From a virus (Duplodnaviria; Caudoviricetes): a stretch of 64,000 bases of DNA. Where the stretch lies: the IMG/VR virus record IMGVR_UViG_3300033076_000210, positions 29,930-93,929 of that record; one strand, given 5' to 3'. Shown piece after piece: positions 1 to 64,000 of the stretch (its first letter is position 1; the number at the start of each line of letters is the position of its first letter). The position numbers were made by a program, and so were the translations under genes. Under the pieces are notes generated by a model. That model was given only the letters and a program-made list of their open reading frames with translations, searched no databases and was not told the DNA's origin.

Positions 1-57
1 TAAGTAGATTGCTATCATACGTTTTATTAAATCAATTAGTTCAGGTTCGTTAAACAT
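1..57 (-). CDS. hypothetical protein, 5' fragment (MFNEPELIDLIKRMIAIYL...), runs off window
   Basis: ATG at 57 overlaps TAA of upstream gene (TAATG); frame open to window edge. Confidence 0.5.
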   Translation of the reverse strand, partial: MFNEPELIDLIKRMIAIYL

Positions 58-557
58 TACCAGGCCTTGTTATAATCTACAATTTCACAATTGCGGCTAA
101 TGTCTTTGACAAAGTAAACACATTGTGGCTTGTCACCTTCTGTGATAGGGACACACAGCATCTGTCCGTTTTTAAGTTTAGGTGCATACCATGTAACTTC
201 TTGATATACATCCAGGATTTCAATGTCGGGAAAACTAGGCCGGAAACTACTAAGTGGATTGAATTCAAACACTTTAAATCCACGATCATTGATGCTTGTA
301 AGTGGGAGTATTTCAAGGTCACCTAAGTCTGGTTCACCTATTAGTATCTGCCAGTCCATGGGCATTTTAATTCTTTGCTGACCTATTTGTAATACCAGGG
401 CAGGGGCCGTAAAACTTTCTAAAAAGATAAGTGGGATATATTGATAATCTGGATCAGCTGGTGTGGAGTTGTCAAGGATAGCAAAACGCATGTCATCAAC
501 TTCTTCCGGCAAGTGGTCCAAATCAAAACTGTTATTGTCTAATGTAAGGATTCGCAT
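57..557 (-). CDS. conserved phage hypothetical protein, possibly degenerate Hint-like fold
   Basis: 166-aa ORF with its own sigma70-like promoter ending 6 nt upstream of ATG. Confidence 0.75.
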   Translation of the reverse strand: MRILTLDNNSFDLDHLPEEVDDMRFAILDNSTPADPDYQYIPLIFLESFTAPALVLQIGQQRIKMPMDWQILIGEPDLGDLEILPLTSINDRGFKVFEFNPLSSFRPSFPDIEILDVYQEVTWYAPKLKNGQMLCVPITEGDKPQCVYFVKDISRNCEIVDYNKAW

Positions 558-563
558 GTTGTT

Positions 564-592
564 ATAATACTAAATTTTAACTCAAAAGTCAA
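564..592 (-). promoter_or_regulatory. sigma70-like early promoter TTGACT-N17-TATTAT
   Basis: consensus-like hexamers, 17-nt spacer, 6 nt before ATG at 557. Confidence 0.65.
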
Positions 593-1197
593 TGGGTTTG
601 TAAAATTTCTCTGACTTCTTGGGCAAATCTTTTTTGCCACTCCGGATCATCTGTGTGAAATCCAGGACTCGCTTTGTATTTAGGATACGCAGAAAGATTA
701 GTCGCAGTCATCTTGTGTAAGAACTCTCCTAGTATTTTATTAACCCACGGATCACTAGGGTAAGGAAGCTGGGCATAATTATTAAATAACCCGCCCAGAG
801 TCCAGGCATATGGTATATGGTTACGTTCTAACAATGACAACATGCCGGCTGCAACACTACATTCTTTTATCATTTGCATTTCTGCAGGCACATGAATACG
901 ATACGCATCTGCTACTTGTCTCTGTTCACTAGTGGTATTAGTTGGGTCGTTGCCGGTAGTTATTATACCATTAGCCAAGAACTCCAACCGCCCTGGGAAA
1001 GAAAATCCCAGCACCACAAGATCAGGATCTTGTTCCAGTCCTTGATAAAATTTATGAGCAATAATACCATTACTAGCACCTGACTGGGAATTCATTATGA
1101 TATCATATTCCTGCAACATTTCGCTCCAATGTTGTCCTGGATATATAAAATCAGGCTTCATAAAGCTGTCGCCGACTACTAACAACTTCTTTTTCAT
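589..1197 (-). CDS. SGNH/GDSL hydrolase-like protein
   Basis: N-terminal LLVVGDSF, G-A-S-N block II-like motif, C-terminal GFHT; start at 1197 overlaps uvsW stop (ATGA). Confidence 0.6.
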   Translation of the reverse strand: MKKKLLVVGDSFMKPDFIYPGQHWSEMLQEYDIIMNSQSGASNGIIAHKFYQGLEQDPDLVVLGFSFPGRLEFLANGIITTGNDPTNTTSEQRQVADAYRIHVPAEMQMIKECSVAAGMLSLLERNHIPYAWTLGGLFNNYAQLPYPSDPWVNKILGEFLHKMTATNLSAYPKYKASPGFHTDDPEWQKRFAQEVREILQTH

Positions 1198-2663
1198 TTG
1201 ACTTTCATCCACTCAAGTTTTTCTTGTGTGAATGGGTAGTTGGCTTCTCGATAAAATGCTTTGCGCTTGGTTAAATGTCGTTTGGCAAATTTACATGTTG
1301 ATGTCAAGTCCCAGATTTCCACATGGTCTTTATCTTCTGCTTTACGAATTCCACGACCGATTGACTGAATAACTCTAACAAAACTCTTGCCAGGCTCCAC
1401 AAGAACAAGATTAAAAATACGGGGGATATTAATACCAACAGCAGCCACTCCATAAGTGGCCACAATAATTTTGTCACTCGATTCAGCAACTTCTGCATAC
1501 TCTGCTTTCCTTGTTTTTCCTTTGGTTGCACCAGATACAAACACAGCACGCTCTCCTAATCGGCTCACAAGTTCTTGACCCGCAGACACTCTATCCACAA
1601 GCACTAATGTGTTACCAGTTTCGTTTACTTTGCGTATTAGCTCGGCCATTGTATCTAATCGTCCCGATTCTTCTAATAGATACTTTAGTTCACTTTGATA
1701 ATTTGAATACTCAACGTGATCCTGTAGTTGAACAATGTTCACATGACACTGTGCTAAAACACCCTGTTGTTGCAATTCATTTGCCGATAGCTTGCCTACC
1801 ACAGGACCAAGACTGACTAACAGTGCCTGGCTTTCAAACTTTTCTTTAGGTACAGTTCCAGTAAGTCCCCAACGCAATGGGATCTTGGCCATAACTCCAG
1901 TGAGCAGAGTTTTAAGAGCTTCTGCTTTGGCCATATGCACTTCGTCTACAATAACGCATACAACGTCTTCAATGAAATCCATGATTGTAAAGTCGGCGAT
2001 GCCTGTGTTAGTATTTTTTAGCAATACATTTAAACTTTGCCACGTACAGATGGTATGTGTCTTGCCAAACTCTTTACGATCTCCATAAAACACACCAACA
2101 TCAAGCCCAAGGTTAACATAATCTGCTTCTGTTTGTTCCACAAGACTTTTATTAGGAACAATAACAATACTACGACCGTAAGGCTCAATTTTTGAACTCA
2201 AGGCGGCGGTCATAATTGTTTTGCCTGCGCCTGTAGCAACTTCCTGAATGCATTGGGGATTTTCTAAAAAGTTGTTGATAATTTCTTCTTGGTAGTCACG
2301 TAATACAATTGGCTGACCCACTGCTGGATGGCCTTTGGGCCACACTTTGTGAGCAAACGTAGTTTCTTCCACTGGAGTAAAATCAAATGCTACAGAGTAG
2401 TCACGCTGATCATCAAGTTCAATGTCGTAATTAAACTTTTCCAGTATAGGAATAATTTCCGGCAATAGATTTGTATAAGTGCTACCACCAAGTTGAAAGT
2501 ATGCTACCTTGCCATCCCAGCGACCAAGTCGAACTGCTGGCATGTAACGTGCTGCTGGGTTTTCATATTTAAATGCGTTAACAAGAGACTTGCGAGCATC
2601 TAAATCGAGCCCTTCAATCTTAATGTTAACTTCGTCTTTGATTACTATCGTTGCTGTTTTCAT
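1194..2663 (-). CDS. uvsW: UvsW-like superfamily 2 DNA helicase
   Basis: LRDYQ Q-motif, ATGAGKT Walker A, DEVH, LTGT, QSIGRGIR motif VI; N-terminal WDGK typical of T4-like UvsW. Confidence 0.92.
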   Translation of the reverse strand: MKTATIVIKDEVNIKIEGLDLDARKSLVNAFKYENPAARYMPAVRLGRWDGKVAYFQLGGSTYTNLLPEIIPILEKFNYDIELDDQRDYSVAFDFTPVEETTFAHKVWPKGHPAVGQPIVLRDYQEEIINNFLENPQCIQEVATGAGKTIMTAALSSKIEPYGRSIVIVPNKSLVEQTEADYVNLGLDVGVFYGDRKEFGKTHTICTWQSLNVLLKNTNTGIADFTIMDFIEDVVCVIVDEVHMAKAEALKTLLTGVMAKIPLRWGLTGTVPKEKFESQALLVSLGPVVGKLSANELQQQGVLAQCHVNIVQLQDHVEYSNYQSELKYLLEESGRLDTMAELIRKVNETGNTLVLVDRVSAGQELVSRLGERAVFVSGATKGKTRKAEYAEVAESSDKIIVATYGVAAVGINIPRIFNLVLVEPGKSFVRVIQSIGRGIRKAEDKDHVEIWDLTSTCKFAKRHLTKRKAFYREANYPFTQEKLEWMKVK

Positions 2664-3514
2664 TGTATTTCTACCCGACTAACCCATTGCCGAGTTGCTA
2701 TTTCTTGTAAAAGAGTTTCTCTGCTGCCTGTGTAAATTAAATCAGCAACAGGAAATCGTAATGGTTGTGCCTTTGCATTATACACGCTGGTAATGTTTTT
2801 TGCAAGAAAAAACTCTTGATGTTCATCAATATAACGTTGTATTCGTCCGTATTTTTCACTTAGATTGCGTTCACGGAACTGTACATTAAAATCGGCGCTG
2901 TAATGACTAAAGGGGCGGAATGCATCGTCGGAAATATACTCATCGTTGTCCTGTTCAAGATCCTCAACAGTCTTGCCTATTTCGCAATAGTTTAGATAAA
3001 CAGTTCCAAACTCAATTTGCCAAGTACCGTATGTGCTTTGTAACTGTTCCGATAGTCGATGTGTTTTAGGCATGCCATACCATGTGCATACAAAGCGAGG
3101 ACTGAGAGGTTGCATTGCGGTTTCGCATCTATGAACTGCTATGTTTAATTCCGCAATAGCACGCCTAGCAGTCTCGTCGGCGGTTTGCCAATATTCCGAT
3201 GTTTGCTGATCCAACAGCCCGTGATGAATCTCAAATATGTTGTGCAAATAATTCAAACAGTCTTGGGTCCACTCAAACGGTCTGGTAATTAGAGGGCGAT
3301 GTGCATTTATTGTATCAATGCATTGCTTGATGAAAACTTCAGCGCGGTGTTGCTCTTGTTCAAGGGTGTCGAAGCCATAAAATCTGTCAGGATGATCAAG
3401 TGGCCAGCTGTCTTTTTGTTGCATGCGTTCTCGCCAAAGGTCTGCAACAGGAGTTTTTCTTATTTGGAATTCAAGTGTTAAAGGATCAGTAGTTCCTAAT
3501 GTAATAGAAAGCAT
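2660..3514 (-). CDS. hypothetical protein
   Basis: 284-aa ORF, ATGA-coupled to uvsW, own promoter. Confidence 0.75.
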   Translation of the reverse strand: MLSITLGTTDPLTLEFQIRKTPVADLWRERMQQKDSWPLDHPDRFYGFDTLEQEQHRAEVFIKQCIDTINAHRPLITRPFEWTQDCLNYLHNIFEIHHGLLDQQTSEYWQTADETARRAIAELNIAVHRCETAMQPLSPRFVCTWYGMPKTHRLSEQLQSTYGTWQIEFGTVYLNYCEIGKTVEDLEQDNDEYISDDAFRPFSHYSADFNVQFRERNLSEKYGRIQRYIDEHQEFFLAKNITSVYNAKAQPLRFPVADLIYTGSRETLLQEIATRQWVSRVEIQ

Positions 3515-3520
3515 CGTAGT

Positions 3521-3549
3521 AGTATATACTTACCACAACAAAAAGTCAA
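3521..3549 (-). promoter_or_regulatory. sigma70-like early promoter TTGACT-N17-TATACT
   Basis: hexamers with 17-nt spacer, 6 nt before ATG at 3514. Confidence 0.7.
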
Positions 3550-3574
3550 AAAAACAGGCTCCAAAGAGCCTGTT
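3549..3574 (-). terminator. intrinsic terminator
   Basis: 9-bp stem AACAGGCTC/GAGCCTGTT, 4-nt loop, U-tract on minus strand. Confidence 0.75.
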
Positions 3575-3617
3575 GTAAATGAACCGTTTTCACGATTCAG
3601 GAGCTAACCAAAACACC

Positions 3618-3767
3618 TCAAACAATCAAATCCATTGCGGCTGCAAAGTTTGCCGCACTTATAACAAGGGCGGCCCAGCCAATCCCGTTTCTTTCTGCTT
3701 CAAAATGATCTTTGGCCTGTTCCCACAACCACCAAGCAAAGAACAAGTTAAGAAAAAGAGCCAACAT
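3618..3767 (-). CDS. small membrane protein (MLALFLNLFFAWWLWEQ...)
   Basis: two hydrophobic segments; ATG at 3767 overlaps the upstream TAA. Confidence 0.6.
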   Translation of the reverse strand: MLALFLNLFFAWWLWEQAKDHFEAERNGIGWAALVISAANFAAAMDLIV

Positions 3768-3871
3768 TACAGTATCGCAATCAAAAAAATCAAAAATGCC
3801 CAACCAGGATTGCCGGTCATCAGTGCAAACAGTGCCAGTATAGTTCCAAAGAATGCCCGATCACTGCCCAT
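3767..3871 (-). CDS. 34-aa hydrophobic peptide MGSDRAFFGTILALFALMTGNPGWAFLIFLIAIL (below ORF-track cutoff)
   Basis: read manually; fills the gap between neighbours with TAATG coupling. Confidence 0.55.
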   Translation of the reverse strand: MGSDRAFFGTILALFALMTGNPGWAFLIFLIAIL

Positions 3872-4118
3872 GAATTTTCAACTCCTGTGAGCATCGAACA
3901 CCCTTGCCAAATTCATCAAGTATCTGACGAGTGCTGTCCTGTGTAATAACAAACTTGTAACCTTCGATACAACGACTTTCAGTTACTCCATTGATACCAA
4001 TACTGATGTTGCTGTTGCCAGACATTGAGGTTCCTGCACCTACAATGACCATAACAAAAATCGCAAAGATCACAATAGCAACCATCAGTTCAATTAAAGT
4101 AAATCCACGTTGTTTCAT
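3861..4118 (-). CDS. type IV prepilin-like protein (N-terminal cleavage/methylation motif)
   Basis: MKQRG|FTLIELMVAIVIFAIF: basic leader, Gly-1, Phe+1, Glu+5, hydrophobic helix; C-terminal Cys pair; AAGGAA RBS. Confidence 0.85.
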   Translation of the reverse strand: MKQRGFTLIELMVAIVIFAIFVMVIVGAGTSMSGNSNISIGINGVTESRCIEGYKFVITQDSTRQILDEFGKGVRCSQELKIHGQ

Positions 4119-4173
4119 TGTTGTTCCTTATCGGAGGGGTCTTATTGACATTGCCCCTACGCACACTGCGGGG

Positions 4174-4329
4174 TTAACCTTCTTCTATTTCGTCTGCGAT
4201 ATCTGCTACTGTGTTGGCAACATCTTGCAACTCGCCTGACACATCGTCGTATTCGGCACGGCTGTTGACTACTTCTTGAATTAAAGCATGAGCCTGGGCC
4301 AGCTTGGTAATTTGTTCGTATTTGTCCAT
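4174..4329 (-). CDS. small acidic hypothetical protein (MDKYEQ...)
   Basis: ORF within early operon. Confidence 0.55.
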   Translation of the reverse strand: MDKYEQITKLAQAHALIQEVVNSRAEYDDVSGELQDVANTVADIADEIEEG

Positions 4330-4333
4330 GATA

Positions 4334-4492
4334 CTACCCGTTAAATCCAATTTGATCTTCAAACAATGCCAGCAAGTCTTCGTCGGTCATTAAGTCCAAT
4401 TCAGACACCACATGCTCATCTTCGTTGCTGTCGATGATAATTTTACCATCAAACGAACACTCTTGCAATCGTTTAATAACTAGTTCACGCAC
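4334..4492 (-). CDS. small acidic hypothetical protein (GTG start, MRELVIKRLQ...), TAG stop
   Basis: GGAG RBS upstream of GTG at 4492, overlapping the previous stop. Confidence 0.55.
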   Translation of the reverse strand: MRELVIKRLQECSFDGKIIIDSNEDEHVVSELDLMTDEDLLALFEDQIGFNG

Positions 4493-4601
4493 CGTAATAC
4501 TCCAATGACTTGATTGTAAACCCTGCTTCTTCTTGTTCATCTGCTTCGAATTTTGTATCAACAGAGTAAAGATACAAATCACCATCCCAAATTTCAAACA
4601 T
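4485..4601 (-). CDS. 38-aa hypothetical protein MFEIWDGDLYLYSVDTKFEADEQEEAGFTIKSLEYYGA
   Basis: read manually; AAGGAG RBS, directly follows ATPase stop. Confidence 0.6.
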   Translation of the reverse strand: MFEIWDGDLYLYSVDTKFEADEQEEAGFTIKSLEYYGA

Positions 4602-4602
4602 A

Positions 4603-5631
4603 TTAAACTCCTTGTGGTTTCATGCAAGTTGTTTCTGCAAGACGCTTCCAGTTAGTAACTGACATCTTACGCAAGTCTGCAATCTTCAGCGCCATACGCA
4701 AACTCATTTCACGCAAACGTGTCTTGTTGGTGTCCATGAAGTCAATGATCTCGTCTTGCACACACTTATCAAAATCGTAGTTTGCAAACAATTCGCCGTC
4801 TGCGGCAATTTGCTTGATACGCAACACTTTGTCACGCATGGTGTCCAAGGTCAAGTCCAAGTAGTGGCAACGACTTTGGAGAGCGTCCAAGTGATCGCGC
4901 AACTTTTGCGACTTCATGTTGTCAAACTTCAAGTTGGTAATGAAGATCACGGAGCCTTTGAACTCGAAGCTGTCAGGAATGCCTTCACGACGCAAAGTGC
5001 TTGACTCAGACAACCAGGAGATTTTGCGTTTCTTTCCGGAGTCCAAAGCTCCTTTGAGTAAGTTAAGCGATACGTCATCGAGCAAAATGCTATCGCAGTC
5101 ATCGAAAACAACCACGCAATTCGTATCTGAATATTTGTATAGAGTTTGGTAAAGCCCGATCGGCGTCGCACTACCCTTAACGACTTCGGCACGAAGTCGT
5201 TTACCCGCCAACTTATCAAATAGACATGCTTTGTCAATTTCTTGCTCCACACCAAATGATTTACCAACGCCCGGTGGGCCCGACACAATCATAGCACGAA
5301 TGTCACCTGTAACTGACGCTTTGGTCATTTCATGCAGAATGTCAAAACGTTCACGAATACGGCTCATTGCTTCTTCGTCAGTTTCTTGGGGGCGAGCAGG
5401 TTGCTCGAGTTTGATTACATTGTCTTGTGCCATTGAACTAGTATACTCAACATCTTCGATGCTGTCAACACGCACACGAATCGTATCTGGGCAGTTAGGG
5501 AAAGTGCCGTCATTGCGAACAGTGACATAGTTGCCTTTGGCACCTGTTTGAAAACCTGCTACCAGCGAAAACACTTGATTAGCGACTACCTTGTTGCGAT
5601 ACTCGCCACGCACAATACGAACTGAACTCAT
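4603..5631 (-). CDS. AAA+ family P-loop ATPase
   Basis: Walker A GPPGVGKS, Walker B VVVFDDCD, sensor-1 FITN, ALQSR arginine finger. Confidence 0.85.
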   Translation of the reverse strand: MSSVRIVRGEYRNKVVANQVFSLVAGFQTGAKGNYVTVRNDGTFPNCPDTIRVRVDSIEDVEYTSSMAQDNVIKLEQPARPQETDEEAMSRIRERFDILHEMTKASVTGDIRAMIVSGPPGVGKSFGVEQEIDKACLFDKLAGKRLRAEVVKGSATPIGLYQTLYKYSDTNCVVVFDDCDSILLDDVSLNLLKGALDSGKKRKISWLSESSTLRREGIPDSFEFKGSVIFITNLKFDNMKSQKLRDHLDALQSRCHYLDLTLDTMRDKVLRIKQIAADGELFANYDFDKCVQDEIIDFMDTNKTRLREMSLRMALKIADLRKMSVTNWKRLAETTCMKPQGV

Positions 5632-5674
5632 TTTAGCTCCAAAAGTTAGGTTGTTGTTTTGTTGTTATGCGTAT

Positions 5675-5703
5675 ATTATAGCAAAACGGGATTTATTGGT
5701 CAA
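5675..5703 (-). promoter_or_regulatory. sigma70-like early promoter TTGACC-N17-TATAAT
   Basis: near-consensus; same extended motif at 5870-5898 and 42636-42664. Confidence 0.8.
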
Positions 5704-5842
5704 CCGTCTCAACGGTTTCTTGTGTTTCTAGCACCTGTTGCGTAATTACAACACCACCGTATGCTGCCTGAAATTGCTCTGCTACTACTTGCAAGAAAAA
5801 AGTTAATACTTTACCGTTACGTGTAATCAGAGTGTATTTCAT
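5693..5842 (-). CDS. 49-aa hypothetical protein MKYTLITRNGKVLTFFLQ...
   Basis: read manually; AAGGAA RBS, downstream of promoter 5870-5898. Confidence 0.65.
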   Translation of the reverse strand: MKYTLITRNGKVLTFFLQVVAEQFQAAYGGVVITQQVLETQETVETVDQ

Positions 5843-5869
5843 GTGTTCCTTTTTGCTCTCTATGTAACT

Positions 5870-5898
5870 ATTATAGCAAATTGGGAATTTTTGGTCAA
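5870..5898 (-). promoter_or_regulatory. sigma70-like early promoter TTGACC-N17-TATAAT
   Basis: TTGACCAAAAATTCCCAATTTGCTATAAT. Confidence 0.8.
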
Positions 5899-5899
5899 G

Positions 5900-5923
5900 A
5901 AAAACCCTGCTATCAGCAGGGTT
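5900..5923 (-). terminator. intrinsic terminator
   Basis: AACCCTGCT-N3-AGCAGGGTT hairpin plus U-tract after gene ending at 5941. Confidence 0.75.
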
Positions 5924-5940
5924 ATGTAAGCATTATTTTG

Positions 5941-6432
5941 TTATTCTAAACCGGGCACAATTGTTATATTTTCTACAAATGTACCATCTGCAGGCAATCT
6001 CCACCACCATTGCCCAGTTAAGTTGCCGTGTTCAACTGGGGGTTGCAACACGTCATTGATGTAAGTATTTCCAAATTGAGTAGAAGGAAATCCAATATAT
6101 CCATTGGGACCCGACGAAACAATAGTCACATTTCCTACATTTCCTACAACCTCTTCTACCGGAGTGTAGTTAGCCTGGTTAAATGCTACTAATAAATCAG
6201 CATTGTTGTCTATTGCAATTTCAAGTACCTGGTTGCCTGAGAATGCCACTTCGGCATTCCATGAAAATAGCTCGTTAGTAACAGTATACGCTGCATTCGG
6301 CAATTCAGGAAAAGATTCATTTAATGTAACCACAGGTCCTTGATATATCACAACATTGTTAATCTTTGCTGTAATGTTTGCAGGCTGTTCTCCGTATGCA
6401 ATACCGAATTGTTTAAAGGTGCGTGTAGTCAT
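5941..6432 (-). CDS. hypothetical protein, likely late/virion beta-rich protein
   Basis: 163 aa, GGAG RBS, TAAATA at 6453-6458. Confidence 0.7.
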   Translation of the reverse strand: MTTRTFKQFGIAYGEQPANITAKINNVVIYQGPVVTLNESFPELPNAAYTVTNELFSWNAEVAFSGNQVLEIAIDNNADLLVAFNQANYTPVEEVVGNVGNVTIVSSGPNGYIGFPSTQFGNTYINDVLQPPVEHGNLTGQWWWRLPADGTFVENITIVPGLE

Positions 6433-6468
6433 AATGTATTCTCCAATGCTATTATTTATCCAGGAATA

Positions 6469-7230
6469 TCATTTCCAATGTTGCAATATCACTGGGTCCT
6501 GTACTTCTGCAGGGTTGGGTTTTCCGTGAAATACTAATACCCCGGCGCCCCCGAGTTTGGTACCTATTCCAGGGTCTAGATGCTGTCTACGTTTAAAATC
6601 CCAGCCGCCGTCAAGGCATTCCCACTTCCAACTGCGTATCAGTCGTTCATCTAGAAAGAATCGTCGATCCTGTGTTATCACATCGCTTAAAAAGTCCTGA
6701 TCTCCCGGATACCGTCGTTGCAATAAATTAAAGTCTTGCTCGCGAAATTGCCTCCACACATCAGCAAACTTAGTGGTATCCCACCACATCACACTACTAT
6801 TGATTCCTGTGTGCTGTGGCCGCCACAATCGTTTAAAATCTCTAGGAGCCCAAAAATAGTCAGTAGTCTGATGTGTGATCCAATCTATGTTATCAGTAAT
6901 CACTACGTCTAGATCGAAATACAACAGCGGCCCTTGATAATGTTTGTGATTAAACAGTTGTAGTTTGTACCACCAAGCCTTCCTAGGCCCAGTCACTCCA
7001 ATATCTTTCAATTCATGTTTAACCATGTGTGCCGGAACTTTACGGTCCGGCTCTGTGTAGACGTGCAGTCGTATACCACGACTTAGATGCCGGCTCAACA
7101 TGTTATAAAGGCGATCAACATAATCCCAAGAGTATGCAGTGCCATGAATCACGCAGGCACATTGAACTGGGCCCTGCGGTAGTTGCCCTGCTGCTTCTGC
7201 TAAGGCTTTAAGCCTATCCTTCTTACCCAT
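6469..7230 (-). CDS. GT-A fold glycosyltransferase (GT8-like)
   Basis: WWYKLQLF, LYFDLDVVI (DxD), NSSVM, GDQDFL, VFHGKPNP. Confidence 0.8.
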   Translation of the reverse strand: MGKKDRLKALAEAAGQLPQGPVQCACVIHGTAYSWDYVDRLYNMLSRHLSRGIRLHVYTEPDRKVPAHMVKHELKDIGVTGPRKAWWYKLQLFNHKHYQGPLLYFDLDVVITDNIDWITHQTTDYFWAPRDFKRLWRPQHTGINSSVMWWDTTKFADVWRQFREQDFNLLQRRYPGDQDFLSDVITQDRRFFLDERLIRSWKWECLDGGWDFKRRQHLDPGIGTKLGGAGVLVFHGKPNPAEVQDPVILQHWK

Positions 7231-7991
7231 GTTCCACTTTCAATTTCATTTAATGTATATTCTGTATGGCAAATATCTATCAACCATTGTTCTTTATCTA
7301 CCACATTGTAGGCTAAACTGCTTGAGTCTACTATTACTGGAACACCTGCAATGGTTGCTTGTATTCCCGGACCTGAATTATAATTTATCACTGCATCAAA
7401 GTTCCAGTGCATATCAAAGCTGTCGTATGTGTTAGCCAACCGTTTAGGTTGTTCCCATACAACATGTGCAGGGAAGCGGCTTTGATTTAATGAGCAGCGA
7501 GGATGGGGCCGAATTACAACCTGCTTGTCAATGTTTTCAATTTGTTTTAGGTACCAGGTTTCTTGATCTACACCTTCAAGTTGTAGACTGCGATTGTGTT
7601 GTCCTGCCACAAGCACACGCCCGTGATTTAATGGATTAGTCTGTAATGATATGCCTAACTTTTTGGGACGATCAGGATCTTGATCAAGTAAATTCCCGTA
7701 ATAGCCATGTGATGTAATATTGTTCAATGCAATCTTCCAGGTAACTCCACGATTCAACGCACCTACTTCAATGCACACAACAGAACGCCCTTTACTGCGA
7801 TAATAACGGTGGACGTCTTGATTTGCTGCCATTCTGCCGTTCCATAGTACAGACCAAATCACAGCAATATCAGCATCGTAACTGTTAGGTTCAATTCGAA
7901 ATCCGGCATTTTCTAATGCATTCATAACCGCAGAAATAACTGGGCCCGAATTTAGAGCGCATTGCAAAGGAAAATAGGTCACGGTTGTCAT
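7200..7991 (-). CDS. capsule polysaccharide biosynthesis (KpsC/KpsS-like) glycosyltransferase
   Basis: VLVAGQ...VVIRPHP...INYNSGPGIQATIAGVPVIV; TAG stop. Confidence 0.65.
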   Translation of the reverse strand: MTTVTYFPLQCALNSGPVISAVMNALENAGFRIEPNSYDADIAVIWSVLWNGRMAANQDVHRYYRSKGRSVVCIEVGALNRGVTWKIALNNITSHGYYGNLLDQDPDRPKKLGISLQTNPLNHGRVLVAGQHNRSLQLEGVDQETWYLKQIENIDKQVVIRPHPRCSLNQSRFPAHVVWEQPKRLANTYDSFDMHWNFDAVINYNSGPGIQATIAGVPVIVDSSSLAYNVVDKEQWLIDICHTEYTLNEIESGTWVRRIGLKP

Positions 7992-7994
7992 TAA

Positions 7995-8000
7995 TAAATA
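7995..8000 (+). promoter_or_regulatory. T4-type late promoter TAAATA
   Basis: 6 nt before ATG 8007 of a divergent two-gene unit. Confidence 0.55.
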
Positions 8001-8006
8001 TTCCAC

Positions 8007-8831
8007 ATGAGATACACAGTAATTACCACATTTCACCAGGCCGGGTTAGAACAATATGGCCAAAGAATGATCGACACTTTTGAACAATTTTGGCCTGCCG
8101 AAGTTGACCTAATTGTGTTGGCAGAAAACTGCGCACCGCGGACCACAAGACCAAATACAAAGGTTGTTGATATATTAGCAGCAAGTCCAGATCTACGTGC
8201 GTTTGTAGAACGACACAAAAACAATCCACTTGCACACGGGCAAGCAGGGCCACCCGATGTGTTTAATCCCAAGAAACAGTTTAGGTGGGATGCTGTTCGT
8301 TTTTGCTATAAAGTATTTGCTAAGTCTGTAGCAGCTGATATGATCGAGTCTGGATGGATGATATGGATCGACGCTGATTCAGTTACCCATACCCCAGTGA
8401 CCATGCAAGCACTAAGCACAGTTTGTCCTTCAAACACTATGGTCAGCTATTTGGGTCGAGGGGAAAAATATCATTCAGAGTGTGGCTGGGTTGCTTATAA
8501 TTTAGACGCACCCGAGTGCAGACAATTTGTTCGTGATTTTGTTAACATGTATAACAACGATGCAATTTTTCAAGAGCGTGAATGGCACGATAGCTACATT
8601 TTTGATGTGCTGAGAAAACAAATTCAAAGTCGTTGCAGGTTCCATAACTTAAATCCCAGTTGGGAAGACAAGGGACTTGCAGGGCACCCGTTTATTAATT
8701 CAGAGTTAGGCAAGTATATGGATCATGTTAAAGGTGATCGCAAAGTGCAAGGGCATTCAAAGCCAAAAGAAGTTGTTCTACATCAAGACCATCCTTACTG
8801 GCAAAACGTATTAAGAAAAGGACGCAAATAA
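8007..8831 (+). CDS. putative GT-A glycosyltransferase
   Basis: RFCYKVFA, WIDAD (DxD), ECGWVAYN, WHDSYIFD, DHVKG. Confidence 0.7.
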   Translation: MRYTVITTFHQAGLEQYGQRMIDTFEQFWPAEVDLIVLAENCAPRTTRPNTKVVDILAASPDLRAFVERHKNNPLAHGQAGPPDVFNPKKQFRWDAVRFCYKVFAKSVAADMIESGWMIWIDADSVTHTPVTMQALSTVCPSNTMVSYLGRGEKYHSECGWVAYNLDAPECRQFVRDFVNMYNNDAIFQEREWHDSYIFDVLRKQIQSRCRFHNLNPSWEDKGLAGHPFINSELGKYMDHVKGDRKVQGHSKPKEVVLHQDHPYWQNVLRKGRK

Positions 8832-9475
8832 TGTATCAATCACACGGATGGTGGTTCCCGGACCAAGACACGCATTTTGCAGGAATGTTAGAAAAGAATA
8901 TTAAAAAGGGCGGCGGTCCAGTTTATCAAGAACCTGTTCGTAAAGTCAGCATAGGGCTTTGTGATCGTAAAGGACTTGCACTAGATATTGGCGCAAACGT
9001 TGGGCTTTGGAGCAAGGATCTATGCGAATCCTTTGAACAAGTTATTGCGTTTGAACCTGTTGCCGACTTTAGATCTTGTTTGCTAAAGAACGTAGTCGCA
9101 TCTAACTTTGAAGTTTGTGCTTGTGCATTAGGCGAAAGTGATACTCATATCAACATGATTATTACTGCCGAGAATACCGGTCACAGCCATGTCGATACTT
9201 CGAGTATTGGCGCAGGCTCTATTCCAATGTATAGATTAGATAGTTTAAACTTGCCCCAAATTGATTATATCAAGATTGATTGTGAAGGATACGAAAATAC
9301 AATCCTCAGAGGTGCCAAAGAAACTATCCTAAAGTATAAACCTATCATGGTTGTGGAACACAAAAAGCACAAGGATGTAGGGCACACAGACACAGCACAA
9401 GCATTGGACACCCTGGTCAGCTGGGGTGCAAAAATCTTGACTTCGGTCAAGAACGACTATGTGTTAGGTTGGTAA
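8831..9475 (+). CDS. FkbM-family SAM-dependent methyltransferase
   Basis: LDIGANVG, AFEP, ALG, LDS, IKIDCEGYE..ILRGA. Confidence 0.9.
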   Translation: MYQSHGWWFPDQDTHFAGMLEKNIKKGGGPVYQEPVRKVSIGLCDRKGLALDIGANVGLWSKDLCESFEQVIAFEPVADFRSCLLKNVVASNFEVCACALGESDTHINMIITAENTGHSHVDTSSIGAGSIPMYRLDSLNLPQIDYIKIDCEGYENTILRGAKETILKYKPIMVVEHKKHKDVGHTDTAQALDTLVSWGAKILTSVKNDYVLGW

Positions 9476-10351
9476 AAACGGTTTAAACTTTTTATAGATT
9501 AACCCAGCTCTACTCTCATTATCTGTCCAGTGAGCTGCTGATAAGTCCCAAATCCATTGATCTCTTACCGGGGTCAATGGATTTTCAATTTGTGTTAAGT
9601 CTGTGTTAGCAACTTGCCAGGCCACACAATCAGGATCTGTTGCAAATACAGGTACACCCGCAAGTATAGATGCAACACAGCTCGAGCTATTAAAAAATAC
9701 ACTAGCCCAGGCGTTTTGTAAATCTTGCTGTAGAGTAGACCCTTGACTAAATCGCACATTTGGGATTGAATCAAATAGGTTTGTCTGCATAGGGTTTTTT
9801 GGATGCGGTCTAACAATAACAGGCCTATTGGTTATTTTTCTAATTTTTTGTACGGTATCTAATGCCCACTGGTTCATATTGACACCTTTCATGGACCAGC
9901 CCCCGTCACGTTGTCCACATACTAAAATATGATTACCGTTGTTACGCCAAGGCAGCAACTCAAGATTTAACTGTTGCTTTATTTGATTCCATTTCTCGGG
10001 CCCGCTGTTTTTGTTAGCATACTCGTCAGTATTATAGTATACACCATCCAAACTATAACGTAGGAAAATACTTGTAGGGTCTGCAAATTTAAAACAACTG
10101 CCGTCAATGCTCATTACTTTTTGACTAGCAATTACATCCTTGCGAAGTTGTATGTGCGGTCCTTTGATGCTTTGGCCCACCCATCCCAAAATAACACCAA
10201 GCCGAGCAGGAACAACTTGTGTTCTAGTTTGCAATGTTGTATTCAGGCCAAGTGTAGTAGCACCTTGGGCAAATGCTGTTAATACTTCGACTTTTCTATC
10301 TCGATCTGCAATTCTCGGAAGACTGCTGAGATACACTGCTACATCATACAT
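9464..10351 (-). CDS. KpsC/KpsS-like capsule biosynthesis glycosyltransferase
   Basis: LLPWR..G.HILVCGQ, VIVRPHP, FFNSSSCVASILAGVPVF. Confidence 0.65.
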   Translation of the reverse strand: MYDVAVYLSSLPRIADRDRKVEVLTAFAQGATTLGLNTTLQTRTQVVPARLGVILGWVGQSIKGPHIQLRKDVIASQKVMSIDGSCFKFADPTSIFLRYSLDGVYYNTDEYANKNSGPEKWNQIKQQLNLELLPWRNNGNHILVCGQRDGGWSMKGVNMNQWALDTVQKIRKITNRPVIVRPHPKNPMQTNLFDSIPNVRFSQGSTLQQDLQNAWASVFFNSSSCVASILAGVPVFATDPDCVAWQVANTDLTQIENPLTPVRDQWIWDLSAAHWTDNESRAGLIYKKFKPFLPT

Positions 10352-11417
10352 GATATTTCTCTATTATCTTCCAAGCTGTGCCATTTTGCATTTCTTTTTT
10401 AGTAAACTGACTGTATGTTAACGCACACAACCAATCACCAATAGGGCCACGATACAAGTTGTTTATGTCTGATATTTGTGTTCTTGCAACCGGAGTACTG
10501 ATATGGGTGTTTAATGTAATAATCGGAACTCCGGCCCAGACAGATTCAATTGCCGCAGCACTAGAGTCTGAGATTACACAATAATAATCATCTGACGACA
10601 TAAGAAGATCGTATACCGAGTTTCGAGTTTTGCGATCCATATCTTTAACACGATATTCAACTGGACGGTCGGTATAATTAACCAATTCACTTGTAATTTT
10701 GTCTCGCCATGTATTTCGATCTGTGTTTAACATGCGGTAGTGAGAATCGCTGCTTTCTACTACTAATATTTTGGTCCCTTTGGTTCTCCACGGTTGCGGT
10801 GTATGTTCCAGTAGTGTTAGTCTGTCAGCTGGGAAATTTAAATGCGATAAACTTTGATGTATGTGGTTGTGACACAATCTATGCCAAGGCTTGCCTTTTG
10901 CTGCAATAAAGTTAGTATATCCTGCGTCAGTAAACCAAAACTCGCTGCCTGCAAGTAATCTAGCCTTAATAGATTCCTCGTTGTTGATAACATTTCGAAT
11001 TATAGTAGGGTCTGCAAAGTTAGTATCGTCAACAATGTATTTGACATCAGTTGATATATGTCTTGCAACATTTTTTATAAATCCATTATGTGTAGGATCT
11101 GCATACCAAGCTAGTAATTGAGATGTGCTTATGCCAGACGACGGGTATTTGCTAGCTAACCAATTTATCAGAGATCGATATTGCTTTTTATAATCAATTA
11201 CCAAACGGTCTGTATGCTGCTCAAGGCATCGACGAATTAAATTATTAACCTCTGCAAAGTTTATATCTAATAGACAAGTCTTGTCCAACCTCTTTTGAAC
11301 TTTGTCGATATACTCATCAAGCTCGCGGTAATTAATACCTTCTTTTTTGTAAGAGTGTATTAAAATTTGTTTTGCTAGAGGCTCTACTAGTTCTTCTCGA
11401 TTAACTATTACTTGCAT
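10344..11417 (-). CDS. KpsC/KpsS-like glycosyltransferase
   Basis: DAGY, PWRTKGTKILVV, YTDRPVEYR, SSAAAIESVWAGVPII, LTYSQFTKKEMQNG. Confidence 0.6.
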   Translation of the reverse strand: MQVIVNREELVEPLAKQILIHSYKKEGINYRELDEYIDKVQKRLDKTCLLDINFAEVNNLIRRCLEQHTDRLVIDYKKQYRSLINWLASKYPSSGISTSQLLAWYADPTHNGFIKNVARHISTDVKYIVDDTNFADPTIIRNVINNEESIKARLLAGSEFWFTDAGYTNFIAAKGKPWHRLCHNHIHQSLSHLNFPADRLTLLEHTPQPWRTKGTKILVVESSDSHYRMLNTDRNTWRDKITSELVNYTDRPVEYRVKDMDRKTRNSVYDLLMSSDDYYCVISDSSAAAIESVWAGVPIITLNTHISTPVARTQISDINNLYRGPIGDWLCALTYSQFTKKEMQNGTAWKIIEKYHV

Positions 11418-12192
11418 AATTTTCCTGCAACATCCTCCAGGCAATACCTTTGCGCATTTCTGCTAATGTAAATTGATTATAACTCAGCCAACACAACAAC
11501 TTTTCAACTTCCTGGTAATCAATATCGTCCAAGCAGTCAATCTTTTCAATTGGCTGGCTAAGTTGCGTTACTGAACTAGGACCCAAACTAACCACTGGTA
11601 TACCATGTTGAACTGATTCAGTTCCGCAGTTGCTAGTCCATAACACAACAGCACTAACATCATTTTGCAACGCATCAGCAAATGTGTCTGTAAACACCCG
11701 CACTTGCCTACTAGGCGGACGATGTCTAATTTCAATCGGTCTGTCTGTGTATTGTTTTATTAATTCTACAGTGTTTTGTATCCATTGCTCCGGGGCAGGC
11801 AACTGATAACAACTACACACCTTGGGATCCGGTGGCACAATCAAAATTTTTTTACCTCGACGATATTGATTTCTGTCTATTGGTAACCGAGCTAGTCGAC
11901 GATTATCCTTAGGCTGTATACTGTAGATGTTTTGATGATTGTTTTTAGTGACACGAAACCAATACTTGTCTTTGATATTTCCCAGGTACCCAGTGTCAAT
12001 ATACCACCAATCAAGATTGTGGGTTTGTGCCTGTGTTCTAGCAAGACTCTTGCTTATACCCGAAATGGCCATGGGAATGGATGTGTTCGATAACACTTCT
12101 TCATCGGTGGCCATACGACCGCCAAGATATTCAACAAAAGGACCTACCCATTTTGCTTTCTTGGCGTATCCAAGCATAGGTGTATCACTCAT
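11401..12192 (-). CDS. KpsC/KpsS-like glycosyltransferase
   Basis: YIDTGY, KILIVPP, YTDRPIEIRHRP, TSNCGTESVQHGIPVV, LSYNQFTLAEMRKG. Confidence 0.6.
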   Translation of the reverse strand: MSDTPMLGYAKKAKWVGPFVEYLGGRMATDEEVLSNTSIPMAISGISKSLARTQAQTHNLDWWYIDTGYLGNIKDKYWFRVTKNNHQNIYSIQPKDNRRLARLPIDRNQYRRGKKILIVPPDPKVCSCYQLPAPEQWIQNTVELIKQYTDRPIEIRHRPPSRQVRVFTDTFADALQNDVSAVVLWTSNCGTESVQHGIPVVSLGPSSVTQLSQPIEKIDCLDDIDYQEVEKLLCWLSYNQFTLAEMRKGIAWRMLQENYASNS

Positions 12193-12997
12193 TAAGGATT
12201 TTCCAGGCTGTTCCGTTGCTCATTTCTTCAAATGTGAACTGACTATAACTTAGGTGTCTAAGCCATGCGTCTCGTTCGTCAATTGTTGGAATTCGCGGAG
12301 ATTCAATTTCATTTAATGATTGACTGCATAACATACCAGCAGCATTAGGGCCAAGAGTAATTGCAGGCTTGCCAAGAATTAATGCTTCCACTGCTGCTAC
12401 ACTATTGTATGTTACTAGACAATGGATATCATCGGCTAGTGCCTCTTCGATTGTGTCGTTTTTTAATCGTTCGGTACGTGGACGTTTGTCTCTAATTACA
12501 ATCGGACGATCGGTGTATTTTTTAATTTCAGCAACAGTTTCCGCGATCCACTGTTGTTGATCTATATTCCATAGACTAAAACTTTTAGAACTAGGCGGAG
12601 CTAATAATATTTTTTTACCCGATGTGAATGGTTTTACATTTACGTGGCACGGAGCTAACCTGTCTGCAGGACGATCAATTAATGCCCTAATGTCATGCAC
12701 ATGATCTTTGATAATTCTAAACCAAACTTTGCTGCGAAGATTTCCAAAATACCCGTTGTCAATATAATAGAATGTTCTTTCTGTGCGCCAGCATTCCTGC
12801 ACCATTGATTGAAATTTCATTCCTCGAATACACAATGGATTAGTAACACCGGGCTGAAAGGCCTGTTGTCCGCTGACTGATACACCGTTACAGCCATCAC
12901 GAAATCTATCAATGAATGCCGATTGTCTTTCCTTAACAGGATGGTCGTGTACTTTGCGGTTTATGCATAGCACTTGCCCTGGTACTAGGTCAGTCAT
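12185..12997 (-). CDS. KpsC/KpsS-like glycosyltransferase
   Basis: YIDNGY, KILLAPP, YTDRPIVIR, TYNSVAAVEALILGKPAI, LSYSQFTFEEMSNG. Confidence 0.6.
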   Translation of the reverse strand: MTDLVPGQVLCINRKVHDHPVKERQSAFIDRFRDGCNGVSVSGQQAFQPGVTNPLCIRGMKFQSMVQECWRTERTFYYIDNGYFGNLRSKVWFRIIKDHVHDIRALIDRPADRLAPCHVNVKPFTSGKKILLAPPSSKSFSLWNIDQQQWIAETVAEIKKYTDRPIVIRDKRPRTERLKNDTIEEALADDIHCLVTYNSVAAVEALILGKPAITLGPNAAGMLCSQSLNEIESPRIPTIDERDAWLRHLSYSQFTFEEMSNGTAWKILNE

Positions 12998-13689
12998 TGA
13001 ATATCTTTCCGTTGTACACAATAGTCAGCAAGCATGTGCTCTCGGTGCCATTCGTCCCCTTGCGGTGTATTAGCAAACTCGTGGAAGCACGGAGTTCCTA
13101 GAGTATAATGCAATAATTTAGCATCAGGGTTTGGCCCAAACTCATCCGGTAACCAGTTCCATTCCTTAGGCAACTCAAAGATGCGGTCATCTTCAATCCA
13201 TGTAAATCTATGTAGTTCTGCGCCAGTGGATTTTTCAATAAACTCAGGTGTTAGCTTGCGATTAGGGTGAGAGTTACAATTCCATATTATAACGCTCGAC
13301 CAATTTTTGCGAGGATAGTCTTCGTTTTTTGCACCAAGATACTTCTCTGTCATTCGAGTTTTGTAATTGTGCTTGACCACAGCAACGTCCCAATAGACTG
13401 TTTCATTGGTCAGATTCCATAATTTTACAATGTCATCTCGAACAATCATATCGCCATCGATAAAAATTGCTTTGCCGGTGTATTCCATTAGGTGCGGTAC
13501 AAGGAATCTACTGTAGATAAAATGATTTGATCCATCGGTATGTGTTTCAGTATAGTCCTCAAACAAGTTCAATGCTAAAGGAATAATAGCAACGGGCTTG
13601 GATGCATGTCTAATAATTGAGTTAGCGCATGTGTGGTATGCTACAGCTTCTCTTGGATCGTATCCGATAAAAATTGGGATTGGTTTCAT
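12994..13689 (-). CDS. GT-A glycosyltransferase (GT8/CDI-like)
   Basis: IFIGYDPRE, FIYSRFLVP, FIDGDM (DxD), YPRKNWSS, LLHYTLGTP. Confidence 0.85.
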   Translation of the reverse strand: MKPIPIFIGYDPREAVAYHTCANSIIRHASKPVAIIPLALNLFEDYTETHTDGSNHFIYSRFLVPHLMEYTGKAIFIDGDMIVRDDIVKLWNLTNETVYWDVAVVKHNYKTRMTEKYLGAKNEDYPRKNWSSVIIWNCNSHPNRKLTPEFIEKSTGAELHRFTWIEDDRIFELPKEWNWLPDEFGPNPDAKLLHYTLGTPCFHEFANTPQGDEWHREHMLADYCVQRKDIQ

Positions 13690-14438
13690 TTGCGTTCTAT
13701 ATCTTCCTCAATACATTGCTTGCCGTATTGTATTTCAACTACCTTAACGGGTAAATCAAAAGGGTTAGTTAGTTGGTGCCACTCACGAATAGGCACTTTG
13801 TATTCATCGTGGGGTGTCAACGTCACTCGGGGCAACGCATATCCATTGCTCATCTGACTGTTTACAACAGCACTACCTTCGCTAACAATCCAATATTCAG
13901 CGCGGCTTTGATGTCGTTGCATGCTTAAACTACATCCTGGATTAACTGTAAGTTCTTTGACTTTCATACCCGGGACTTCATGTAGCACACGATAGTAACC
14001 CCAATCTCGATAAGTTTTAGGCGCCTTCCAGTCTTCAAGAATCCAACTAGAGCTGTTCTTTTTATCCTCGCCGCCGACCCCAAACACAAACTCGACGTCG
14101 TCGAACACCATTTCGGGAATGTTGTCTGCTGTTCTGTCTCCGCCATTGGCAAAGATTATTTTAGCATCAGGATACATTTGCTTCACTAATGCAATGGCAT
14201 CGCAAGCAGAGTTATCTGAGTCGTTGAATAAAACGCAATCATCAACTGATTTTAAATTAGCAACTATTGCCATACGCTCATGCACTGGCATAAAAGAACG
14301 GCCTTTTTTACGTTGCAACCAGGCATCGCTGTTAACTCCGACAATTAGTTTATCACCTAACAGTTTTGCTGCGTTAAAATAAGCAATGTGACCACTGTGT
14401 AGCGGATCAAACCCGCCTGTAACAATTACAATTTTCAT
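13686..14438 (-). CDS. cytidylyltransferase-family (RfaE/TagD-like) domain fused to a mannose-6-phosphate isomerase type II-like cupin
   Basis: GGFDPLHSGH (HxGH), GVNSD, ANGGDR; C-terminal WGYY, LSMQRHQSRAEYW, EIQYG..CIEEDIER. Confidence 0.9.
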   Translation of the reverse strand: MKIVIVTGGFDPLHSGHIAYFNAAKLLGDKLIVGVNSDAWLQRKKGRSFMPVHERMAIVANLKSVDDCVLFNDSDNSACDAIALVKQMYPDAKIIFANGGDRTADNIPEMVFDDVEFVFGVGGEDKKNSSSWILEDWKAPKTYRDWGYYRVLHEVPGMKVKELTVNPGCSLSMQRHQSRAEYWIVSEGSAVVNSQMSNGYALPRVTLTPHDEYKVPIREWHQLTNPFDLPVKVVEIQYGKQCIEEDIERK

Positions 14439-14446
14439 GCCAATAT

Positions 14447-15244
14447 TTATTGGTGTATTTGATACTGTTCTACTAAATCGGCAGGTACAGTAGTGTCAAA
14501 TTCTGCTCTGTTGAATTGGCTCCAACAGATATGTTCCCACCATGCCGCACGATCAGGATACCGAGGATTGGCTAGATTCTCTATACCTCCCATTAGTAAA
14601 GTTGTCAGTGAGTTATCTACTGTGTACGCAGGCACACCTAACAAACAAGATTCAACACAGGCCATAGTACGTTCGCCTACTACAGCATAGGCCCCAGCTG
14701 CTTGTTCTTGAAATGTTTCAAATCTAGAGAATTTAGCGCCAACCTTTTTACGCCATTTAATTGGGCCGGTCCAATAAGGACTTATTGCATCTGTAATGCG
14801 CTGTCTAAACGCATCCATGTTTTCACCAGTGCGTTCAGTTAAGATCGCTTCCACTGGCTGTATAGCCAATACATATTCTCCGGGTGTTGTTCGCCATGAT
14901 TGATGAATAGGATAAGGAAATAAATGCGACCTAGTATAAGGAACTTGGCGCATGTTCATATTATGATGACCGTTGTAGGTTACCCTGCGTGTTTCTCGTC
15001 GAGGTGTGTCCGGTCCCCAATAACCGTATTCTATTTCAATGTACGGACGCCCTTCGGCTATGTATTCTGTTAAAGGACTCCACCAAGGAGCATAATGACT
15101 ACTGATTAAGATATAGTCATCGGGAACTTTGGCAACAGTTGAAAATTCTTTGAGTCCTTTTTTGCGCCACGGAGTCAATGTCCATTTGGCATGTTCTCCG
15201 GGCATGTCATGTGCATAAGCGTATTTCACTGCTGCCCATACCAT
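14447..15244 (-). CDS. divergent KpsC/KpsS-like glycosyltransferase paralogue
   Basis: IEYGYW, TMACVESCLLGVPAY, ICWSQFNRAEF parallel the neighbouring paralogues. Confidence 0.5.
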   Translation of the reverse strand: MVWAAVKYAYAHDMPGEHAKWTLTPWRKKGLKEFSTVAKVPDDYILISSHYAPWWSPLTEYIAEGRPYIEIEYGYWGPDTPRRETRRVTYNGHHNMNMRQVPYTRSHLFPYPIHQSWRTTPGEYVLAIQPVEAILTERTGENMDAFRQRITDAISPYWTGPIKWRKKVGAKFSRFETFQEQAAGAYAVVGERTMACVESCLLGVPAYTVDNSLTTLLMGGIENLANPRYPDRAAWWEHICWSQFNRAEFDTTVPADLVEQYQIHQ

Positions 15245-15981
15245 GTTAAACTTTTATCTAGCCATGGTAATACCAATTCATCTTGTATTACATATCCGTG
15301 ACGTTGTACGCTAGCTGCTGCTGTTTCTGGCAACAATCCCCGGTCTGCAAGTTGGTACCAGGTAGTGTGAAGATCTTGTGGTTCAATCTCACTGCGATAC
15401 ACTACTACATGCAGCCATGGATCCATAGCTGCTTTCTTAAAGAAACCACACGAGCAGTCCCACCCAGTAACTGCTAACATGTGCATGAGATTAACAAGGC
15501 TATAATGATAGTAGCTGCCGTTGGGCTGCATAAAGGACATCCGTCGATGTTCAATATTTGTAGTTTGGGGAACAGTTAAACATAGCATAGCTCCCGGCTC
15601 AGCAATGTTCCACCATAGTTTCAATGTGTCAAGTGGGCGCAATGCATATTGAAAACTGTCGTGGCACCATAACACATCGTATTTTTTCTTCTTGGGCGTG
15701 AATACTTGATGCTCAAAATCATTACGCTGATACACAATGTTTGAGTATTTCCTGGCCATTGGCATGTTGTCTGCTAGATCTAGTGCAGTACAGCTGATAT
15801 TCAGCGGTTCTGGATTTTCATCTCGTGTGGTTCGTGTTGCCCACCATTCAATATCCAATCCAGAGCCGCAACCTAGATCAATTAATGTGTCAATACTAGC
15901 CATAAAATCGTCATGCTCGTATAGCCAGTTTAAAGTTTCTAAACTGTGAGCATGACTTTCTTCGGGGTTTCTAAAAAACAT
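15226..15981 (-). CDS. class I SAM-dependent methyltransferase
   Basis: LIDLGCGSG, YDVLWCHDSFQY, EPGAML; start at 15981 coupled to uvsY stop. Confidence 0.8.
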   Translation of the reverse strand: MFFRNPEESHAHSLETLNWLYEHDDFMASIDTLIDLGCGSGLDIEWWATRTTRDENPEPLNISCTALDLADNMPMARKYSNIVYQRNDFEHQVFTPKKKKYDVLWCHDSFQYALRPLDTLKLWWNIAEPGAMLCLTVPQTTNIEHRRMSFMQPNGSYYHYSLVNLMHMLAVTGWDCSCGFFKKAAMDPWLHVVVYRSEIEPQDLHTTWYQLADRGLLPETAAASVQRHGYVIQDELVLPWLDKSLTWYGQQ

Positions 15982-16433
15982 TATACTGAGATATCTTCCA
16001 TACCAGCTGTGCGTAATCTCACAATGTGTCCCATTTGCCACTGCTTGGTTTCGAGACCCTTGAGAATACCCAACCACTTGTTTCTCAACAATGCAACTTC
16101 GTTGATAATAGTCTCGAAGTCGACTACTTCGTCCTCGCCATCTACATACTTTTCAGCATCTCTTGACGTTAGAGCACGAGCGTAGGCTTCGAGATATTTT
16201 TGGAAATGTTTTCTACGAATCTTACGTAGTTGAATGTTAAGAAAGTTTAACACCGCTTCAATCTCTTGTAATTGATTAAAGCGATGTTCTGTTAATCCGG
16301 GCAATTCTTTGATGTTGCGTTCGACTAATCCCCCGATACGACAGTCAGATTTAGCGGTTGTTAGTTCATTCTCGTAGTGCTGAATGAAATCAGGAATATT
16401 TCCTAAATCGGCTACTACACGGCTATACCACAT
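15981..16433 (-). CDS. uvsY: UvsY-like recombination mediator
   Basis: 150-aa helical protein, DAEKYVDGE, LKGLETKQWQ; adjacent to uvsX. Confidence 0.75.
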   Translation of the reverse strand: MWYSRVVADLGNIPDFIQHYENELTTAKSDCRIGGLVERNIKELPGLTEHRFNQLQEIEAVLNFLNIQLRKIRRKHFQKYLEAYARALTSRDAEKYVDGEDEVVDFETIINEVALLRNKWLGILKGLETKQWQMGHIVRLRTAGMEDISV

Positions 16434-16672
16434 TAGTCTTCCCAGTCAATGTCGTCCTCAGATTCCTCGTCGAACTCTTCCTGATCACTGTTGATATATG
16501 ATGCGATTGCTAGTTTGATATCTTTGTCGCCTGCAAAGGCTGTTTTAATATCTTCTGGATCGCAATCATTGTCAACTAGCACACTCACAAGATTTTCTGC
16601 GGCTTCACCACGATCTACAACGTTAATATAACGTTTTAGTTCATCCCAAATTACGCTTGCCATTTGCTCCAT
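16433..16672 (-). CDS. hypothetical protein with acidic tail
   Basis: 79 aa, TAATG-coupled on both sides. Confidence 0.7.
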   Translation of the reverse strand: MEQMASVIWDELKRYINVVDRGEAAENLVSVLVDNDCDPEDIKTAFAGDKDIKLAIASYINSDQEEFDEESEDDIDWED

Positions 16673-17727
16673 TATTCGGCATCCTCCTCAACAGTAGTTA
16701 CCTCTTCTTTCTGATTCTTGAAATCTTCCATAACTTTGTCGAGACATCCTTCGTCGTTCTTTTCCCATGCCTTGCGGAACTTCTTGATGATTTCACCGTC
16801 ACTGAGTGTAAACACCAAGCTATTGCCTTCACGCTTGAGCATTTCTTTCTTTTCAATCAAGTCAACAAGACCCGAGTATGGACTCATACCTGTTGTATAA
16901 GGAATCTTGACTTGAACGCCTTCAAATGGCTTGGCATAGCGTGTTTTCATGATCTTACATGCAGCACGAATACCGTTAACGTCCGACACTTTGTTGCCGT
17001 CCTCGTCCTCTTTGAGCTTGAGTTTCTTCATAGCAACAACAATTGAGCTAGCGTAGATAAAGCCTTGACCGCCGGAGATTTTGTCATCTGGGTCAAACAT
17101 ATCTTGACTTGCATAGGTGTGGTTAGTAGCAACTAAACCAACGTTGTATGCGCCAAACATGTTTACACAGTTACGAACCAGTGCTGTCAGTGCTTTGGGC
17201 TTGCGACCCAAGTCACCTTTTAAGTCACCTGCATCAAACTGGTTAATGTCAGTTGGGGTCAACAACATACCCAATGAGTCAATGACAAACAACACCTTGG
17301 GGCGATCTGCTTCTGCCAGTGCTTTGTAATCGCTCATGAATGTGGAAATTGTTTTAGCAACGTCATCGATCATGGCCATGCTCAATTTAAGCAACTTGCT
17401 TTCACTTGTGTCAACACCGAGTGCTTTGAGCCAATCCTCGTCAAGAGCGTTTTCAGAGTCAACTAGCACAACAAAGATACCTTGTTCTTGTGCATGTTTA
17501 ACAATATTGCCCGAGCAGATGTATGATTTACCTGCGCCAGAGTCGCCAGCAAACACAGTAACTTTACCCAGGGGGATTCCACGGTTGAAATCGCCAGAGA
17601 TCAAATAGTTTAAGGCATAGTTGCCTGTTGAGATCCAATCTGTTGGATCGTTGAAGCCAATGCTTAGGCCGTCAATGCTTTTTGTAATTTCCTTACGGAA
17701 CTTTGAGACGTCAAATGGTTTTGCCAT
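16672..17727 (-). CDS. uvsX: UvsX/RecA-like recombinase
   Basis: STGNYALN, AGDSGAGKS Walker A, DSENA, VIDSLGML Walker B, SGG. Confidence 0.93.
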   Translation of the reverse strand: MAKPFDVSKFRKEITKSIDGLSIGFNDPTDWISTGNYALNYLISGDFNRGIPLGKVTVFAGDSGAGKSYICSGNIVKHAQEQGIFVVLVDSENALDEDWLKALGVDTSESKLLKLSMAMIDDVAKTISTFMSDYKALAEADRPKVLFVIDSLGMLLTPTDINQFDAGDLKGDLGRKPKALTALVRNCVNMFGAYNVGLVATNHTYASQDMFDPDDKISGGQGFIYASSIVVAMKKLKLKEDEDGNKVSDVNGIRAACKIMKTRYAKPFEGVQVKIPYTTGMSPYSGLVDLIEKKEMLKREGNSLVFTLSDGEIIKKFRKAWEKNDEGCLDKVMEDFKNQKEEVTTVEEDAE

Positions 17728-17752
17728 ATATTACCTATGTATAAAGAAAGGA

Positions 17753-17774
17753 ACACACGGGTTGCCCCGTGTGT
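17753..17774. terminator. hairpin/terminator between gp32 and uvsX
   Basis: ACACACGGG-TTGC-CCCGTGTGT. Confidence 0.65.
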
Positions 17775-17785
17775 GTTTTTGCTGA

Positions 17786-18787
17786 TTACTTCTGTTGACG
17801 GCTACGAATCATAGCCAAGATGTCTTCGGCCTTTTGTGTAGGCGCTGCTGGTTTAGCAACTGGTGCTGCTGCTTCAGCAGGTTCATCTTCCCAAGCAGGT
17901 GTTTCTGCCTTAGGTGCTGCGGTAGGGGCAGGTGCTGCCTTTGCTACTGGAGCAGGAGTGTCTTCATCTGCGGATGCTGTGCTACCACCTGGTGCTTGAA
18001 CACCAGCAGGACGGAAGTATTGACCCCAGCGTTCTGTGTCGTATGGCTGGCCATCAACTGATGCTTCAAACATCTCTTTGATCACACGCAGTTCAACATC
18101 GCCTGGGCGCTTGGGCAAGAATGTGCTCAAGTCAAACAACCCGTGTGCTTCAACAGCGGCTTGTTCTGCTTCTGTCAGTGCAGATTCTTTACGTGCCCAC
18201 TTTGAAGTAGAGTAGTCAGCATAACCACCTTTTTGTGTTTTGCTGATACGGAAGTCCAAACCACGCAATGCGTCTGTTGGCAATTCTTCTGTTTCTGGAT
18301 CCATCAATACAGCTTTGATAGTTGCAAACAACTGTGGGCCAATGATGAACTTGCGGATTGGATTGTCTGGTGTAGTGTCATCAGCAATTGGGTTCTCGCG
18401 AACAAAGCCTTGCATGATGTAGCTACGCTTTTTCCAGTACTTGCGACCCATTTCTTCAAGGCTCTTGTCCTTGAACCATGTGCGAACTTCTGCCAAGATT
18501 GGGCAAGAGTTTGGTTCCCACATTTCAACGCATGGTACCTGAACCATGACTTGCTTCGAGTCCATTTCGCCTTTGATGCCAGCGAAAGGTAATCGAATCA
18601 TTTGACGTTCGACCCAGAAAAATGTGTTCTTTGAATTTCCGTCTGGAAGAAAACGGAGTGTTGCGGATTGACCTTCTTCCATGTTCCAGTGAGGGTAAAT
18701 TGATTTATCACCACCACCTGCGGATTGCCCGCCTTGTTTGTTTTCTGCTGCCTGTAAACGTGCGCGAATTTCTGCTAAAGATGCCAT
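17786..18787 (-). CDS. gp32: T4 gp32-like single-stranded DNA-binding protein
   Basis: LRFLP, C...CPI, YWKKRSY, GLDFRI.KT.KGGYADYSTS; Ala/Pro linker and short C-terminal helix. Confidence 0.9.
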   Translation of the reverse strand: MASLAEIRARLQAAENKQGGQSAGGGDKSIYPHWNMEEGQSATLRFLPDGNSKNTFFWVERQMIRLPFAGIKGEMDSKQVMVQVPCVEMWEPNSCPILAEVRTWFKDKSLEEMGRKYWKKRSYIMQGFVRENPIADDTTPDNPIRKFIIGPQLFATIKAVLMDPETEELPTDALRGLDFRISKTQKGGYADYSTSKWARKESALTEAEQAAVEAHGLFDLSTFLPKRPGDVELRVIKEMFEASVDGQPYDTERWGQYFRPAGVQAPGGSTASADEDTPAPVAKAAPAPTAAPKAETPAWEDEPAEAAAPVAKPAAPTQKAEDILAMIRSRQQK

Positions 18788-18865
18788 AGTATATTCTCCT
18801 TAAAAATGTTGCCTATGTATATGCTTGTTATCTAATTTTAGATGCTGCCTGTGCATACAAGTTGT

Positions 18866-18895
18866 ATTGTATACTAGTTTATTTAGCAGAGTCAA
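18866..18895 (-). promoter_or_regulatory. overlapping sigma70-like (TTGACT...TACAAT) and late (TAAATA) promoters for gp32
   Basis: TTGACTCTGCTAAATAAACTAGTATACAAT on minus strand. Confidence 0.55.
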
Positions 18896-18908
18896 TGAGA
18901 AAGGCAAT

Positions 18909-19547
18909 TTATTTTTGCCTGATTTCGATGTAGTAGATTTGAGTATAATGGTCAGGCGTGTAGTGAGCCGAGCTGTTGAACACATCGGTTATTTCAAGTC
19001 CTGCTGCTGCGATAAAAGGTGCAAAGTCTTGCTCTCTGTTTAGTGACCCTGCTTGATTCTCTTGCAACAAGACGATACCATTGGGCAATAGGTGTTGTCC
19101 AATGTTGGCAAAGAACTCTTGATGTGCTGCCCAATTCTGGTCCACTGCAATGCGTCGATAGTTATCATCACCCGGGCATTCAAGAAAATGCGGGGGGTTG
19201 GCTACAACCAAATCAAACTGTTCGTAGTTGGGTAGATCAGCAATTAGCCCTGTAGCATAAGCAGCCACATTAGATAGTTGATGTATTTTTGCAGTCTCTT
19301 TAACTCGCTTGATAGCGTCTGGATAAATGTCACTAACACACAAGCTCTTACATAGCCCATGATCCAAAATACTGTACCCAATAAATGCAGGCCCAGCACA
19401 CCATTCATAACAGCATTCGAAAACTCTGTTTGGATACCGCTGTTTGATAACGGTTGTGTATTCCTGGCCAAACCAAGTGCCGCCACCGTCCATCCAACTG
19501 TCGTGTTGCACTCTGTATTGATTAGGTCCTGTTGTGATAAATTCCAT
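18909..19547 (-). CDS. SAM-dependent N-methyltransferase (HemK/MTS-like)
   Basis: EWCAGPAFIG motif I, DLVVANPPH motif IV, LLPNG. Confidence 0.8.
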   Translation of the reverse strand: MEFITTGPNQYRVQHDSWMDGGGTWFGQEYTTVIKQRYPNRVFECCYEWCAGPAFIGYSILDHGLCKSLCVSDIYPDAIKRVKETAKIHQLSNVAAYATGLIADLPNYEQFDLVVANPPHFLECPGDDNYRRIAVDQNWAAHQEFFANIGQHLLPNGIVLLQENQAGSLNREQDFAPFIAAAGLEITDVFNSSAHYTPDHYTQIYYIEIRQK

Positions 19548-20311
19548 TATAGTCTTTCTGGTCTATTGGGCTCGCGCCACATTTGTGTTTTGTCTCGGGC
19601 ATGCCAGTACCATTCGGTCATCCATTCTTTGGTTTCTTCCCGGAGTCGCCCAGGGGCAACTAATTCAAAATACTCAACATGCTCTTCCGGTGTAGGATGA
19701 AAGTCTCGTTGACTAGAATCAAAATTGTCCGGAATGCCCGGGCGACTAGTCCACCACGAGCCACCAAAGATTGTTTCTTGGACACTAGGTCCAATTATAT
19801 CTAACGTATCTTTGTAGAAGTTTAATACGTCCTGTGTCTCTGCGTTAGGCTGTGCAGGATTGTTGCCGTGGCCAGTAGACTCATTAGTTAAGGTCATAGG
19901 AACCATGCTTAAAAATCTGTATTTGCAACCCCAGTGATCTAGTAAGTGTTTTGCTGCTGTAATGTTAGCAAGATCTCTAATTAAGTAACCACGTTCGTCG
20001 GCAAACTTCTTTACATACTCTGCAGGCATAGTACTTCCGGCCGACCAATAGATGTTACCACCTTCTAGCCAACGTCCATCCACATAGCGATCTTCTCTGC
20101 TGGTGTTGGTCCACATAATCCAAACTTCATCATCGGGGCCAAGTTTATTTCGTTGATTGCATTCGGTCAGGCTCCAGAGTATGTAGCTGTTGCCGGCGCC
20201 ACAGAGACCCCAATTTTCAAAATGCTCGAACTCTCTGCCAAGGGCATCTGCCCAAGTAGGCCAACGCCAGTATTGTGTAAAGCTGCATCCTAATGTGTAT
20301 AGTCTAGACAT
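19547..20311 (-). CDS. SGNH-like hypothetical protein
   Basis: MSRLYTLGCSFT, GAGN, C-terminal DFHPT. Confidence 0.6.
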   Translation of the reverse strand: MSRLYTLGCSFTQYWRWPTWADALGREFEHFENWGLCGAGNSYILWSLTECNQRNKLGPDDEVWIMWTNTSREDRYVDGRWLEGGNIYWSAGSTMPAEYVKKFADERGYLIRDLANITAAKHLLDHWGCKYRFLSMVPMTLTNESTGHGNNPAQPNAETQDVLNFYKDTLDIIGPSVQETIFGGSWWTSRPGIPDNFDSSQRDFHPTPEEHVEYFELVAPGRLREETKEWMTEWYWHARDKTQMWREPNRPERL

Positions 20312-21143
20312 GGTGTTTTCCAAAATTATGTAGCCACTGCCATTGTAACTCTGGCACAGGCATGTATTTTTCAAACCAATATTGACTTGTATACCAGTCC
20401 TTAACAGATGAATGCTCAAAGTTGCTGGCCACACATCGTCCAATCGGTAACGGCGAGTGATAGTATCTATGACGGTATACTTCAATGAGTTGGAATTCAC
20501 TCATGACCATAGTGTTAGAATAAGGATCAAACGCTACTAATTTATTCTGCTCAAATAGTTCTAAATGATATTCAAATACTGATTTATTGTGACGTTGTTC
20601 TATGTGTGCTCTTAGTCCTGTTAACAAATCTCTAGTTAACGGTCTAAATGGCACCGAACTCATGCACCAGTATTCATCTTTGTTGACTACCCAAGGTTCT
20701 GTTGTTCCTAACATGTCAGCAACATACATTCGATTTCCTACATTGATAGGATCTGGGTCCTTGCTTACTGTGGCGCTAATAGCGTCAATTCTAATTGGTT
20801 CTTTAAACACAACATCAGCATCAACTAGCAACCAACGATCACCAGATACAAACTGGTCAAGATAAAGTTTAACTAACTGCTGTCTAAACCACCCCCCAGT
20901 TTTTACACGATCCATTCCTGCAAAATCACTAAACCTATGAAATGTTATATTAGTATCAGGAAAAATTTGTCGTATGTATTGTTCACAGTCTCCTGGGTAA
21001 CTAGGCCAATGCTGCGTGTCAAAGTCATCAATGATAATGTCAATAGGAAAGCCTGCGGCATATTGTTGTATGCTCTGCAGGCATCGTATCTGGGAAAAAA
21101 AGTATCCAGCGAAAGTGGTTAAAACAATTCTATCAATATTCAC
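20304..21143 (-). CDS. putative GT-A glycosyltransferase-like protein
   Basis: GWFRQQLVKL, WLLVDADVVF (DxD), MSEFQL; TAG stop. Confidence 0.6.
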   Translation of the reverse strand: MNIDRIVLTTFAGYFFSQIRCLQSIQQYAAGFPIDIIIDDFDTQHWPSYPGDCEQYIRQIFPDTNITFHRFSDFAGMDRVKTGGWFRQQLVKLYLDQFVSGDRWLLVDADVVFKEPIRIDAISATVSKDPDPINVGNRMYVADMLGTTEPWVVNKDEYWCMSSVPFRPLTRDLLTGLRAHIEQRHNKSVFEYHLELFEQNKLVAFDPYSNTMVMSEFQLIEVYRHRYYHSPLPIGRCVASNFEHSSVKDWYTSQYWFEKYMPVPELQWQWLHNFGKHHV

Positions 21144-21146
21144 GCA

Positions 21147-22826
21147 TTACTTACCATGCGCTAACTTCTTGAGTTGACTTACTGCGTCACTTTCTTCTAG
21201 CCCAAAGTTGGTCCAGTTTCCGGTGTATTCCATGATTCCGCATTCTTCTAGCTTGTGCTTGGGGCAGTATTCACCGGCTTCGGTCATGTTGCATTGCGCT
21301 TCTGATATGTCGTCTTGCAAGGCATATTCTAATTCGGATGTATGTATCGACCCACTATTAACATCGTGTATCAATCTATCGCGGTCTGCATTTGGCTCAA
21401 CCTTGGCAATATATTCATCAATTAAATCCAATGTCTCTTGGGGCAAGGGGCCGGCTGAACCTTCTTCCACGCTTTGTGGTAGTTGTTCGTCGCCTGCAAC
21501 TTCTTGTCCTAATTCCTCTGCATCAGCAGTAGGCTCACTGGGTTCTTCAGGATTGGTTGTTTGCAACTGACCCAGCACTGCTTGAACGTCAGGGCTTTGG
21601 CCGGAAAGTTCTTCCATGCGAGTCAATACCACGCTTCGTGCATCTGCATCAGCGTTGGCATCAGCTAGCTCTTGTAGTTGATCAAACAGCACGTCATCGC
21701 CCAGGATGTCATAGAGTTGTTCTGTGGCATTGGTTGCATCAGCACCTACAGGAAATTCCTTGCTCATTAAGTCAACCAAGGTTTGTTTTTGTTCTGGTGT
21801 TTCTGGCAAGGCCCATGTGCCTTCCACTAGGTTGTTGATCCACGATTCGAAAATTTGTGCTTCTTTCATTGCGTTGGCTTCCTGTGTAATGCGAGCCAAC
21901 AACGGCAACGCTTCTTCAATTCTGTGATCAATTGTTTGTTCTACAAACAAGCTCTTGAGATCTTCTACTACCAAGTTGCCTTCGTTGATTTCGTTGGGCT
22001 TCCATGATTCAAAGTAGGCTTGATATCCACGATTTGTTCCCAAGTGCTTGAGAACTGAGTGCATGTTCTTGTAGTAAGAATTGGTTTGCTCTACTAGATT
22101 TTTGGTATCGCCTTCTAAAACTCGATTAGCGTTGGCTCTACGGAAACGGCTCAACACAGATAGTTCTTCGACAATTTCGTTGATGTGTTGTGCGCGAGCA
22201 TCGTAGGGATTGCCACCTTGGCGCACATGCTCTAGCATGGCTTTGGCAGCAGTTAGGCTACGGCTCTTTAATTTAAAACGTTCACGATCAGCAGTTTCAA
22301 TGTAAATGCATTCAATGAAACGAAAACGTGCTTCGTCTTCGGTTAGTGACTTGCTGTGTTTGATTACTATGCGAGCTTCTGTAGGCTGGCCATTCCAGCT
22401 GATGTTGCCCTTGCCTTGCCAAGATTCGTGTAAGCCTTCTTTGATTGCTGCTTGTCCTTGCTTGGTATACTTTAGTTTGGTAATGTTTTCCGGGGTAAAT
22501 GTCATGAAGTTCTTGGTTGCAAAGTTTTTCATTTGTGTCAAGAACTCAAACCATTCTGTTTTGTCTTCGGTTTCCATGCCGCGGCCAATGTTGTCCCCAA
22601 AGAACATAGTTAAGTCTTTGTCATTTCCTAACAATATCACAACAGAACCGTAGTTGCGACCGGATTCCGGAACATAATCAAATCGAAATTCATCTGCTTC
22701 CCCGATGTCGGGGTTTCCTTGATCGTCGACTGGTGCTCGTCCAGTTCTGCTGTCCAAGGACTGGATGTCAAAGTTCTTGGTTACCAGTAGGTCGTATAGG
22801 TTTTTGCTCGTTGATTGATTAGACAT
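21147..22826 (-). CDS. late, probably head-associated protein
   Basis: 559 aa, TAAATA promoter, multiple [L/I/V/M]xE putative prohead-protease sites. Confidence 0.65.
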   Translation of the reverse strand: MSNQSTSKNLYDLLVTKNFDIQSLDSRTGRAPVDDQGNPDIGEADEFRFDYVPESGRNYGSVVILLGNDKDLTMFFGDNIGRGMETEDKTEWFEFLTQMKNFATKNFMTFTPENITKLKYTKQGQAAIKEGLHESWQGKGNISWNGQPTEARIVIKHSKSLTEDEARFRFIECIYIETADRERFKLKSRSLTAAKAMLEHVRQGGNPYDARAQHINEIVEELSVLSRFRRANANRVLEGDTKNLVEQTNSYYKNMHSVLKHLGTNRGYQAYFESWKPNEINEGNLVVEDLKSLFVEQTIDHRIEEALPLLARITQEANAMKEAQIFESWINNLVEGTWALPETPEQKQTLVDLMSKEFPVGADATNATEQLYDILGDDVLFDQLQELADANADADARSVVLTRMEELSGQSPDVQAVLGQLQTTNPEEPSEPTADAEELGQEVAGDEQLPQSVEEGSAGPLPQETLDLIDEYIAKVEPNADRDRLIHDVNSGSIHTSELEYALQDDISEAQCNMTEAGEYCPKHKLEECGIMEYTGNWTNFGLEESDAVSQLKKLAHGK

Positions 22827-22836
22827 AGTAGTATAT

Positions 22837-24405
22837 TTATCGCATCACAATGAAAGGCATGGGCTCTATCATTACATCGCCGTGGTCCCTCATTTGATTA
22901 TCCATTTCTGTGTGATAGCTCTGTAATAGCTGCATCATGCGAACAACAAGTAGTGTAGCCATTACCAAATCGTCTGTTTCCCCGGGTTTGGCAGCATAAC
23001 TGGTTCCGTGGGCAACAAATGTTTTAAGTTCAGATATCAAGGGCTTGCTGTGTATCTTCATCTTCTTGGATTCAACTAACACTTTGAGCTTGTTACACGC
23101 TGTAATTTTAGCTTTGTTTGTGGTGTTAAATCCCTTGCGCCAGCGACGATTAGATGATTGTGTTGTTGTGCCATCACTCAGGAAGTAACCTTCGATGTTT
23201 TCTTCCCCGTATTCTGAGATACTGATCAGTGCTGCTTCACCAATGGTGTTGTTTTCCACAGAGTAGTAGATAGAGTTCTTGTCATCAACAATGCTGTTGA
23301 TATGTTTGATGATATCAGCCATGATACGAATCTGCGTAGGAATATCTGTGCGGTTATGACGCCATTCCCCGATCTGTGTTGTAGTGTTGGCTTCAAAGAT
23401 TTGTATAGCAGCAGGATCGCCGCCTGTGCCCAAACTGGGATCCAAGGCAACACAGTAATACTTGCCAGGCTCGGGCTTTTTATACCAACGCACTTGCCCT
23501 GTTTTGTGATCAGGTTCCACGCCTTCTAAATCAATCAGTGTGGTAGGAGCAATCAGTGTTTCATCGTTAATAATGAATTCGCAGCCAATTTCTCTGCGGA
23601 AACGATCTGTTCCCAACTGGGCTTCCATATCCCGACCCCATTGCTCGTCACGGTCTGGGTGTTCTTGCCAATAAGCACGATAGGCTTTGAAACCATTTTT
23701 GCCTACTTCTGTTGGGTTGCCATAATCATCTTCGCACTTGTTGGCCAACTTCCAAATAAACGCAAACTGATCTTCGTCTGAGTTGGGGGTTGATGTAATA
23801 ATAGCTTTACCTCCTGTGGCCAAGGTAGGACTGATAGAAGTCCAGAACTCTTTGGCAATACCAGGGCGAACGAACGCAAATTCGTCAGCGTATAACAGTG
23901 TAATAGACATACCACGCCCGGTATTTTCAGTTGTTGTTGCCGAAACAATGCGGGACCCGTTTTCAAAGTCTATGCTGCCCTTGTTGTAGCTCACAACACC
24001 AGCACGAATGTGATCAGGACACAGTTCATACGCAAAGCGAATACGCTGCATGATTTCCTGTGCGCCTGTGTATTTGTGTGCAGCAATAAGAATTGTAGAA
24101 TCTGGAACAAACATAGCAAACCACAACAAGTAACCTGCTGCTGATGTTGATTTGCCTGTTTGTCGTGGCATCAAGGAGATCGAATAACGATAGTTGTGAT
24201 ATGTGTGTATCAGCTTCTTTTGATACTCGTAGGGATGATACAACATCTTGCCACGTGTGGGATGTTGAATGTAAAAGAAGTTATCCATGAAGTATTCTGG
24301 GCCAGTTTCCTGGTCAGCACACATCATAAAATCCTGTAACTGTTCTTCTGTGTAGACCTGCTTTTTATGCGGGGCCTTGACTAATACGCCTTCTAAAGTG
24401 CTCAT
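22837..24405 (-). CDS. gp17: terminase large subunit
   Basis: PRQTGKS Walker A, LYADEFAF Walker B, ITSTPN, RNase H-like DPSLG and DDLVMA. Confidence 0.96.
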   Translation of the reverse strand: MSTLEGVLVKAPHKKQVYTEEQLQDFMMCADQETGPEYFMDNFFYIQHPTRGKMLYHPYEYQKKLIHTYHNYRYSISLMPRQTGKSTSAAGYLLWFAMFVPDSTILIAAHKYTGAQEIMQRIRFAYELCPDHIRAGVVSYNKGSIDFENGSRIVSATTTENTGRGMSITLLYADEFAFVRPGIAKEFWTSISPTLATGGKAIITSTPNSDEDQFAFIWKLANKCEDDYGNPTEVGKNGFKAYRAYWQEHPDRDEQWGRDMEAQLGTDRFRREIGCEFIINDETLIAPTTLIDLEGVEPDHKTGQVRWYKKPEPGKYYCVALDPSLGTGGDPAAIQIFEANTTTQIGEWRHNRTDIPTQIRIMADIIKHINSIVDDKNSIYYSVENNTIGEAALISISEYGEENIEGYFLSDGTTTQSSNRRWRKGFNTTNKAKITACNKLKVLVESKKMKIHSKPLISELKTFVAHGTSYAAKPGETDDLVMATLLVVRMMQLLQSYHTEMDNQMRDHGDVMIEPMPFIVMR

Positions 24406-24419
24406 GGCTGTATTTAATG

Positions 24420-24686
24420 TTATTTAGATTGGTTAAACGCAAACCAAGCCGGTGTTCCGGGACGGATGCCCAGGCGTTTTGCTTCGTCTCTAAGTTGGAA
24501 ATGTTGATCTGCTATTTGCTGACGCTTGTGTGCATCGTATGCTGCTGTCACTGATGCAGGGGTTAGTGTGCCCAGTGTGCCTTGTCCTTGTAAAGCAAAA
24601 AGAGGATCGCTGGGGTCTAAGTAGCAATCCTCGTTGGAGTCGGTGTATTGTAAGCTGGCAGTAGAAAAACGAATTTCTTTTGTCAT
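24420..24686 (-). CDS. hypothetical protein
   Basis: 88 aa, C-terminal IRPGTPAWF. Confidence 0.65.
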   Translation of the reverse strand: MTKEIRFSTASLQYTDSNEDCYLDPSDPLFALQGQGTLGTLTPASVTAAYDAHKRQQIADQHFQLRDEAKRLGIRPGTPAWFAFNQSK

Positions 24687-25390
24687 TTACCGACGTTGAA
24701 GCGAATACCTGTGGCTTGTTCTACTGCTGCAACAGGGACCTGATATTTGGGCAAGTCTTGAACAGGCAGTGCTGCGTTTGGCATTAAGTAAGCCATTGCT
24801 TGCTTTGAGTTCTTTTCGTAGATGATCTTGTATAAGCGAGTTGGGATACCCAGGCCGTTGCCAGTAGTAGGATAGCCTTGGTCAAAAATGCCACCGGAAA
24901 CAATATAAAAGTCCCCACCTTTGGAGGCCCAGTCTCTTTCCCATGTCTCTAACTGCTTCCAGATGCCACGATTGTTGTTGGCAACTTGGGCCACCATGTT
25001 GCTCAAGAAAAAACTTTCTGACATGATTTGATCATTGGTTGTGTTGTTGCCAGCAGGTGCCATGTGTCCACGGTCATGTGTCTTACCAACTGTGGCATAG
25101 TCTTGTAAGGTAGCTTGGCACTGCTGGAATACTTGTGGGTCAGCGCGGAAGTTGTCTTTGCGTTTGGCAGGTCCGGTCATTGACTCACGAGTTAGGTGTT
25201 CAAACACTGCAACAGGTGCTTTAACTGAACAGCGATGAATCACTGCATAGTTTGTTTTGCACAGTTCCTGATCACCTGGTTGTGCAGCATAGGCCACAGG
25301 TCCGTTAGGCAAGAACTGTGGGCATTGTTGTGCAATCTGTGCCAGCGCAGATAGTGGTAAAAAGAAGAGTGTTATTATTAGTTTTTTCAT
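24683..25390 (-). CDS. DNA/RNA non-specific endonuclease (NucA/EndA family) with signal peptide
   Basis: DRGH catalytic motif, SESFFLSNMVAQ..NNRGIW..LE, IPTRLYK; N-terminal MKKLIITLFFLPLSALA. Confidence 0.9.
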   Translation of the reverse strand: MKKLIITLFFLPLSALAQIAQQCPQFLPNGPVAYAAQPGDQELCKTNYAVIHRCSVKAPVAVFEHLTRESMTGPAKRKDNFRADPQVFQQCQATLQDYATVGKTHDRGHMAPAGNNTTNDQIMSESFFLSNMVAQVANNNRGIWKQLETWERDWASKGGDFYIVSGGIFDQGYPTTGNGLGIPTRLYKIIYEKNSKQAMAYLMPNAALPVQDLPKYQVPVAAVEQATGIRFNVGK

Positions 25391-25391
25391 A

Positions 25392-27356
25392 TTAAGCCCA
25401 TGTTCCTACACTAGTGTCAGCACCTGCCGGGCCAACTGGGTAGATAAAAATCCCGCTGCGTGGTTGAACACTACAACTGGTGTTTGGCGCGGCACTAAAT
25501 GCCACCTGGAAGTTTACAGTTGATGCAGTGTTAACATCAATATATCCTTTGATCAATACCCGAGCATAGCTAACACTTATTGGCATAGCCGCGGTGATCG
25601 GAACTCCTGTGTCAAATCCCGAAGTAATGTAATTAAACATCTGGCTTCCGGAAGCCACTGATGCAACGGTTGCAGTAACACTACTGTTCACTGTGTAAAA
25701 ATGAGAGAATAGACTACCAGCAGTTAGGGCCAGGCCGTAATTAATCGTAGGTTGATTTGATCCCGAGCCGTTCTTAGCAAAGTAAGCGTTGATTTCATAA
25801 AAGTAACGAGTATTTGCTGATAGGTCAACTGTTTTACCAAACAAACTTTGTGCTGCTGTTGTGCCAGCAGTTAAGTTTCTTGCAGCATTGAGAACAAAAG
25901 TTTGCTGAGCTGGGATAACACCGCGTTCTAGTCCTTGTGGCACACCAACAAACACAGTGCCATCGTAACTTACGCCACCGGTAACTGGAACAGTTGGTAG
26001 AGCACCTGCTGTAAATTGCAACGGTGTCTGTGTTGTAGTCCCTGCAGGTAGATTCACCCAAGCGTTTGACATTACCATGCCATCGTTAAATACCGCAGTA
26101 GTCGGAGTTAATGTTAATGCAGTTGCTTGCGTAGTTGATCCGTCTGGAATAGCCTTAAAAACAATCTTACCTGGGCGACTTGTATCTGAGAATGTGCCAG
26201 CAGCTTGAAATTCGATATGTGATGCATATACACCCCCATACCCAGTGGTACCCCAACCTGCTGCACCAATTTTTCCCAGTGCATCATTGTTTTGGACTGC
26301 TGCCGGAACGGCCAGATTACCACGGGCAGCACGCATAGTAAACTCAGGCCCTGTTACTGCGCTGGCAACATTACCATAACCATCGTAAATTATCAATGGT
26401 GTTTTGTTATCTTGGCCAGTAAACTGTGCTACAACGTTGGCTAACACCGGGCGACGGGTGTTTCCGTTTTGATTATTAGTTACAGTAAGAACAGCAATAT
26501 TACTAGCATTGCCGGTGTCAATGATACTTACACGCCCAGTTGTTTGTAAGTTATTTGCATAGATAGTATCACCGTTGACATACGCTGCACGAGTAATAGT
26601 AGTTGAGTTTAGTGGTGTGGTCCAAAATTCAATTTGACTACCGTAATTTGATGTAGTAGCATCTCCGTGTTGAACAAAGTCAACTCTAGCTGTACTGATT
26701 GCCGGCCATCCGGTGTTGCTTAGTGTTGGCGTAGCACCGACACGAGAAATAATTTCCCCGGCAAGGATTCCAGTTGGGCTATCCACTGTACCATTATATC
26801 TACGCCCAATGTAGGCAGAATAAGCACCGTTGCCATCGTTGTAAATACGACTTGGATCTGCATCTTGACCAGTGATGTGCAGTAATACGCCAGTGTTTTG
26901 TGGGTTACTTTCAGTGCCTGTGCTGCTACCAATAATATTAACACCGCTGGTATATCCCGACATTGGAGCTAATATAGTAACGTCTCCAGTTGAGGCTATA
27001 TCAAACGACGGTGCTGCACTGAGATTGCCTGATGCATGCACATGTAATGCTCCGCCGACGTTAACTTGGCTACCAGGAAGTAAATTAATATTACAATTAC
27101 CCCCGTTGCAATCTATATCAATATCAGCATCTGGGACAGATGTTGTAATTGTAGTGTTGTTAAAGACAAAATTAGCAATAGCAATGTTTGCCAAATTGCC
27201 AATTAAGTTAATCGGCAAGCCACCGGGGGTAACTCCGTCACTGATTCGTAATGTCCCTGAATCAGGATAATAAAATATTCTGTTTACTTGGCCTACGTAT
27301 TGACTGGGGTCAATATTTTTTGTTCTTGTGGCCCATAGCTCCATTGTGTCTGCCAT
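25392..27356 (-). CDS. virion structural protein, tail fibre/adhesin-like
   Basis: 654 aa rich in G/T/S/N/A; N-terminal LRISDGVTPGG; two repeated R..G....P......LG modules. Confidence 0.7.
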   Translation of the reverse strand: MADTMELWATRTKNIDPSQYVGQVNRIFYYPDSGTLRISDGVTPGGLPINLIGNLANIAIANFVFNNTTITTSVPDADIDIDCNGGNCNINLLPGSQVNVGGALHVHASGNLSAAPSFDIASTGDVTILAPMSGYTSGVNIIGSSTGTESNPQNTGVLLHITGQDADPSRIYNDGNGAYSAYIGRRYNGTVDSPTGILAGEIISRVGATPTLSNTGWPAISTARVDFVQHGDATTSNYGSQIEFWTTPLNSTTITRAAYVNGDTIYANNLQTTGRVSIIDTGNASNIAVLTVTNNQNGNTRRPVLANVVAQFTGQDNKTPLIIYDGYGNVASAVTGPEFTMRAARGNLAVPAAVQNNDALGKIGAAGWGTTGYGGVYASHIEFQAAGTFSDTSRPGKIVFKAIPDGSTTQATALTLTPTTAVFNDGMVMSNAWVNLPAGTTTQTPLQFTAGALPTVPVTGGVSYDGTVFVGVPQGLERGVIPAQQTFVLNAARNLTAGTTAAQSLFGKTVDLSANTRYFYEINAYFAKNGSGSNQPTINYGLALTAGSLFSHFYTVNSSVTATVASVASGSQMFNYITSGFDTGVPITAAMPISVSYARVLIKGYIDVNTASTVNFQVAFSAAPNTSCSVQPRSGIFIYPVGPAGADTSVGTWA

Positions 27357-27367
27357 AGCAGTTCTCC

Positions 27368-27766
27368 TTAACTATCTAATGGCTCGTCGTCGCTCATTTC
27401 ATTGCGGATTAAAGCGTTTACTCCAGCAGCACGTTTCATCGATTCTAATGCAGCAGTTTCTTCTTCGCTCATGGGAGTTGTTTTATAATTGCTGGCTTCG
27501 GGATCTTCTTCAACATTGTCTTCGCTGTAGATGTTTTCAACACCAACTGCACGTTTTAACAATTCTAATTTTAACTGTAGCGGTGGAACTTGTTTGGTAT
27601 CAGGTTGCTTGACCAACTCCTTGCCAGTTTCGTCACGCATTACAACGTCAGGATTATTAACACCACTAGAAGCACCTAGTGGCTCGTCTCCGGGTTCTGC
27701 ACCACTGGCTTGACTGTTGATCAAGTCAGCAAGTTTACGCATTAAATCTACTTCATTAATTTTCAT
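27368..27766 (-). CDS. hypothetical protein, candidate internal head protein (MKINE...)
   Basis: 132 aa; N-terminus resembles a protease-cleaved propeptide. Confidence 0.65.
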   Translation of the reverse strand: MKINEVDLMRKLADLINSQASGAEPGDEPLGASSGVNNPDVVMRDETGKELVKQPDTKQVPPLQLKLELLKRAVGVENIYSEDNVEEDPEASNYKTTPMSEEETAALESMKRAAGVNALIRNEMSDDEPLDS

Positions 27767-28149
27767 CTTGGATATCCTCGAAATGCTTTTACAGGGCTCT
27801 TTGTGCCTGTTGTATTAGGTTCTTCGCTGTCAGCAGTACTAATTAATTTCTTGCCGCCAGGAGTGTCTGTCATCTTGAGTGCAGCATCAATAATTTCAGC
27901 GATGCCATGGTTAAATCCCGATACAATAGCATGTTCTCCGAATGCTGTTTCTGCTGTCCACTCTGGCATGTGCGGGTTCACATCGTCTTTGCGATATTCA
28001 CTGCGGGCTCGCGCCATGGCTACCCCAAATCTATAACTCTTGTATGGATCAGCAGCACTCAAGCCCGGCAGAGTGTAGGCATCACGCATGGGCTCTTTTG
28101 TCTCGGGTGGCAATTCACGTTGCTCACGAATGAACTCACGGGCTCTCAT
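27763..28149 (-). CDS. candidate internal head protein, paralogue A
   Basis: MRAREFIRE N-terminus; C-terminal KSPVKAFRGYPR. Confidence 0.7.
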   Translation of the reverse strand: MRAREFIREQRELPPETKEPMRDAYTLPGLSAADPYKSYRFGVAMARARSEYRKDDVNPHMPEWTAETAFGEHAIVSGFNHGIAEIIDAALKMTDTPGGKKLISTADSEEPNTTGTKSPVKAFRGYPR

Positions 28150-28520
28150 CGCGGATACCCCTTGAATCCCTTGATAGGACTTTTATTGTTAACTGCTGGA
28201 TGTTCTTTACTTTCTAAGTCGCCGTCGTTGAGATCATGTGTTTCGCTGCCCACTGCCTTGAATGCTTGCTTGAGCATTTTTTGTTCTTCTTTGGTATATG
28301 GCTGTGCTGTATTGTATTTGCCAATCCAGCTGGCCTGATCCATGTCTAAAGGAGCATCAGTGCCGTCTGCACATGCAGCGGCCATCATAACACGATTGAG
28401 TTCATAGGTGCGATCGTAACCGCCTGGATCACGAAACTTGTGAAGGCCAACGGTAGAATCTTGATAGACTCGACGTATTTTGCCTTCTTGCTTCTCGACT
28501 ATAAACTCACGTGCTCGCAT
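28146..28520 (-). CDS. candidate internal head protein, paralogue B
   Basis: MRAREFIVE N-terminus; C-terminal KSPIKGFKGYPR. Confidence 0.7.
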   Translation of the reverse strand: MRAREFIVEKQEGKIRRVYQDSTVGLHKFRDPGGYDRTYELNRVMMAAACADGTDAPLDMDQASWIGKYNTAQPYTKEEQKMLKQAFKAVGSETHDLNDGDLESKEHPAVNNKSPIKGFKGYPR

Positions 28521-28816
28521 TATTCGCCTACGTAACTTCCGCCGCCTTGAACACCAGCTGTGCCAGAACTTGCTGTGCCAGATTCGGCAGCAGTGAAGTT
28601 TGAACCAGTAATAGTAAGGTAGTTGCCTACACCTACATACTTGTATTCAGTTGCGTAAGCAGGAACGCTGACAGCGTTTGAGTAAATGCTGCTGGTAAAG
28701 TCAGGAGCAAGCCAAACTTGATACGTCACAGCAGTGTTGCCTGTTGAGATTTCTACTTTGTCAGTGGCCCAAACAACGTTGGCCACTGAGGTATAAACAT
28801 TTGCTTGACTTGCCAT
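28520..28816 (-). CDS. small virion structural protein
   Basis: 98 aa rich in S/T/G/A/V, in late operon. Confidence 0.6.
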   Translation of the reverse strand: MASQANVYTSVANVVWATDKVEISTGNTAVTYQVWLAPDFTSSIYSNAVSVPAYATEYKYVGVGNYLTITGSNFTAAESGTASSGTAGVQGGGSYVGE

Positions 28817-28818
28817 GA

Positions 28819-30645
28819 TTAGCCCTTAAATGATTTTAGTTCTGCATACAACTTCATGCCAAGGTCTGTGCCTTCGGCCATGACGCCTTGACGTTGATCT
28901 TGACGGTTGAACGGAGCACCAACAGTTTGACCAGTTGACTTAGGACCATTTAATCCGCCTGAGTATAAACGCATTTCAGGATCGTTTTCGTCAGTTGTTA
29001 CTTGATCTGTAGGCCAGTCAGGTTGATTCTCATCTAACTCTTCTTCGCTACCACACGAGCAAGGGCTGGTTTCGCAACCACAACCGTGATCTTCCTCTTG
29101 TGCTGCCATACCTGCTAAGTTCAACAATTGTGCCAATTGTTCTGCTGCTTCGCCTTCTGCGCTGACAGTGATGTTCTTGCGTGGCTCGCCGTTTTCGTCC
29201 ATGCTCATGTTCACTGACACATTCATTGATTCGGCGATCATATCTTCTAATTCACGGTTGATGCTGTCATAAATGCCTTTGCCAACAATGCCACCTTTTT
29301 TGGCTTTGCCGCCTGCTGCTGGAGCTACGGAACCTGCTGTTGTAGTTTCTTCAGTCTTTTCCTTTTTGTTAGGAAGACCTTTTTCTTTTGTAGAAGCAAA
29401 CTTTTTCAATTCGCCTTTGGGCATTTTGGCCATTTCTTTAGAAGCGCCTTTTAGCTTGCTTTTAGGAATCTCACCTTTTTGAGCAGCATGGGCAATACCA
29501 GCGGCTTTGCGTTGAGCTTTGCTTACAGCTTCTTCTTCAACGCCGCCTTGCAGTTCGCGATTCTTTTGTTGCAATGTATCGTCGATATCACTACGACGAC
29601 GCATGTTGCTACCGATGTTAGAAATACCGCCTTGCATGTGCTTCTTCAAGAAGTTGTTGGCCATCTTTTGTGCAGCTAACAACTGGTCACGAGTTGTGCA
29701 TGATGCAATAACTTTGCTCAACTTAACTAAGTCGCTGCCTTCACTTGATTCTTCTTTGACTTTTTCCTTACGGCCGCCTTTGTGCTTGTAAGCCTTGGCT
29801 GTGACACGCTCTGGTGCTTTGTCTGTTTTCTTAGGACGACCACGACCGCGCTTTTCGCCGTCAGCTGGTTTGTCATCATCTGCGCCCACTGAGTAACCTG
29901 TGTTGGGGTCAGTGCGACGAGTTACTCTACGACCTGTGCCTGTGTCTTCGATATCATGCTTGGCACCGTGGGTAATTTCACCCTTCTTGGTCTTTTCGCG
30001 AGTGTCCTTGGCATACTTGAGCATGTCGTCCCACCCTTCGTCGATGTCGCTGTTGTCAGTAAATTCTTTTCCGCCTACTTTAAACTTGCCGCCTTTGGGT
30101 GTTTTGGCTAATGCACCAGTAAATGCATTGCCTTCGTCTGCTACTTGTTGTTTGCCACGCAATGCGTTCTTCATTGCTTCAGCAGCAACGTCGCCTAACA
30201 TTTCATCAACTTCCTTTTTAGCGCCGGCAATCTTGTCAGCGAAAGTGATCTTGTCTTTGGGTTCGGCAATAGCAGCAAACTTCTTTTGCTTGGGTGTCAT
30301 TGGGATTCCACCTTCTTCTGCCATTGGTAACTGCCCAGATGTTGGTTTTGCGCCTGCCATTGTAGTCTGTTGTCCAGGTTGTTGTGGTGGCACTTTGCCG
30401 GTTACAGGAACGCCAGCTTTCTTTTGCAAATCTTTGATCATGTCTTCGTCTGATCCATGACCTAATGTGCTACCAATTGCTTGAAGTGCTGCTTGAGCCC
30501 CAGACTTGACAGTGTCAACAAATCCTTCGTCTACTTCTTGTGTGCGCTGTTTTGGCATTGCACGTTCATTAAGTTGACCATGTTTAAGTTCTGGCTTCTC
30601 ACGAATGGCATCGAGAGTTTTGTTTAAGTTGTAAAAAAATGTCAT
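28819..30645 (-). CDS. highly charged head-internal polyprotein candidate with AT-hook and DUF3008-like segment
   Basis: 608 aa, K/E-rich; KRGRGRPKK; KAQRKAAGIAHAAQKGEIPKSKLKGASKEMAKM..ELKKFASTKEKGLP; about 12 xxE cleavage-like sites. Confidence 0.7.
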   Translation of the reverse strand: MTFFYNLNKTLDAIREKPELKHGQLNERAMPKQRTQEVDEGFVDTVKSGAQAALQAIGSTLGHGSDEDMIKDLQKKAGVPVTGKVPPQQPGQQTTMAGAKPTSGQLPMAEEGGIPMTPKQKKFAAIAEPKDKITFADKIAGAKKEVDEMLGDVAAEAMKNALRGKQQVADEGNAFTGALAKTPKGGKFKVGGKEFTDNSDIDEGWDDMLKYAKDTREKTKKGEITHGAKHDIEDTGTGRRVTRRTDPNTGYSVGADDDKPADGEKRGRGRPKKTDKAPERVTAKAYKHKGGRKEKVKEESSEGSDLVKLSKVIASCTTRDQLLAAQKMANNFLKKHMQGGISNIGSNMRRRSDIDDTLQQKNRELQGGVEEEAVSKAQRKAAGIAHAAQKGEIPKSKLKGASKEMAKMPKGELKKFASTKEKGLPNKKEKTEETTTAGSVAPAAGGKAKKGGIVGKGIYDSINRELEDMIAESMNVSVNMSMDENGEPRKNITVSAEGEAAEQLAQLLNLAGMAAQEEDHGCGCETSPCSCGSEEELDENQPDWPTDQVTTDENDPEMRLYSGGLNGPKSTGQTVGAPFNRQDQRQGVMAEGTDLGMKLYAELKSFKG

Positions 30646-30651
30646 TTTGAA

Positions 30652-31260
30652 TTATCCTCGTGGGTTACGGCCAGTTGCTGGCTTAGGTGGACGCTTGACT
30701 GTGCTCATTGGGCTGTTTTTGCCTTGTGGTAAGTCATTTGTAGTTTCTGCGGGTTTGGTTTTTTCGCCAGCAATAGTGAAATCTGAACGGTAAGCATTTT
30801 TAAGGACTGCATGATCGTATGGGCCAGTTGCATAATCTTTGCTCAACGCTTTTTGTTTTGCATCAGGTGCAGGGAAATCAGTATCGTCGATTAATTCTTT
30901 GTTTTGATCTTCGATATCAATGCGTTCTTCTTGATTATTGTCAGAATAATTAGGAGTTTGCATCAACACACGGTTTGGGTCCATGCCCAATAACTGTGCA
31001 ATTTGACGAATTTGTGCATCGATCGCAGGATAACGGAATTCTACATCCACTGTGCTTACACGTTCATTACTGAATGCAGGAAAGTCCGGTGTTCTTGCTT
31101 GGATAGGTGTGGTTTTTACATCACCTACTTTAACTGGATCAAATTGATCCAACTTTGCTTTAAAGTCTTTGTAAAAATTGCCTGGTAAGTCACCGGCGAA
31201 TTTGATGCGATAAGAGTATGTTCTTTCGCTTTCGATTAGATAATCTCTGAAGTGTTTCAT
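30652..31260 (-). CDS. candidate internal head protein (MKHFRDYLIE...)
   Basis: N-terminus resembles T4 capsid-targeting sequence; TAAATA at 31278-31283. Confidence 0.7.
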   Translation of the reverse strand: MKHFRDYLIESERTYSYRIKFAGDLPGNFYKDFKAKLDQFDPVKVGDVKTTPIQARTPDFPAFSNERVSTVDVEFRYPAIDAQIRQIAQLLGMDPNRVLMQTPNYSDNNQEERIDIEDQNKELIDDTDFPAPDAKQKALSKDYATGPYDHAVLKNAYRSDFTIAGEKTKPAETTNDLPQGKNSPMSTVKRPPKPATGRNPRG

Positions 31261-31286
31261 GTCAGTTCCCTATGCAATATTTATGC

Positions 31287-31781
31287 TTATTTAGATTTTT
31301 GGTCTCTACCGGCCAGTAGGCGTTCCAGTAAGTCGTTACGGTTTAATACCTGGCCTTGTGCTGTTTCTGTAGGGCCTTCTTCGCTTTGTAAGTCACGATC
31401 CAACTTTAATTTCTTCATTTGGAGATCGATCATCTTGAGTTTTTTGTTCATTTTGGCTGTCTTTGCAGATAGTGCATGCCCTAGCATTGTGCCAGCTACG
31501 CCGAAAATTTCAGCAGCAAATCGACTATCAACATTCATGCCCAGGTCTGATAAGTCATTAAAACTCTTTTTGGCCATGTCTGCAATTTCATCAAGCTCCA
31601 CATCGGATCTATCCACATCGGATACGCCCGACAATGCAGCATCAATTTTGTCAATGGTGTTGTCAACATTGGCAATAATTGTTTGTGTGTCTTCAATGGT
31701 GAGATTGCTGTGATCAATCAAGTGATCGCCGATAGATTCGCTCGGCGGAAGGTCAAACAGGTCCTCTAATTTTTTGGTCAT
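31287..31781 (-). CDS. gp16: probable terminase small subunit
   Basis: helical 164-aa protein; SRFAAEIF..AG.ML...KLKMIDLQ and C-terminal RNDLL parallel gp16 architecture. Confidence 0.55.
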   Translation of the reverse strand: MTKKLEDLFDLPPSESIGDHLIDHSNLTIEDTQTIIANVDNTIDKIDAALSGVSDVDRSDVELDEIADMAKKSFNDLSDLGMNVDSRFAAEIFGVAGTMLGHALSAKTAKMNKKLKMIDLQMKKLKLDRDLQSEEGPTETAQGQVLNRNDLLERLLAGRDQKSK

Positions 31782-31796
31782 ACCCTATTTATGGGT

Positions 31797-32228
31797 TTAA
31801 GCACGACCGTTATGAAACATGTCTTTTTCTGTAATGACTCGGAAGGTTAACCCTTGGCGACGGCACCAAGCAGTAGCAGCCTCCCATTTAGCATAGTTTA
31901 CCGCTACAATAGCTCGTTCTTTGCTGCTTTGATTTTCTGTAATAGCACTTTGACCGCTTGGCTTGATTTCAATCACTTCGGCTTTAACTGTATTGTTTTT
32001 AGTTCTATACACAACTAAAAAGTCCGGAACATAAATGGTTTGTTTACCACTTAGCGGATTACGGTAAGGTATGTTAATGCTTTCGCTAGCCCATTGCAAC
32101 ACATGGTCGTTAGTATCACAAAAGCGCATAAATGCCAACTCCCACCCAGATCGGTATCTAGGCACACCTTTACCAACATACTTGGCAGTGTTAGTAACAT
32201 TGTAAGGTCCCTGCGCCCACTTAGACAT
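31797..32228 (-). CDS. gp4: head completion nuclease (T4 gp4, TnsA-like)
   Basis: KYVG...YRSGWE..FM..CD, WASE, IPY, YVPDF, EIKP, N.AKWEAA, FRVITE. Confidence 0.9.
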   Translation of the reverse strand: MSKWAQGPYNVTNTAKYVGKGVPRYRSGWELAFMRFCDTNDHVLQWASESINIPYRNPLSGKQTIYVPDFLVVYRTKNNTVKAEVIEIKPSGQSAITENQSSKERAIVAVNYAKWEAATAWCRRQGLTFRVITEKDMFHNGRA

Positions 32229-32587
32229 TATTGTCTCACATTTCTAGCAGCCCAGTAATTAGGCGATACAGGTGTTAAGATACCCAACATAGTAGCAGGA
32301 CTTTGCACAGAGTTTAAATAGTATGCCAGACTTAATGTGAGTTGTGGGCCAGTTTGCCCTTCAACTTGTTGTAACATAGTCACTGCACTAACACCAGCTG
32401 CTTGCGCAGCTCTAAACCAAGCTACTGTAAAATTCTGAGCCTGTTCGGTTGTGTTAAACACACTGTTGAAGTAACTCCACACAATGTCATACTCTGCCGC
32501 AGGAATATCTTCGGCATAATTGTAAAATTGATCAAAAATTCTAACTGTTTGATCAATACTGGGGTTAGCTGCATTAATAGTGCCCAT
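32228..32587 (-). CDS. hypothetical structural protein
   Basis: 119 aa in tail operon. Confidence 0.65.
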   Translation of the reverse strand: MGTINAANPSIDQTVRIFDQFYNYAEDIPAAEYDIVWSYFNSVFNTTEQAQNFTVAWFRAAQAAGVSAVTMLQQVEGQTGPQLTLSLAYYLNSVQSPATMLGILTPVSPNYWAARNVRQ

Positions 32588-32589
32588 GA

Positions 32590-33813
32590 TTATGACCTTG
32601 TTGTTCTAATTTCGTTAGCTAATCTTGTAGTAAGATCTGAGGTTGTGGGTACTGCGCCTCTTGCAGCGGTAGATTTTGCAGTTGGAAAGAATATGCCGTC
32701 AAGAATACCATTTTGTCCCGCGGTACCAATCACAGCTTTCTGCGCTGCTGGCAATGCGCCTTTAGCGATTGTTTTAGCGCCTGCTTGTACTTCATTGTTG
32801 AAGATACTCTTTAGGTTCTTATCTTTGTAAGTGTTATAGGCTGCAGATGCTTTTTGTGCAGCACCAATTAATCCAGCAACACCGCCAGATGCCAAATCTT
32901 CAGCAATGCCTAACCCAGCATCAATAAGACCACCTTGGCCTAATACAGTTCCATTTTGTGCAGGGTTAGTAATACCACTTTGGTGATTGTCGTAATATGC
33001 AGAATCTGCAAATCCAACAACGTTAGGGTCTGGTCTAACATTGCCAATTGCGCCGGTACCGTACTTTACAGTTTCGTAACGCAAGGTCATTCTATGACTC
33101 ATAGTGGCATTACCTTGTGCATAGTCATAGGTATCGTGTTGCCATTCAGTTATCATTGGATTGATCAATACGTAGCTGGCCCACTTGTGTTGGTCCATAC
33201 CAAAAATTCGTATGTCTCTAAAGAAAGGCTTTTTGCCGCTGCGACCTACACTGGTAATATCTTTACCGTCAGTATAACTTTCGCCAATATAACCCCAATC
33301 GTTTACTGATCTACTAGCATCATAAGTGTCTCTAGCATTGTAATCAAACGCTGTCGGGGTTGCTACTAATGGCCCTAGATTGCCGTTGTTAGGCGAGAGA
33401 TTATCGTACTTTTGACTAGGATCTTTGTAATAATAGGTATAGTAGGTATACCACATGTTACGAATTAAATCGCCGCCATCGTCGTGGAATTCAAATTGTA
33501 CTGGATTATAATCAATCTTTGTTTGAATCAATCTCTTTCGATTATATTGATTCATTGTTTCTACACCAATTTGATAATTTGGCAACTGAACATTCTTGAC
33601 CATTAACCCAATGGTAGCAATGTCCTGATTATTAAACGCCGATCCCAGTAACGGAACATAAGCAGTGTTAATAGTAAAGAACACATGAAATAAGAATTTG
33701 CTCCGTGGAGCAAATTCATAACCATTGGTTAAAAAGGTTTTAGAGGCATGGGCATAATCGCTTACGCCTTCACCTGGACCAAACCCTTTTAAAAAGTCTT
33801 GTCCGAATGCCAT
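32590..33813 (-). CDS. tail tube-like / baseplate-tube junction protein (gp19/gp48/gp54 fold)
   Basis: VKNVQLP, NQYNRKR....IDYNPVQFEFHDD, MTLRYE; follows tail tube gene. Confidence 0.7.
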   Translation of the reverse strand: MAFGQDFLKGFGPGEGVSDYAHASKTFLTNGYEFAPRSKFLFHVFFTINTAYVPLLGSAFNNQDIATIGLMVKNVQLPNYQIGVETMNQYNRKRLIQTKIDYNPVQFEFHDDGGDLIRNMWYTYYTYYYKDPSQKYDNLSPNNGNLGPLVATPTAFDYNARDTYDASRSVNDWGYIGESYTDGKDITSVGRSGKKPFFRDIRIFGMDQHKWASYVLINPMITEWQHDTYDYAQGNATMSHRMTLRYETVKYGTGAIGNVRPDPNVVGFADSAYYDNHQSGITNPAQNGTVLGQGGLIDAGLGIAEDLASGGVAGLIGAAQKASAAYNTYKDKNLKSIFNNEVQAGAKTIAKGALPAAQKAVIGTAGQNGILDGIFFPTAKSTAARGAVPTTSDLTTRLANEIRTTRS

Positions 33814-33815
33814 TA

Positions 33816-34439
33816 TTAACCAGTAGCTACATCGTTGACAGTTCGGCCAATAGGTTGTCCAACGCCAACTGAAACGCCAGAAGTGGATGTTTGAACAGCA
33901 TTGTCAAATCTAATAGTCATCGAGACAGTAACAGGCTCACTAGAACCATAGTTCATGTCACCATAATTGACTTCACTGAGATAGCAACCATAGATTTCCC
34001 AAGTTTCTAAGACCTGCACAGTATCACCATTGCCGCCGTCGAGTATTTCAAATTGAGTTACAAACTTGTAATCAATACCCGATGCTGCACTAGCTTGTTC
34101 TGCAAAATCCAATTGCTTCTGTAGTTGTTCACCGACCAAACGGCTAACTGCACCACTTGCATCGTCACGCAATGTGCAAGTGATATCGCCCCATGTGTGT
34201 CTGCCGGCTAGCTTAATTGTTGAGTTATAGATTGGAATGTCGATTGCTTCAAAGGACACTTGAGGACGGGTAAAGTCCATGACTTGTTTTGTTAATTCCG
34301 TACGAGGTGTTGATACACCAAAGTTTTGAAACTCAACTCTAAATCTATATTTCAGTTTTGGCATCAACATACCCTGGGTAGGGTTACTGTCGCTGCTTGC
34401 CAAGGGCACTGTCATTTTAGTTAATGATGCTACTGCCAT
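33816..34439 (-). CDS. gp19: tail tube protein
   Basis: PKLKYRFRV, KLAGRHTWGDITCTLRDD, ETWEIYGCY, MTIRFD; directly downstream of sheath. Confidence 0.88.
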   Translation of the reverse strand: MAVASLTKMTVPLASSDSNPTQGMLMPKLKYRFRVEFQNFGVSTPRTELTKQVMDFTRPQVSFEAIDIPIYNSTIKLAGRHTWGDITCTLRDDASGAVSRLVGEQLQKQLDFAEQASAASGIDYKFVTQFEILDGGNGDTVQVLETWEIYGCYLSEVNYGDMNYGSSEPVTVSMTIRFDNAVQTSTSGVSVGVGQPIGRTVNDVATG

Positions 34440-34481
34440 GTTAATTCTCCTGTATGCTTTTATTTATGGTCTTTTGGTCAA

Positions 34482-34510
34482 GAAAAATAGGGCCCAAGGA
34501 CCCTATTTTC
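34482..34510 (-). terminator. intrinsic terminator after tail sheath
   Basis: AAAATAGGG...CCCTATTTT inverted repeat with A/U tracts; late promoter TAAATA at 34461-34466 follows. Confidence 0.7.
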
Positions 34511-34530
34511 GTTAGCTACTTTTCGATATA

Positions 34531-37500
34531 TCACCCTGCTGTAGCTACTGTGCTTACACTGCTTGCAATCTCGCCAGTGTTCTTAATGCGCAATGGAATA
34601 TAGATAAATTCAACTGCCTTAACTGGTTCAATCGCAATATCGACCCACAACTCATTGTTGTCGATTCGAGCTGGTGTGTTGTTAGTTAAATCGCAAACAA
34701 CCAGGTAATCATAGATACCACGCTTGTTGACCAAGTCGATCATTAACGAATTAACAGCGTTGTTCATTTCGTTACGAGTGATCTGATCGTTAGGCTCAAA
34801 CAAGAATGTCTTACCAATTTCTTGTAATCGTCCGCGAATGAATGCAATCAAACGTGATACGTTAATACGGTTCAATGCACTATCAATTGATGTTGCAGTC
34901 TTATTACCAAAGTTAGTAATACCAACTCCAGGTACAAACGTAATCGGATTAATATTCAATGAATACAATGTATCACGTAGACCTTGGTTTACACCAATCG
35001 TTACAAATTCACCAGTTGTGCCGTTAACATATCCAATAGATGTAGCGTTGTCAACTACACCTCGGCGTGTACCAGCAGGTGCCAACCATGGATAAGCAAC
35101 TTCGTCGCTGCGTAAAATTGTACGCAACATCATGTGGCTTGGTGGCTGAACAACTACCGATCCACTTAGATCGTTTGTCTGGCAACTTGGATAGAAAGTT
35201 CCCAAGTATACATCGCTTGTAGACAGTCCATCACCGGTAGTAACTGTGTTATTAGCCCAGCTAGTGATTTCTGTTGCGTCAGGAGTCAATCTCAATGGAG
35301 TATCACCTACAACAAATGCAGTGTTATTGCGATCGTTGTTGAGTACCACCATGTTAGGGATCAACTCTGGATACTGAGGGCAAGCAATCAAATTAAATTG
35401 ACGTTGTTCTTCACGCAGTTCTACTGACAAGTCAATACTAGACTTTAGTGCCTGAACAATCATAGCACGTTGAGCATTTCGGCCCATATTTGGGCTACCG
35501 TCTGCTTTGTTACCACTTGCAGTTACCCAAGCATTAGTCTCAGTAGGCAATGTCTCGTCTGGGAAACTTTGTGCATTAAAGTAGTTAGACTTAAACTCTT
35601 TAACGTTGTAACCCGAGCGGCGTGTATTCCACAACAACATACCTTGTGGATATAGATTAGCATCAGGTGCATCTAAATCCAAATAGTTGCTGGTTAATAA
35701 ACTTGTAATAGATGGGAATTCACCTGCTACAGGATCAGTAGTTCCGTTTGGTGCCCAACGAGCATCTGCAAACAAAATACCATTTTCTGTTGTTTGGTCT
35801 GATGTTACCACTTGTACCCATTGGTCAACTGTATCAACTGATTCCCAACGATATATCACTGGGTAATTTTCTAAGTCGCTAGTGTCAATCCACAAATCTC
35901 CGTATGCCAACGGACTCTTGGCAGTGTTAGTTTGTGTAGTCGGTGCCACAGTTGAGAAGATTGGGCCAGCAGCATTAGTTAGACTCAAGTTGTAACCACG
36001 AACATCATTGGTAACGTTTTGATAACCGTACCATGCTCCGTTGTTTTGAATCATGATATCTACTTGTGTTGTAGCACTGTAATACCACATGCGGTTTTCA
36101 GCTGGATCTTGACTTGGAGAAGATGAGCTAGCAGTGTAGGTAAACCACGGAGTAGTAACAAAAGGTGATAACACAAGAGTTCCTGATATACCAGCTCTTA
36201 CAAATTCCACTGAAGTATTAAATCCAGCAGCAGTAACTGGCGTACCAATAATGTTTTTAAGATTAATGTCACCGCCTGTGGCATGAGTGAATACAATAGC
36301 GCCAGTACTGTTAACTGATGCAGACACATAAGGAATATTAGCTGCACTGACTGCGGCTACAAAATCAGCAGCAGTAGTACCGGCTAATGTTGCAGTTGCA
36401 GTTGTGTAAGCTGCTGTACCTGGCTGGGTTGCCATGATTGTAAATGTATTTCCGCTAACAAACGGACCAGGTGTAGTGTCATCACCAGTTACGATCAATG
36501 GACCACTTGTGGTTTTTTCGAGTATTTTCAAACCAGCAGTTATCGGATCGCCTGGATTCGAAGTGTTATTATCAGGATTAGTCTTTGCCCATGTGGTGCC
36601 CACCGGGATGTTTAATCCGCCGCCTGTTGGATCAGCAGCAAAAATATAACTAGCGGTATTTTCATACACTGGAGTATCTTGTTGTACCCATGCCCCTAAC
36701 ACAGATGAATATTTCTTGAGTACAATGTTTGCACCCAAGTTTACTGCGTTAGTTTTTTGCCATACAGAACCTGTTGGCTCTGGCTGAGTATCAGTTGATC
36801 TCCAACGTGGTGCAGAGTAGTTGTATCCTGTGTAAAAGTCAGGAGCATAATATGTGTTTTCTGCAATTCCCAATGTTGTCAACGGAGCTGTTCCGCTATA
36901 GGTACCATTGACAATTTGAACTGCGCCAACAATCGAAGTTGACCCATCAGCTGACGCATTTGAATCAGCATAAATTACCAATTTACCGTTATCAACACCA
37001 GAATAAACACCTGTGATAGCAGCAGCATTAATAGCATCAGAACAAGTTCTAACTGTAGTACCAACCGAAATAGTTGATCCGTTGATAATAATTGTGTCCC
37101 CAGATGTCAATGTTGGAGTAGTTGCAGTTCCTTGGATAGTTGGCCAAGCAGTCTTCCAATCATCGCTACCTACAAGAGCCCAAGTATTATACAAATTAAC
37201 AAGGTCAGTTGATGATGAATAAACAGTTGTTGCACTGTATGTTGTAGTTGACGGGCCGCCGCGCTTGAAATATATACGGTTTGACACTTGAGTGGTTGTC
37301 ACTGCATAGTCGCCGATTGATCCAATTGTTTGCAATGGCACAGTTGTGTTAGTTACAAGATCGCTAGTGCTAGTGATCACTGTAGGCACTTTGTTTGTAA
37401 ATGCCGCTGTGGTTTGGTTCCATTGGAAGATACCCCATAGAGTCTCTGCTGTGTCTAGCCAAAAGTCGCCGTCAGCTGGGTCGCCAGTTGGACGGGTTAA

Positions 37501-37866
37501 TGTAGCAGTGAGCTCAGTTAAATCAATGTCTGCTCGTTGGACATAGCAACGGTTTGTAACGCCAAGTGCTGAATAAGCAGCAAGTAAGCCGTATTCGTTG
37601 AGTTCGTATCCGTTGATCGGAGTGCCAGCTGTGGTCTTGTAAAAGAACGGCACACCAAATGTTGCGCTTAAATCGCGCTGACTTGTAATCAAGTAAGGTT
37701 TATTTGCGTTTGCAGCCAGTGTGCCAGCAGCAACGCCTGTGCCTGTTCCTGAAACTTTGTTTTGTGCAGTTGCAATCAAAACATACGGAACCGAGTTGGT
37801 AGCTGCGGGAATATATTGACTTTCGTCAATTACTGTTACTTCTACGCCGGGTGAAATTAGTGCCAT
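34531..37866 (-). CDS. gp18: contractile tail sheath protein (expanded, 1111 aa)
   Basis: MALISPGVEV N-terminus; PWLAPAG.RRG, LYSLNINPI, FGNKT, RINVSRL, FEPND..TR, NNTPARID.NEL, PVKAVEFI. Confidence 0.95.
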   Translation of the reverse strand: MALISPGVEVTVIDESQYIPAATNSVPYVLIATAQNKVSGTGTGVAAGTLAANANKPYLITSQRDLSATFGVPFFYKTTAGTPINGYELNEYGLLAAYSALGVTNRCYVQRADIDLTELTATLTRPTGDPADGDFWLDTAETLWGIFQWNQTTAAFTNKVPTVITSTSDLVTNTTVPLQTIGSIGDYAVTTTQVSNRIYFKRGGPSTTTYSATTVYSSSTDLVNLYNTWALVGSDDWKTAWPTIQGTATTPTLTSGDTIIINGSTISVGTTVRTCSDAINAAAITGVYSGVDNGKLVIYADSNASADGSTSIVGAVQIVNGTYSGTAPLTTLGIAENTYYAPDFYTGYNYSAPRWRSTDTQPEPTGSVWQKTNAVNLGANIVLKKYSSVLGAWVQQDTPVYENTASYIFAADPTGGGLNIPVGTTWAKTNPDNNTSNPGDPITAGLKILEKTTSGPLIVTGDDTTPGPFVSGNTFTIMATQPGTAAYTTATATLAGTTAADFVAAVSAANIPYVSASVNSTGAIVFTHATGGDINLKNIIGTPVTAAGFNTSVEFVRAGISGTLVLSPFVTTPWFTYTASSSSPSQDPAENRMWYYSATTQVDIMIQNNGAWYGYQNVTNDVRGYNLSLTNAAGPIFSTVAPTTQTNTAKSPLAYGDLWIDTSDLENYPVIYRWESVDTVDQWVQVVTSDQTTENGILFADARWAPNGTTDPVAGEFPSITSLLTSNYLDLDAPDANLYPQGMLLWNTRRSGYNVKEFKSNYFNAQSFPDETLPTETNAWVTASGNKADGSPNMGRNAQRAMIVQALKSSIDLSVELREEQRQFNLIACPQYPELIPNMVVLNNDRNNTAFVVGDTPLRLTPDATEITSWANNTVTTGDGLSTSDVYLGTFYPSCQTNDLSGSVVVQPPSHMMLRTILRSDEVAYPWLAPAGTRRGVVDNATSIGYVNGTTGEFVTIGVNQGLRDTLYSLNINPITFVPGVGITNFGNKTATSIDSALNRINVSRLIAFIRGRLQEIGKTFLFEPNDQITRNEMNNAVNSLMIDLVNKRGIYDYLVVCDLTNNTPARIDNNELWVDIAIEPVKAVEFIYIPLRIKNTGEIASSVSTVATAG

Positions 37867-37893
37867 GGGTTAATCCTTTTTCTTAGCTAATGA

Positions 37894-37899
37894 TATTTA
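37894..37899 (-). promoter_or_regulatory. late promoter TAAATA for tail sheath
   Basis: upstream of AAGGA RBS and ATG 37866. Confidence 0.6.
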
Positions 37900-37950
37900 T
37901 CGGTTAGCGAAAAAAGAACCCCGTTGCGATGCCCTTACGTAAGGTTTTCT

Positions 37951-37958
37951 TATAAATA
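37951..37958 (+). promoter_or_regulatory. late promoter TATAAATA
   Basis: exact T4 late consensus 4 nt before ATG 37963. Confidence 0.6.
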
Positions 37959-37962
37959 TCTC

Positions 37963-38310
37963 ATGATAAGACCTATATGCAGTGTATGTAATCAACATCC
38001 CCGAGCAATAAACTGCCATCGTGGAGACAAAGTTTACTATCGTAGCCGCTGTGAGGTTTGCATTAAGAAAAATAAAAAAATCAAGCCGCCTGTGGCACGT
38101 TGGCAATCAGCAGGCTACAAGAAAAAACCCGCATGCGATCGATGCGGGTTTAGAGCTAGATACTCAGCACAGTTGCTAGTGTATCACATTGATGGAAATT
38201 TACACAACACAGATGGTCGTAATTTAAAAACCGTGTGTTTGAACTGCGTGGAAGAGATCAAACGCAGTGATCTCCCTTGGCGTCGTGGCGATCTTGAGCC
38301 AGATATTTGA
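37963..38310 (+). CDS. zinc-binding HNH-like protein
   Basis: four CxxC pairs; VYHIDGNLHN....NLKTVCLNC resembles HNH with the last His missing. Confidence 0.7.
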   Translation: MIRPICSVCNQHPRAINCHRGDKVYYRSRCEVCIKKNKKIKPPVARWQSAGYKKKPACDRCGFRARYSAQLLVYHIDGNLHNTDGRNLKTVCLNCVEEIKRSDLPWRRGDLEPDI

Positions 38311-38923
38311 CCTGATTGTATAAGTGATCCAGAGTTTGATTGTTGTCTAAGATCTGATCAAAGTCTGTTCCAATCCAGGAGTATTCGCTAGCATGGACTC
38401 CTAGATCATCTAGCTTTTTCTTACTCAATGCCCATTGAGAGTTTCCATTCGGACCTCGATTGTATGCCACTGCGGCATTATACCATTCAGGTTCATCGCC
38501 ACGTCTAATACGAACTACAATTCCGCCTGCTGCCTTAATTGCTCTGATTTCGTTAGGGAACCTGCAATCAGTAATAACAACATCGTCTGTGGTGTTGCGT
38601 AGTTTGTTTTCTAAACTAGCAATCCAAATATCGTCATGAAATCCAGTTCTTAGAACATTTGTGCCCCATTGCTGTAGCACCCAACGTGGCGTCAATTCAG
38701 GAATGCCTAAACGTTCTGCCCACCAAGTATCCACTTGCTCGCGCCACTCTCTTGAGTGCTTGGTGCGCCCTTCTAGCATAGTTCTGTCCCAACCAAACAC
38801 TTGGGCAACAGCGTCTTTTAATGTGTTAGCAAAACTTTCCCTACGAAAGTGATGCAAGTTTACAAGATAGTCGGCAGCAGTATCTTTACCTGCGCCAATA
38901 AGTCCGCAAATTCCAATGATCAT
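38258..38923 (-). CDS. gp1: deoxynucleoside monophosphate kinase (T4 gp1-like)
   Basis: IIGICGLIGAGKDT, FANTLK, TPRWVLQQWGT, VITDCRFPNE, HASE. Confidence 0.9.
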   Translation of the reverse strand: MIIGICGLIGAGKDTAADYLVNLHHFRRESFANTLKDAVAQVFGWDRTMLEGRTKHSREWREQVDTWWAERLGIPELTPRWVLQQWGTNVLRTGFHDDIWIASLENKLRNTTDDVVITDCRFPNEIRAIKAAGGIVVRIRRGDEPEWYNAAVAYNRGPNGNSQWALSKKKLDDLGVHASEYSWIGTDFDQILDNNQTLDHLYNQVKYLAQDRHDAKGDHCV

Positions 38924-39441
38924 TTGAGTTCCTTAACGTTGAGATATTTAAGTGTATTTTGTAACATGCCAATTTGTCTGCGACAGTCTTCTAAAGCATG
39001 GTGTGTTGTGGGAGGGATGGGTTGGTCTGGCCAACAACTAAAAATTGTGCGGCTATCACGCACCATAAAGTATTTCCAGGGCAGTGTCTTGCGATAACTT
39101 TTGTAAGCATGCTCTAAGATGTTCATATCGTATGTAGGGCCTTGAGCCCAGACCATTTTACTGTGCCAAATTAGCTTGCCTAATCCGTCGAGAGCTTCGT
39201 CTAGTGGGACACGACCTTCTTCGTTAAATGCTTCGTTGCGCACTTCTGCAGGTTGGGTTGCCCACCATGCAATCGTGTCATCGTCAATAACACGGTTTTC
39301 CTGGCTTTCTAGTGTCACACGGGCATAATAAGATTGCTCATAGTAGCCTTTGCCAAATGGGTCAAAGGCTTGAGCGGCAATAGTCAGGATAGTAGCATCT
39401 GGGCCAGTTGCTAAACCTTCTAAGTCAATCATCAGGTGCAT
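38920..39441 (-). CDS. DEDDh 3'-5' exonuclease (DexA/Rv2179c-like)
   Basis: MIDLEGL, WAQGPTYD, RDSRT, HHALEDC. Confidence 0.88.
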   Translation of the reverse strand: MHLMIDLEGLATGPDATILTIAAQAFDPFGKGYYEQSYYARVTLESQENRVIDDDTIAWWATQPAEVRNEAFNEEGRVPLDEALDGLGKLIWHSKMVWAQGPTYDMNILEHAYKSYRKTLPWKYFMVRDSRTIFSCWPDQPIPPTTHHALEDCRRQIGMLQNTLKYLNVKELK

Positions 39442-39447
39442 TTTGCT

Positions 39448-39476
39448 ATTATAGCAAAATTATGCAGCTATGTCTA
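39448..39476 (-). promoter_or_regulatory. sigma70-like promoter TAGACA-N17-TATAAT
   Basis: 6 nt before ATG 39441. Confidence 0.65.
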
Positions 39477-40182
39477 TTCCAAAGGTGAGATTTATCCATT
39501 CTCGCATGGCTGTTCGAGTAGGATGCAAGTGATCTGATTCCAAATACCCCGAGCGTTGTTCTGCCCACTCAAAAGGAGTAGTATCAAGCGATATCTTTTC
39601 CCATTCTACTAGGTTGTAATAAGCAGACGTTTTGTTGATTGTACCAAAATAATGTTCATGTCTAGTTTGAGAGTAGTCTGCAAACGGATTGTAGATAAAG
39701 CTCATTTGGTAATCAATGTTTAACTTTTCCAGTAGACTTTGTGTGTAAACTATATTGATTAAACTTTTATCTGTGAGATATCTTGAGTCTGCGCCAAGAT
39801 ATTCTATTTTAAAAATTTGACGTATGTCGGCAGGACAGTTTCGATCCCAAGTCCAAGAACCAGCTTGTCCGCCCGAGTGATACCACACAGAGCCTTCAAG
39901 TGGCGTGCAAAAACTGTATGCAGGATTGCCTTCCCACGCACCCGAATATGTTTCGTGTAATTCTCTAGTAATCACAGTGTCGAGACGATTGACGCCGGTC
40001 CAAATAACGATCACTTGATTGTATTTTTCTCGGGCACATTCATGTGCGACTCTAGCAGCTATGGCCTGATTGCCTGTGCCACTAGTTGCTTTTACTGTTA
40101 TGTCAGGATGTAGTTGCCAGTATCCTGGATTTTGTTCGCCAAGTGTGCTACAAAAACTACAACCAACAATCAGGGTTTTCAA
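39460..40182 (-). CDS. SGNH-like hypothetical protein
   Basis: LIVGCSF, GTGN, WTG..R, DHLHPT. Confidence 0.6.
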   Translation of the reverse strand: MKTLIVGCSFCSTLGEQNPGYWQLHPDITVKATSGTGNQAIAARVAHECAREKYNQVIVIWTGVNRLDTVITRELHETYSGAWEGNPAYSFCTPLEGSVWYHSGGQAGSWTWDRNCPADIRQIFKIEYLGADSRYLTDKSLINIVYTQSLLEKLNIDYQMSFIYNPFADYSQTRHEHYFGTINKTSAYYNLVEWEKISLDTTPFEWAEQRSGYLESDHLHPTRTAMREWINLTFGIDIAA

Positions 40183-40947
40183 TTAACCGATAACCCAGGT
40201 TAGAGGTTGCGAGCCGTCTACATAGTTTTTGAGCTGCTCAATTAGTGCATCCATTTGTGTTTGGGCTTCGGCTTTCATTGCGGTGCCGTTAAGTGTGCCG
40301 CCACCTTGTGGCCCAGCAATGGTTCCAAACTTTTCACGAGCTTCACCAATCATTAACTTACAGTTAGCGACCATGTAGTCACGAATCCATTGACGGATTT
40401 GAAAGTCACTTAACAAGTTAATTTCGGGCTTGAGGTTGTCTGTCCATAACAACACGTTTTCACCAGTTCCGCGCCAGTCGCGTGCCATTTGAATTTTCTT
40501 TGTAACAGGGTTCCAGGTGAACACCACATACTGTCCAAACATGCGTCCAGCTAGCTCAACATACTGACTGTAAAAGTCGTAGGTAGCAAGTCCGCCAGCT
40601 ACGTTAAAGTTCATCAAATAGACGTTGAGTGATGCTTGGGTAAAAGGATCAAAGTTTGTGGCATAAGGACCCTGGGAGTTACCAAAGGTTCGTCGATATA
40701 CCTGGCGCACATTGATAACCTCTTGGGGCAATGTGTAAGTATCAACGTCTTTTACAAGCTCTAAAAAACTAAAACTTTCTTCATATGCATTTTGCGCACG
40801 TTGGCGATAGGTGCCAATGGTTTTTTGATACGCTGCCTCATAGTGTGCAGGGTCAAGTTCAACGTCAATCATGCCACTGCCCAATTGCAGTTGCACATAG
40901 TTAATAAGATCTTGTTTTAGAACTTGTAATGAATTTTGTTCAGACAT
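40183..40947 (-). CDS. gp13: neck protein
   Basis: QLGSGMIDVELD, WIRDY..A..K...GE.REKF..I.GPQGG.TLNG, C-terminal P..WVIG. Confidence 0.88.
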   Translation of the reverse strand: MSEQNSLQVLKQDLINYVQLQLGSGMIDVELDPAHYEAAYQKTIGTYRQRAQNAYEESFSFLELVKDVDTYTLPQEVINVRQVYRRTFGNSQGPYATNFDPFTQASLNVYLMNFNVAGGLATYDFYSQYVELAGRMFGQYVVFTWNPVTKKIQMARDWRGTGENVLLWTDNLKPEINLLSDFQIRQWIRDYMVANCKLMIGEAREKFGTIAGPQGGGTLNGTAMKAEAQTQMDALIEQLKNYVDGSQPLTWVIG

Positions 40948-40973
40948 ATAGGGACACTCCGTCCCTATATTTA
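40946..40973 (-). promoter_or_regulatory. late promoter overlapping an RBS/start-sequestering hairpin
   Basis: TAAATA-TAGGGAC-GGAGT-GTCCCTATATG; 10-bp perfect stem. Confidence 0.6.
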
Positions 40974-40975
40974 GC

Positions 40976-42106
40976 TTACCAAACGCGAAGAACAACTAGG
41001 TTTTCGTTGCCACGTGGGTTCCATGCTACTTCCGTGGCTTTGATATCCTTGAAGTATTTTCGAGCAGCTGGCTTGCCCACTGTGGTGATTTGCTTGAGTT
41101 GTTCTGCTGGCTTGCGCAGAGTCTTCTGCACAGTTTCCACAGTAGAGAACCCAATCAAGGTGTTATTCTTGACAGTAAACACCTTGGCATACTCGTCTGC
41201 CACAAGGTGAATCAGCTTGCGCTTTTTGCTGTCATACAACCATGCTTCTGACTTGTCCACAAGCTGTGCCGCAGGCAGTGACTTGAGCTTGAGTTCTGCG
41301 AACTCTGCACAAATCTTAAACTTGGCTGCTTTCTTCTCTGGTGGCACTGCTTTAACTTTGCGAGGTTTACGTTCAACTTTCTTGATTTGAACGTAACTGC
41401 CGCAATCTGCCAGCACCAGTTCACAGAACTTTACACATTGCTTGAGCTGTGTTTTTGTCATGTAATCGTAGGCCTTGGCCAAGTCTGGATCTTTACCTGC
41501 TAGTGCATCTTCAAACTCAGCAAGATTTTTGGCCCAGCGATCTTTAACAATGCTGATCATCTGCGGAGCAATATTCATGCTTCGCATCAAGGCCACTGGT
41601 TTGTAGTCAGCGTTGAGCTTGGCACCCGAAGTAACAAACTCGTCAAACAATCCATCAAGCTCGCCCATGAACTCTGACACTTTTTCACGCAGTCGGTCTT
41701 GGATTGTGAGCTTTGCGGGAGCATTTTCGTCCACTACTTCTTCTGCCTTGGGTTCATCTTTGATTGCCAGCAACTCTTTGATTAGGTTGTCCAACTTGAT
41801 TTGTTCATGTTCATCCAGTTGCAAGCCCATTAAACTCATACGTGCCAACCAACCTGTGGTCAAACGCATTTGGCTATCATTCAGGGCACGAATTTGTTTT
41901 GCGTCTTTGGTGCGGTCATGTGCATCCAAGTAAACACAAACAAACTCTTTGGCTTCCTTTTTGCCGTAGAAATAGTTGTACCAGTTAAATGCTCGAGTCA
42001 GAGCTGTAAAACGTTCCTCGGTGGGTTGCACCGACCAAGTGGGTTCGTTGCCCACATACTTTGTGTCGGGGCTACGAGGATTCAAGGGTTTGAGAGAAAC
42101 TTTCAT
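40976..42106 (-). CDS. conserved hypothetical protein (early operon, Lys-rich C-terminal domain)
   Basis: 376-aa ORF, AAGGAG RBS. Confidence 0.8.
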   Translation of the reverse strand: MKVSLKPLNPRSPDTKYVGNEPTWSVQPTEERFTALTRAFNWYNYFYGKKEAKEFVCVYLDAHDRTKDAKQIRALNDSQMRLTTGWLARMSLMGLQLDEHEQIKLDNLIKELLAIKDEPKAEEVVDENAPAKLTIQDRLREKVSEFMGELDGLFDEFVTSGAKLNADYKPVALMRSMNIAPQMISIVKDRWAKNLAEFEDALAGKDPDLAKAYDYMTKTQLKQCVKFCELVLADCGSYVQIKKVERKPRKVKAVPPEKKAAKFKICAEFAELKLKSLPAAQLVDKSEAWLYDSKKRKLIHLVADEYAKVFTVKNNTLIGFSTVETVQKTLRKPAEQLKQITTVGKPAARKYFKDIKATEVAWNPRGNENLVVLRVW

Positions 42107-42330
42107 ACACGCTCCTTTTGAACGCGGCCAATGCGGCTCGCTTTATTCCAATCGTAGGCAACGCCATCTGGGCACTTGCCGTCTTTTATGCTGTCAACAC
42201 CAAACATGCCAACAATCTCAAAGTCTGGGCCTGTGATGGTCACAAACTCGTTTAACTGTTTAGCACACTTCATTGCTTCATCTAAAGAATGAACTTCGTA
42301 GGTTGTATTTTTACCTTTTACTTTAAACAT
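42103..42330 (-). CDS. hypothetical protein
   Basis: 75 aa, own promoter. Confidence 0.7.
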   Translation of the reverse strand: MFKVKGKNTTYEVHSLDEAMKCAKQLNEFVTITGPDFEIVGMFGVDSIKDGKCPDGVAYDWNKASRIGRVQKERV

Positions 42331-42336
42331 GCTGTA

Positions 42337-42365
42337 ATTATAACACTTTTTGGTTAATTGGTCAA
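42337..42365 (-). promoter_or_regulatory. sigma70-like early promoter TTGACC-N17-TATAAT
   Basis: 6 nt before ATG 42330. Confidence 0.8.
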
Positions 42366-42629
42366 GTCAACAGAAAGTAATACTAAAGTAAGATCTGCTT
42401 CGTTGCGGAATGTAATCCAATATGGGCGGTATGAGTTGCTGTTAATAGCATGCCCAAATCCTGACCACCAATCAGCTTCGCGAACATAGCCGTGTCCTTT
42501 TAACCGTTCGCGGCAGACTTTTTCGTAGGCACTGACTTTTCTAGGCGCATAGGATTCAAATCGCAAGGCTACTGTGTGCCCGTTTTCTTTGAACTGTCGG
42601 TGTCTGCGGTTTAATTTAACAATTTTCAT
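42354..42629 (-). CDS. hypothetical protein
   Basis: MKIVKLNRR..., C-terminal YWITFRNEADLTLVLL. Confidence 0.7.
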   Translation of the reverse strand: MKIVKLNRRHRQFKENGHTVALRFESYAPRKVSAYEKVCRERLKGHGYVREADWWSGFGHAINSNSYRPYWITFRNEADLTLVLLSVDLTN

Positions 42630-42635
42630 ACCCAA

Positions 42636-42664
42636 ATTATAGCAAAATGGGAATTATTGGTCAA
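42636..42664 (-). promoter_or_regulatory. sigma70-like early promoter TTGACC-N17-TATAAT
   Basis: 6 nt before ATG 42629. Confidence 0.8.
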
Positions 42665-42915
42665 GTATACATTAATCGGGCCAGGGTTAAGTGCTTTTCT
42701 AGATTGACTAACAATTCCTCTGCTTGCTCTTTTAGTGTTTTGTAACGACTAGTAATTTTGTTTAATCTGCGACATTCCACACTTTCTGAGTCTAATGCAT
42801 TAAGAGCAGAGTCTACTGCGCCTAGCATTTTAAGCAAATCACGGCGAGCTTGGCGATTGTTTATGTTCAAAATTTGATCTGAGCAATCTGTGGCTCTTTG
42901 ATATAGTTCGTCCAT
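42661..42915 (-). CDS. hypothetical helical protein
   Basis: MDELYQ...; TTGACA-N18-TAAAAT promoter at 42921-42950. Confidence 0.65.
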   Translation of the reverse strand: MDELYQRATDCSDQILNINNRQARRDLLKMLGAVDSALNALDSESVECRRLNKITSRYKTLKEQAEELLVNLEKHLTLARLMYT

Positions 42916-42969
42916 ACTGTATTTTATGATAGGATATAATTCCTTGTCAAACAACCACTAAATACAGTT

Positions 42970-44316
42970 ATGCCACGCCTAAGTCTTTATCGCCCTAATC
43001 GCACAAGCGACTACCAATTTTTTGACCGCACAATCAGTGAGATGTTTACTGTTGGCGGGTTAGATCTTTATGTTCACAAATACATGGGTCCAGCTACAGG
43101 CGATGCCGGCGACGCAGATGCCACGCTGCCAGTTTATGATCAATCAAATCCCTTGTTTATTGAAGACTTGTTACTGTTGGAAAACCGAGATCGCAAGTAT
43201 GACCAAGACGTGTATGTCATGCGTGGTGTTTACCGTCAACAAGACATCGATTTTAACTTGAGCCAATTCGGGTTGTTCCTAAACAACGATACACTGTTCA
43301 TCAGCTTCCATTACAACAACATGATCGATTCATTTGGACGCAAACTAATGTCAGGCGATGTGCTAGAACTACCAAACTTAACAGACTACCATCCTTTGAA
43401 CACTACTCTTAACAAAGCATTGCCTCGATACTATGTTATCCAAGAAGCAAATTTTGGTAGCGAAGGCTTTAGTCAAACTTGGCTACCACATATTTGGCGT
43501 GTTAAAGCAACGCCGCTGGTCAACGCTCAGGAATACAACGACATTTTAAACAAGCCGTTTGAGCCTGATAACATCTGGGACAATGGCAATTTTTATCCTT
43601 CGGGCACAACAGTGCTAGATGGTAATACATACTACACAGCAATTAGAAACGTCCCTCCTGGAACTCCAATTACAGATACCTCATACTGGAGAGAGAAAAC
43701 AGATCCTACTACTATTTCTGATCAACTCAGTACTCGCCCCAAAGACTTGGAAATCAATGATGCTATTTTAACACAGGCTGAAGTTGAATTGCCGTTAACA
43801 GGCTACGACACTGTGAAGTTTTATATTTTGCCTACTACTGTAGACGGGCAACCGGCATCAACTGGTTTAACTACTGATAATACCAATACCACTGTAGACA
43901 ACACCGAAGGTGGAGATGGGGTATCTCCAAGATCTGATGGTTATACATTGGGTTATCTAACTGGCGACGGTATTGCACCCAACGGGTTGCCTGTTACACC
44001 AGGTGTGAGTTTTCCACCAAATCCTGTAGATGGAGACTATTGTTTACGTCTCGATTATTTTCCTAATAGACTATTCCGATTCAACGGAAGATCTTGGGTC
44101 AAGATCGAAGACAAGGTACGCACAGGTGTAGCATTTGCTGAAAATGCACTATCACAACGTGCCAGCTTTGTTAACAATCCTTACACCGTTCCAACAACTG
44201 ACCTCGGTAACATCCCAAGTAGACAGAGTCTATCACAAATTCTTAAACCCAACGCCGACAACGGCGATCAAGGGGGCAACTTGCCACCTAACCCTCCACC
44301 ATATCGGAATTCATAA
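42970..44316 (+). CDS. gp14: neck/head-closure protein with C-terminal extension
   Basis: DLLLLENRDRKY, LSQFGLFL.ND, GDVLELP; precedes gp15; TAAATA at 42959-42964. Confidence 0.78.
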   Translation: MPRLSLYRPNRTSDYQFFDRTISEMFTVGGLDLYVHKYMGPATGDAGDADATLPVYDQSNPLFIEDLLLLENRDRKYDQDVYVMRGVYRQQDIDFNLSQFGLFLNNDTLFISFHYNNMIDSFGRKLMSGDVLELPNLTDYHPLNTTLNKALPRYYVIQEANFGSEGFSQTWLPHIWRVKATPLVNAQEYNDILNKPFEPDNIWDNGNFYPSGTTVLDGNTYYTAIRNVPPGTPITDTSYWREKTDPTTISDQLSTRPKDLEINDAILTQAEVELPLTGYDTVKFYILPTTVDGQPASTGLTTDNTNTTVDNTEGGDGVSPRSDGYTLGYLTGDGIAPNGLPVTPGVSFPPNPVDGDYCLRLDYFPNRLFRFNGRSWVKIEDKVRTGVAFAENALSQRASFVNNPYTVPTTDLGNIPSRQSLSQILKPNADNGDQGGNLPPNPPPYRNS

Positions 44317-45710
44317 TGGCCGGACCAACATTTTTTTATGATGAACAAATACGTCGTTTCTTATTGCAATTTGCAAGAATCTTTAGTAACTTTCAAGTAG
44401 AGTACGGGCGTAACGAAGAAGGCACTGCACATACGTTGTTGCGAGTACCAGTTCGCTATGGCGATTCTAGTCGACAAGTCCAGACAGTTATTCAAAATAA
44501 CTCAGCAAACGAATTGCCGTCGACACCATTGATGACATTTTATATCACAGCACTGGATTATGATCGTCCTAGAATGCAGGAACCGTATCATGTGAGTAAA
44601 ATGAATGTGCGTCAACGCTTCTACGATGCCACAACTGATACCTACGAAAGCACACAAGGCAATGCATTCACTATCGAACGATTAATGCCTGTTCCGTATA
44701 GTCTAACTATTAATTTGGATATCTGGACTTCCAATACTAATCAGAAGTTTCAGCTGCTAGAACAAATTATACCATTGTTTAATCCAGCCTTGGAAATTCA
44801 ATCAACTGACAACTTTATCGACTGGACGTCGTTGAGTGTAGTTGAATTAGATTCGTCTCGCTGGTCAAGCAAAACTATCCCAGTTGGATCAGATGATCCT
44901 ATTGACGTCACTACCTTAACATTTAAAATTCCAATTTGGATTAGTTCGCCTGCCAAAGTCAAGAAACTCGGCGTTGTCGAACGCATTGTTGCGTCTGTGT
45001 TTGATGCAAATGGGGATGCAATATCCGCTATCTCAAATAACGATTTATTGCTAGGAACTCGTCAAATCTTTACTCCGTTTGACTATCAAGTATTACTAAT
45101 CAACAATAAGTTACAAGCGTTGCGCCCACAGCAAGTGATTGATCAATACAACACTAGTTTAACTCCTGCTGACTCACCTAACAGTAATTTAATGTGGCAT
45201 GCAGTAATCGGCGAGCTTGGTGTTCTCAGAGATGGTATTAGTTTAATTAAACTAGAACAACAAGACGGAACAGAAGTAATCGGTACAGTTGCATATGATC
45301 CAACCGATGATAGATTTTTGTTGTTTTCTGTTGATCCCGACACTGTTCCAGCAAACACATTGAGTCCGATTAATGCTGTAATTAATCCATTGGTCAGCGG
45401 CCCGGGTGTAGGTTTGCCAGCAGCGGCTCAGGGTCAACGCTATCTGTTAACCGAAGACACTGGCAGCGAAAATGGATATGCTGCTGCATGGTCAGGCATA
45501 ACAGGACAATACTTAATTGCAAAAGCAAACGATATCATTGAATATGACGGATCTAGATGGGTCATTGTTTTCAACAGTGACAGTAGTCCAGTAAATATAC
45601 AATATGTTACAAACCTTACCACAGAACTGCAATTTGAATGGACCGGGAGTTCTTGGATCAAGAGTTACCAAGGCCTCTACCCAGGTGGCACATGGAGTCT
45701 AGTACTGTAA
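44316..45710 (+). CDS. gp15: tail sheath stabiliser/terminator protein
   Basis: FFYDEQIRRFLLQFARIFSNF, VPVRYG, MPVPY.L...LDIW, QLLEQI.PLFNP. Confidence 0.88.
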   Translation: MAGPTFFYDEQIRRFLLQFARIFSNFQVEYGRNEEGTAHTLLRVPVRYGDSSRQVQTVIQNNSANELPSTPLMTFYITALDYDRPRMQEPYHVSKMNVRQRFYDATTDTYESTQGNAFTIERLMPVPYSLTINLDIWTSNTNQKFQLLEQIIPLFNPALEIQSTDNFIDWTSLSVVELDSSRWSSKTIPVGSDDPIDVTTLTFKIPIWISSPAKVKKLGVVERIVASVFDANGDAISAISNNDLLLGTRQIFTPFDYQVLLINNKLQALRPQQVIDQYNTSLTPADSPNSNLMWHAVIGELGVLRDGISLIKLEQQDGTEVIGTVAYDPTDDRFLLFSVDPDTVPANTLSPINAVINPLVSGPGVGLPAAAQGQRYLLTEDTGSENGYAAAWSGITGQYLIAKANDIIEYDGSRWVIVFNSDSSPVNIQYVTNLTTELQFEWTGSSWIKSYQGLYPGGTWSLVL

Positions 45711-46129
45711 ACGCTGCTGGTGTTTGGTTTTATTCGTTATCCACTCAGCGATATCTATATCTGCTAAGAAACGATCCTAGGCATCCCGGATCCTGGGGTT
45801 TACCTGGCGGCAAAGTCAACGATAACGAAACGCTAATACAAGCAATCGAACGTGAGTGTTATGAAGAGATGGGATCAATGCCCGCATACAATAGACTTAT
45901 GCCAATAGAAAAATTTACAGCAGCAGATGGAAAATTTGTATACCATACATTTTTCTGTAGTGTAGACCAAGAATTTACGCCTGTTCTAAATGACGAGCAT
46001 GTGGGGTGGGCATGGATAAAGTCCGGACATTGGCCAAGGCCACTGCATCCCGGACTTTGGTCAACTATTAATTTTGATGTGGTTCAAGAAAAAGTTATGC
46101 TAATCGAACGCAGTTACACATCACAGTGA
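45692..46129 (+). CDS. NUDIX hydrolase
   Basis: WGLPGGKVNDNETLIQAIERECYEEMG Nudix box; LNDEH.GWAW, PLHPG. Confidence 0.88.
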   Translation: MESSTVNAAGVWFYSLSTQRYLYLLRNDPRHPGSWGLPGGKVNDNETLIQAIERECYEEMGSMPAYNRLMPIEKFTAADGKFVYHTFFCSVDQEFTPVLNDEHVGWAWIKSGHWPRPLHPGLWSTINFDVVQEKVMLIERSYTSQ

Positions 46130-46776
46130 ATTAAAAATTCTCGATGTGTTAATTGAGCAAAGTTGGCGCAACTTTTCCAGGCATCCGGAGTTTGTGATCC
46201 ATAATCCACATGAAAAAACTTAGTGCCTTGGTATGCAGTCATAATATTGTATATTTGATGCTGCCAATCTGTTCTACCAATCTCTGCAAACTCATTATAG
46301 CCTAGCAAGAATACTTCTTTGTGTCCGTCAAATGCAGCAAGGTATGGTAATGCTGCTTGCTTCAATAAGGTAGACTCGTACGGCACAACATAAAACACAC
46401 CTGGGTGAGCCAAGCATTGTTTTGACTTAGTGTAGATTGTACTGTTTTTGTAATAGTGCTGGTTTAACAAATTGACTAGTACATCCTGATCAGTTTCTAC
46501 TACAAAGTCTAAATTCATTGTATTAGCAACTGCGCCTGTGCCATAAGTTTGTACCTTTTTAGATCCTAGCAATCCGCCTTTGTGATTCTGCAAGATTGTG
46601 TAATCAAATATATCAACTTGTGTGCTAGCAATGCAAACAGCACGTCCCGAAATATGATTGTTTTCGATTGGATTAGGGATCCATTCTCGACGCATGCGTT
46701 TTTTGCCGCCGGACCAGGCTGTATTTGTAATTATAAATTCCCCGGTGTAATCTTTTCTGTAACGTTCTGTAATCAT
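46114..46776 (-). CDS. Maf/GT42-like (sialyltransferase-fold) protein, divergent
   Basis: TYGT..., DFVVETD, YLAAFDGHKEVFLLGY; paralogous to 61497-62084. Confidence 0.45.
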   Translation of the reverse strand: MITERYRKDYTGEFIITNTAWSGGKKRMRREWIPNPIENNHISGRAVCIASTQVDIFDYTILQNHKGGLLGSKKVQTYGTGAVANTMNLDFVVETDQDVLVNLLNQHYYKNSTIYTKSKQCLAHPGVFYVVPYESTLLKQAALPYLAAFDGHKEVFLLGYNEFAEIGRTDWQHQIYNIMTAYQGTKFFHVDYGSQTPDAWKSCANFAQLTHREFLIHCDV

Positions 46777-46795
46777 AGCAGCTCCTGATTAGTAT

Positions 46796-47194
46796 TTACT
46801 TGAGATTCGGGCGTTCAGGCCAAGTAATGCCAACCAGAAAGTTAAATTCATTAAACTGAACATTCGTAACTGTGTTTGGGAAATTTCTTAATTCTTGTCT
46901 ATAGCTGTCCCATGCGGCGCACCATTCGGGGCCACGGACTTGGCGCAAATCGGCCACTTGAGTCCAGTCGCTGTCTTTTAAATACCAGTCACGAATCTCT
47001 CTAAGAACACGCATAGGTTCAGCAGCTTCTAGTTCAGCTTGACGAGCCTGCACTTGTTCAAGAGTAGGCTTAACAAAGCTATCGTTGAACCACTCAAGCT
47101 GTTCCCAATCGTTATCTCGCATAAGCCACTGAGCACCGGGGCACAAATCGCCCAGAGCTTCAGCTAATCCCCATTGTCTTCTCATTCCAATCAT
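46796..47194 (-). CDS. tail fibre assembly chaperone-like protein (XkdW/tail assembly chaperone)
   Basis: L.PGAQW...LEW...KPT; LR..RD..LKDSDWTQ..D, W..YRQELR..P, ITWPERP. Confidence 0.8.
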   Translation of the reverse strand: MIGMRRQWGLAEALGDLCPGAQWLMRDNDWEQLEWFNDSFVKPTLEQVQARQAELEAAEPMRVLREIRDWYLKDSDWTQVADLRQVRGPEWCAAWDSYRQELRNFPNTVTNVQFNEFNFLVGITWPERPNLK

Positions 47195-47195
47195 A

Positions 47196-47657
47196 TTACT
47201 GTCCTATCTCGTATAATCTTAAATATTGGTTGGTCGATCCACTGTTATAATTACCAATCCAAACTGTGCCTTGGTACGCCAACACACTAGCAACATAGCT
47301 GTGAGTACCAGCACCTGGGCTGTCTAGAAACGTGCGTTCGTAGAAACCAATATAGTTAGCAGCAGCACCGTTGTAACCGCTGTGCATAATTTGTGTTCCG
47401 TTACGCAATATTCTATGATAGATTAAACTCCAGGTACCGTTGCCTTGGTCGCTGCGATCATTCATAAAGTATTCAACCATTACTTTGTTTGATGAATTGG
47501 TAATAGTGATGCTTGTTGTAAACACATTTACCCAGGCGGCGGTAGTCGCTGTGGTGCTTACAGTAGATGTATTATCTACTACCTGAATAATTTGCCCAGG
47601 GATGTTGATTAAACTGCCCGAAGCACTGATAGATTTGTTCGGAAATACAATGGCCAT
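47196..47657 (-). CDS. short tail fibre tip/adhesin-like protein, paralogue 1
   Basis: GQIIQVV, SITITNSSNKVMV, LDSPG, C-terminal LRLYEI. Confidence 0.7.
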   Translation of the reverse strand: MAIVFPNKSISASGSLINIPGQIIQVVDNTSTVSTTATTAAWVNVFTTSITITNSSNKVMVEYFMNDRSDQGNGTWSLIYHRILRNGTQIMHSGYNGAAANYIGFYERTFLDSPGAGTHSYVASVLAYQGTVWIGNYNSGSTNQYLRLYEIGQ

Positions 47658-48145
47658 TATACTGCAACTTCCATTAACTTGATATATGCAACACCGTCGT
47701 TATCAACTTGACTGGCGCCACCATTAAATGTAGTATTTGACGCTGCATAACTCCAACCTCTGAGTTGGTAATTATGTGGTCCTGGATTTCCCGGAGCGTG
47801 AATTGCTTGCTTGTGAAAATGCCTGATACTGTTGGTGTTTTCCCCGCGATACCCTGAATAGGTTATCTGTGTTCCTGTCTGGATATGAACCAAATCCATA
47901 TAATACAAATTCCAGGTGCCGTCGCCCCAGTCATTACAACGGTTGTCACTGTGAAACTCGATCAATATTTTATTGCTGGGATTCGACAAGGTAATAGGAT
48001 TACTGTTAAAAAAGATAATCGGGCTAGTTGATGTTGTATTAAGGGCCGAAGTCCATGTAGTATGAACTACCTGCACTATTCTACCCGGTGTAGTAATACT
48101 CCCGCGGAGTTCACTAAGGTTCGCTGATCCTACATAGATAGGCAT
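47657..48145 (-). CDS. short tail fibre tip/adhesin-like protein, paralogue 2
   Basis: GRIVQVV, ITLSNPSNKILI, C-terminal IKLMEV. Confidence 0.7.
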   Translation of the reverse strand: MPIYVGSANLSELRGSITTPGRIVQVVHTTWTSALNTTSTSPIIFFNSNPITLSNPSNKILIEFHSDNRCNDWGDGTWNLYYMDLVHIQTGTQITYSGYRGENTNSIRHFHKQAIHAPGNPGPHNYQLRGWSYAASNTTFNGGASQVDNDGVAYIKLMEVAV

Positions 48146-48639
48146 TATGCAGTTACCTCCGTAAGTCTCATGTAGATATACCCGTCGCTGTTTTGCTGCC
48201 CGGTGTTGTTGTAATAACAAGTACCAGTTGGATAATTTAATCCGTATGCTGTGTATGTCTGCGTGTTAGTTGATCCAGGACTGTCGACATAGGTTTTCTG
48301 ATAGCTATGAATAGTGTTGCGCCAAGTTCCGTTCCAACCGCTCTGTATCAACAACACATTGCTTCGGCCTGTGGCATTGACTCTTAATCGCATGTATGCC
48401 AAGCTCCATGTACCTGCACCAGCATCCATTCGATTTGCCAAAAACATATAAACATGAATTTTATTAGTTGCTTGCGTGGGTGTGATGCTAGCACTAAAAA
48501 TTGAATTTTCCGTTGCCCAGTTAGCACAAGAAATTGTGGCCGTAGATCTGGTTTCTACAATTTGCACGATTTGACTGCCAGTGAACTGTAACTGGCCGCC
48601 AACTTCTTGTATGTTCTGGTTTGGAAAATAAATTGCCAC
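48145..48639 (-). CDS. short tail fibre tip/adhesin-like protein, paralogue 3
   Basis: QIVQIV, SITPTQATNKIHV, VDSPGST, C-terminal MRLTEV. Confidence 0.7.
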   Translation of the reverse strand: MAIYFPNQNIQEVGGQLQFTGSQIVQIVETRSTATISCANWATENSIFSASITPTQATNKIHVYMFLANRMDAGAGTWSLAYMRLRVNATGRSNVLLIQSGWNGTWRNTIHSYQKTYVDSPGSTNTQTYTAYGLNYPTGTCYYNNTGQQNSDGYIYMRLTEVTA

Positions 48640-50148
48640 TTAGCGTTGTCCCTTTATAAAATCAGTATTATCAATCATCTTGCTCATCTCGGCTTCCATA
48701 GTTTGAGCATAAGCATTCCAGCGCCAGTCAGTTAGCTCTTGATTCACGGACCAAAATGTTAACTCTTTTTCGACGGTGCTATTACTAATTAGTCCTAGAC
48801 CATCTAAAACCCAGTTCCACAATCCTGCACCTGCGTATCCGTGGAACGCTGTGAAATCAGCATTGTTGATAACCCTGTGCTTGGCCATTTCAATTACAGC
48901 TTCTACCGAAGGCGTGATAGTTGCACCGGATGTCACATACTTCCAGAACTCTGAGTCTCTGCGTTGAGTTTGATAGTGCAAAACTAAAAATTCTTTGAAT
49001 TCGTCATACATCAATGCTGTTCGTTTATTGTATGCATACTGGCTACCAAAGTTATTTGTATCTTCTTCAGTGTCTCGCAAGTAATCCCAAATAAAGTTTT
49101 TTAATTGCATGATAGTAGCATGTATGCTTGTGGCTTCTAGTGGTTCGGCAAATGCAGCACATAGTCCCAGTGCCAAGCAGTTCTTGTGCCAAAACTTATC
49201 GAGCCTACCTGTGTCAAACTTTAAAAATCTAATAGGTTCAACTTCATGCCCTAATGCTGTTTCAATTTCTCGTTGGGCTTGCTTGTGTGTGATAAAATTA
49301 TCATCAAACACATAGCCGCAACCATATCTATCCGCAGTTGGGATTTGCCACATCCACCCTGAGCTTTGTGCCCATGCTGTTGTAACTGGCTCAATTTTTT
49401 CGCCTGGTTTGTATTTGACCAAGAAAGGCATTGCTGTGTTAACAGGCAAGTTTTTGTTATACGATGTCCACCCTATGTCAAGAGCATTAGTTAGCACACG
49501 AGCAAATCCTGTGCAATCAATGTAAAGATCTCCTGTTAACGTTTCACCGTTTTTAAAATTCAGTTGAGTTATCCCATGTTCGCCGACGACTACTTGTTGT
49601 ATGTCTTGATCAATGTGAGTCGTCCCCGGGCATGCCATGACAATTTTTTTAAAGTATTGCCCAACACGATGTGCATCAAAGTGATAAGAATGGCTTCTAG
49701 TGTTTGCACCTAGTTCAGGCTCAATGTGCTCTGACTTAAAGAAACTGGATTTATTGTGTTCAATCAAATAGCCATTACGGCTGGCCAGATGTGATTTGTG
49801 ACCTTTTAACTTTGCCCACATAAACATCACGTCAGGACTCATTCCAGAACTGTCTGACGCATCAATCGGTCCATAGTATGTGTGACCAACATGGCGCCAG
49901 TCTCGATGTTTAATACCGAGCTTTACAGTTGCACCTGTTTCTCGTATAAAATCTTCTTCGTTGCAACCGTAATCCCATGAGTTATTTTGTATAATGTCAG
50001 TGAGATACCCTGTGCTACCTTCGCCTGCGCCAACAATAGGAATTCTACTAGACTCGATTACAACAATATCATGATCAGGTTGTGTTTTTTTGATCATCAA
50101 TGCTGCTAGCCAGCCTGCGGTTCCGCCACCGCAAATAACAATCTTCAT
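48640..50148 (-). CDS. flavin-dependent (tryptophan halogenase-family) halogenase
   Basis: GGGTAGW FAD motif, GAGEGST, ATVKLGI (catalytic Lys position), YHFDA, IDCTGF, WMWQIP (WxWxIP), FAEPLEATSI. Confidence 0.9.
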   Translation of the reverse strand: MKIVICGGGTAGWLAALMIKKTQPDHDIVVIESSRIPIVGAGEGSTGYLTDIIQNNSWDYGCNEEDFIRETGATVKLGIKHRDWRHVGHTYYGPIDASDSSGMSPDVMFMWAKLKGHKSHLASRNGYLIEHNKSSFFKSEHIEPELGANTRSHSYHFDAHRVGQYFKKIVMACPGTTHIDQDIQQVVVGEHGITQLNFKNGETLTGDLYIDCTGFARVLTNALDIGWTSYNKNLPVNTAMPFLVKYKPGEKIEPVTTAWAQSSGWMWQIPTADRYGCGYVFDDNFITHKQAQREIETALGHEVEPIRFLKFDTGRLDKFWHKNCLALGLCAAFAEPLEATSIHATIMQLKNFIWDYLRDTEEDTNNFGSQYAYNKRTALMYDEFKEFLVLHYQTQRRDSEFWKYVTSGATITPSVEAVIEMAKHRVINNADFTAFHGYAGAGLWNWVLDGLGLISNSTVEKELTFWSVNQELTDWRWNAYAQTMEAEMSKMIDNTDFIKGQR

Positions 50149-50648
50149 TAATCCGCCTTTTGTTTAGGTGGTGACTGGGCAGGATCTACTTCAGTTAACG
50201 CAAATTTGTAAACTTTACCATTTCGATTATTGTGTAAAAACAAGTCTTCTTCACCTTCTACAATCGTCCAGTTACCAATGCCATTATTTAAATGCAAATC
50301 ACTGGTGTAGATATTTCTCCAACGAGAAGAAGCAGTTCCTAGATCGTGTGTGGCATTAGCGCCAGGAATTATACTTGCTGAAGTAATATTTCCGCCTATT
50401 GTTGCAGCACCTACCAAGGTTAAGGTTGCACCACTTATGTTACCAGTGATGGCTATAGAATCCCCGGTAAACGCTGTTGCGCCTAACGATGTTGCAGATA
50501 TCACTGAATTTGCAGTTAACTGATTAACTACTGCATTGCCACTAAAATTAGTTGATACTGTCCATGCAGTGGTTGAACTGTTATAAACATACACTATCCC
50601 GCCAACGTTTGCAGTTTGTCCGTTTGTTGGATTTGTTGGAAATGCCAT
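50148..50648 (-). CDS. tail fibre-associated protein
   Basis: FPTNPTNG N-terminus; DLG....RWRNIYTSDLHL...WTIVEGEEDLFL.N...GK.YKF. Confidence 0.75.
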   Translation of the reverse strand: MAFPTNPTNGQTANVGGIVYVYNSSTTAWTVSTNFSGNAVVNQLTANSVISATSLGATAFTGDSIAITGNISGATLTLVGAATIGGNITSASIIPGANATHDLGTASSRWRNIYTSDLHLNNGIGNWTIVEGEEDLFLHNNRNGKVYKFALTEVDPAQSPPKQKAD

Positions 50649-51637
50649 TAAAATCTCCCTACAACAACTTCTATAGTTTGCACTGAGTCGTCTGTAATAT
50701 TTTCTAAACTTTTACCCAATACGCATCCAGGTTTCCAGTCGTTTGCAAGTCTTTGCCCAGTTCCGCCGATATCAGACGTAACAATTAAGTCCCCTTTGTT
50801 CACAGGGCCTTTAACAAAGCACGGCACTCGGCCTGTAAGGGCCACTGGCAATCCTGTTGATTCGGAATTCATTATAAATGCGGGATCAGTTGATATAACT
50901 CCTGCTACTCTAGTGTCGTGGCTTTGAGTACTCGCAGTAATTTCTTTTTCTCCGCCAAAGATTACAACAGTGCCCGGTAGGTAATCGTTGTCGGATTCAT
51001 ATTTCTCTGCCAAGTCGGCGTATTGTGCTGATGTAGCTTTAGCAAAAACTGTATTAAACGTAGCACCAGATGCACCAATATTACCTGTGCCTGATGTACC
51101 GCCGTTTAAAATCTGGTTAGTGGTTAATGTTGTAAACGTAGTCGGAGAGCTCTGGTCGACCCAAGTATTACTTGTGCCATCATCAGTATATTGATATTTT
51201 TTACTAGCGTAAGAATCATACCAAAAATCTCCGGGCACTGCATTAGTAGGTGCAGTATTAGCAACAGTAGTCCATTTAATGACCCTGGTACCGCCTTGAA
51301 TTAAATTGCCACCTGTGACATTGCCTGTGGCAACAACTTGTCCGGCAGTAATTAAATTACCACCTGTGATATTAGCAGTTGCGCTAATTAATCCTGTTAC
51401 GTATTCCCCGGTAGTTGACCAGACAACAACGTTTGATGTTCCTGCAATAGTCACATTGGCATTGCCGTTGGTTGAAGTAGTTACATTAGTAGTTCCGTTT
51501 GTGATTGCACTTCCGCCACCACCTGCAGATCCTGGAACTCGAGTCCACGATTGTTGGGCCGCAGCATACACATAAGTTATACTATTAACATTTGCTAGTT
51601 CACCGTTGATCGGACTTGTAGGGAAAGTTGCTGGCAT
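50648..51637 (-). CDS. tail fibre protein with C-terminal peptidase G2-like intramolecular chaperone
   Basis: GNVTGGNL repeats; ATSAQYADLAE...VALTGRVP..V.GPV.KGD. Confidence 0.75.
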   Translation of the reverse strand: MPATFPTSPINGELANVNSITYVYAAAQQSWTRVPGSAGGGGSAITNGTTNVTTSTNGNANVTIAGTSNVVVWSTTGEYVTGLISATANITGGNLITAGQVVATGNVTGGNLIQGGTRVIKWTTVANTAPTNAVPGDFWYDSYASKKYQYTDDGTSNTWVDQSSPTTFTTLTTNQILNGGTSGTGNIGASGATFNTVFAKATSAQYADLAEKYESDNDYLPGTVVIFGGEKEITASTQSHDTRVAGVISTDPAFIMNSESTGLPVALTGRVPCFVKGPVNKGDLIVTSDIGGTGQRLANDWKPGCVLGKSLENITDDSVQTIEVVVGRF

Positions 51638-51658
51638 TATATTATCCTAATAGCATAT

Positions 51659-54382
51659 TTATTGGCCAAGGAAGCCAGTAGTGGGCACTGGGAAATTTGC
51701 AGTGTACCGAGCAAACCCGCGAGTGATACGCACATCTTCCATGTAACCTAAAAATAATCCGCCGCCTGATGTGCTGTTTCCAATATACAAAGGATAGCTT
51801 GCTGCTGCACTTGTTCCGTTGCTAAATGTTGTTGAATTGTCTAAGTTACCGTTGATAAAAATCCTAACCGTTGTGCCGCTTCGTGTAACTGCAATATGAG
51901 TCCATGTGTTTCCTGTCACTGTTCCTATGCTAGTCAACGAGCTACCGCCAGTGTAGAAGAATTGCACTGTGTTACCCGAGTTGATACGAAGTTCCCATCC
52001 AGTACTGGCGCCGCGTTGACTGAATATGTATCGTTCAGCTCCTGCGCCGGTGTTGTAGAACCAACCTTCGACTGTAAAATCGCAAGCAACTAGATCATAG
52101 TTCGGTGAAGCAAGCTGCTGTGTGGTTAAATAGTCGCCTGTGCCATCAAAATAAATGCTCGTTGATCCAAATTTAGTAACCACTGTGCTTGCTTTTGTAT
52201 CACCTGCTGTTTGCAAGGCCGTTGTACTGTGTGCGTCTACAATACCACCGTTAGTAAAATTAGTCAGCAAACTTGTATTGGTTATTGCTGTAACCGGTGC
52301 TGTCGGAACTGTGATAGTCAACGACGTTGCAGAGTATGGCGCAGATGCTGTGGCACCTTTGTAAATTCTTACGTTGCTGATGTAACCTTTGAATGCGTTG
52401 CCTGCTGCACTCGTAGCAATACCATATCCAATATATAAAGCAGTAGAGCTGCTTTTGGCCGCAGTGTTTAATCCGTTGAAATTGGTAGCTCGTGTGCCGT
52501 TAACAAACAATGCCCAGTCAGCGTTGGTTTTTACAAAAGCGATATGATACCATTGCCCAGTTGTTGGTACAATGCTAGTTGGCAGTGTACCAATTGTGCT
52601 ACCTGGCGCAGCCGAGTTTGCCCAGTTTAGTGTAAGTTGACTCGACGCATTTAGTGTTATCGACCAGTTTGCAAAAGACACACCATTTAATCCACCATTG
52701 TCAAAAATTGACATATTAGCTGCTACTGTAGTCCAATATACCCAACCTTCGCATATAAAAGAATCAGTGCTTCCAGATGTGATGTTGAACGCTGCGTTAG
52801 TCGCTAAACTTAAATAATTTCCCGATCCGTCCAGGTATGCGCTTCCACCGTTTGTAGAAGCTGAGTATCCACCGCTTGGAGAGAATGGACTGAACGCTTG
52901 GACCGACATAGCACCAGTGTTAGTAAGTGTAAAATTGTTAGACGAATTGTCAATAAATCTGTTAGATTGACAGGTTAGCAGCTGAGTACCAGATACTGCG
53001 GTTAATGGAGTTGTAGGTGTTGGAAAGTCTGAGGTGTATATCCCTGCGCCTTTAATAACCCTAAAATTACTAAGATAATACGGTGCATTGCCGCCGTTAT
53101 ACGGTCCAATGCTTCTTACTGTTGTAGTGTTGCTGTAGTTATATGTGTTTGCTGCCGAATATACTTGAGTCCCGTTAATAAACATTTTTAGTACGCCTGA
53201 TGCGCGAGACACTGCCAGGTGAGTCCAAGTGTTCGTTGGAACAGCACCGTATCCGGTGCCACCTAAATTTCCACCGTTTTCATGCCAGTATAATTGATTG
53301 GCGTATGTTAATAGTTCCCATGTAGTTGTAGCTGTTGCTGCCATACTAATGTTTACCGCAGTTGTTCCTGCCATATACAACCAACACTCAACCGTGAAAT
53401 CACCTGTACCAAATGCCTGCGCTGCACCCATGCTTACTGTCGAGTACGCATTTGTAGCAGAAAAATAATTACTCCACCCAGTCTGACTAAATGGAGAGAA
53501 TGATCCTTGTGTTGTAGTGCCGGTGCGAGTGACTGTAAAATTATTTGAACTACTGTCCACAAATACATTGTTTGTTGCATTGTTTACTGCGTTAGTACCG
53601 GTCTCGCCGTTTAATAACAATGTTGTATAAGGAAAATATGGTTCAGAAGTTGCGATTGTAATTGTAATTGTTTGCTGTGTTGCTTGACCTTCGGTATCCG
53701 TTGCTACAATAACCGGACTCAGTACTGTAGTGTTTGTGTAGCCAGTAGGAGTTCCAGAAATATATCCTGTGCTTACCAACGACATTCCTGTCGGTAACGA
53801 ACTCCCAGCTTGTAACGTATAAGTCAATGTGCTGTCACTTGACGCAACCAATGCTACATTTGATGTTGAGCCATTAATTAAGGATATAGAACTAGTGGTC
53901 CACTCTGGTACTCCAGAATATCGTATTGCGTTCGATAATTGTGCGCCTGCATTGCTGGAATTAAATGCAAACAAGGAAACGTTGCCCGGGCTAGCACTGC
54001 CTAAACTCGCAATAATTGCAGTTGAGTTTGCTACTGTTACGTTGGCATTTGACAATGCTGTTGATCCAACAATGATTGTCATTGGATCTGAAAAACTGGT
54101 GCCATTGATTTTGATATTTCCGCCTGCTGTGCTGACCGCAGTTGCCGGACTAACAGCACCATTGGCATAAAGATAGTCAACGCTGCTCAATGTAAGACCA
54201 CTTGATACTGGAACAACATTTGTACCTTGCCCCGGTGTGACTACTTCGACATTAATTGTTGTGCCACCAGTGATTGCTGCACCACTGGCAGCAAAACCTT
54301 GAGATGTGTTAACCACTGTGGCTTGTCGAGACACCGCACTGGTTGCCCCTGACCTAACTGTGCTAAGAGCCTTGAATCCCAT
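51659..54382 (-). CDS. virion protein with Ig-like and three LamG/concanavalin A-like lectin domains
   Basis: three repeats of FTVE.W / W.H.A..R....LF.NG / Y.S..R..KG; Ig-like LPTGMSL.STG.ISGTPT. Confidence 0.85.
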   Translation of the reverse strand: MGFKALSTVRSGATSAVSRQATVVNTSQGFAASGAAITGGTTINVEVVTPGQGTNVVPVSSGLTLSSVDYLYANGAVSPATAVSTAGGNIKINGTSFSDPMTIIVGSTALSNANVTVANSTAIIASLGSASPGNVSLFAFNSSNAGAQLSNAIRYSGVPEWTTSSISLINGSTSNVALVASSDSTLTYTLQAGSSLPTGMSLVSTGYISGTPTGYTNTTVLSPVIVATDTEGQATQQTITITIATSEPYFPYTTLLLNGETGTNAVNNATNNVFVDSSSNNFTVTRTGTTTQGSFSPFSQTGWSNYFSATNAYSTVSMGAAQAFGTGDFTVECWLYMAGTTAVNISMAATATTTWELLTYANQLYWHENGGNLGGTGYGAVPTNTWTHLAVSRASGVLKMFINGTQVYSAANTYNYSNTTTVRSIGPYNGGNAPYYLSNFRVIKGAGIYTSDFPTPTTPLTAVSGTQLLTCQSNRFIDNSSNNFTLTNTGAMSVQAFSPFSPSGGYSASTNGGSAYLDGSGNYLSLATNAAFNITSGSTDSFICEGWVYWTTVAANMSIFDNGGLNGVSFANWSITLNASSQLTLNWANSAAPGSTIGTLPTSIVPTTGQWYHIAFVKTNADWALFVNGTRATNFNGLNTAAKSSSTALYIGYGIATSAAGNAFKGYISNVRIYKGATASAPYSATSLTITVPTAPVTAITNTSLLTNFTNGGIVDAHSTTALQTAGDTKASTVVTKFGSTSIYFDGTGDYLTTQQLASPNYDLVACDFTVEGWFYNTGAGAERYIFSQRGASTGWELRINSGNTVQFFYTGGSSLTSIGTVTGNTWTHIAVTRSGTTVRIFINGNLDNSTTFSNGTSAAASYPLYIGNSTSGGGLFLGYMEDVRITRGFARYTANFPVPTTGFLGQ

Positions 54383-54711
54383 TAGCCAATCTCGCTTCCA
54401 AACACGTTAATACTAACGTTGCCGGTTGCACAATTTGCCGAAATTACGTCTGTGTTTCCCAGAGTCATACCAATTGTTAATGCAATAGTATCATTGGCCG
54501 GCAATGCAGTGTCGTAGTTAACATAGTGCTTGTTTTCAATTGTGGCATTAGCCGGTTGAACTGCTAATTTAAACGAGGTTGCTACGTTCGCAAGATTACA
54601 CACTGTTACTGTTGACACAACTGTTTGTGTTCCTGCTGGAACAGTATAAACAGTGGTCAATGTGTTTGCAATTGGATTTGCTTGTCCTAAAATTCTATAT
54701 GTTGTTGCCAT
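54382..54711 (-). CDS. small virion protein
   Basis: VYTVPAG..TVVST..VCN, C-terminal FGSEI. Confidence 0.75.
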   Translation of the reverse strand: MATTYRILGQANPIANTLTTVYTVPAGTQTVVSTVTVCNLANVATSFKLAVQPANATIENKHYVNYDTALPANDTIALTIGMTLGNTDVISANCATGNVSINVFGSEIG

Positions 54712-54720
54712 TTATTATCC

Positions 54721-55314
54721 TTAGCCGCCCATTAACAAAAATGGGCTTAACGAGTCTGTTGCTGTTGTTATTACAGTGTTTGCCACAGTCGGCCCTGTTA
54801 CATCAACCCAATAATAACTTGTTCCGTCGTATTGATATTCGTATAGCGCACCTGTACTTGTATTATACCATTGAGAACTGGCCACGTTTCCCGATGCCGG
54901 GGGTGCTGTGCTAGCTGTGTATGGTGTTCCGTAATTTAGTGCAAAAACAAGCGCAGTAACACCAAGTGTAATAGGATCATTGGTAATAAGTTTCCACTGA
55001 GTGTCTGCATAACTAGTTCCTTCAGTGACCATAATTACCATGCCGGACAACATTTCTCCTGTGGTATCACCGTCAACTGCTCGTGTCCAGGTGCCGTTGC
55101 TGCCTGAGCCCAGAGTGGACACGTAATAAATTCCGTTGGCTGCTCCAGAATTTTGTCCAGCAACTAAAATTCTATCATTAGCAGAAAGAGAAACGCCGTC
55201 AACAGAATTTGGTGCTCCCCCTGAGAGAACAATATTCGAAGTTGTAATTACTCGCACTGCCTGCTTGTAATCGATATCATAGATTTGATATGCACGGGGT
55301 TTAGTTAAAGCCAT
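54721..55314 (-). CDS. tail fibre-related protein
   Basis: DYKQAVRV, DGVSL..NDRILV.GQ....NGIY, WTRA.D, VTEGT. Confidence 0.75.
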   Translation of the reverse strand: MALTKPRAYQIYDIDYKQAVRVITTSNIVLSGGAPNSVDGVSLSANDRILVAGQNSGAANGIYYVSTLGSGSNGTWTRAVDGDTTGEMLSGMVIMVTEGTSYADTQWKLITNDPITLGVTALVFALNYGTPYTASTAPPASGNVASSQWYNTSTGALYEYQYDGTSYYWVDVTGPTVANTVITTATDSLSPFLLMGG

Positions 55315-55342
55315 AGTTTACCTTATTACAGAATATTTACCT

Positions 55343-55374
55343 AAAAAAATAGAGTCCATACGGACTCTATTTTT
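55343..55374. terminator. intrinsic terminator
   Basis: AAAATAGAGTCC-ATAC-GGACTCTATTTT. Confidence 0.85.
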
Positions 55375-55386
55375 GAGTTTCTAATA

Positions 55387-58300
55387 TTATAGTCTACCGA
55401 CTACAATTTCGATTACACTGTCTTTGTCTAGGTTATTTTCCAATGCCTTTCCAATAACTGTTCCCATTGCAGGAGTAGCACATGCAACAGCACGACCGTT
55501 ACCAGCAGATACCATCATGTCTCCCTTCTTAACCGGACCCGACACAAAAGTTGGAACACGCCCAGTCAATGCAACAACCGCAGTATGCTCGCTGTTTAAA
55601 GTTGCATTCATGACATAACTTGGATTAGTAGAAACTACACCTGCAATTCTTGCATCACTTGTCACTGTCGACATTGTGACTTCTGCTTCGCCGCCAAAAA
55701 CTAACACAGTGCCCGGCTCATATTTTGCATCAGCTGCATAAACCTCGGCCAAGTCAGCATATTGTGCTGAAGTTGCTTTAGCAAACACAGTGTTAAAGTA
55801 AGTTGTGCTCGAGCCAATGTTGCCAACACCATTTGCCCCAGAATTAATAATCCCAGGAATACTTAATCCGTCGCTGTAGAATGTGCCAACTGTAGATCCA
55901 TTGACGTTGGCTCTAATGTTTCCGCCAGATGCAATAACCGATAAACTAGATGTTCCATTGGTAATAGTTGTAGTGTCGACGTTGGTTGAATCAATCGTAG
56001 CGGGTGTAGTTCCATCTGGGCCATAAAATGCAACAGTATTACCGCTGGTATTCTTCATTACAATATTACCCAACGTCATTGAGCTGCCAGAAAGATATAA
56101 ATCTTTCCAACGAGCTGTGTTAGAACCAAGATTAAAAGTTACGTTGGCTGTAGGATTTAAATCACCAGTGATCTGAACAATTGCCGAGGTTGGATTTGTT
56201 TGAACAATCGCATTACCTGGACTGTTACTAATAGAAGTAACTTGTGTAGTTGTTGTTAGTTTTCTAACATCAATAATATCGCCTGTTTGCGGAGCTTCGG
56301 TAAACGTTAATGTGGTGCTACTAACTGAGTAAGCAATAGTCGGAATCTGCACAATACCGTTGATACTGACAATAGTAGAGTTAGTAGTTGATTCTTCAGA
56401 TAGCGTAAAGTTAACTGTGACACCATCGCCGTCAAACTGCTGATCAGTAATAACTGTAAAGTTTGGTGTACCAACTGTGGTCCAGCCATCAGCGTCATAC
56501 ACTTCAACAGCATCCAGTGTTGAGTTAAAACGCAACATACCTGTTACACCAACACCTGGACGTTGAGCAGTGTTACCCACTGGCATCAAGAACGAGTTAG
56601 TGGCGTTCATTGCAAATGCAGCGTTGGTAGTTTGTGTTGAACTACCAATACTGACTGTACCTGTGCCTGCGTCTACATAAAATACGTTGGCAACAGTATC
56701 TCCATTTACAGCAAAGTCAACGTCTGCACTTGTTGAATTAACAGTAATTCTTGTGGCACTAGAGTCAATGTTGCTGCCGTTAAGCACCATGCTAGCAGTA
56801 TTAACATTTGCACCAGTGACGTTACCTGTTGCTGTTACTGTAGCAGCAGAAACCAAATTGGGGGTTACAAGATTGCCACCTGTGATGTTACCTGTTGCAG
56901 TTACTTGCCCGGCAGTTAATAAATTACCACCTGTGATATTACCCGAAACCTCTGCGCCTGCTGAAACTAAGTTTGCACTTGCATTTACATTTGCACCGTT
57001 GACATTGGCACTTGATGTAATAGCCCCTGTTGCCGATATTAATCCACCTGTAAGTAGGTTGCCGCCTGTGATGTTACCGGTTGCACTAATAGTACCTGTG
57101 ACGCTAAGACCAGTGGCCGAAACAGTGGCAATGACATCTGTGGTGTCGGTGCCGCCGACCATCATTTTAATTACTGTGCCAACAGTTTCTGGGTTAAGAA
57201 GTAAGTTGCCGCCATGATTATGAACATACGCATCATGCGGATAAAATCCAGGATAGTTTATAGGATCATCGAATGTGCTTGAGTTAATACCAACATCTAT
57301 ATAGTAACTGCTATCGTCGCCGTCGTCTGCTGTGGCGATATAGTCTGTAGATGCTGATGTACCTGTATTAATGTTTTGAAAGTTAACCTGACTGTAGCTG
57401 TTAGCATTGCCAGCAAACTGTATAACAACGTTAGACCCCAGTGGTGTATATCCTGGCACACCGCCATATATAGCACCATTACCTGTTACTGTATTACCAT
57501 AAAATGTACCCGACGTATTAGCAACAATATTTGATGTTGAAAATAGTGTGCCAATAATTGTCACATTCGATGTGAAGTAGCCGCCAGCAGCAGTGACGTT
57601 AGTAGTGGCGTTTAGGTTGCCGCCGTCAATGTTGCCAGTGGTAGAAATGGTCCCTGATCCAACCGATAAGTTGCCTCCAGTAATGTTGCCAGTTGCAGAC
57701 ACTTGGCCAGCAGTTAATAAATTACCACCTGTGACGTTTCCAGTAGAAACAGCACTCTGTGCATAGATGTTACCAGTTTGGAATGTGCCGTAAGCATTAA
57801 CGTTAACAACGTTGTTAGCCGAGAATACCACATCAGCTGCGGCAATCAAATTACCTGAACTATTTTCCCAACCAATCCAAGAATTTCCAAGACCAGTTTT
57901 ATACCACTCCATGTAGATACCGCGATCCATGCCATCGTCTGTGGTCAGCGGAGCACCGTTTGGTCCAGTACCCATGATGATAATTGGATCTTCTACTCGT
58001 AAATCGTCAACGTTAACATATTGAATATTACCCTGAACTGTCAAGTTGCCGCCAACTAAAACGTTACCAGTTGTTTCGATTGTTGCTGATGTAATTGCCC
58101 CTGTTACTGCAAGATTGCCGCCTGAAATATTTGCCGACGAGTTGATATTGCCAGTTGCTGTTACTTTTCCAGCAGTAGTTAAATTCCCACCTGTGACGTT
58201 TCCTGTAGCAATTACAGTGGTACCAGCAGTAACACCACTGGTTGCATTTACATTTGCACCGTTGATGTTAGCAGAACTTGTAATTTCTCCAGTTGCAGAC

Positions 58301-59391
58301 ACAACACCAGCAGTTAATAAATTACCACCTGTGACGTTACCACTGATTGCTGCGCCTGTTGAAACTAAGTTTGCACTTGCAACTACGTTAGCACCAGAAA
58401 CATTAGCACTCGACGTAATTGCGCCAGTTGCAGTTACTTGGCCGGCAGTAGTTAAGTTACCACCTGATACATTACCAGTTGCAGACACAACACCAGCAGT
58501 TAATAAATTACCACCTGTGACGTTACCACTGATTGCTGCGCCTGTTGAAACTAAGTTTGCACTTGCATTTACATTTGCACCATTGATGTTAGCAGAACTT
58601 GTAATTTCGCCAGTTGCAGAAACAAGACCAGCAGTTAATAAGTTACCACCTGTGATGTTACCCGATACCACAGCGCCAACTGATACTACGTTAGCAGCAG
58701 AAACCAGATTACCACCTGACACATTACCAGTTGCAGAAACAAGACCAGCAGTTAATAAGTTACCGCCTGTGATGTTACCACTAATTTCTGCACCAACTGA
58801 TACTACGTTAGCAGCAGAAACCAGATTACCACCTGATACATTACCAGTTGCGCCAACTAGGCCCGGGGTTAATAAATTACCACCCGTGATGTTGCCGGTA
58901 ACGCTTAAATTACCAGTTATGTTACCAATATATGTTGTTGATCCGTTAACTGTAAGATTACCACCGACGTTGGCATCGTTGGTATGAAAATTTGAATAAC
59001 TAGCAATTGTTATTGTGGTATTAGTTTCTACATCATTAGTGAATGCTGTAACAAACTCGTCAGCTGACTCGTCCCATACAAATGCAATGTTTTGACTTGT
59101 TCCACGTTCTCCAATGAAACCAATGTCAACAGCAGGACTGCCAGTCTGGTTTGATGCTAACAATAGAATTGGATCTTCGATTGTGGTATATGTGGTGTCA
59201 ATGGTTGTAGTATTACCTTGAACTGTAAGGTTACCAGTAACAGTAAGATCTGACCCGTAAGTTAAATTGTTAGCAAGTTTAGTAGCTGTAATACTGTATG
59301 CCTGCATTTTTGATGCAGCATTGATACCTACATACGCATTACCAGCACTTGCGTCTGATATCTGGTTATTATTAATACGAGTCACAGCCAT
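55387..59391 (-). CDS. long tail fibre protein (1334 aa) with tandem 17-residue-type repeats and peptidase G2-like C-terminus
   Basis: many GN[IV][TS]GGNL.TAG.VSAT repeats; two T/V.IEDPI modules; C-terminal ATSAQYADLAE domain. Confidence 0.85.
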   Translation of the reverse strand: MAVTRINNNQISDASAGNAYVGINAASKMQAYSITATKLANNLTYGSDLTVTGNLTVQGNTTTIDTTYTTIEDPILLLASNQTGSPAVDIGFIGERGTSQNIAFVWDESADEFVTAFTNDVETNTTITIASYSNFHTNDANVGGNLTVNGSTTYIGNITGNLSVTGNITGGNLLTPGLVGATGNVSGGNLVSAANVVSVGAEISGNITGGNLLTAGLVSATGNVSGGNLVSAANVVSVGAVVSGNITGGNLLTAGLVSATGEITSSANINGANVNASANLVSTGAAISGNVTGGNLLTAGVVSATGNVSGGNLTTAGQVTATGAITSSANVSGANVVASANLVSTGAAISGNVTGGNLLTAGVVSATGEITSSANINGANVNATSGVTAGTTVIATGNVTGGNLTTAGKVTATGNINSSANISGGNLAVTGAITSATIETTGNVLVGGNLTVQGNIQYVNVDDLRVEDPIIIMGTGPNGAPLTTDDGMDRGIYMEWYKTGLGNSWIGWENSSGNLIAAADVVFSANNVVNVNAYGTFQTGNIYAQSAVSTGNVTGGNLLTAGQVSATGNITGGNLSVGSGTISTTGNIDGGNLNATTNVTAAGGYFTSNVTIIGTLFSTSNIVANTSGTFYGNTVTGNGAIYGGVPGYTPLGSNVVIQFAGNANSYSQVNFQNINTGTSASTDYIATADDGDDSSYYIDVGINSSTFDDPINYPGFYPHDAYVHNHGGNLLLNPETVGTVIKMMVGGTDTTDVIATVSATGLSVTGTISATGNITGGNLLTGGLISATGAITSSANVNGANVNASANLVSAGAEVSGNITGGNLLTAGQVTATGNITGGNLVTPNLVSAATVTATGNVTGANVNTASMVLNGSNIDSSATRITVNSTSADVDFAVNGDTVANVFYVDAGTGTVSIGSSTQTTNAAFAMNATNSFLMPVGNTAQRPGVGVTGMLRFNSTLDAVEVYDADGWTTVGTPNFTVITDQQFDGDGVTVNFTLSEESTTNSTIVSINGIVQIPTIAYSVSSTTLTFTEAPQTGDIIDVRKLTTTTQVTSISNSPGNAIVQTNPTSAIVQITGDLNPTANVTFNLGSNTARWKDLYLSGSSMTLGNIVMKNTSGNTVAFYGPDGTTPATIDSTNVDTTTITNGTSSLSVIASGGNIRANVNGSTVGTFYSDGLSIPGIINSGANGVGNIGSSTTYFNTVFAKATSAQYADLAEVYAADAKYEPGTVLVFGGEAEVTMSTVTSDARIAGVVSTNPSYVMNATLNSEHTAVVALTGRVPTFVSGPVKKGDMMVSAGNGRAVACATPAMGTVIGKALENNLDKDSVIEIVVGRL
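58100..58920 (-). repeat. intragenic tandem/direct repeats in tail fibre
   Basis: near-identical ~70-90-nt blocks, e.g. cagcagttaataaattaccacctgtgacgttaccactgattgctgcgcctgttgaaactaagtttgcacttgca at ~58308 and ~58494. Confidence 0.8.
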
Positions 59392-59395
59392 GGTT

Positions 59396-59439
59396 TTTCC
59401 AATCTCCGATATATTGTTTATTTATGGAGATTCTGGAAA
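59396..59439 (-). promoter_or_regulatory. late promoter in the loop of an RBS-sequestering hairpin
   Basis: TTTCCAGAATCTCC-ATAAATA...-GGAGATTGGAAA-AACC-ATG. Confidence 0.6.
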
Positions 59440-59459
59440 GAAATTATGCAGTGGGTGTT

Positions 59460-60131
59460 TTACAAGAAGCGAATGTCTATAATATCGCTTGTAACAGGTG
59501 CTTGTGTAAAGGTTAATGTATTAGCCGACACACTGTATGCTGTAGTTGGTAATTGCACAATACCATTAAGCATAACCAAAGTTGCAGAAGTTGTTGACTC
59601 ACGGTCGAGTGTGAATACTGTTTCAATGCCATCAGCAGTGTCGATAGTTTGACTGGTAATGCCGCCGCCTACAACATCCCATTCTGTGCCATCGTAGTAT
59701 TCAAGTCTTTCGTAGTCGCTGTTGAACCTCAATGTACCTTGTGCAGCAGGTGCCGGACGTTGTGCCACATTTCCTACAGGAATAACAAATCCGTTGGTCC
59801 CAACAATAGTAAATGTCCCAGTGCCGTTGGGTTCAATATTGATATTAGCATTTGCGTTTTCGGTATTGATAGTTGTATCGTTGACAACCAGATTACCAAT
59901 GCTGGTTACGTTGCCTGTGATTTGACTTAACACAAACCCTTTTGTAGCTGCATCTGTGTTGGCCACTGGGTCTGCCAAGTTGTTGATATTAACATTGTCA
60001 AAATCTACATTACCTACATTAGCAAATGTTACATTTCCGATGGTTACATTGGCATTACTAATAGTCAAGTCGATACCATCTCTGTCGAGATTGGCATTTA
60101 ACATTTGACCCGAAAGATAACTTATTGCCAT
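59460..60131 (-). CDS. tail fibre-associated protein
   Basis: IPVGN.AQRP...G.LRFNS...EYYDG..W module shared with the long fibre. Confidence 0.75.
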   Translation of the reverse strand: MAISYLSGQMLNANLDRDGIDLTISNANVTIGNVTFANVGNVDFDNVNINNLADPVANTDAATKGFVLSQITGNVTSIGNLVVNDTTINTENANANINIEPNGTGTFTIVGTNGFVIPVGNVAQRPAPAAQGTLRFNSDYERLEYYDGTEWDVVGGGITSQTIDTADGIETVFTLDRESTTSATLVMLNGIVQLPTTAYSVSANTLTFTQAPVTSDIIDIRFL

Positions 60132-60151
60132 AATTTATAATAACTTGTTAA

Positions 60152-60550
60152 TTAACTACTGCTGTGAATAACGTTAACTGGCACACCGGCTGGCGGAGCA
60201 GATGTAAATGTAATATCGTAACCCCCGTCTACTGTGTAGTTTGATGTAGGGAGTTGATACAAGCTGCCAACAAATACAATAATATCTTCTGCATTACTCA
60301 CTACTTCGCTCATTGTAAACACTGTCTGGCTACCTGTTCCTGTGAATGTATCCACAGTGTAGTTAATGCCACCAGACGCTGCGAGACTTTGAAATATACT
60401 GCCGTTAAAGAATTCAATCAATCCAATGTCTGTGTTATATCTTATGAGACCAAACACAGGAGATTCGGGACGTGTGGCACTGCTGCCAGTGGGTATAACC
60501 ATACCTGAACTGCCACTTTGAAATTGACGATTCTTTAAAAAATATCCCAT
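60152..60550 (-). CDS. tail fibre-associated protein
   Basis: IPTGS..TRP...GLIRYN; FTG.GSQT.FT..., YTV....ITFTSAP. Confidence 0.75.
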   Translation of the reverse strand: MGYFLKNRQFQSGSSGMVIPTGSSATRPESPVFGLIRYNTDIGLIEFFNGSIFQSLAASGGINYTVDTFTGTGSQTVFTMSEVVSNAEDIIVFVGSLYQLPTSNYTVDGGYDITFTSAPPAGVPVNVIHSSS

Positions 60551-60864
60551 TACACAGACGTATAACTTACTACCGCAGTGATCGAGTTGTCAGCCGCAGC
60601 ATTGACTTGAATCGAGTCCCCAGTATCTAATACAAGTTTTTCGTTCCCAGAATAAAACTGATACGTATCTTGCGGAGTAATTAGAATGTTTGCAACGACA
60701 ACATTAAGATTACCAACAGAATCGCCATTGGGAACAACATAAACATTGGCAGTCACATTCGCTGCACTATAGTTTGCAAGACTTAAAAATGTCACTGCGG
60801 TATTACCTGTGCTAACATAAACGTTAGCAATAGAAGTTGTGACATTAGATGTTGAAATTGACAT
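60550..60864 (-). CDS. small virion protein (paralogous to 54382-54711)
   Basis: EKLVLDTGDSIQV motif. Confidence 0.7.
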   Translation of the reverse strand: MSISTSNVTTSIANVYVSTGNTAVTFLSLANYSAANVTANVYVVPNGDSVGNLNVVVANILITPQDTYQFYSGNEKLVLDTGDSIQVNAAADNSITAVVSYTSV

Positions 60865-60873
60865 GGGTGTTCC

Positions 60874-61497
60874 TTAAAATATGATACTTAATAATTTAGC
60901 TTTGTTGTAAGCGGTGAGTTCGTCACTGGCAGTAGCAGATACAACAAATAATCCTGTTTCCCCAGCGCCTTGTGTATTGTTGTACAACACTACAGAATTT
61001 GATACTGAGCTTGGGACTCCGCCTACATTACCTAATGCTTGCGGACCATTTAATGTTAATACGTTGGTAACATTATTAAATGTTAAGTTAGCACTGGCAC
61101 CAAAATTACCGCTGTTGTTAAATTGAATTTGTGTGTTCGACCCCGAAACTGATGCATTACCAGTTGCAATGTTAGCATAAGCACTAACTGGCGAACCATC
61201 AAAATTTACACTGCTACTGACTTGCCAGACATTAGACGCTACATCAAATCTCAATCCAGCATAACTAACGTTAGCAACTTTTGTAGCAACTAGACCCATA
61301 TCTGTTATCGCGCCAACGTTGTTTGCTGCAACTACAATAAATGCATCATCAACTGCAATATCTGACACGTAGGTAATATTACCAGCAACATTTAAGTTGC
61401 CATTTACGTTCATGGACCCGACCCATTTTGAATTGCCCGAGTCGTAAGGACCAAGATTAACTGTGTAGTCACCACTGGTGGTTTTGAATGTTGCCAT
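60874..61497 (-). CDS. tail fibre-associated protein
   Basis: GSNTQIQFNNSGNFGASANLTFN motif. Confidence 0.75.
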   Translation of the reverse strand: MATFKTTSGDYTVNLGPYDSGNSKWVGSMNVNGNLNVAGNITYVSDIAVDDAFIVVAANNVGAITDMGLVATKVANVSYAGLRFDVASNVWQVSSSVNFDGSPVSAYANIATGNASVSGSNTQIQFNNSGNFGASANLTFNNVTNVLTLNGPQALGNVGGVPSSVSNSVVLYNNTQGAGETGLFVVSATASDELTAYNKAKLLSIIF

Positions 61498-62084
61498 TAG
61501 AAATTCCTCTCTGTATTTAGCTGCTGAATAAACTGTTCTATCGGCAGGTGAGCCATATTTCTTATGTTGTCTATCTCTGTTAATCTAGCGGTTGTTGGCC
61601 CAGCGACCCTGATAAATTTTGTTTCTGGGAAATCACGACAAATCTGTTGAATCTGCTTAACCCAATTGCCAGTATAAGTCGGCACTGAATCTAGTGCTTT
61701 ATAAAATTCAGTACCGGCATACATATTGTTAAATTTGTTATCTTGGGCCGGTCCCATATCAAATCCAATGAGATAAATTTTTCTGTGTTTTTCCAATGCT
61801 GCTAGTGCTGTTGCAATAGGACCAGAGCTAAATCCAAAATATTGTCTTGGCACAGGTAGCCCGCCAAGTGCTTCAGAAGGACGACGAGTGTAAAACTTAT
61901 TAGTCAACGGGTAACCAGAATTTTCAATATGTGTAACTATAGGCTTGTCTGTGGCCACTAGCACATCAGGGACAAAATCTCTATACAACGCATTACACCC
62001 GTATATGCGTCCGTGTGATTTTAATTTATCAAGAGATAAAACTTTTCGACTTACGCCGTTACCTAAAACAAATGCTACATCCAT
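61497..62084 (-). CDS. Maf/GT42-like (CMP-sugar glycosyltransferase-fold) protein
   Basis: start MDVAFVLGNGVSR at 62084; YGCNALY, PDVLVATD, SSG..A...A, KIYLIGFD. Confidence 0.55.
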   Translation of the reverse strand: MDVAFVLGNGVSRKVLSLDKLKSHGRIYGCNALYRDFVPDVLVATDKPIVTHIENSGYPLTNKFYTRRPSEALGGLPVPRQYFGFSSGPIATALAALEKHRKIYLIGFDMGPAQDNKFNNMYAGTEFYKALDSVPTYTGNWVKQIQQICRDFPETKFIRVAGPTTARLTEIDNIRNMAHLPIEQFIQQLNTERNF

Positions 62085-62120
62085 AAAAAAATCCTCCCAG
62101 TATATAGCTGAGAGGATTTT
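62085..62120 (-). terminator. terminator hairpin that also contains the GGAGG RBS of the next gene
   Basis: AAAATCCTC...GGGAGGATTTTTTT-ATG on minus strand. Confidence 0.65.
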
Positions 62121-62139
62121 GGGTTGCGTAAAATTACAA

Positions 62140-62964
62140 TTAAGAAGTGTAATTTTCAACAATTGCCAAATCAAGTGTAGCATCTGTTTCAGAGCCAGAC
62201 TTAGTAACTGTGCCTTCATCAGTGAAGAAGTTAGCAGCAAGTTCGCCTTCACCTGTATACACAACAGGGCCTGCATTGTCACCACCGTCGGCATAGCTAG
62301 TTAAGCTAGTTCCGGCAGCGTTCTGGAAATTATCCCAGTTCAACAAGAACTTGTTGGTCAACTTAGAGATAGCAACAGCAGTCGAGTCACCAGTTGTGTA
62401 GCTGATAGCCATTAAACCAGCAGCAGGTGTTAGGTCACTGGTCAATACACATTGTCCGACTAGATAACCATAACCGTTTTGTGGGCTAGCGCAAAGTGCA
62501 GTGCATGTAAAAACTGTACCAACAACAGCGCCAGCAGGAGCACCCATTTGTTGCCAATCAGTTGTATCTAAACTTGCAATATAATATGAAGCACCGACAA
62601 CCATGTCTTCGTCTTGAACTGCTTGACCGCTGCTCATCACTAGGTATTTGTGTGAACCTTTTTGGCGCAAGATAACACCATCTTCGACACCTTGACCTGA
62701 GCCATCGGGTAGTGTAATGTTAACTTGACATTTAACAATAGGGTATGTAGTAGAAGTTGCAGAGCTACTTGCACCACCAACAACACCCAAGAATTGATCA
62801 GTGTTAAACGCTGTAGTTGGGTAAACTGCATCAGTTAAGCTACCCCAATTTGGATAACCTTGGTTAACTGCTACCGCAGCAGCCGGTTGATTTAATGCGC
62901 CATTGGCGCCGTTGGTAATACCCTGTGCAGGGCCATATTTTTGAATTTTTAGAGGACGTCCCAT
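62140..62964 (-). CDS. virion structural protein (MGRPLK...), possibly capsid decoration
   Basis: 274 aa, TAAGGAG RBS, late promoter at 63063-63068, ILRQKGSHKYLV motif. Confidence 0.75.
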   Translation of the reverse strand: MGRPLKIQKYGPAQGITNGANGALNQPAAAVAVNQGYPNWGSLTDAVYPTTAFNTDQFLGVVGGASSSATSTTYPIVKCQVNITLPDGSGQGVEDGVILRQKGSHKYLVMSSGQAVQDEDMVVGASYYIASLDTTDWQQMGAPAGAVVGTVFTCTALCASPQNGYGYLVGQCVLTSDLTPAAGLMAISYTTGDSTAVAISKLTNKFLLNWDNFQNAAGTSLTSYADGGDNAGPVVYTGEGELAANFFTDEGTVTKSGSETDATLDLAIVENYTS

Positions 62965-62980
62965 TTTGTTTTCTCCTTAA

Positions 62981-63050
62981 AGAAGTCCGATGTGGGTTCT
63001 AGCCACTACGCGGCGGGTTAAACCGCATAAGCTGCATTATTGCAGACCAA
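62981..63050 (-). ncRNA. candidate structured cis-regulatory RNA in 5' leader
   Basis: three consecutive hairpins (CTGCA-ATAA-TGCAG; GCGG-TTTAAC-CCGC; GTGG-CTAGAAC-CCAC) between TAAATA and RBS. Confidence 0.4.
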
Positions 63051-63089
63051 GTTTTGAACTAGTATTTATTGAAACTTGCCCAAAATGCT

Positions 63090-63117
63090 TTGCAGGCAAT
63101 TTAATCTACTATATAAT
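63090..63117 (+). promoter_or_regulatory. sigma70-like promoter TTGCAG-N16-TATAAT for the tRNA unit
   Basis: perfect -10 ending 8 nt before tRNA 5' end. Confidence 0.6.
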
Positions 63118-63125
63118 AAACACAT

Positions 63126-63200
63126 GCGCTAGAGGCTAAGTGGTATAGCAAGAGCTTCTAAAACTCGAGATAGCAGGTTCGAACCCTGTCTAGCGCACCA
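63126..63200 (+). tRNA. tRNA with CUA anticodon (amber suppressor)
   Basis: GCGCTAG/CTAGCGC acceptor stem, A73, encoded CCA, GCTA/TAGC D-stem with GG, GCAGG-TTCGAAC-CCTGT T-arm; anticodon arm AGAGC-TT CTA AA-ACTCG (two mismatches), non-canonical A8. Confidence 0.8.
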
Positions 63201-63220
63201 TCTAACTTAAAGGAAATAAA

Positions 63221-63784
63221 ATGTCAATGTAGATTGAATATGCTTGTAAAGATGTAGTCTTCCACTTTAACAAAAAGCACTTAGAGGACGAGACTGTTCC
63301 TATGTGGGTCTTAAAATCACATGGTGTCACTTTCTATGTTAATCACATAGATGCCAATATTCCTTTTTCAACAAAGGAAACTCCCGATAACTCGCATACC
63401 AAAGGCAGCTTGAAGTTCAAGGACTGCAAATTAACTATCCACGACGATAATACTGCTACGTTGGATAAGTTAGGTATGTTTGATCACAATCTCCCGCATC
63501 CCAAAGAAACTGTTCGTATTATTGCCCGTGACGGTAGCGATATACACGAAGCACTTGCCAGGAATGAATACGCACACACTGCATTTAAGTATGTCGAAGG
63601 TGCGTGTAGTACAGAGTTTGTTATATGTGACTTGTTAGACAAGAACGAAATGTTATTGGCCATGCTAAAATATCCTAAGCAGTTTAGATTGTTAAGTCCA
63701 AATGAACGTTATTACATTGCTTATGAAAAAGATGCAACTATTTGGAGTGAAGTCGACAACGACGAGTACTACGAGCTCGAATAA
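63221..63784 (+). CDS. 187-aa hypothetical protein with in-frame TAG at codon 4 (needs amber read-through)
   Basis: AAGGA RBS then ATG TCA ATG TAG ATT GAA TAT GCT TGT..., in frame with tracked ORF 63302-63784. Confidence 0.75.
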
Positions 63785-63797
63785 TATTTGCCCAAAG

Positions 63798-63821
63798 AAA
63801 AAGCCCCTTGCGGGGCTTTTT
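63798..63821. terminator. bidirectional intrinsic terminator
   Basis: AAAAAGCCCC-TTGC-GGGGCTTTTT between convergent genes. Confidence 0.85.
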
Positions 63822-63856
63822 CGTACCTTCCCATCCCTGGGTAAGTCTTGCAGTGA

Positions 63857-64000
63857 TTAGCTGAAAGACAAGTTAGATACAGCGATCTCACCCAAGTAGT
63901 CAGCGGCGTTGCCGAAGCTGCTTGCAGTGTTTGTCAATTCGATGTAGCCATAACGTGTCATGAACGATACGACTGGTTCGAATGTTGTTGGATCCAATAC
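63857..64000 (-). CDS. gp23: major capsid protein, 3' end
   Basis: manual translation VLDPTTFEPVVSFMTRYGYIELTNTASSFGNAADYLGEIAVSNLSFS*; DP..F.P...F.TRYG is the gp23 C-terminal signature. Confidence 0.9.
   Translation of the reverse strand, partial: VLDPTTFEPVVSFMTRYGYIELTNTASSFGNAADYLGEIAVSNLSFS

What the first reader, a model, noticed from the sequence alone, without database searches (positions are those of the whole stretch)
63090..63821. Amber-suppressor tRNA co-transcribed with a gene locked by an in-frame TAG: candidate self-contained translational switch
Seen: a sigma70-like promoter, a 75-nt tRNA whose anticodon-arm pairing (GAG/CTC) centres CTA in a U33/A37 loop, and a RBS (AAGGA) about 10 nt after its CCA. 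The gene starts ATG TCA ATG TAG ATT GAA TAT GCT TGT AAA..., with TAG at 63230-63232. It then continues in frame (IEYACKDVVFHFNKKHLEDETVP-MWVLK...) into the tracked 160-aa ORF and a terminator. The cassette sits on the opposite strand between the capsid gene and another late gene. I found no other in-frame TAG in the window, and TAG still ends three genes, so this is not genome-wide recoding. Inference: the tRNA is the key for the adjacent gene, so the protein is made only when this tRNA is processed and charged. That could act as a timer, dosage limiter, host-compatibility test or sensor of tRNA-targeting defences. A coincidental sequencing error producing TAG 30 nt from a CUA tRNA seems unlikely but cannot be excluded.
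Basis: partly seen in the sequence, partly recalled or inferred. Interest (0 to 1): 0.95.

Follow-up and report, generated by a model that had tools for sequence, protein, structure and literature searches.

The report
Phage gene gated by own amber-suppressor tRNA
A giant T4-like phage that otherwise uses the normal genetic code keeps a UAG stop as the fourth codon of one conserved gene, just downstream of its own UAG-reading tRNA; dozens of distant relatives keep the same pairing, so it looks like a natural one-codon translational gate that I could not find in the literature.

Summary
A sigma70-like promoter is followed by a tRNA with anticodon CUA (63126-63200), a 20-nt spacer with a ribosome-binding site, a 187-codon frame (63221-63784) with TAG as codon 4, and a terminator.

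This is not a sequencing error:
- 77 of 78 related viral loci carry TAG at the same site, never TAA or TGA.
- The 23 codons after the TAG are under protein-level selection.
- A tRNA(CUA) of one covarying family lies upstream on the same strand in 66 of 68 loci with enough flank.

The rest of the genome uses the standard code, and I found no other gated gene in this contig or in a complete 344-kb relative. The one clade whose copy lacks the TAG keeps the tRNA, and there a PTH2-like gene at the head of the same operon carries ATG-NNN-TAG-ATT. So the gate moved rather than disappeared.

A cultured Rhizobium phage (RHph_I1_18) has an unannotated, TAG-bearing short homologue next to its tRNA(CUA), which makes this testable.

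Two things stay unknown: the protein's function (no Pfam or PHROG hit, no convincing fold match) and the inserted amino acid. The "Gln" seen in database homologues is a gene-calling artefact.

This scan has noted the same gene family before on other DNA.

The parts
63089..63117 (+). sigma70-type promoter: TTTGCA, 17 nt, TATAAT. The -10 box ends 8 nt before the tRNA 5' end.
   Evidence: 10 of 12 matches. The same arrangement sits upstream of the tRNA(CUA) in most related loci.
63126..63200 (+). Amber-suppressor tRNA, anticodon CUA at 63158-63160. It has G1-C72, C2-G71, G3-C70, A73 and an encoded CCA. It also has A8 and only a 3-bp Watson-Crick anticodon stem.
   Evidence: ARAGORN. Rfam RF00005, 55.2 bits. 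Family of 37 aligned members with compensatory changes at 17 of 20 pairs.
63201..63220 (+). 20-nt spacer carrying the Shine-Dalgarno AAGGA (63210-63214). Nearly the same spacer occurs in L002, L022, L024, L028 and L031.
63221..63784 (+). 187-codon gene of unknown function: leader M-S-M, then TAG, then a conserved all-beta N-domain, a ferredoxin-like C-domain and an acidic tail. Stop is TAA at 63782-63784.
   Evidence: Translation. 853 homologues. Alignment A1. AlphaFold models with pLDDT 82 (whole protein) and 91 (N-domain).
63230..63232 (+). In-frame amber codon (codon 4), followed by ATT.
   Evidence: TAG at the homologous site in 77 of 78 related loci, followed by ATT in 62, ATC in 13 and ATA in 3.
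63302..63304 (+). Internal Met28, the first canonical start after the TAG. Gene callers using table 11 start the truncated 160-aa product here.
63797..63822 (+). GC-rich hairpin flanked by an A run and a T run. It is a likely bidirectional intrinsic terminator shared with the convergent capsid gene.
   Evidence: Read from the sequence. The consensus scan did not list it.

Best explanation
The locus is one compact transcription unit: promoter, tRNA(CUA), ribosome-binding site, gene with UAG at codon 4, terminator. Host RNA polymerase starts the transcript essentially at the tRNA. The tRNA is cut out, trimmed and charged by a host synthetase. Ribosomes that load on the downstream message reach UAG after three codons. 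There the phage tRNA competes with host release factor 1.

- If the tRNA wins, the conserved 187-residue protein is made.
- If release factor 1 wins, only a tripeptide is released, at almost no cost.

Synthesis of the protein therefore depends on, and scales with, active charged suppressor tRNA relative to release factor 1.

The gate itself is under selection. It is ancestral to a large clade of T4-like jumbo phages, is always TAG, and is always followed by an A. In the one lineage where this gene lost the TAG, the gate sits instead on a PTH2-like gene at the head of the same operon.

Shown: the anatomy, the conservation, the covariation of the tRNA and the standard code elsewhere.
Inferred: that suppression really happens, which amino acid is inserted, and the purpose. 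Given the neighbours in relatives (PTH2-like, RNA ligase, metallophosphoesterase, tmRNA), the most likely purpose is control of a translation or tRNA-related function.
For: - tRNA calls.
- Frame and TAG.
- Family size: 853 homologues, typical length 185-193 aa, covering the region upstream of Met28.
- TAG at the same site in 77 of 78 loci. It is never TAA or TAG's alternative TGA, although TAA is the commonest stop (74 of 118 genes). Leaders vary (MS, ML, MA, MQK, MTQQ and others) and the next codon is always ATH.
- Purifying selection on the 23 codons after the TAG.
- The tRNA(CUA) family has compensatory changes at 17 of 20 pairs and invariant G1-C72, C2-G71, A73 and UCUAA.
- It is found upstream on the same strand in 66 of 68 loci with flank, and in all five complete relatives.
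- Conserved promoter abutting the tRNA.
- Standard code fits elsewhere: about 95% coding coverage, and no second RBS-ATG-TAG start in the 94-kb contig or in the complete relative G001.
- Across 459 kb of related loci the pattern occurs 75 times at this gene and 4 times elsewhere, against 0 with TAA and 4 with TGA.
- TAG-free copies form one nested clade, and there the PTH2-like gene after the tRNA carries ATG-NNN-TAG-ATT.
- Cultured phage RHph_I1_18 repeats the design: M-S-E-F-M-TAG-N-E-S-C-R..., with the tRNA 12 nt after the stop.
Against: - There is no expression, aminoacylation or peptide evidence; reads could not be examined.
- This window's tRNA has A8 and a 3-bp anticodon stem, so its efficiency is uncertain.
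- TAG still ends real genes (4 of 118 here, 34 of 409 in G001), and those stops are not depleted in the favourable +4 A context. A strong suppressor would therefore have a cost.
- In one subgroup (L120 type) the TAG is followed by ATG, which could allow the protein to be made without suppression.
- The apparent Gln at the TAG position in database homologues comes from gene calling with TAG=Q, so it gives no support.
- The protein has no known family or fold, so the purpose of the gate is guesswork.
Confidence: 0.72

Rival explanations
1. Tiny upstream ORF with termination-reinitiation. The leader (M-S-M) is a real mini-ORF that ends at UAG, and the ribosome restarts at the adjacent AUU, so the protein begins at that codon. 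The tRNA(CUA) has another job.
For: - The codon after the TAG is nearly always AUN (ATT 62, ATC 13, ATA 3), which is near-cognate to a start codon.
- In the L120 subgroup it is ATG.
- The leader is very short and variable.
Against: - Any stop codon would serve a mini-ORF, yet all 78 gates are TAG, in genomes where TAG is the rarest stop.
- ATC and ATA are very poor starts (general knowledge of bacterial initiation).
- In RHph_I1_18 the next codon is AAC, which is not a start.
- Ile at this position is also kept in TAG-free copies (M-S-A-I-N-Y), so it belongs to the protein.
- The near-universal neighbouring tRNA(CUA) would be left unexplained.
Confidence: 0.07
2. The tRNA's main job lies elsewhere, and the amber codon is a guard or passenger. 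Possible main jobs are reading through host or phage TAG stops, or replacing or decoying tRNAs attacked by host defences. The read-through happens, but the TAG exists to keep the tRNA under selection, or is simply tolerated, rather than to regulate the protein.
For: - The tRNA persists when this gene loses its TAG.
- The TAG lies in a variable leader where any residue would be tolerated.
- Phage suppressor tRNAs with no identified targets are on record (XacN1, PMC5852040).
Against: - A merely tolerated TAG should have drifted to a sense codon (seven of nine single changes do so) across lineages whose synonymous sites are heavily diverged. It did not.
- Where it was lost, another gene next to the tRNA carries the same ATG-NNN-TAG-ATT. 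Some gated gene is therefore always kept.
- The tRNA sits apart from the main tRNA array and directly beside its target.
Confidence: 0.15
3. Artefact or decay: a sequencing error or a recently inactivated gene that happens to lie next to a tRNA with a mutated anticodon.
For: Only a single contig is available for this phage, and reads could not be checked.
Against: The same TAG occurs in 77 independent loci. Both sides of it are under purifying selection, and the tRNA family covaries.
Confidence: 0.01

Closest known systems
Stop-codon-recoded phages with their own suppressor tRNAs (TAG read as Gln, "code 15": crAss-like, Lak and others; bioRxiv 10.1101/2021.08.26.457843; PMC9523058)
   Same: A phage infecting a standard-code host carries a tRNA(CUA), and in-frame TAG blocks translation of phage genes until the tRNA acts. 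Those authors proposed recoding as a post-transcriptional regulator.
   Different: - There, tens to hundreds of genes (mostly late and lysis genes) carry many TAGs and TAG is no longer a stop.
- Here the standard code holds throughout, TAG still ends genes, and a single codon in one gene (or one operon head) is gated.
- That codon sits at a fixed position 3-6 codons from the start, beside the tRNA.
- The tRNA does not look like tRNA-Gln (G1-C72, A73).
prfB (release factor 2) autoregulation through an early in-frame UGA (my own knowledge, not tested here)
   Same: An in-frame stop a few codons into a gene turns the competition between termination and an alternative decoding event into a control point.
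   Different: prfB uses a +1 frameshift, needs no dedicated tRNA, and its product is the release factor being sensed. Here the alternative event is suppression by a dedicated tRNA, and the product is an unknown protein.
Suppressor tRNAs of standard-code jumbo phages with no known targets (Xanthomonas phage XacN1, PMC5852040; Atu_ph07 opal suppressor, PMC6102473)
   Same: These are large myoviruses with big tRNA sets that include a CUA or UCA tRNA, while the genome is otherwise standard code.
   Different: Those studies read through the ends of annotated genes and found nothing. Here the target is an amber at the very start of a gene, which such a search and ordinary gene callers both miss.
Engineered amber-suppression switches and biocontainment circuits (for example PMC6412442)
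   Same: The logic is the same: an early UAG makes a protein conditional on an orthogonal suppressor tRNA.
   Different: Those are man-made and usually depend on an added synthetase and an unnatural amino acid. This one is natural and apparently relies on a host synthetase: no GlnRS/GluRS or class II LysRS was found in four complete relatives.

Membership tests
Canonical elongator tRNA (Rfam RF00005) | Cloverleaf scoring above the family's gathering score | tested here: met
   55.2 bits against 29. ARAGORN also calls it.
Canonical elongator tRNA (Rfam RF00005) | Stems supported by compensatory changes among relatives | tested here: met
   17 of 20 pairs show changes on both sides in 37 sequences.
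Canonical elongator tRNA (Rfam RF00005) | Conserved core nucleotides (U8, 5-bp anticodon stem) | tested here: not met
   The window copy has A8 and the mismatches A27.G43 and C31.A39. A 31.39 A.C or C.A mismatch is common across the family.
Amber suppressor tRNA | Anticodon CUA in a 7-nt loop with U33 and a purine at 37 | tested here: met
   Loop UUCUAAA. UCUAA is invariant in 37 relatives.
Amber suppressor tRNA | Is aminoacylated and inserts a residue at UAG | not testable with these tools
   No reads or proteomics were available. The Gln in database homologues is a translation artefact.
tRNA-Pyl (ARAGORN's label) | The unusual pyrrolysine tRNA shape (elongated 6-bp anticodon stem, 3-nt variable loop, no G18G19 or T-psi-C motif) | tested here: not met
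   D-loop GUGG, T-loop GGUUCGAAC, 5-nt variable loop and a short anticodon stem. The label only reflects the anticodon.
Stop-codon-recoded (code 15) phage | Many genes interrupted by in-frame TAG; the standard code gives fragmented genes | tested here: not met
   The standard code gives about 95% coding coverage. Only one gated gene was found in 94 kb, and one in the 344-kb relative.
Stop-codon-recoded (code 15) phage | TAG no longer used as a stop | tested here: not met
   TAG ends 4 of 118 genes here and 34 of 409 in G001.
Stop-codon-recoded (code 15) phage | Phage-encoded suppressor tRNA | tested here: met
Termination-reinitiation mini-ORF | Any stop codon can end the mini-ORF, and a usable start codon follows | tested here: not met
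   All 78 are TAG. The following codons are ATT, ATC or ATA, and AAC in RHph_I1_18.
PTH2 peptidyl-tRNA hydrolase (PF01981), considered for the gated protein | Match to the family profile | tested here: not met
   The window protein has no Pfam, PHROG or NCBIfam hit. Only the second gated gene of TAG-free relatives (L106) matches weakly: E 4e-4, 21 bits, below the cut-off of 23.

The most novel reading that the evidence does not exclude
The amber gate is a sensor, not just a lock. By placing UAG 3-6 codons into the first gene of a small module, the phage would read the ratio of its charged suppressor tRNA to host release factor 1, and so the health of the cell's tRNA processing, charging and termination machinery. 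It would use that reading to set the level of proteins that act on tRNA, peptidyl-tRNA or the ribosome: the unknown two-domain protein here, and a PTH2-like hydrolase in the sister clade. Relatives carry RNA ligase, phosphoesterase, tmRNA and ArfB-like genes nearby. This would be a natural tRNA-operated feedback circuit, possibly tied to host tRNA-cleaving defences or to drop-off of very short peptidyl-tRNAs.
Probability: 0.3. Interest if true: 0.9.

Novelty: new variant of a known kind. Interest (0 to 1): 0.78.

Why it matters
Suppressor tRNAs turn up in many large phages that use the standard code, and published attempts to find what they read have failed (XacN1, PMC5852040). This locus gives a concrete answer for one large clade. 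The target is a single amber codon at the very start of a conserved gene, which gene callers either truncate or silently translate as Gln.

It shows stop-codon reassignment in its smallest form: one codon, one gene, one tRNA. That form could be either the seed of full recoding or a stand-alone regulatory device.

It is directly testable, because a cultured Rhizobium phage carries the same design. It also offers a compact natural part (promoter, tRNA, gated start) of the kind synthetic biologists build by hand.

Finally, it flags a systematic annotation error: this family is stored in public databases as 160-aa or 176-aa truncations, or with a spurious Gln.

Tried and rejected
1. Gln as the inserted residue. 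73 of the 120 best database homologues show Q at the TAG position, but the one whose DNA could be checked (P0009) translates to its record only with TAG=Q. I rejected this as evidence. For P0001 the DNA could not be fetched.
2. Parent tRNA. I compared the tRNA with all 32 tRNAs of the complete relative G001 and with the Lys(CUU), Gln(CUG) and Tyr tRNAs of RHph_I1_18. No clear parent emerged (best about 70% identity). The amino-acid identity is left open.
3. Function of the protein. Pfam, PHROGs and NCBIfam gave nothing. Foldseek against PDB gave nothing at E <= 0.001. BFVD returned only a truncated homologue. VIA-align on the whole model gave at best Z 5.7 to generic ACT/RRM-like ferredoxin folds, for residues 96-173 only. 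The N-domain modelled alone (pLDDT 91) gave at best Z 3.4. The ESM Atlas gave no usable hit. A profile search of 1.84 billion representatives found 143 clusters in three layouts (two-domain, N-domain only, N-domain after an extension of about 100 aa), with no informative fusion.
4. Other amber-gated genes. Scans for RBS-ATG-(1-8 codons)-TAG-long-frame and for long gaps after an upstream TAG found only this gene in the contig and in G001. A scan for internal TAGs between long open stretches was too noisy to use, so internal ambers in long genes are not excluded.
5. A weak PTH2-like tblastn hit at window 7045-7116 was not supported by Pfam. No PTH2 was found in G000-G004.
6. Avoidance of A after genuine TAG stops: none seen.
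8. I ran no complex prediction, because no binding claim is made.

Full report
**What the window is.** The window is the last 64 kb of a 93.9-kb IMG/VR viral contig that CheckV rates 28% complete. That implies a genome of roughly 330 kb. Tail sheath, baseplate and tail-fibre matches and the C-terminal end of a Gp23-type capsid protein at the contig edge mark it as a T4-like jumbo myovirus. G+C is 43%.

**Checking the observation.**
- ARAGORN finds exactly one tRNA in the whole contig, at window 63126-63200 (+), anticodon CUA.
- Rfam's tRNA model scores it at 55.2 bits against a gathering score of 29.
- The sequence shows TTTGCA-N17-TATAAT ending 8 nt before the tRNA, an encoded CCA, and a 20-nt spacer with AAGGA.
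- Then comes ATG TCA ATG TAG ATT..., in frame with the 160-aa ORF that table 11 starts at ATG 63302.
- The frame ends at TAA 63782-63784 and is followed by a GC hairpin with a T run.
- Read with the TAG as a sense codon, the frame gives 187 residues.

**Is the TAG real and is the upstream part coding?**
- A search of 5.8 billion proteins gave 853 homologues, typically 185-193 aa and covering 90-98% of the read-through product. In the alignment, the stretch between the TAG and Met28 (C-K-D-V-V-F-H-F-N-K-K-H-L-E-D) is among the best conserved parts.
- I fetched 80 related loci from IMG/VR, at 51-67% identity, and read the DNA. In 77 of the 78 loci that include the 5' end, the gene has a strong ribosome-binding site, an ATG, one to a few variable codons, then TAG at exactly the homologous position (10 codons before F-H-F-N in 71 loci), then an Ile codon.
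- The stop is TAG every time. It is never TAA or TGA, although TAA is the commonest stop in these genomes and TAG the rarest (74, 40 and 4 of 118 genes here).
- The leaders differ widely (MS, ML, MA, MK, MQ, MSM, MQK, MTQQ, MSQA and more), so these are many diverged lineages and not copies.
- Among 57 distinct TAG-bearing representatives, the 23 codons after the TAG show 13,248 synonymous against 7,441 non-synonymous codon-pair differences. The region is therefore translated and under protein-level selection.

A sequencing error or a dead gene is excluded.

**A trap worth recording.** In the protein database, 73 of the 120 best homologues show Gln where the window has TAG. That would have been neat evidence for Gln insertion. 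But the record whose DNA I could check translates to its database sequence only with TAG=Q. These entries were produced by a gene caller that switches to code 15. Others are truncated at Met28, or at a Val read as Met before F-H-F-N. So the Gln is an artefact, and the inserted amino acid is unknown.

**The tRNA.**
- ARAGORN finds a CUA tRNA on the same strand upstream of the gene in 56 of the 80 loci.
- A covariance model built from 37 of these tRNAs recovers further members that ARAGORN missed, all with the YUCUAAA loop.
- In total, 66 of 68 loci with a usable upstream flank have the tRNA within about 3 kb. All five complete relatives have it 0.03-1.7 kb upstream.
- The family keeps the cloverleaf through compensatory changes at 17 of 20 pairs.
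- G1-C72, C2-G71, A73-CCA and UCUAA are invariant, and G3-C70 holds in 36 of 37 members. The 31.39 pair is usually an A.C or C.A mismatch.
- The tRNA does not resemble the phage's own tRNA-Gln, Lys, Glu or Trp.
- The complete relatives encode no GlnRS/GluRS or class II LysRS, so a host synthetase must charge it.
- From what is known of E. coli amber suppressors (my own knowledge), GlnRS and LysRS often accept CUA anticodons and LeuRS relies on A73. Gln, Lys and Leu are therefore the candidates.
- In most loci a TTGACA-N17-TATAAT promoter ends about 7 nt before the tRNA. The tRNA would then be the first thing in a host-polymerase transcript. That points to early expression, not a late timer.
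- In the complete relative G001, the CUA tRNA sits 8 kb away from the main array of 31 tRNAs, directly in front of the gated gene.

**Not genome-wide recoding.**
- The standard code gives about 95% coding coverage.
- A scan for RBS-ATG-(1-8 codons)-TAG followed by a long open frame finds only this gene in the contig. In G001 it finds this gene plus seven unconvincing hits.
- Over 459 kb of related loci the pattern occurs 75 times at this gene and 4 times elsewhere. The same scan with TAA gives 0 and with TGA gives 4.

**The gate can move.**
- Five homologues truly lack the TAG (N-termini such as M-S-A-I-N-Y). They form one clade nested inside the TAG-bearing tree.
- All five still have the tRNA(CUA) 1-2.6 kb upstream.
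- In four of the five, the gene right after the tRNA starts ATG-NNN-TAG-ATT and continues as a PTH2-like protein (Pfam PF01981, E 4e-4, just below the cut-off). The fifth (L108) has the same start, but there the frame runs across a homing-endonuclease gene and was not resolved.
- There, the family studied here lies a few short, overlapping genes downstream in the same operon. So a gated gene next to the tRNA is always kept.
- The complete genomes with the gate on this family have no PTH2 gene at all.
- One subgroup (L120 type) keeps the TAG but has ATG after it. That could allow a bypass.

**Cultured relatives.**
- Rhizobium phage RHph_I1_18 has an unannotated frame M-S-E-F-M-TAG-N-E-S-C-R-E-V-I-F-H-F-N-K... 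that encodes the N-domain alone. Its stop lies 12 nt before the tRNA annotated as tRNA-Pyl(cta).
- In Atu_ph07 and Phosso the domain is fused behind an extension of about 100 aa, without a TAG. It sits near a peptidyl-tRNA hydrolase, an RNA ligase and a metallophosphatase.
- Atu_ph07 has no CUA tRNA (PMC6102473).

**The protein.**
- The AlphaFold model has pLDDT 82 for the whole protein and 91 for the N-domain alone. It shows an all-beta N-domain, a ferredoxin-like C-domain and an acidic tail.
- No sequence family and no convincing fold match was found.
- A profile search finds 143 representative clusters, all small proteins of about 40 to 325 residues apart from one weak 1,171-residue hit, in three layouts and with no informative fusion.
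- The function stays unknown. The neighbourhoods hint at tRNA or translation.

**How it most likely works.** Suppression competes with release factor 1 at codon 4. The A after the UAG is the context known to favour suppressors (my own knowledge of the classic context studies). The early position makes failure cheap. A TAG that was merely tolerated would have drifted to a sense codon over this much divergence, so the gate is selected.

**Rivals.** Reinitiation at AUU fails on the TAG-only rule, and on the AAC that follows the TAG in RHph_I1_18. The reading that the tRNA's main job lies elsewhere and the TAG is a guard remains possible.

**Literature.**
- Recoded phages with suppressor tRNAs are well described (10.1101/2021.08.26.457843; PMC9523058).
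- The XacN1 paper looked for targets of its CUA tRNAs by reading through annotated stops and found none (PMC5852040).
- Four full-text searches found no description of a single early amber codon paired with a suppressor tRNA in standard-code phages.
- Earlier notes of this scan describe the same family and the PTH2-like variant on other genomes. I treated them as leads and re-derived the points above from this window.

Noticed in passing
window 62962-63047 (-): A full-length freshwater-2 RNA motif (RF02980, 71.6 bits against a gathering score of 49.9) forms the 5' leader of the 274-aa gene at 62140-62964 (-), which starts M-G-R-P-L-K. It lies back to back with the tRNA promoter. The same motif occurs in a relative (L058 1117-1197, 77.8 bits), and motif-like sequence precedes an M-G-R-S-L gene in G001 near 290,000. 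This orphan motif therefore seems to be a leader of a conserved jumbo-phage gene next to the capsid gene.
   Followed up: partly
L003 3552-3940; L014 3516-3904; G001 203303-203716; several other loci: Relatives encode permuted tmRNAs of the betaproteobacterial type (RF01850, up to 138 bits; tags such as ANDTRFALAA) close to the tRNA(CUA) module. This hints at betaproteobacterial hosts and at a cluster of translation-rescue functions.
   Followed up: partly
window 63126-63200; L005, L011, L019, L026, L038: The tRNA(CUA) family has several oddities. About 40% of members, including the window copy, have A8 instead of U8. The 31.39 pair is usually an A.C or C.A mismatch. A subgroup lacks G18G19 and has a UUUGA or UUAGA T-loop, and ARAGORN misses that subgroup.
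   Followed up: partly
L106 (GCA_035707045.1, contig DASSUK010001367.1, 358,784 bp): A 359-kb contig deposited in a MAG labelled Methanosarcina sp. carries this phage gene family, a tRNA array and RecA-like and homing-endonuclease genes. It is most likely a mis-binned jumbo-phage genome.
   Followed up: no
protein database homologues P0001-P0120: Public records of this family are systematically wrong at the N-terminus. About 60% are translated with TAG as Gln, about 14% are truncated at Met28 or at a Val read as Met, and the UniProt/BFVD entry A0A6J7WMG8 is the 160-aa truncation.
   Followed up: yes
L110 2978-3224 (MN988519.1, about 11001-11247, minus strand): Cultured Rhizobium phage RHph_I1_18 has an unannotated 81-codon frame with TAG at codon 6, homologous to the N-domain, directly upstream of its annotated tRNA-Pyl(cta). 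Rfam also finds an unannotated tRNA just after that one (L110 3317-3391).
   Followed up: partly
G003 309673-309957 (-); G004 293773-294084 (-): Short RF-1-domain frames (139 and 187 aa, ArfB/ICT1-like in size) lie inside the tRNA arrays of two complete relatives. They are absent from G001 and G002.
   Followed up: no
G001 198792-198868 and 199854-199932: ARAGORN calls two tRNA-Leu genes (anticodons UAG and CAA) of only 77-79 nt, which means they lack the usual long variable arm.
   Followed up: no
window 61497-62294 (-) and 62140-62964 (-): The longest ORF of the gene downstream of the freshwater-2 gene overlaps it by 155 nt. Its homology (phrog_30607, with a weak sialyltransferase-like hit) begins at residue 74, so the true start is probably further in.
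   Followed up: no
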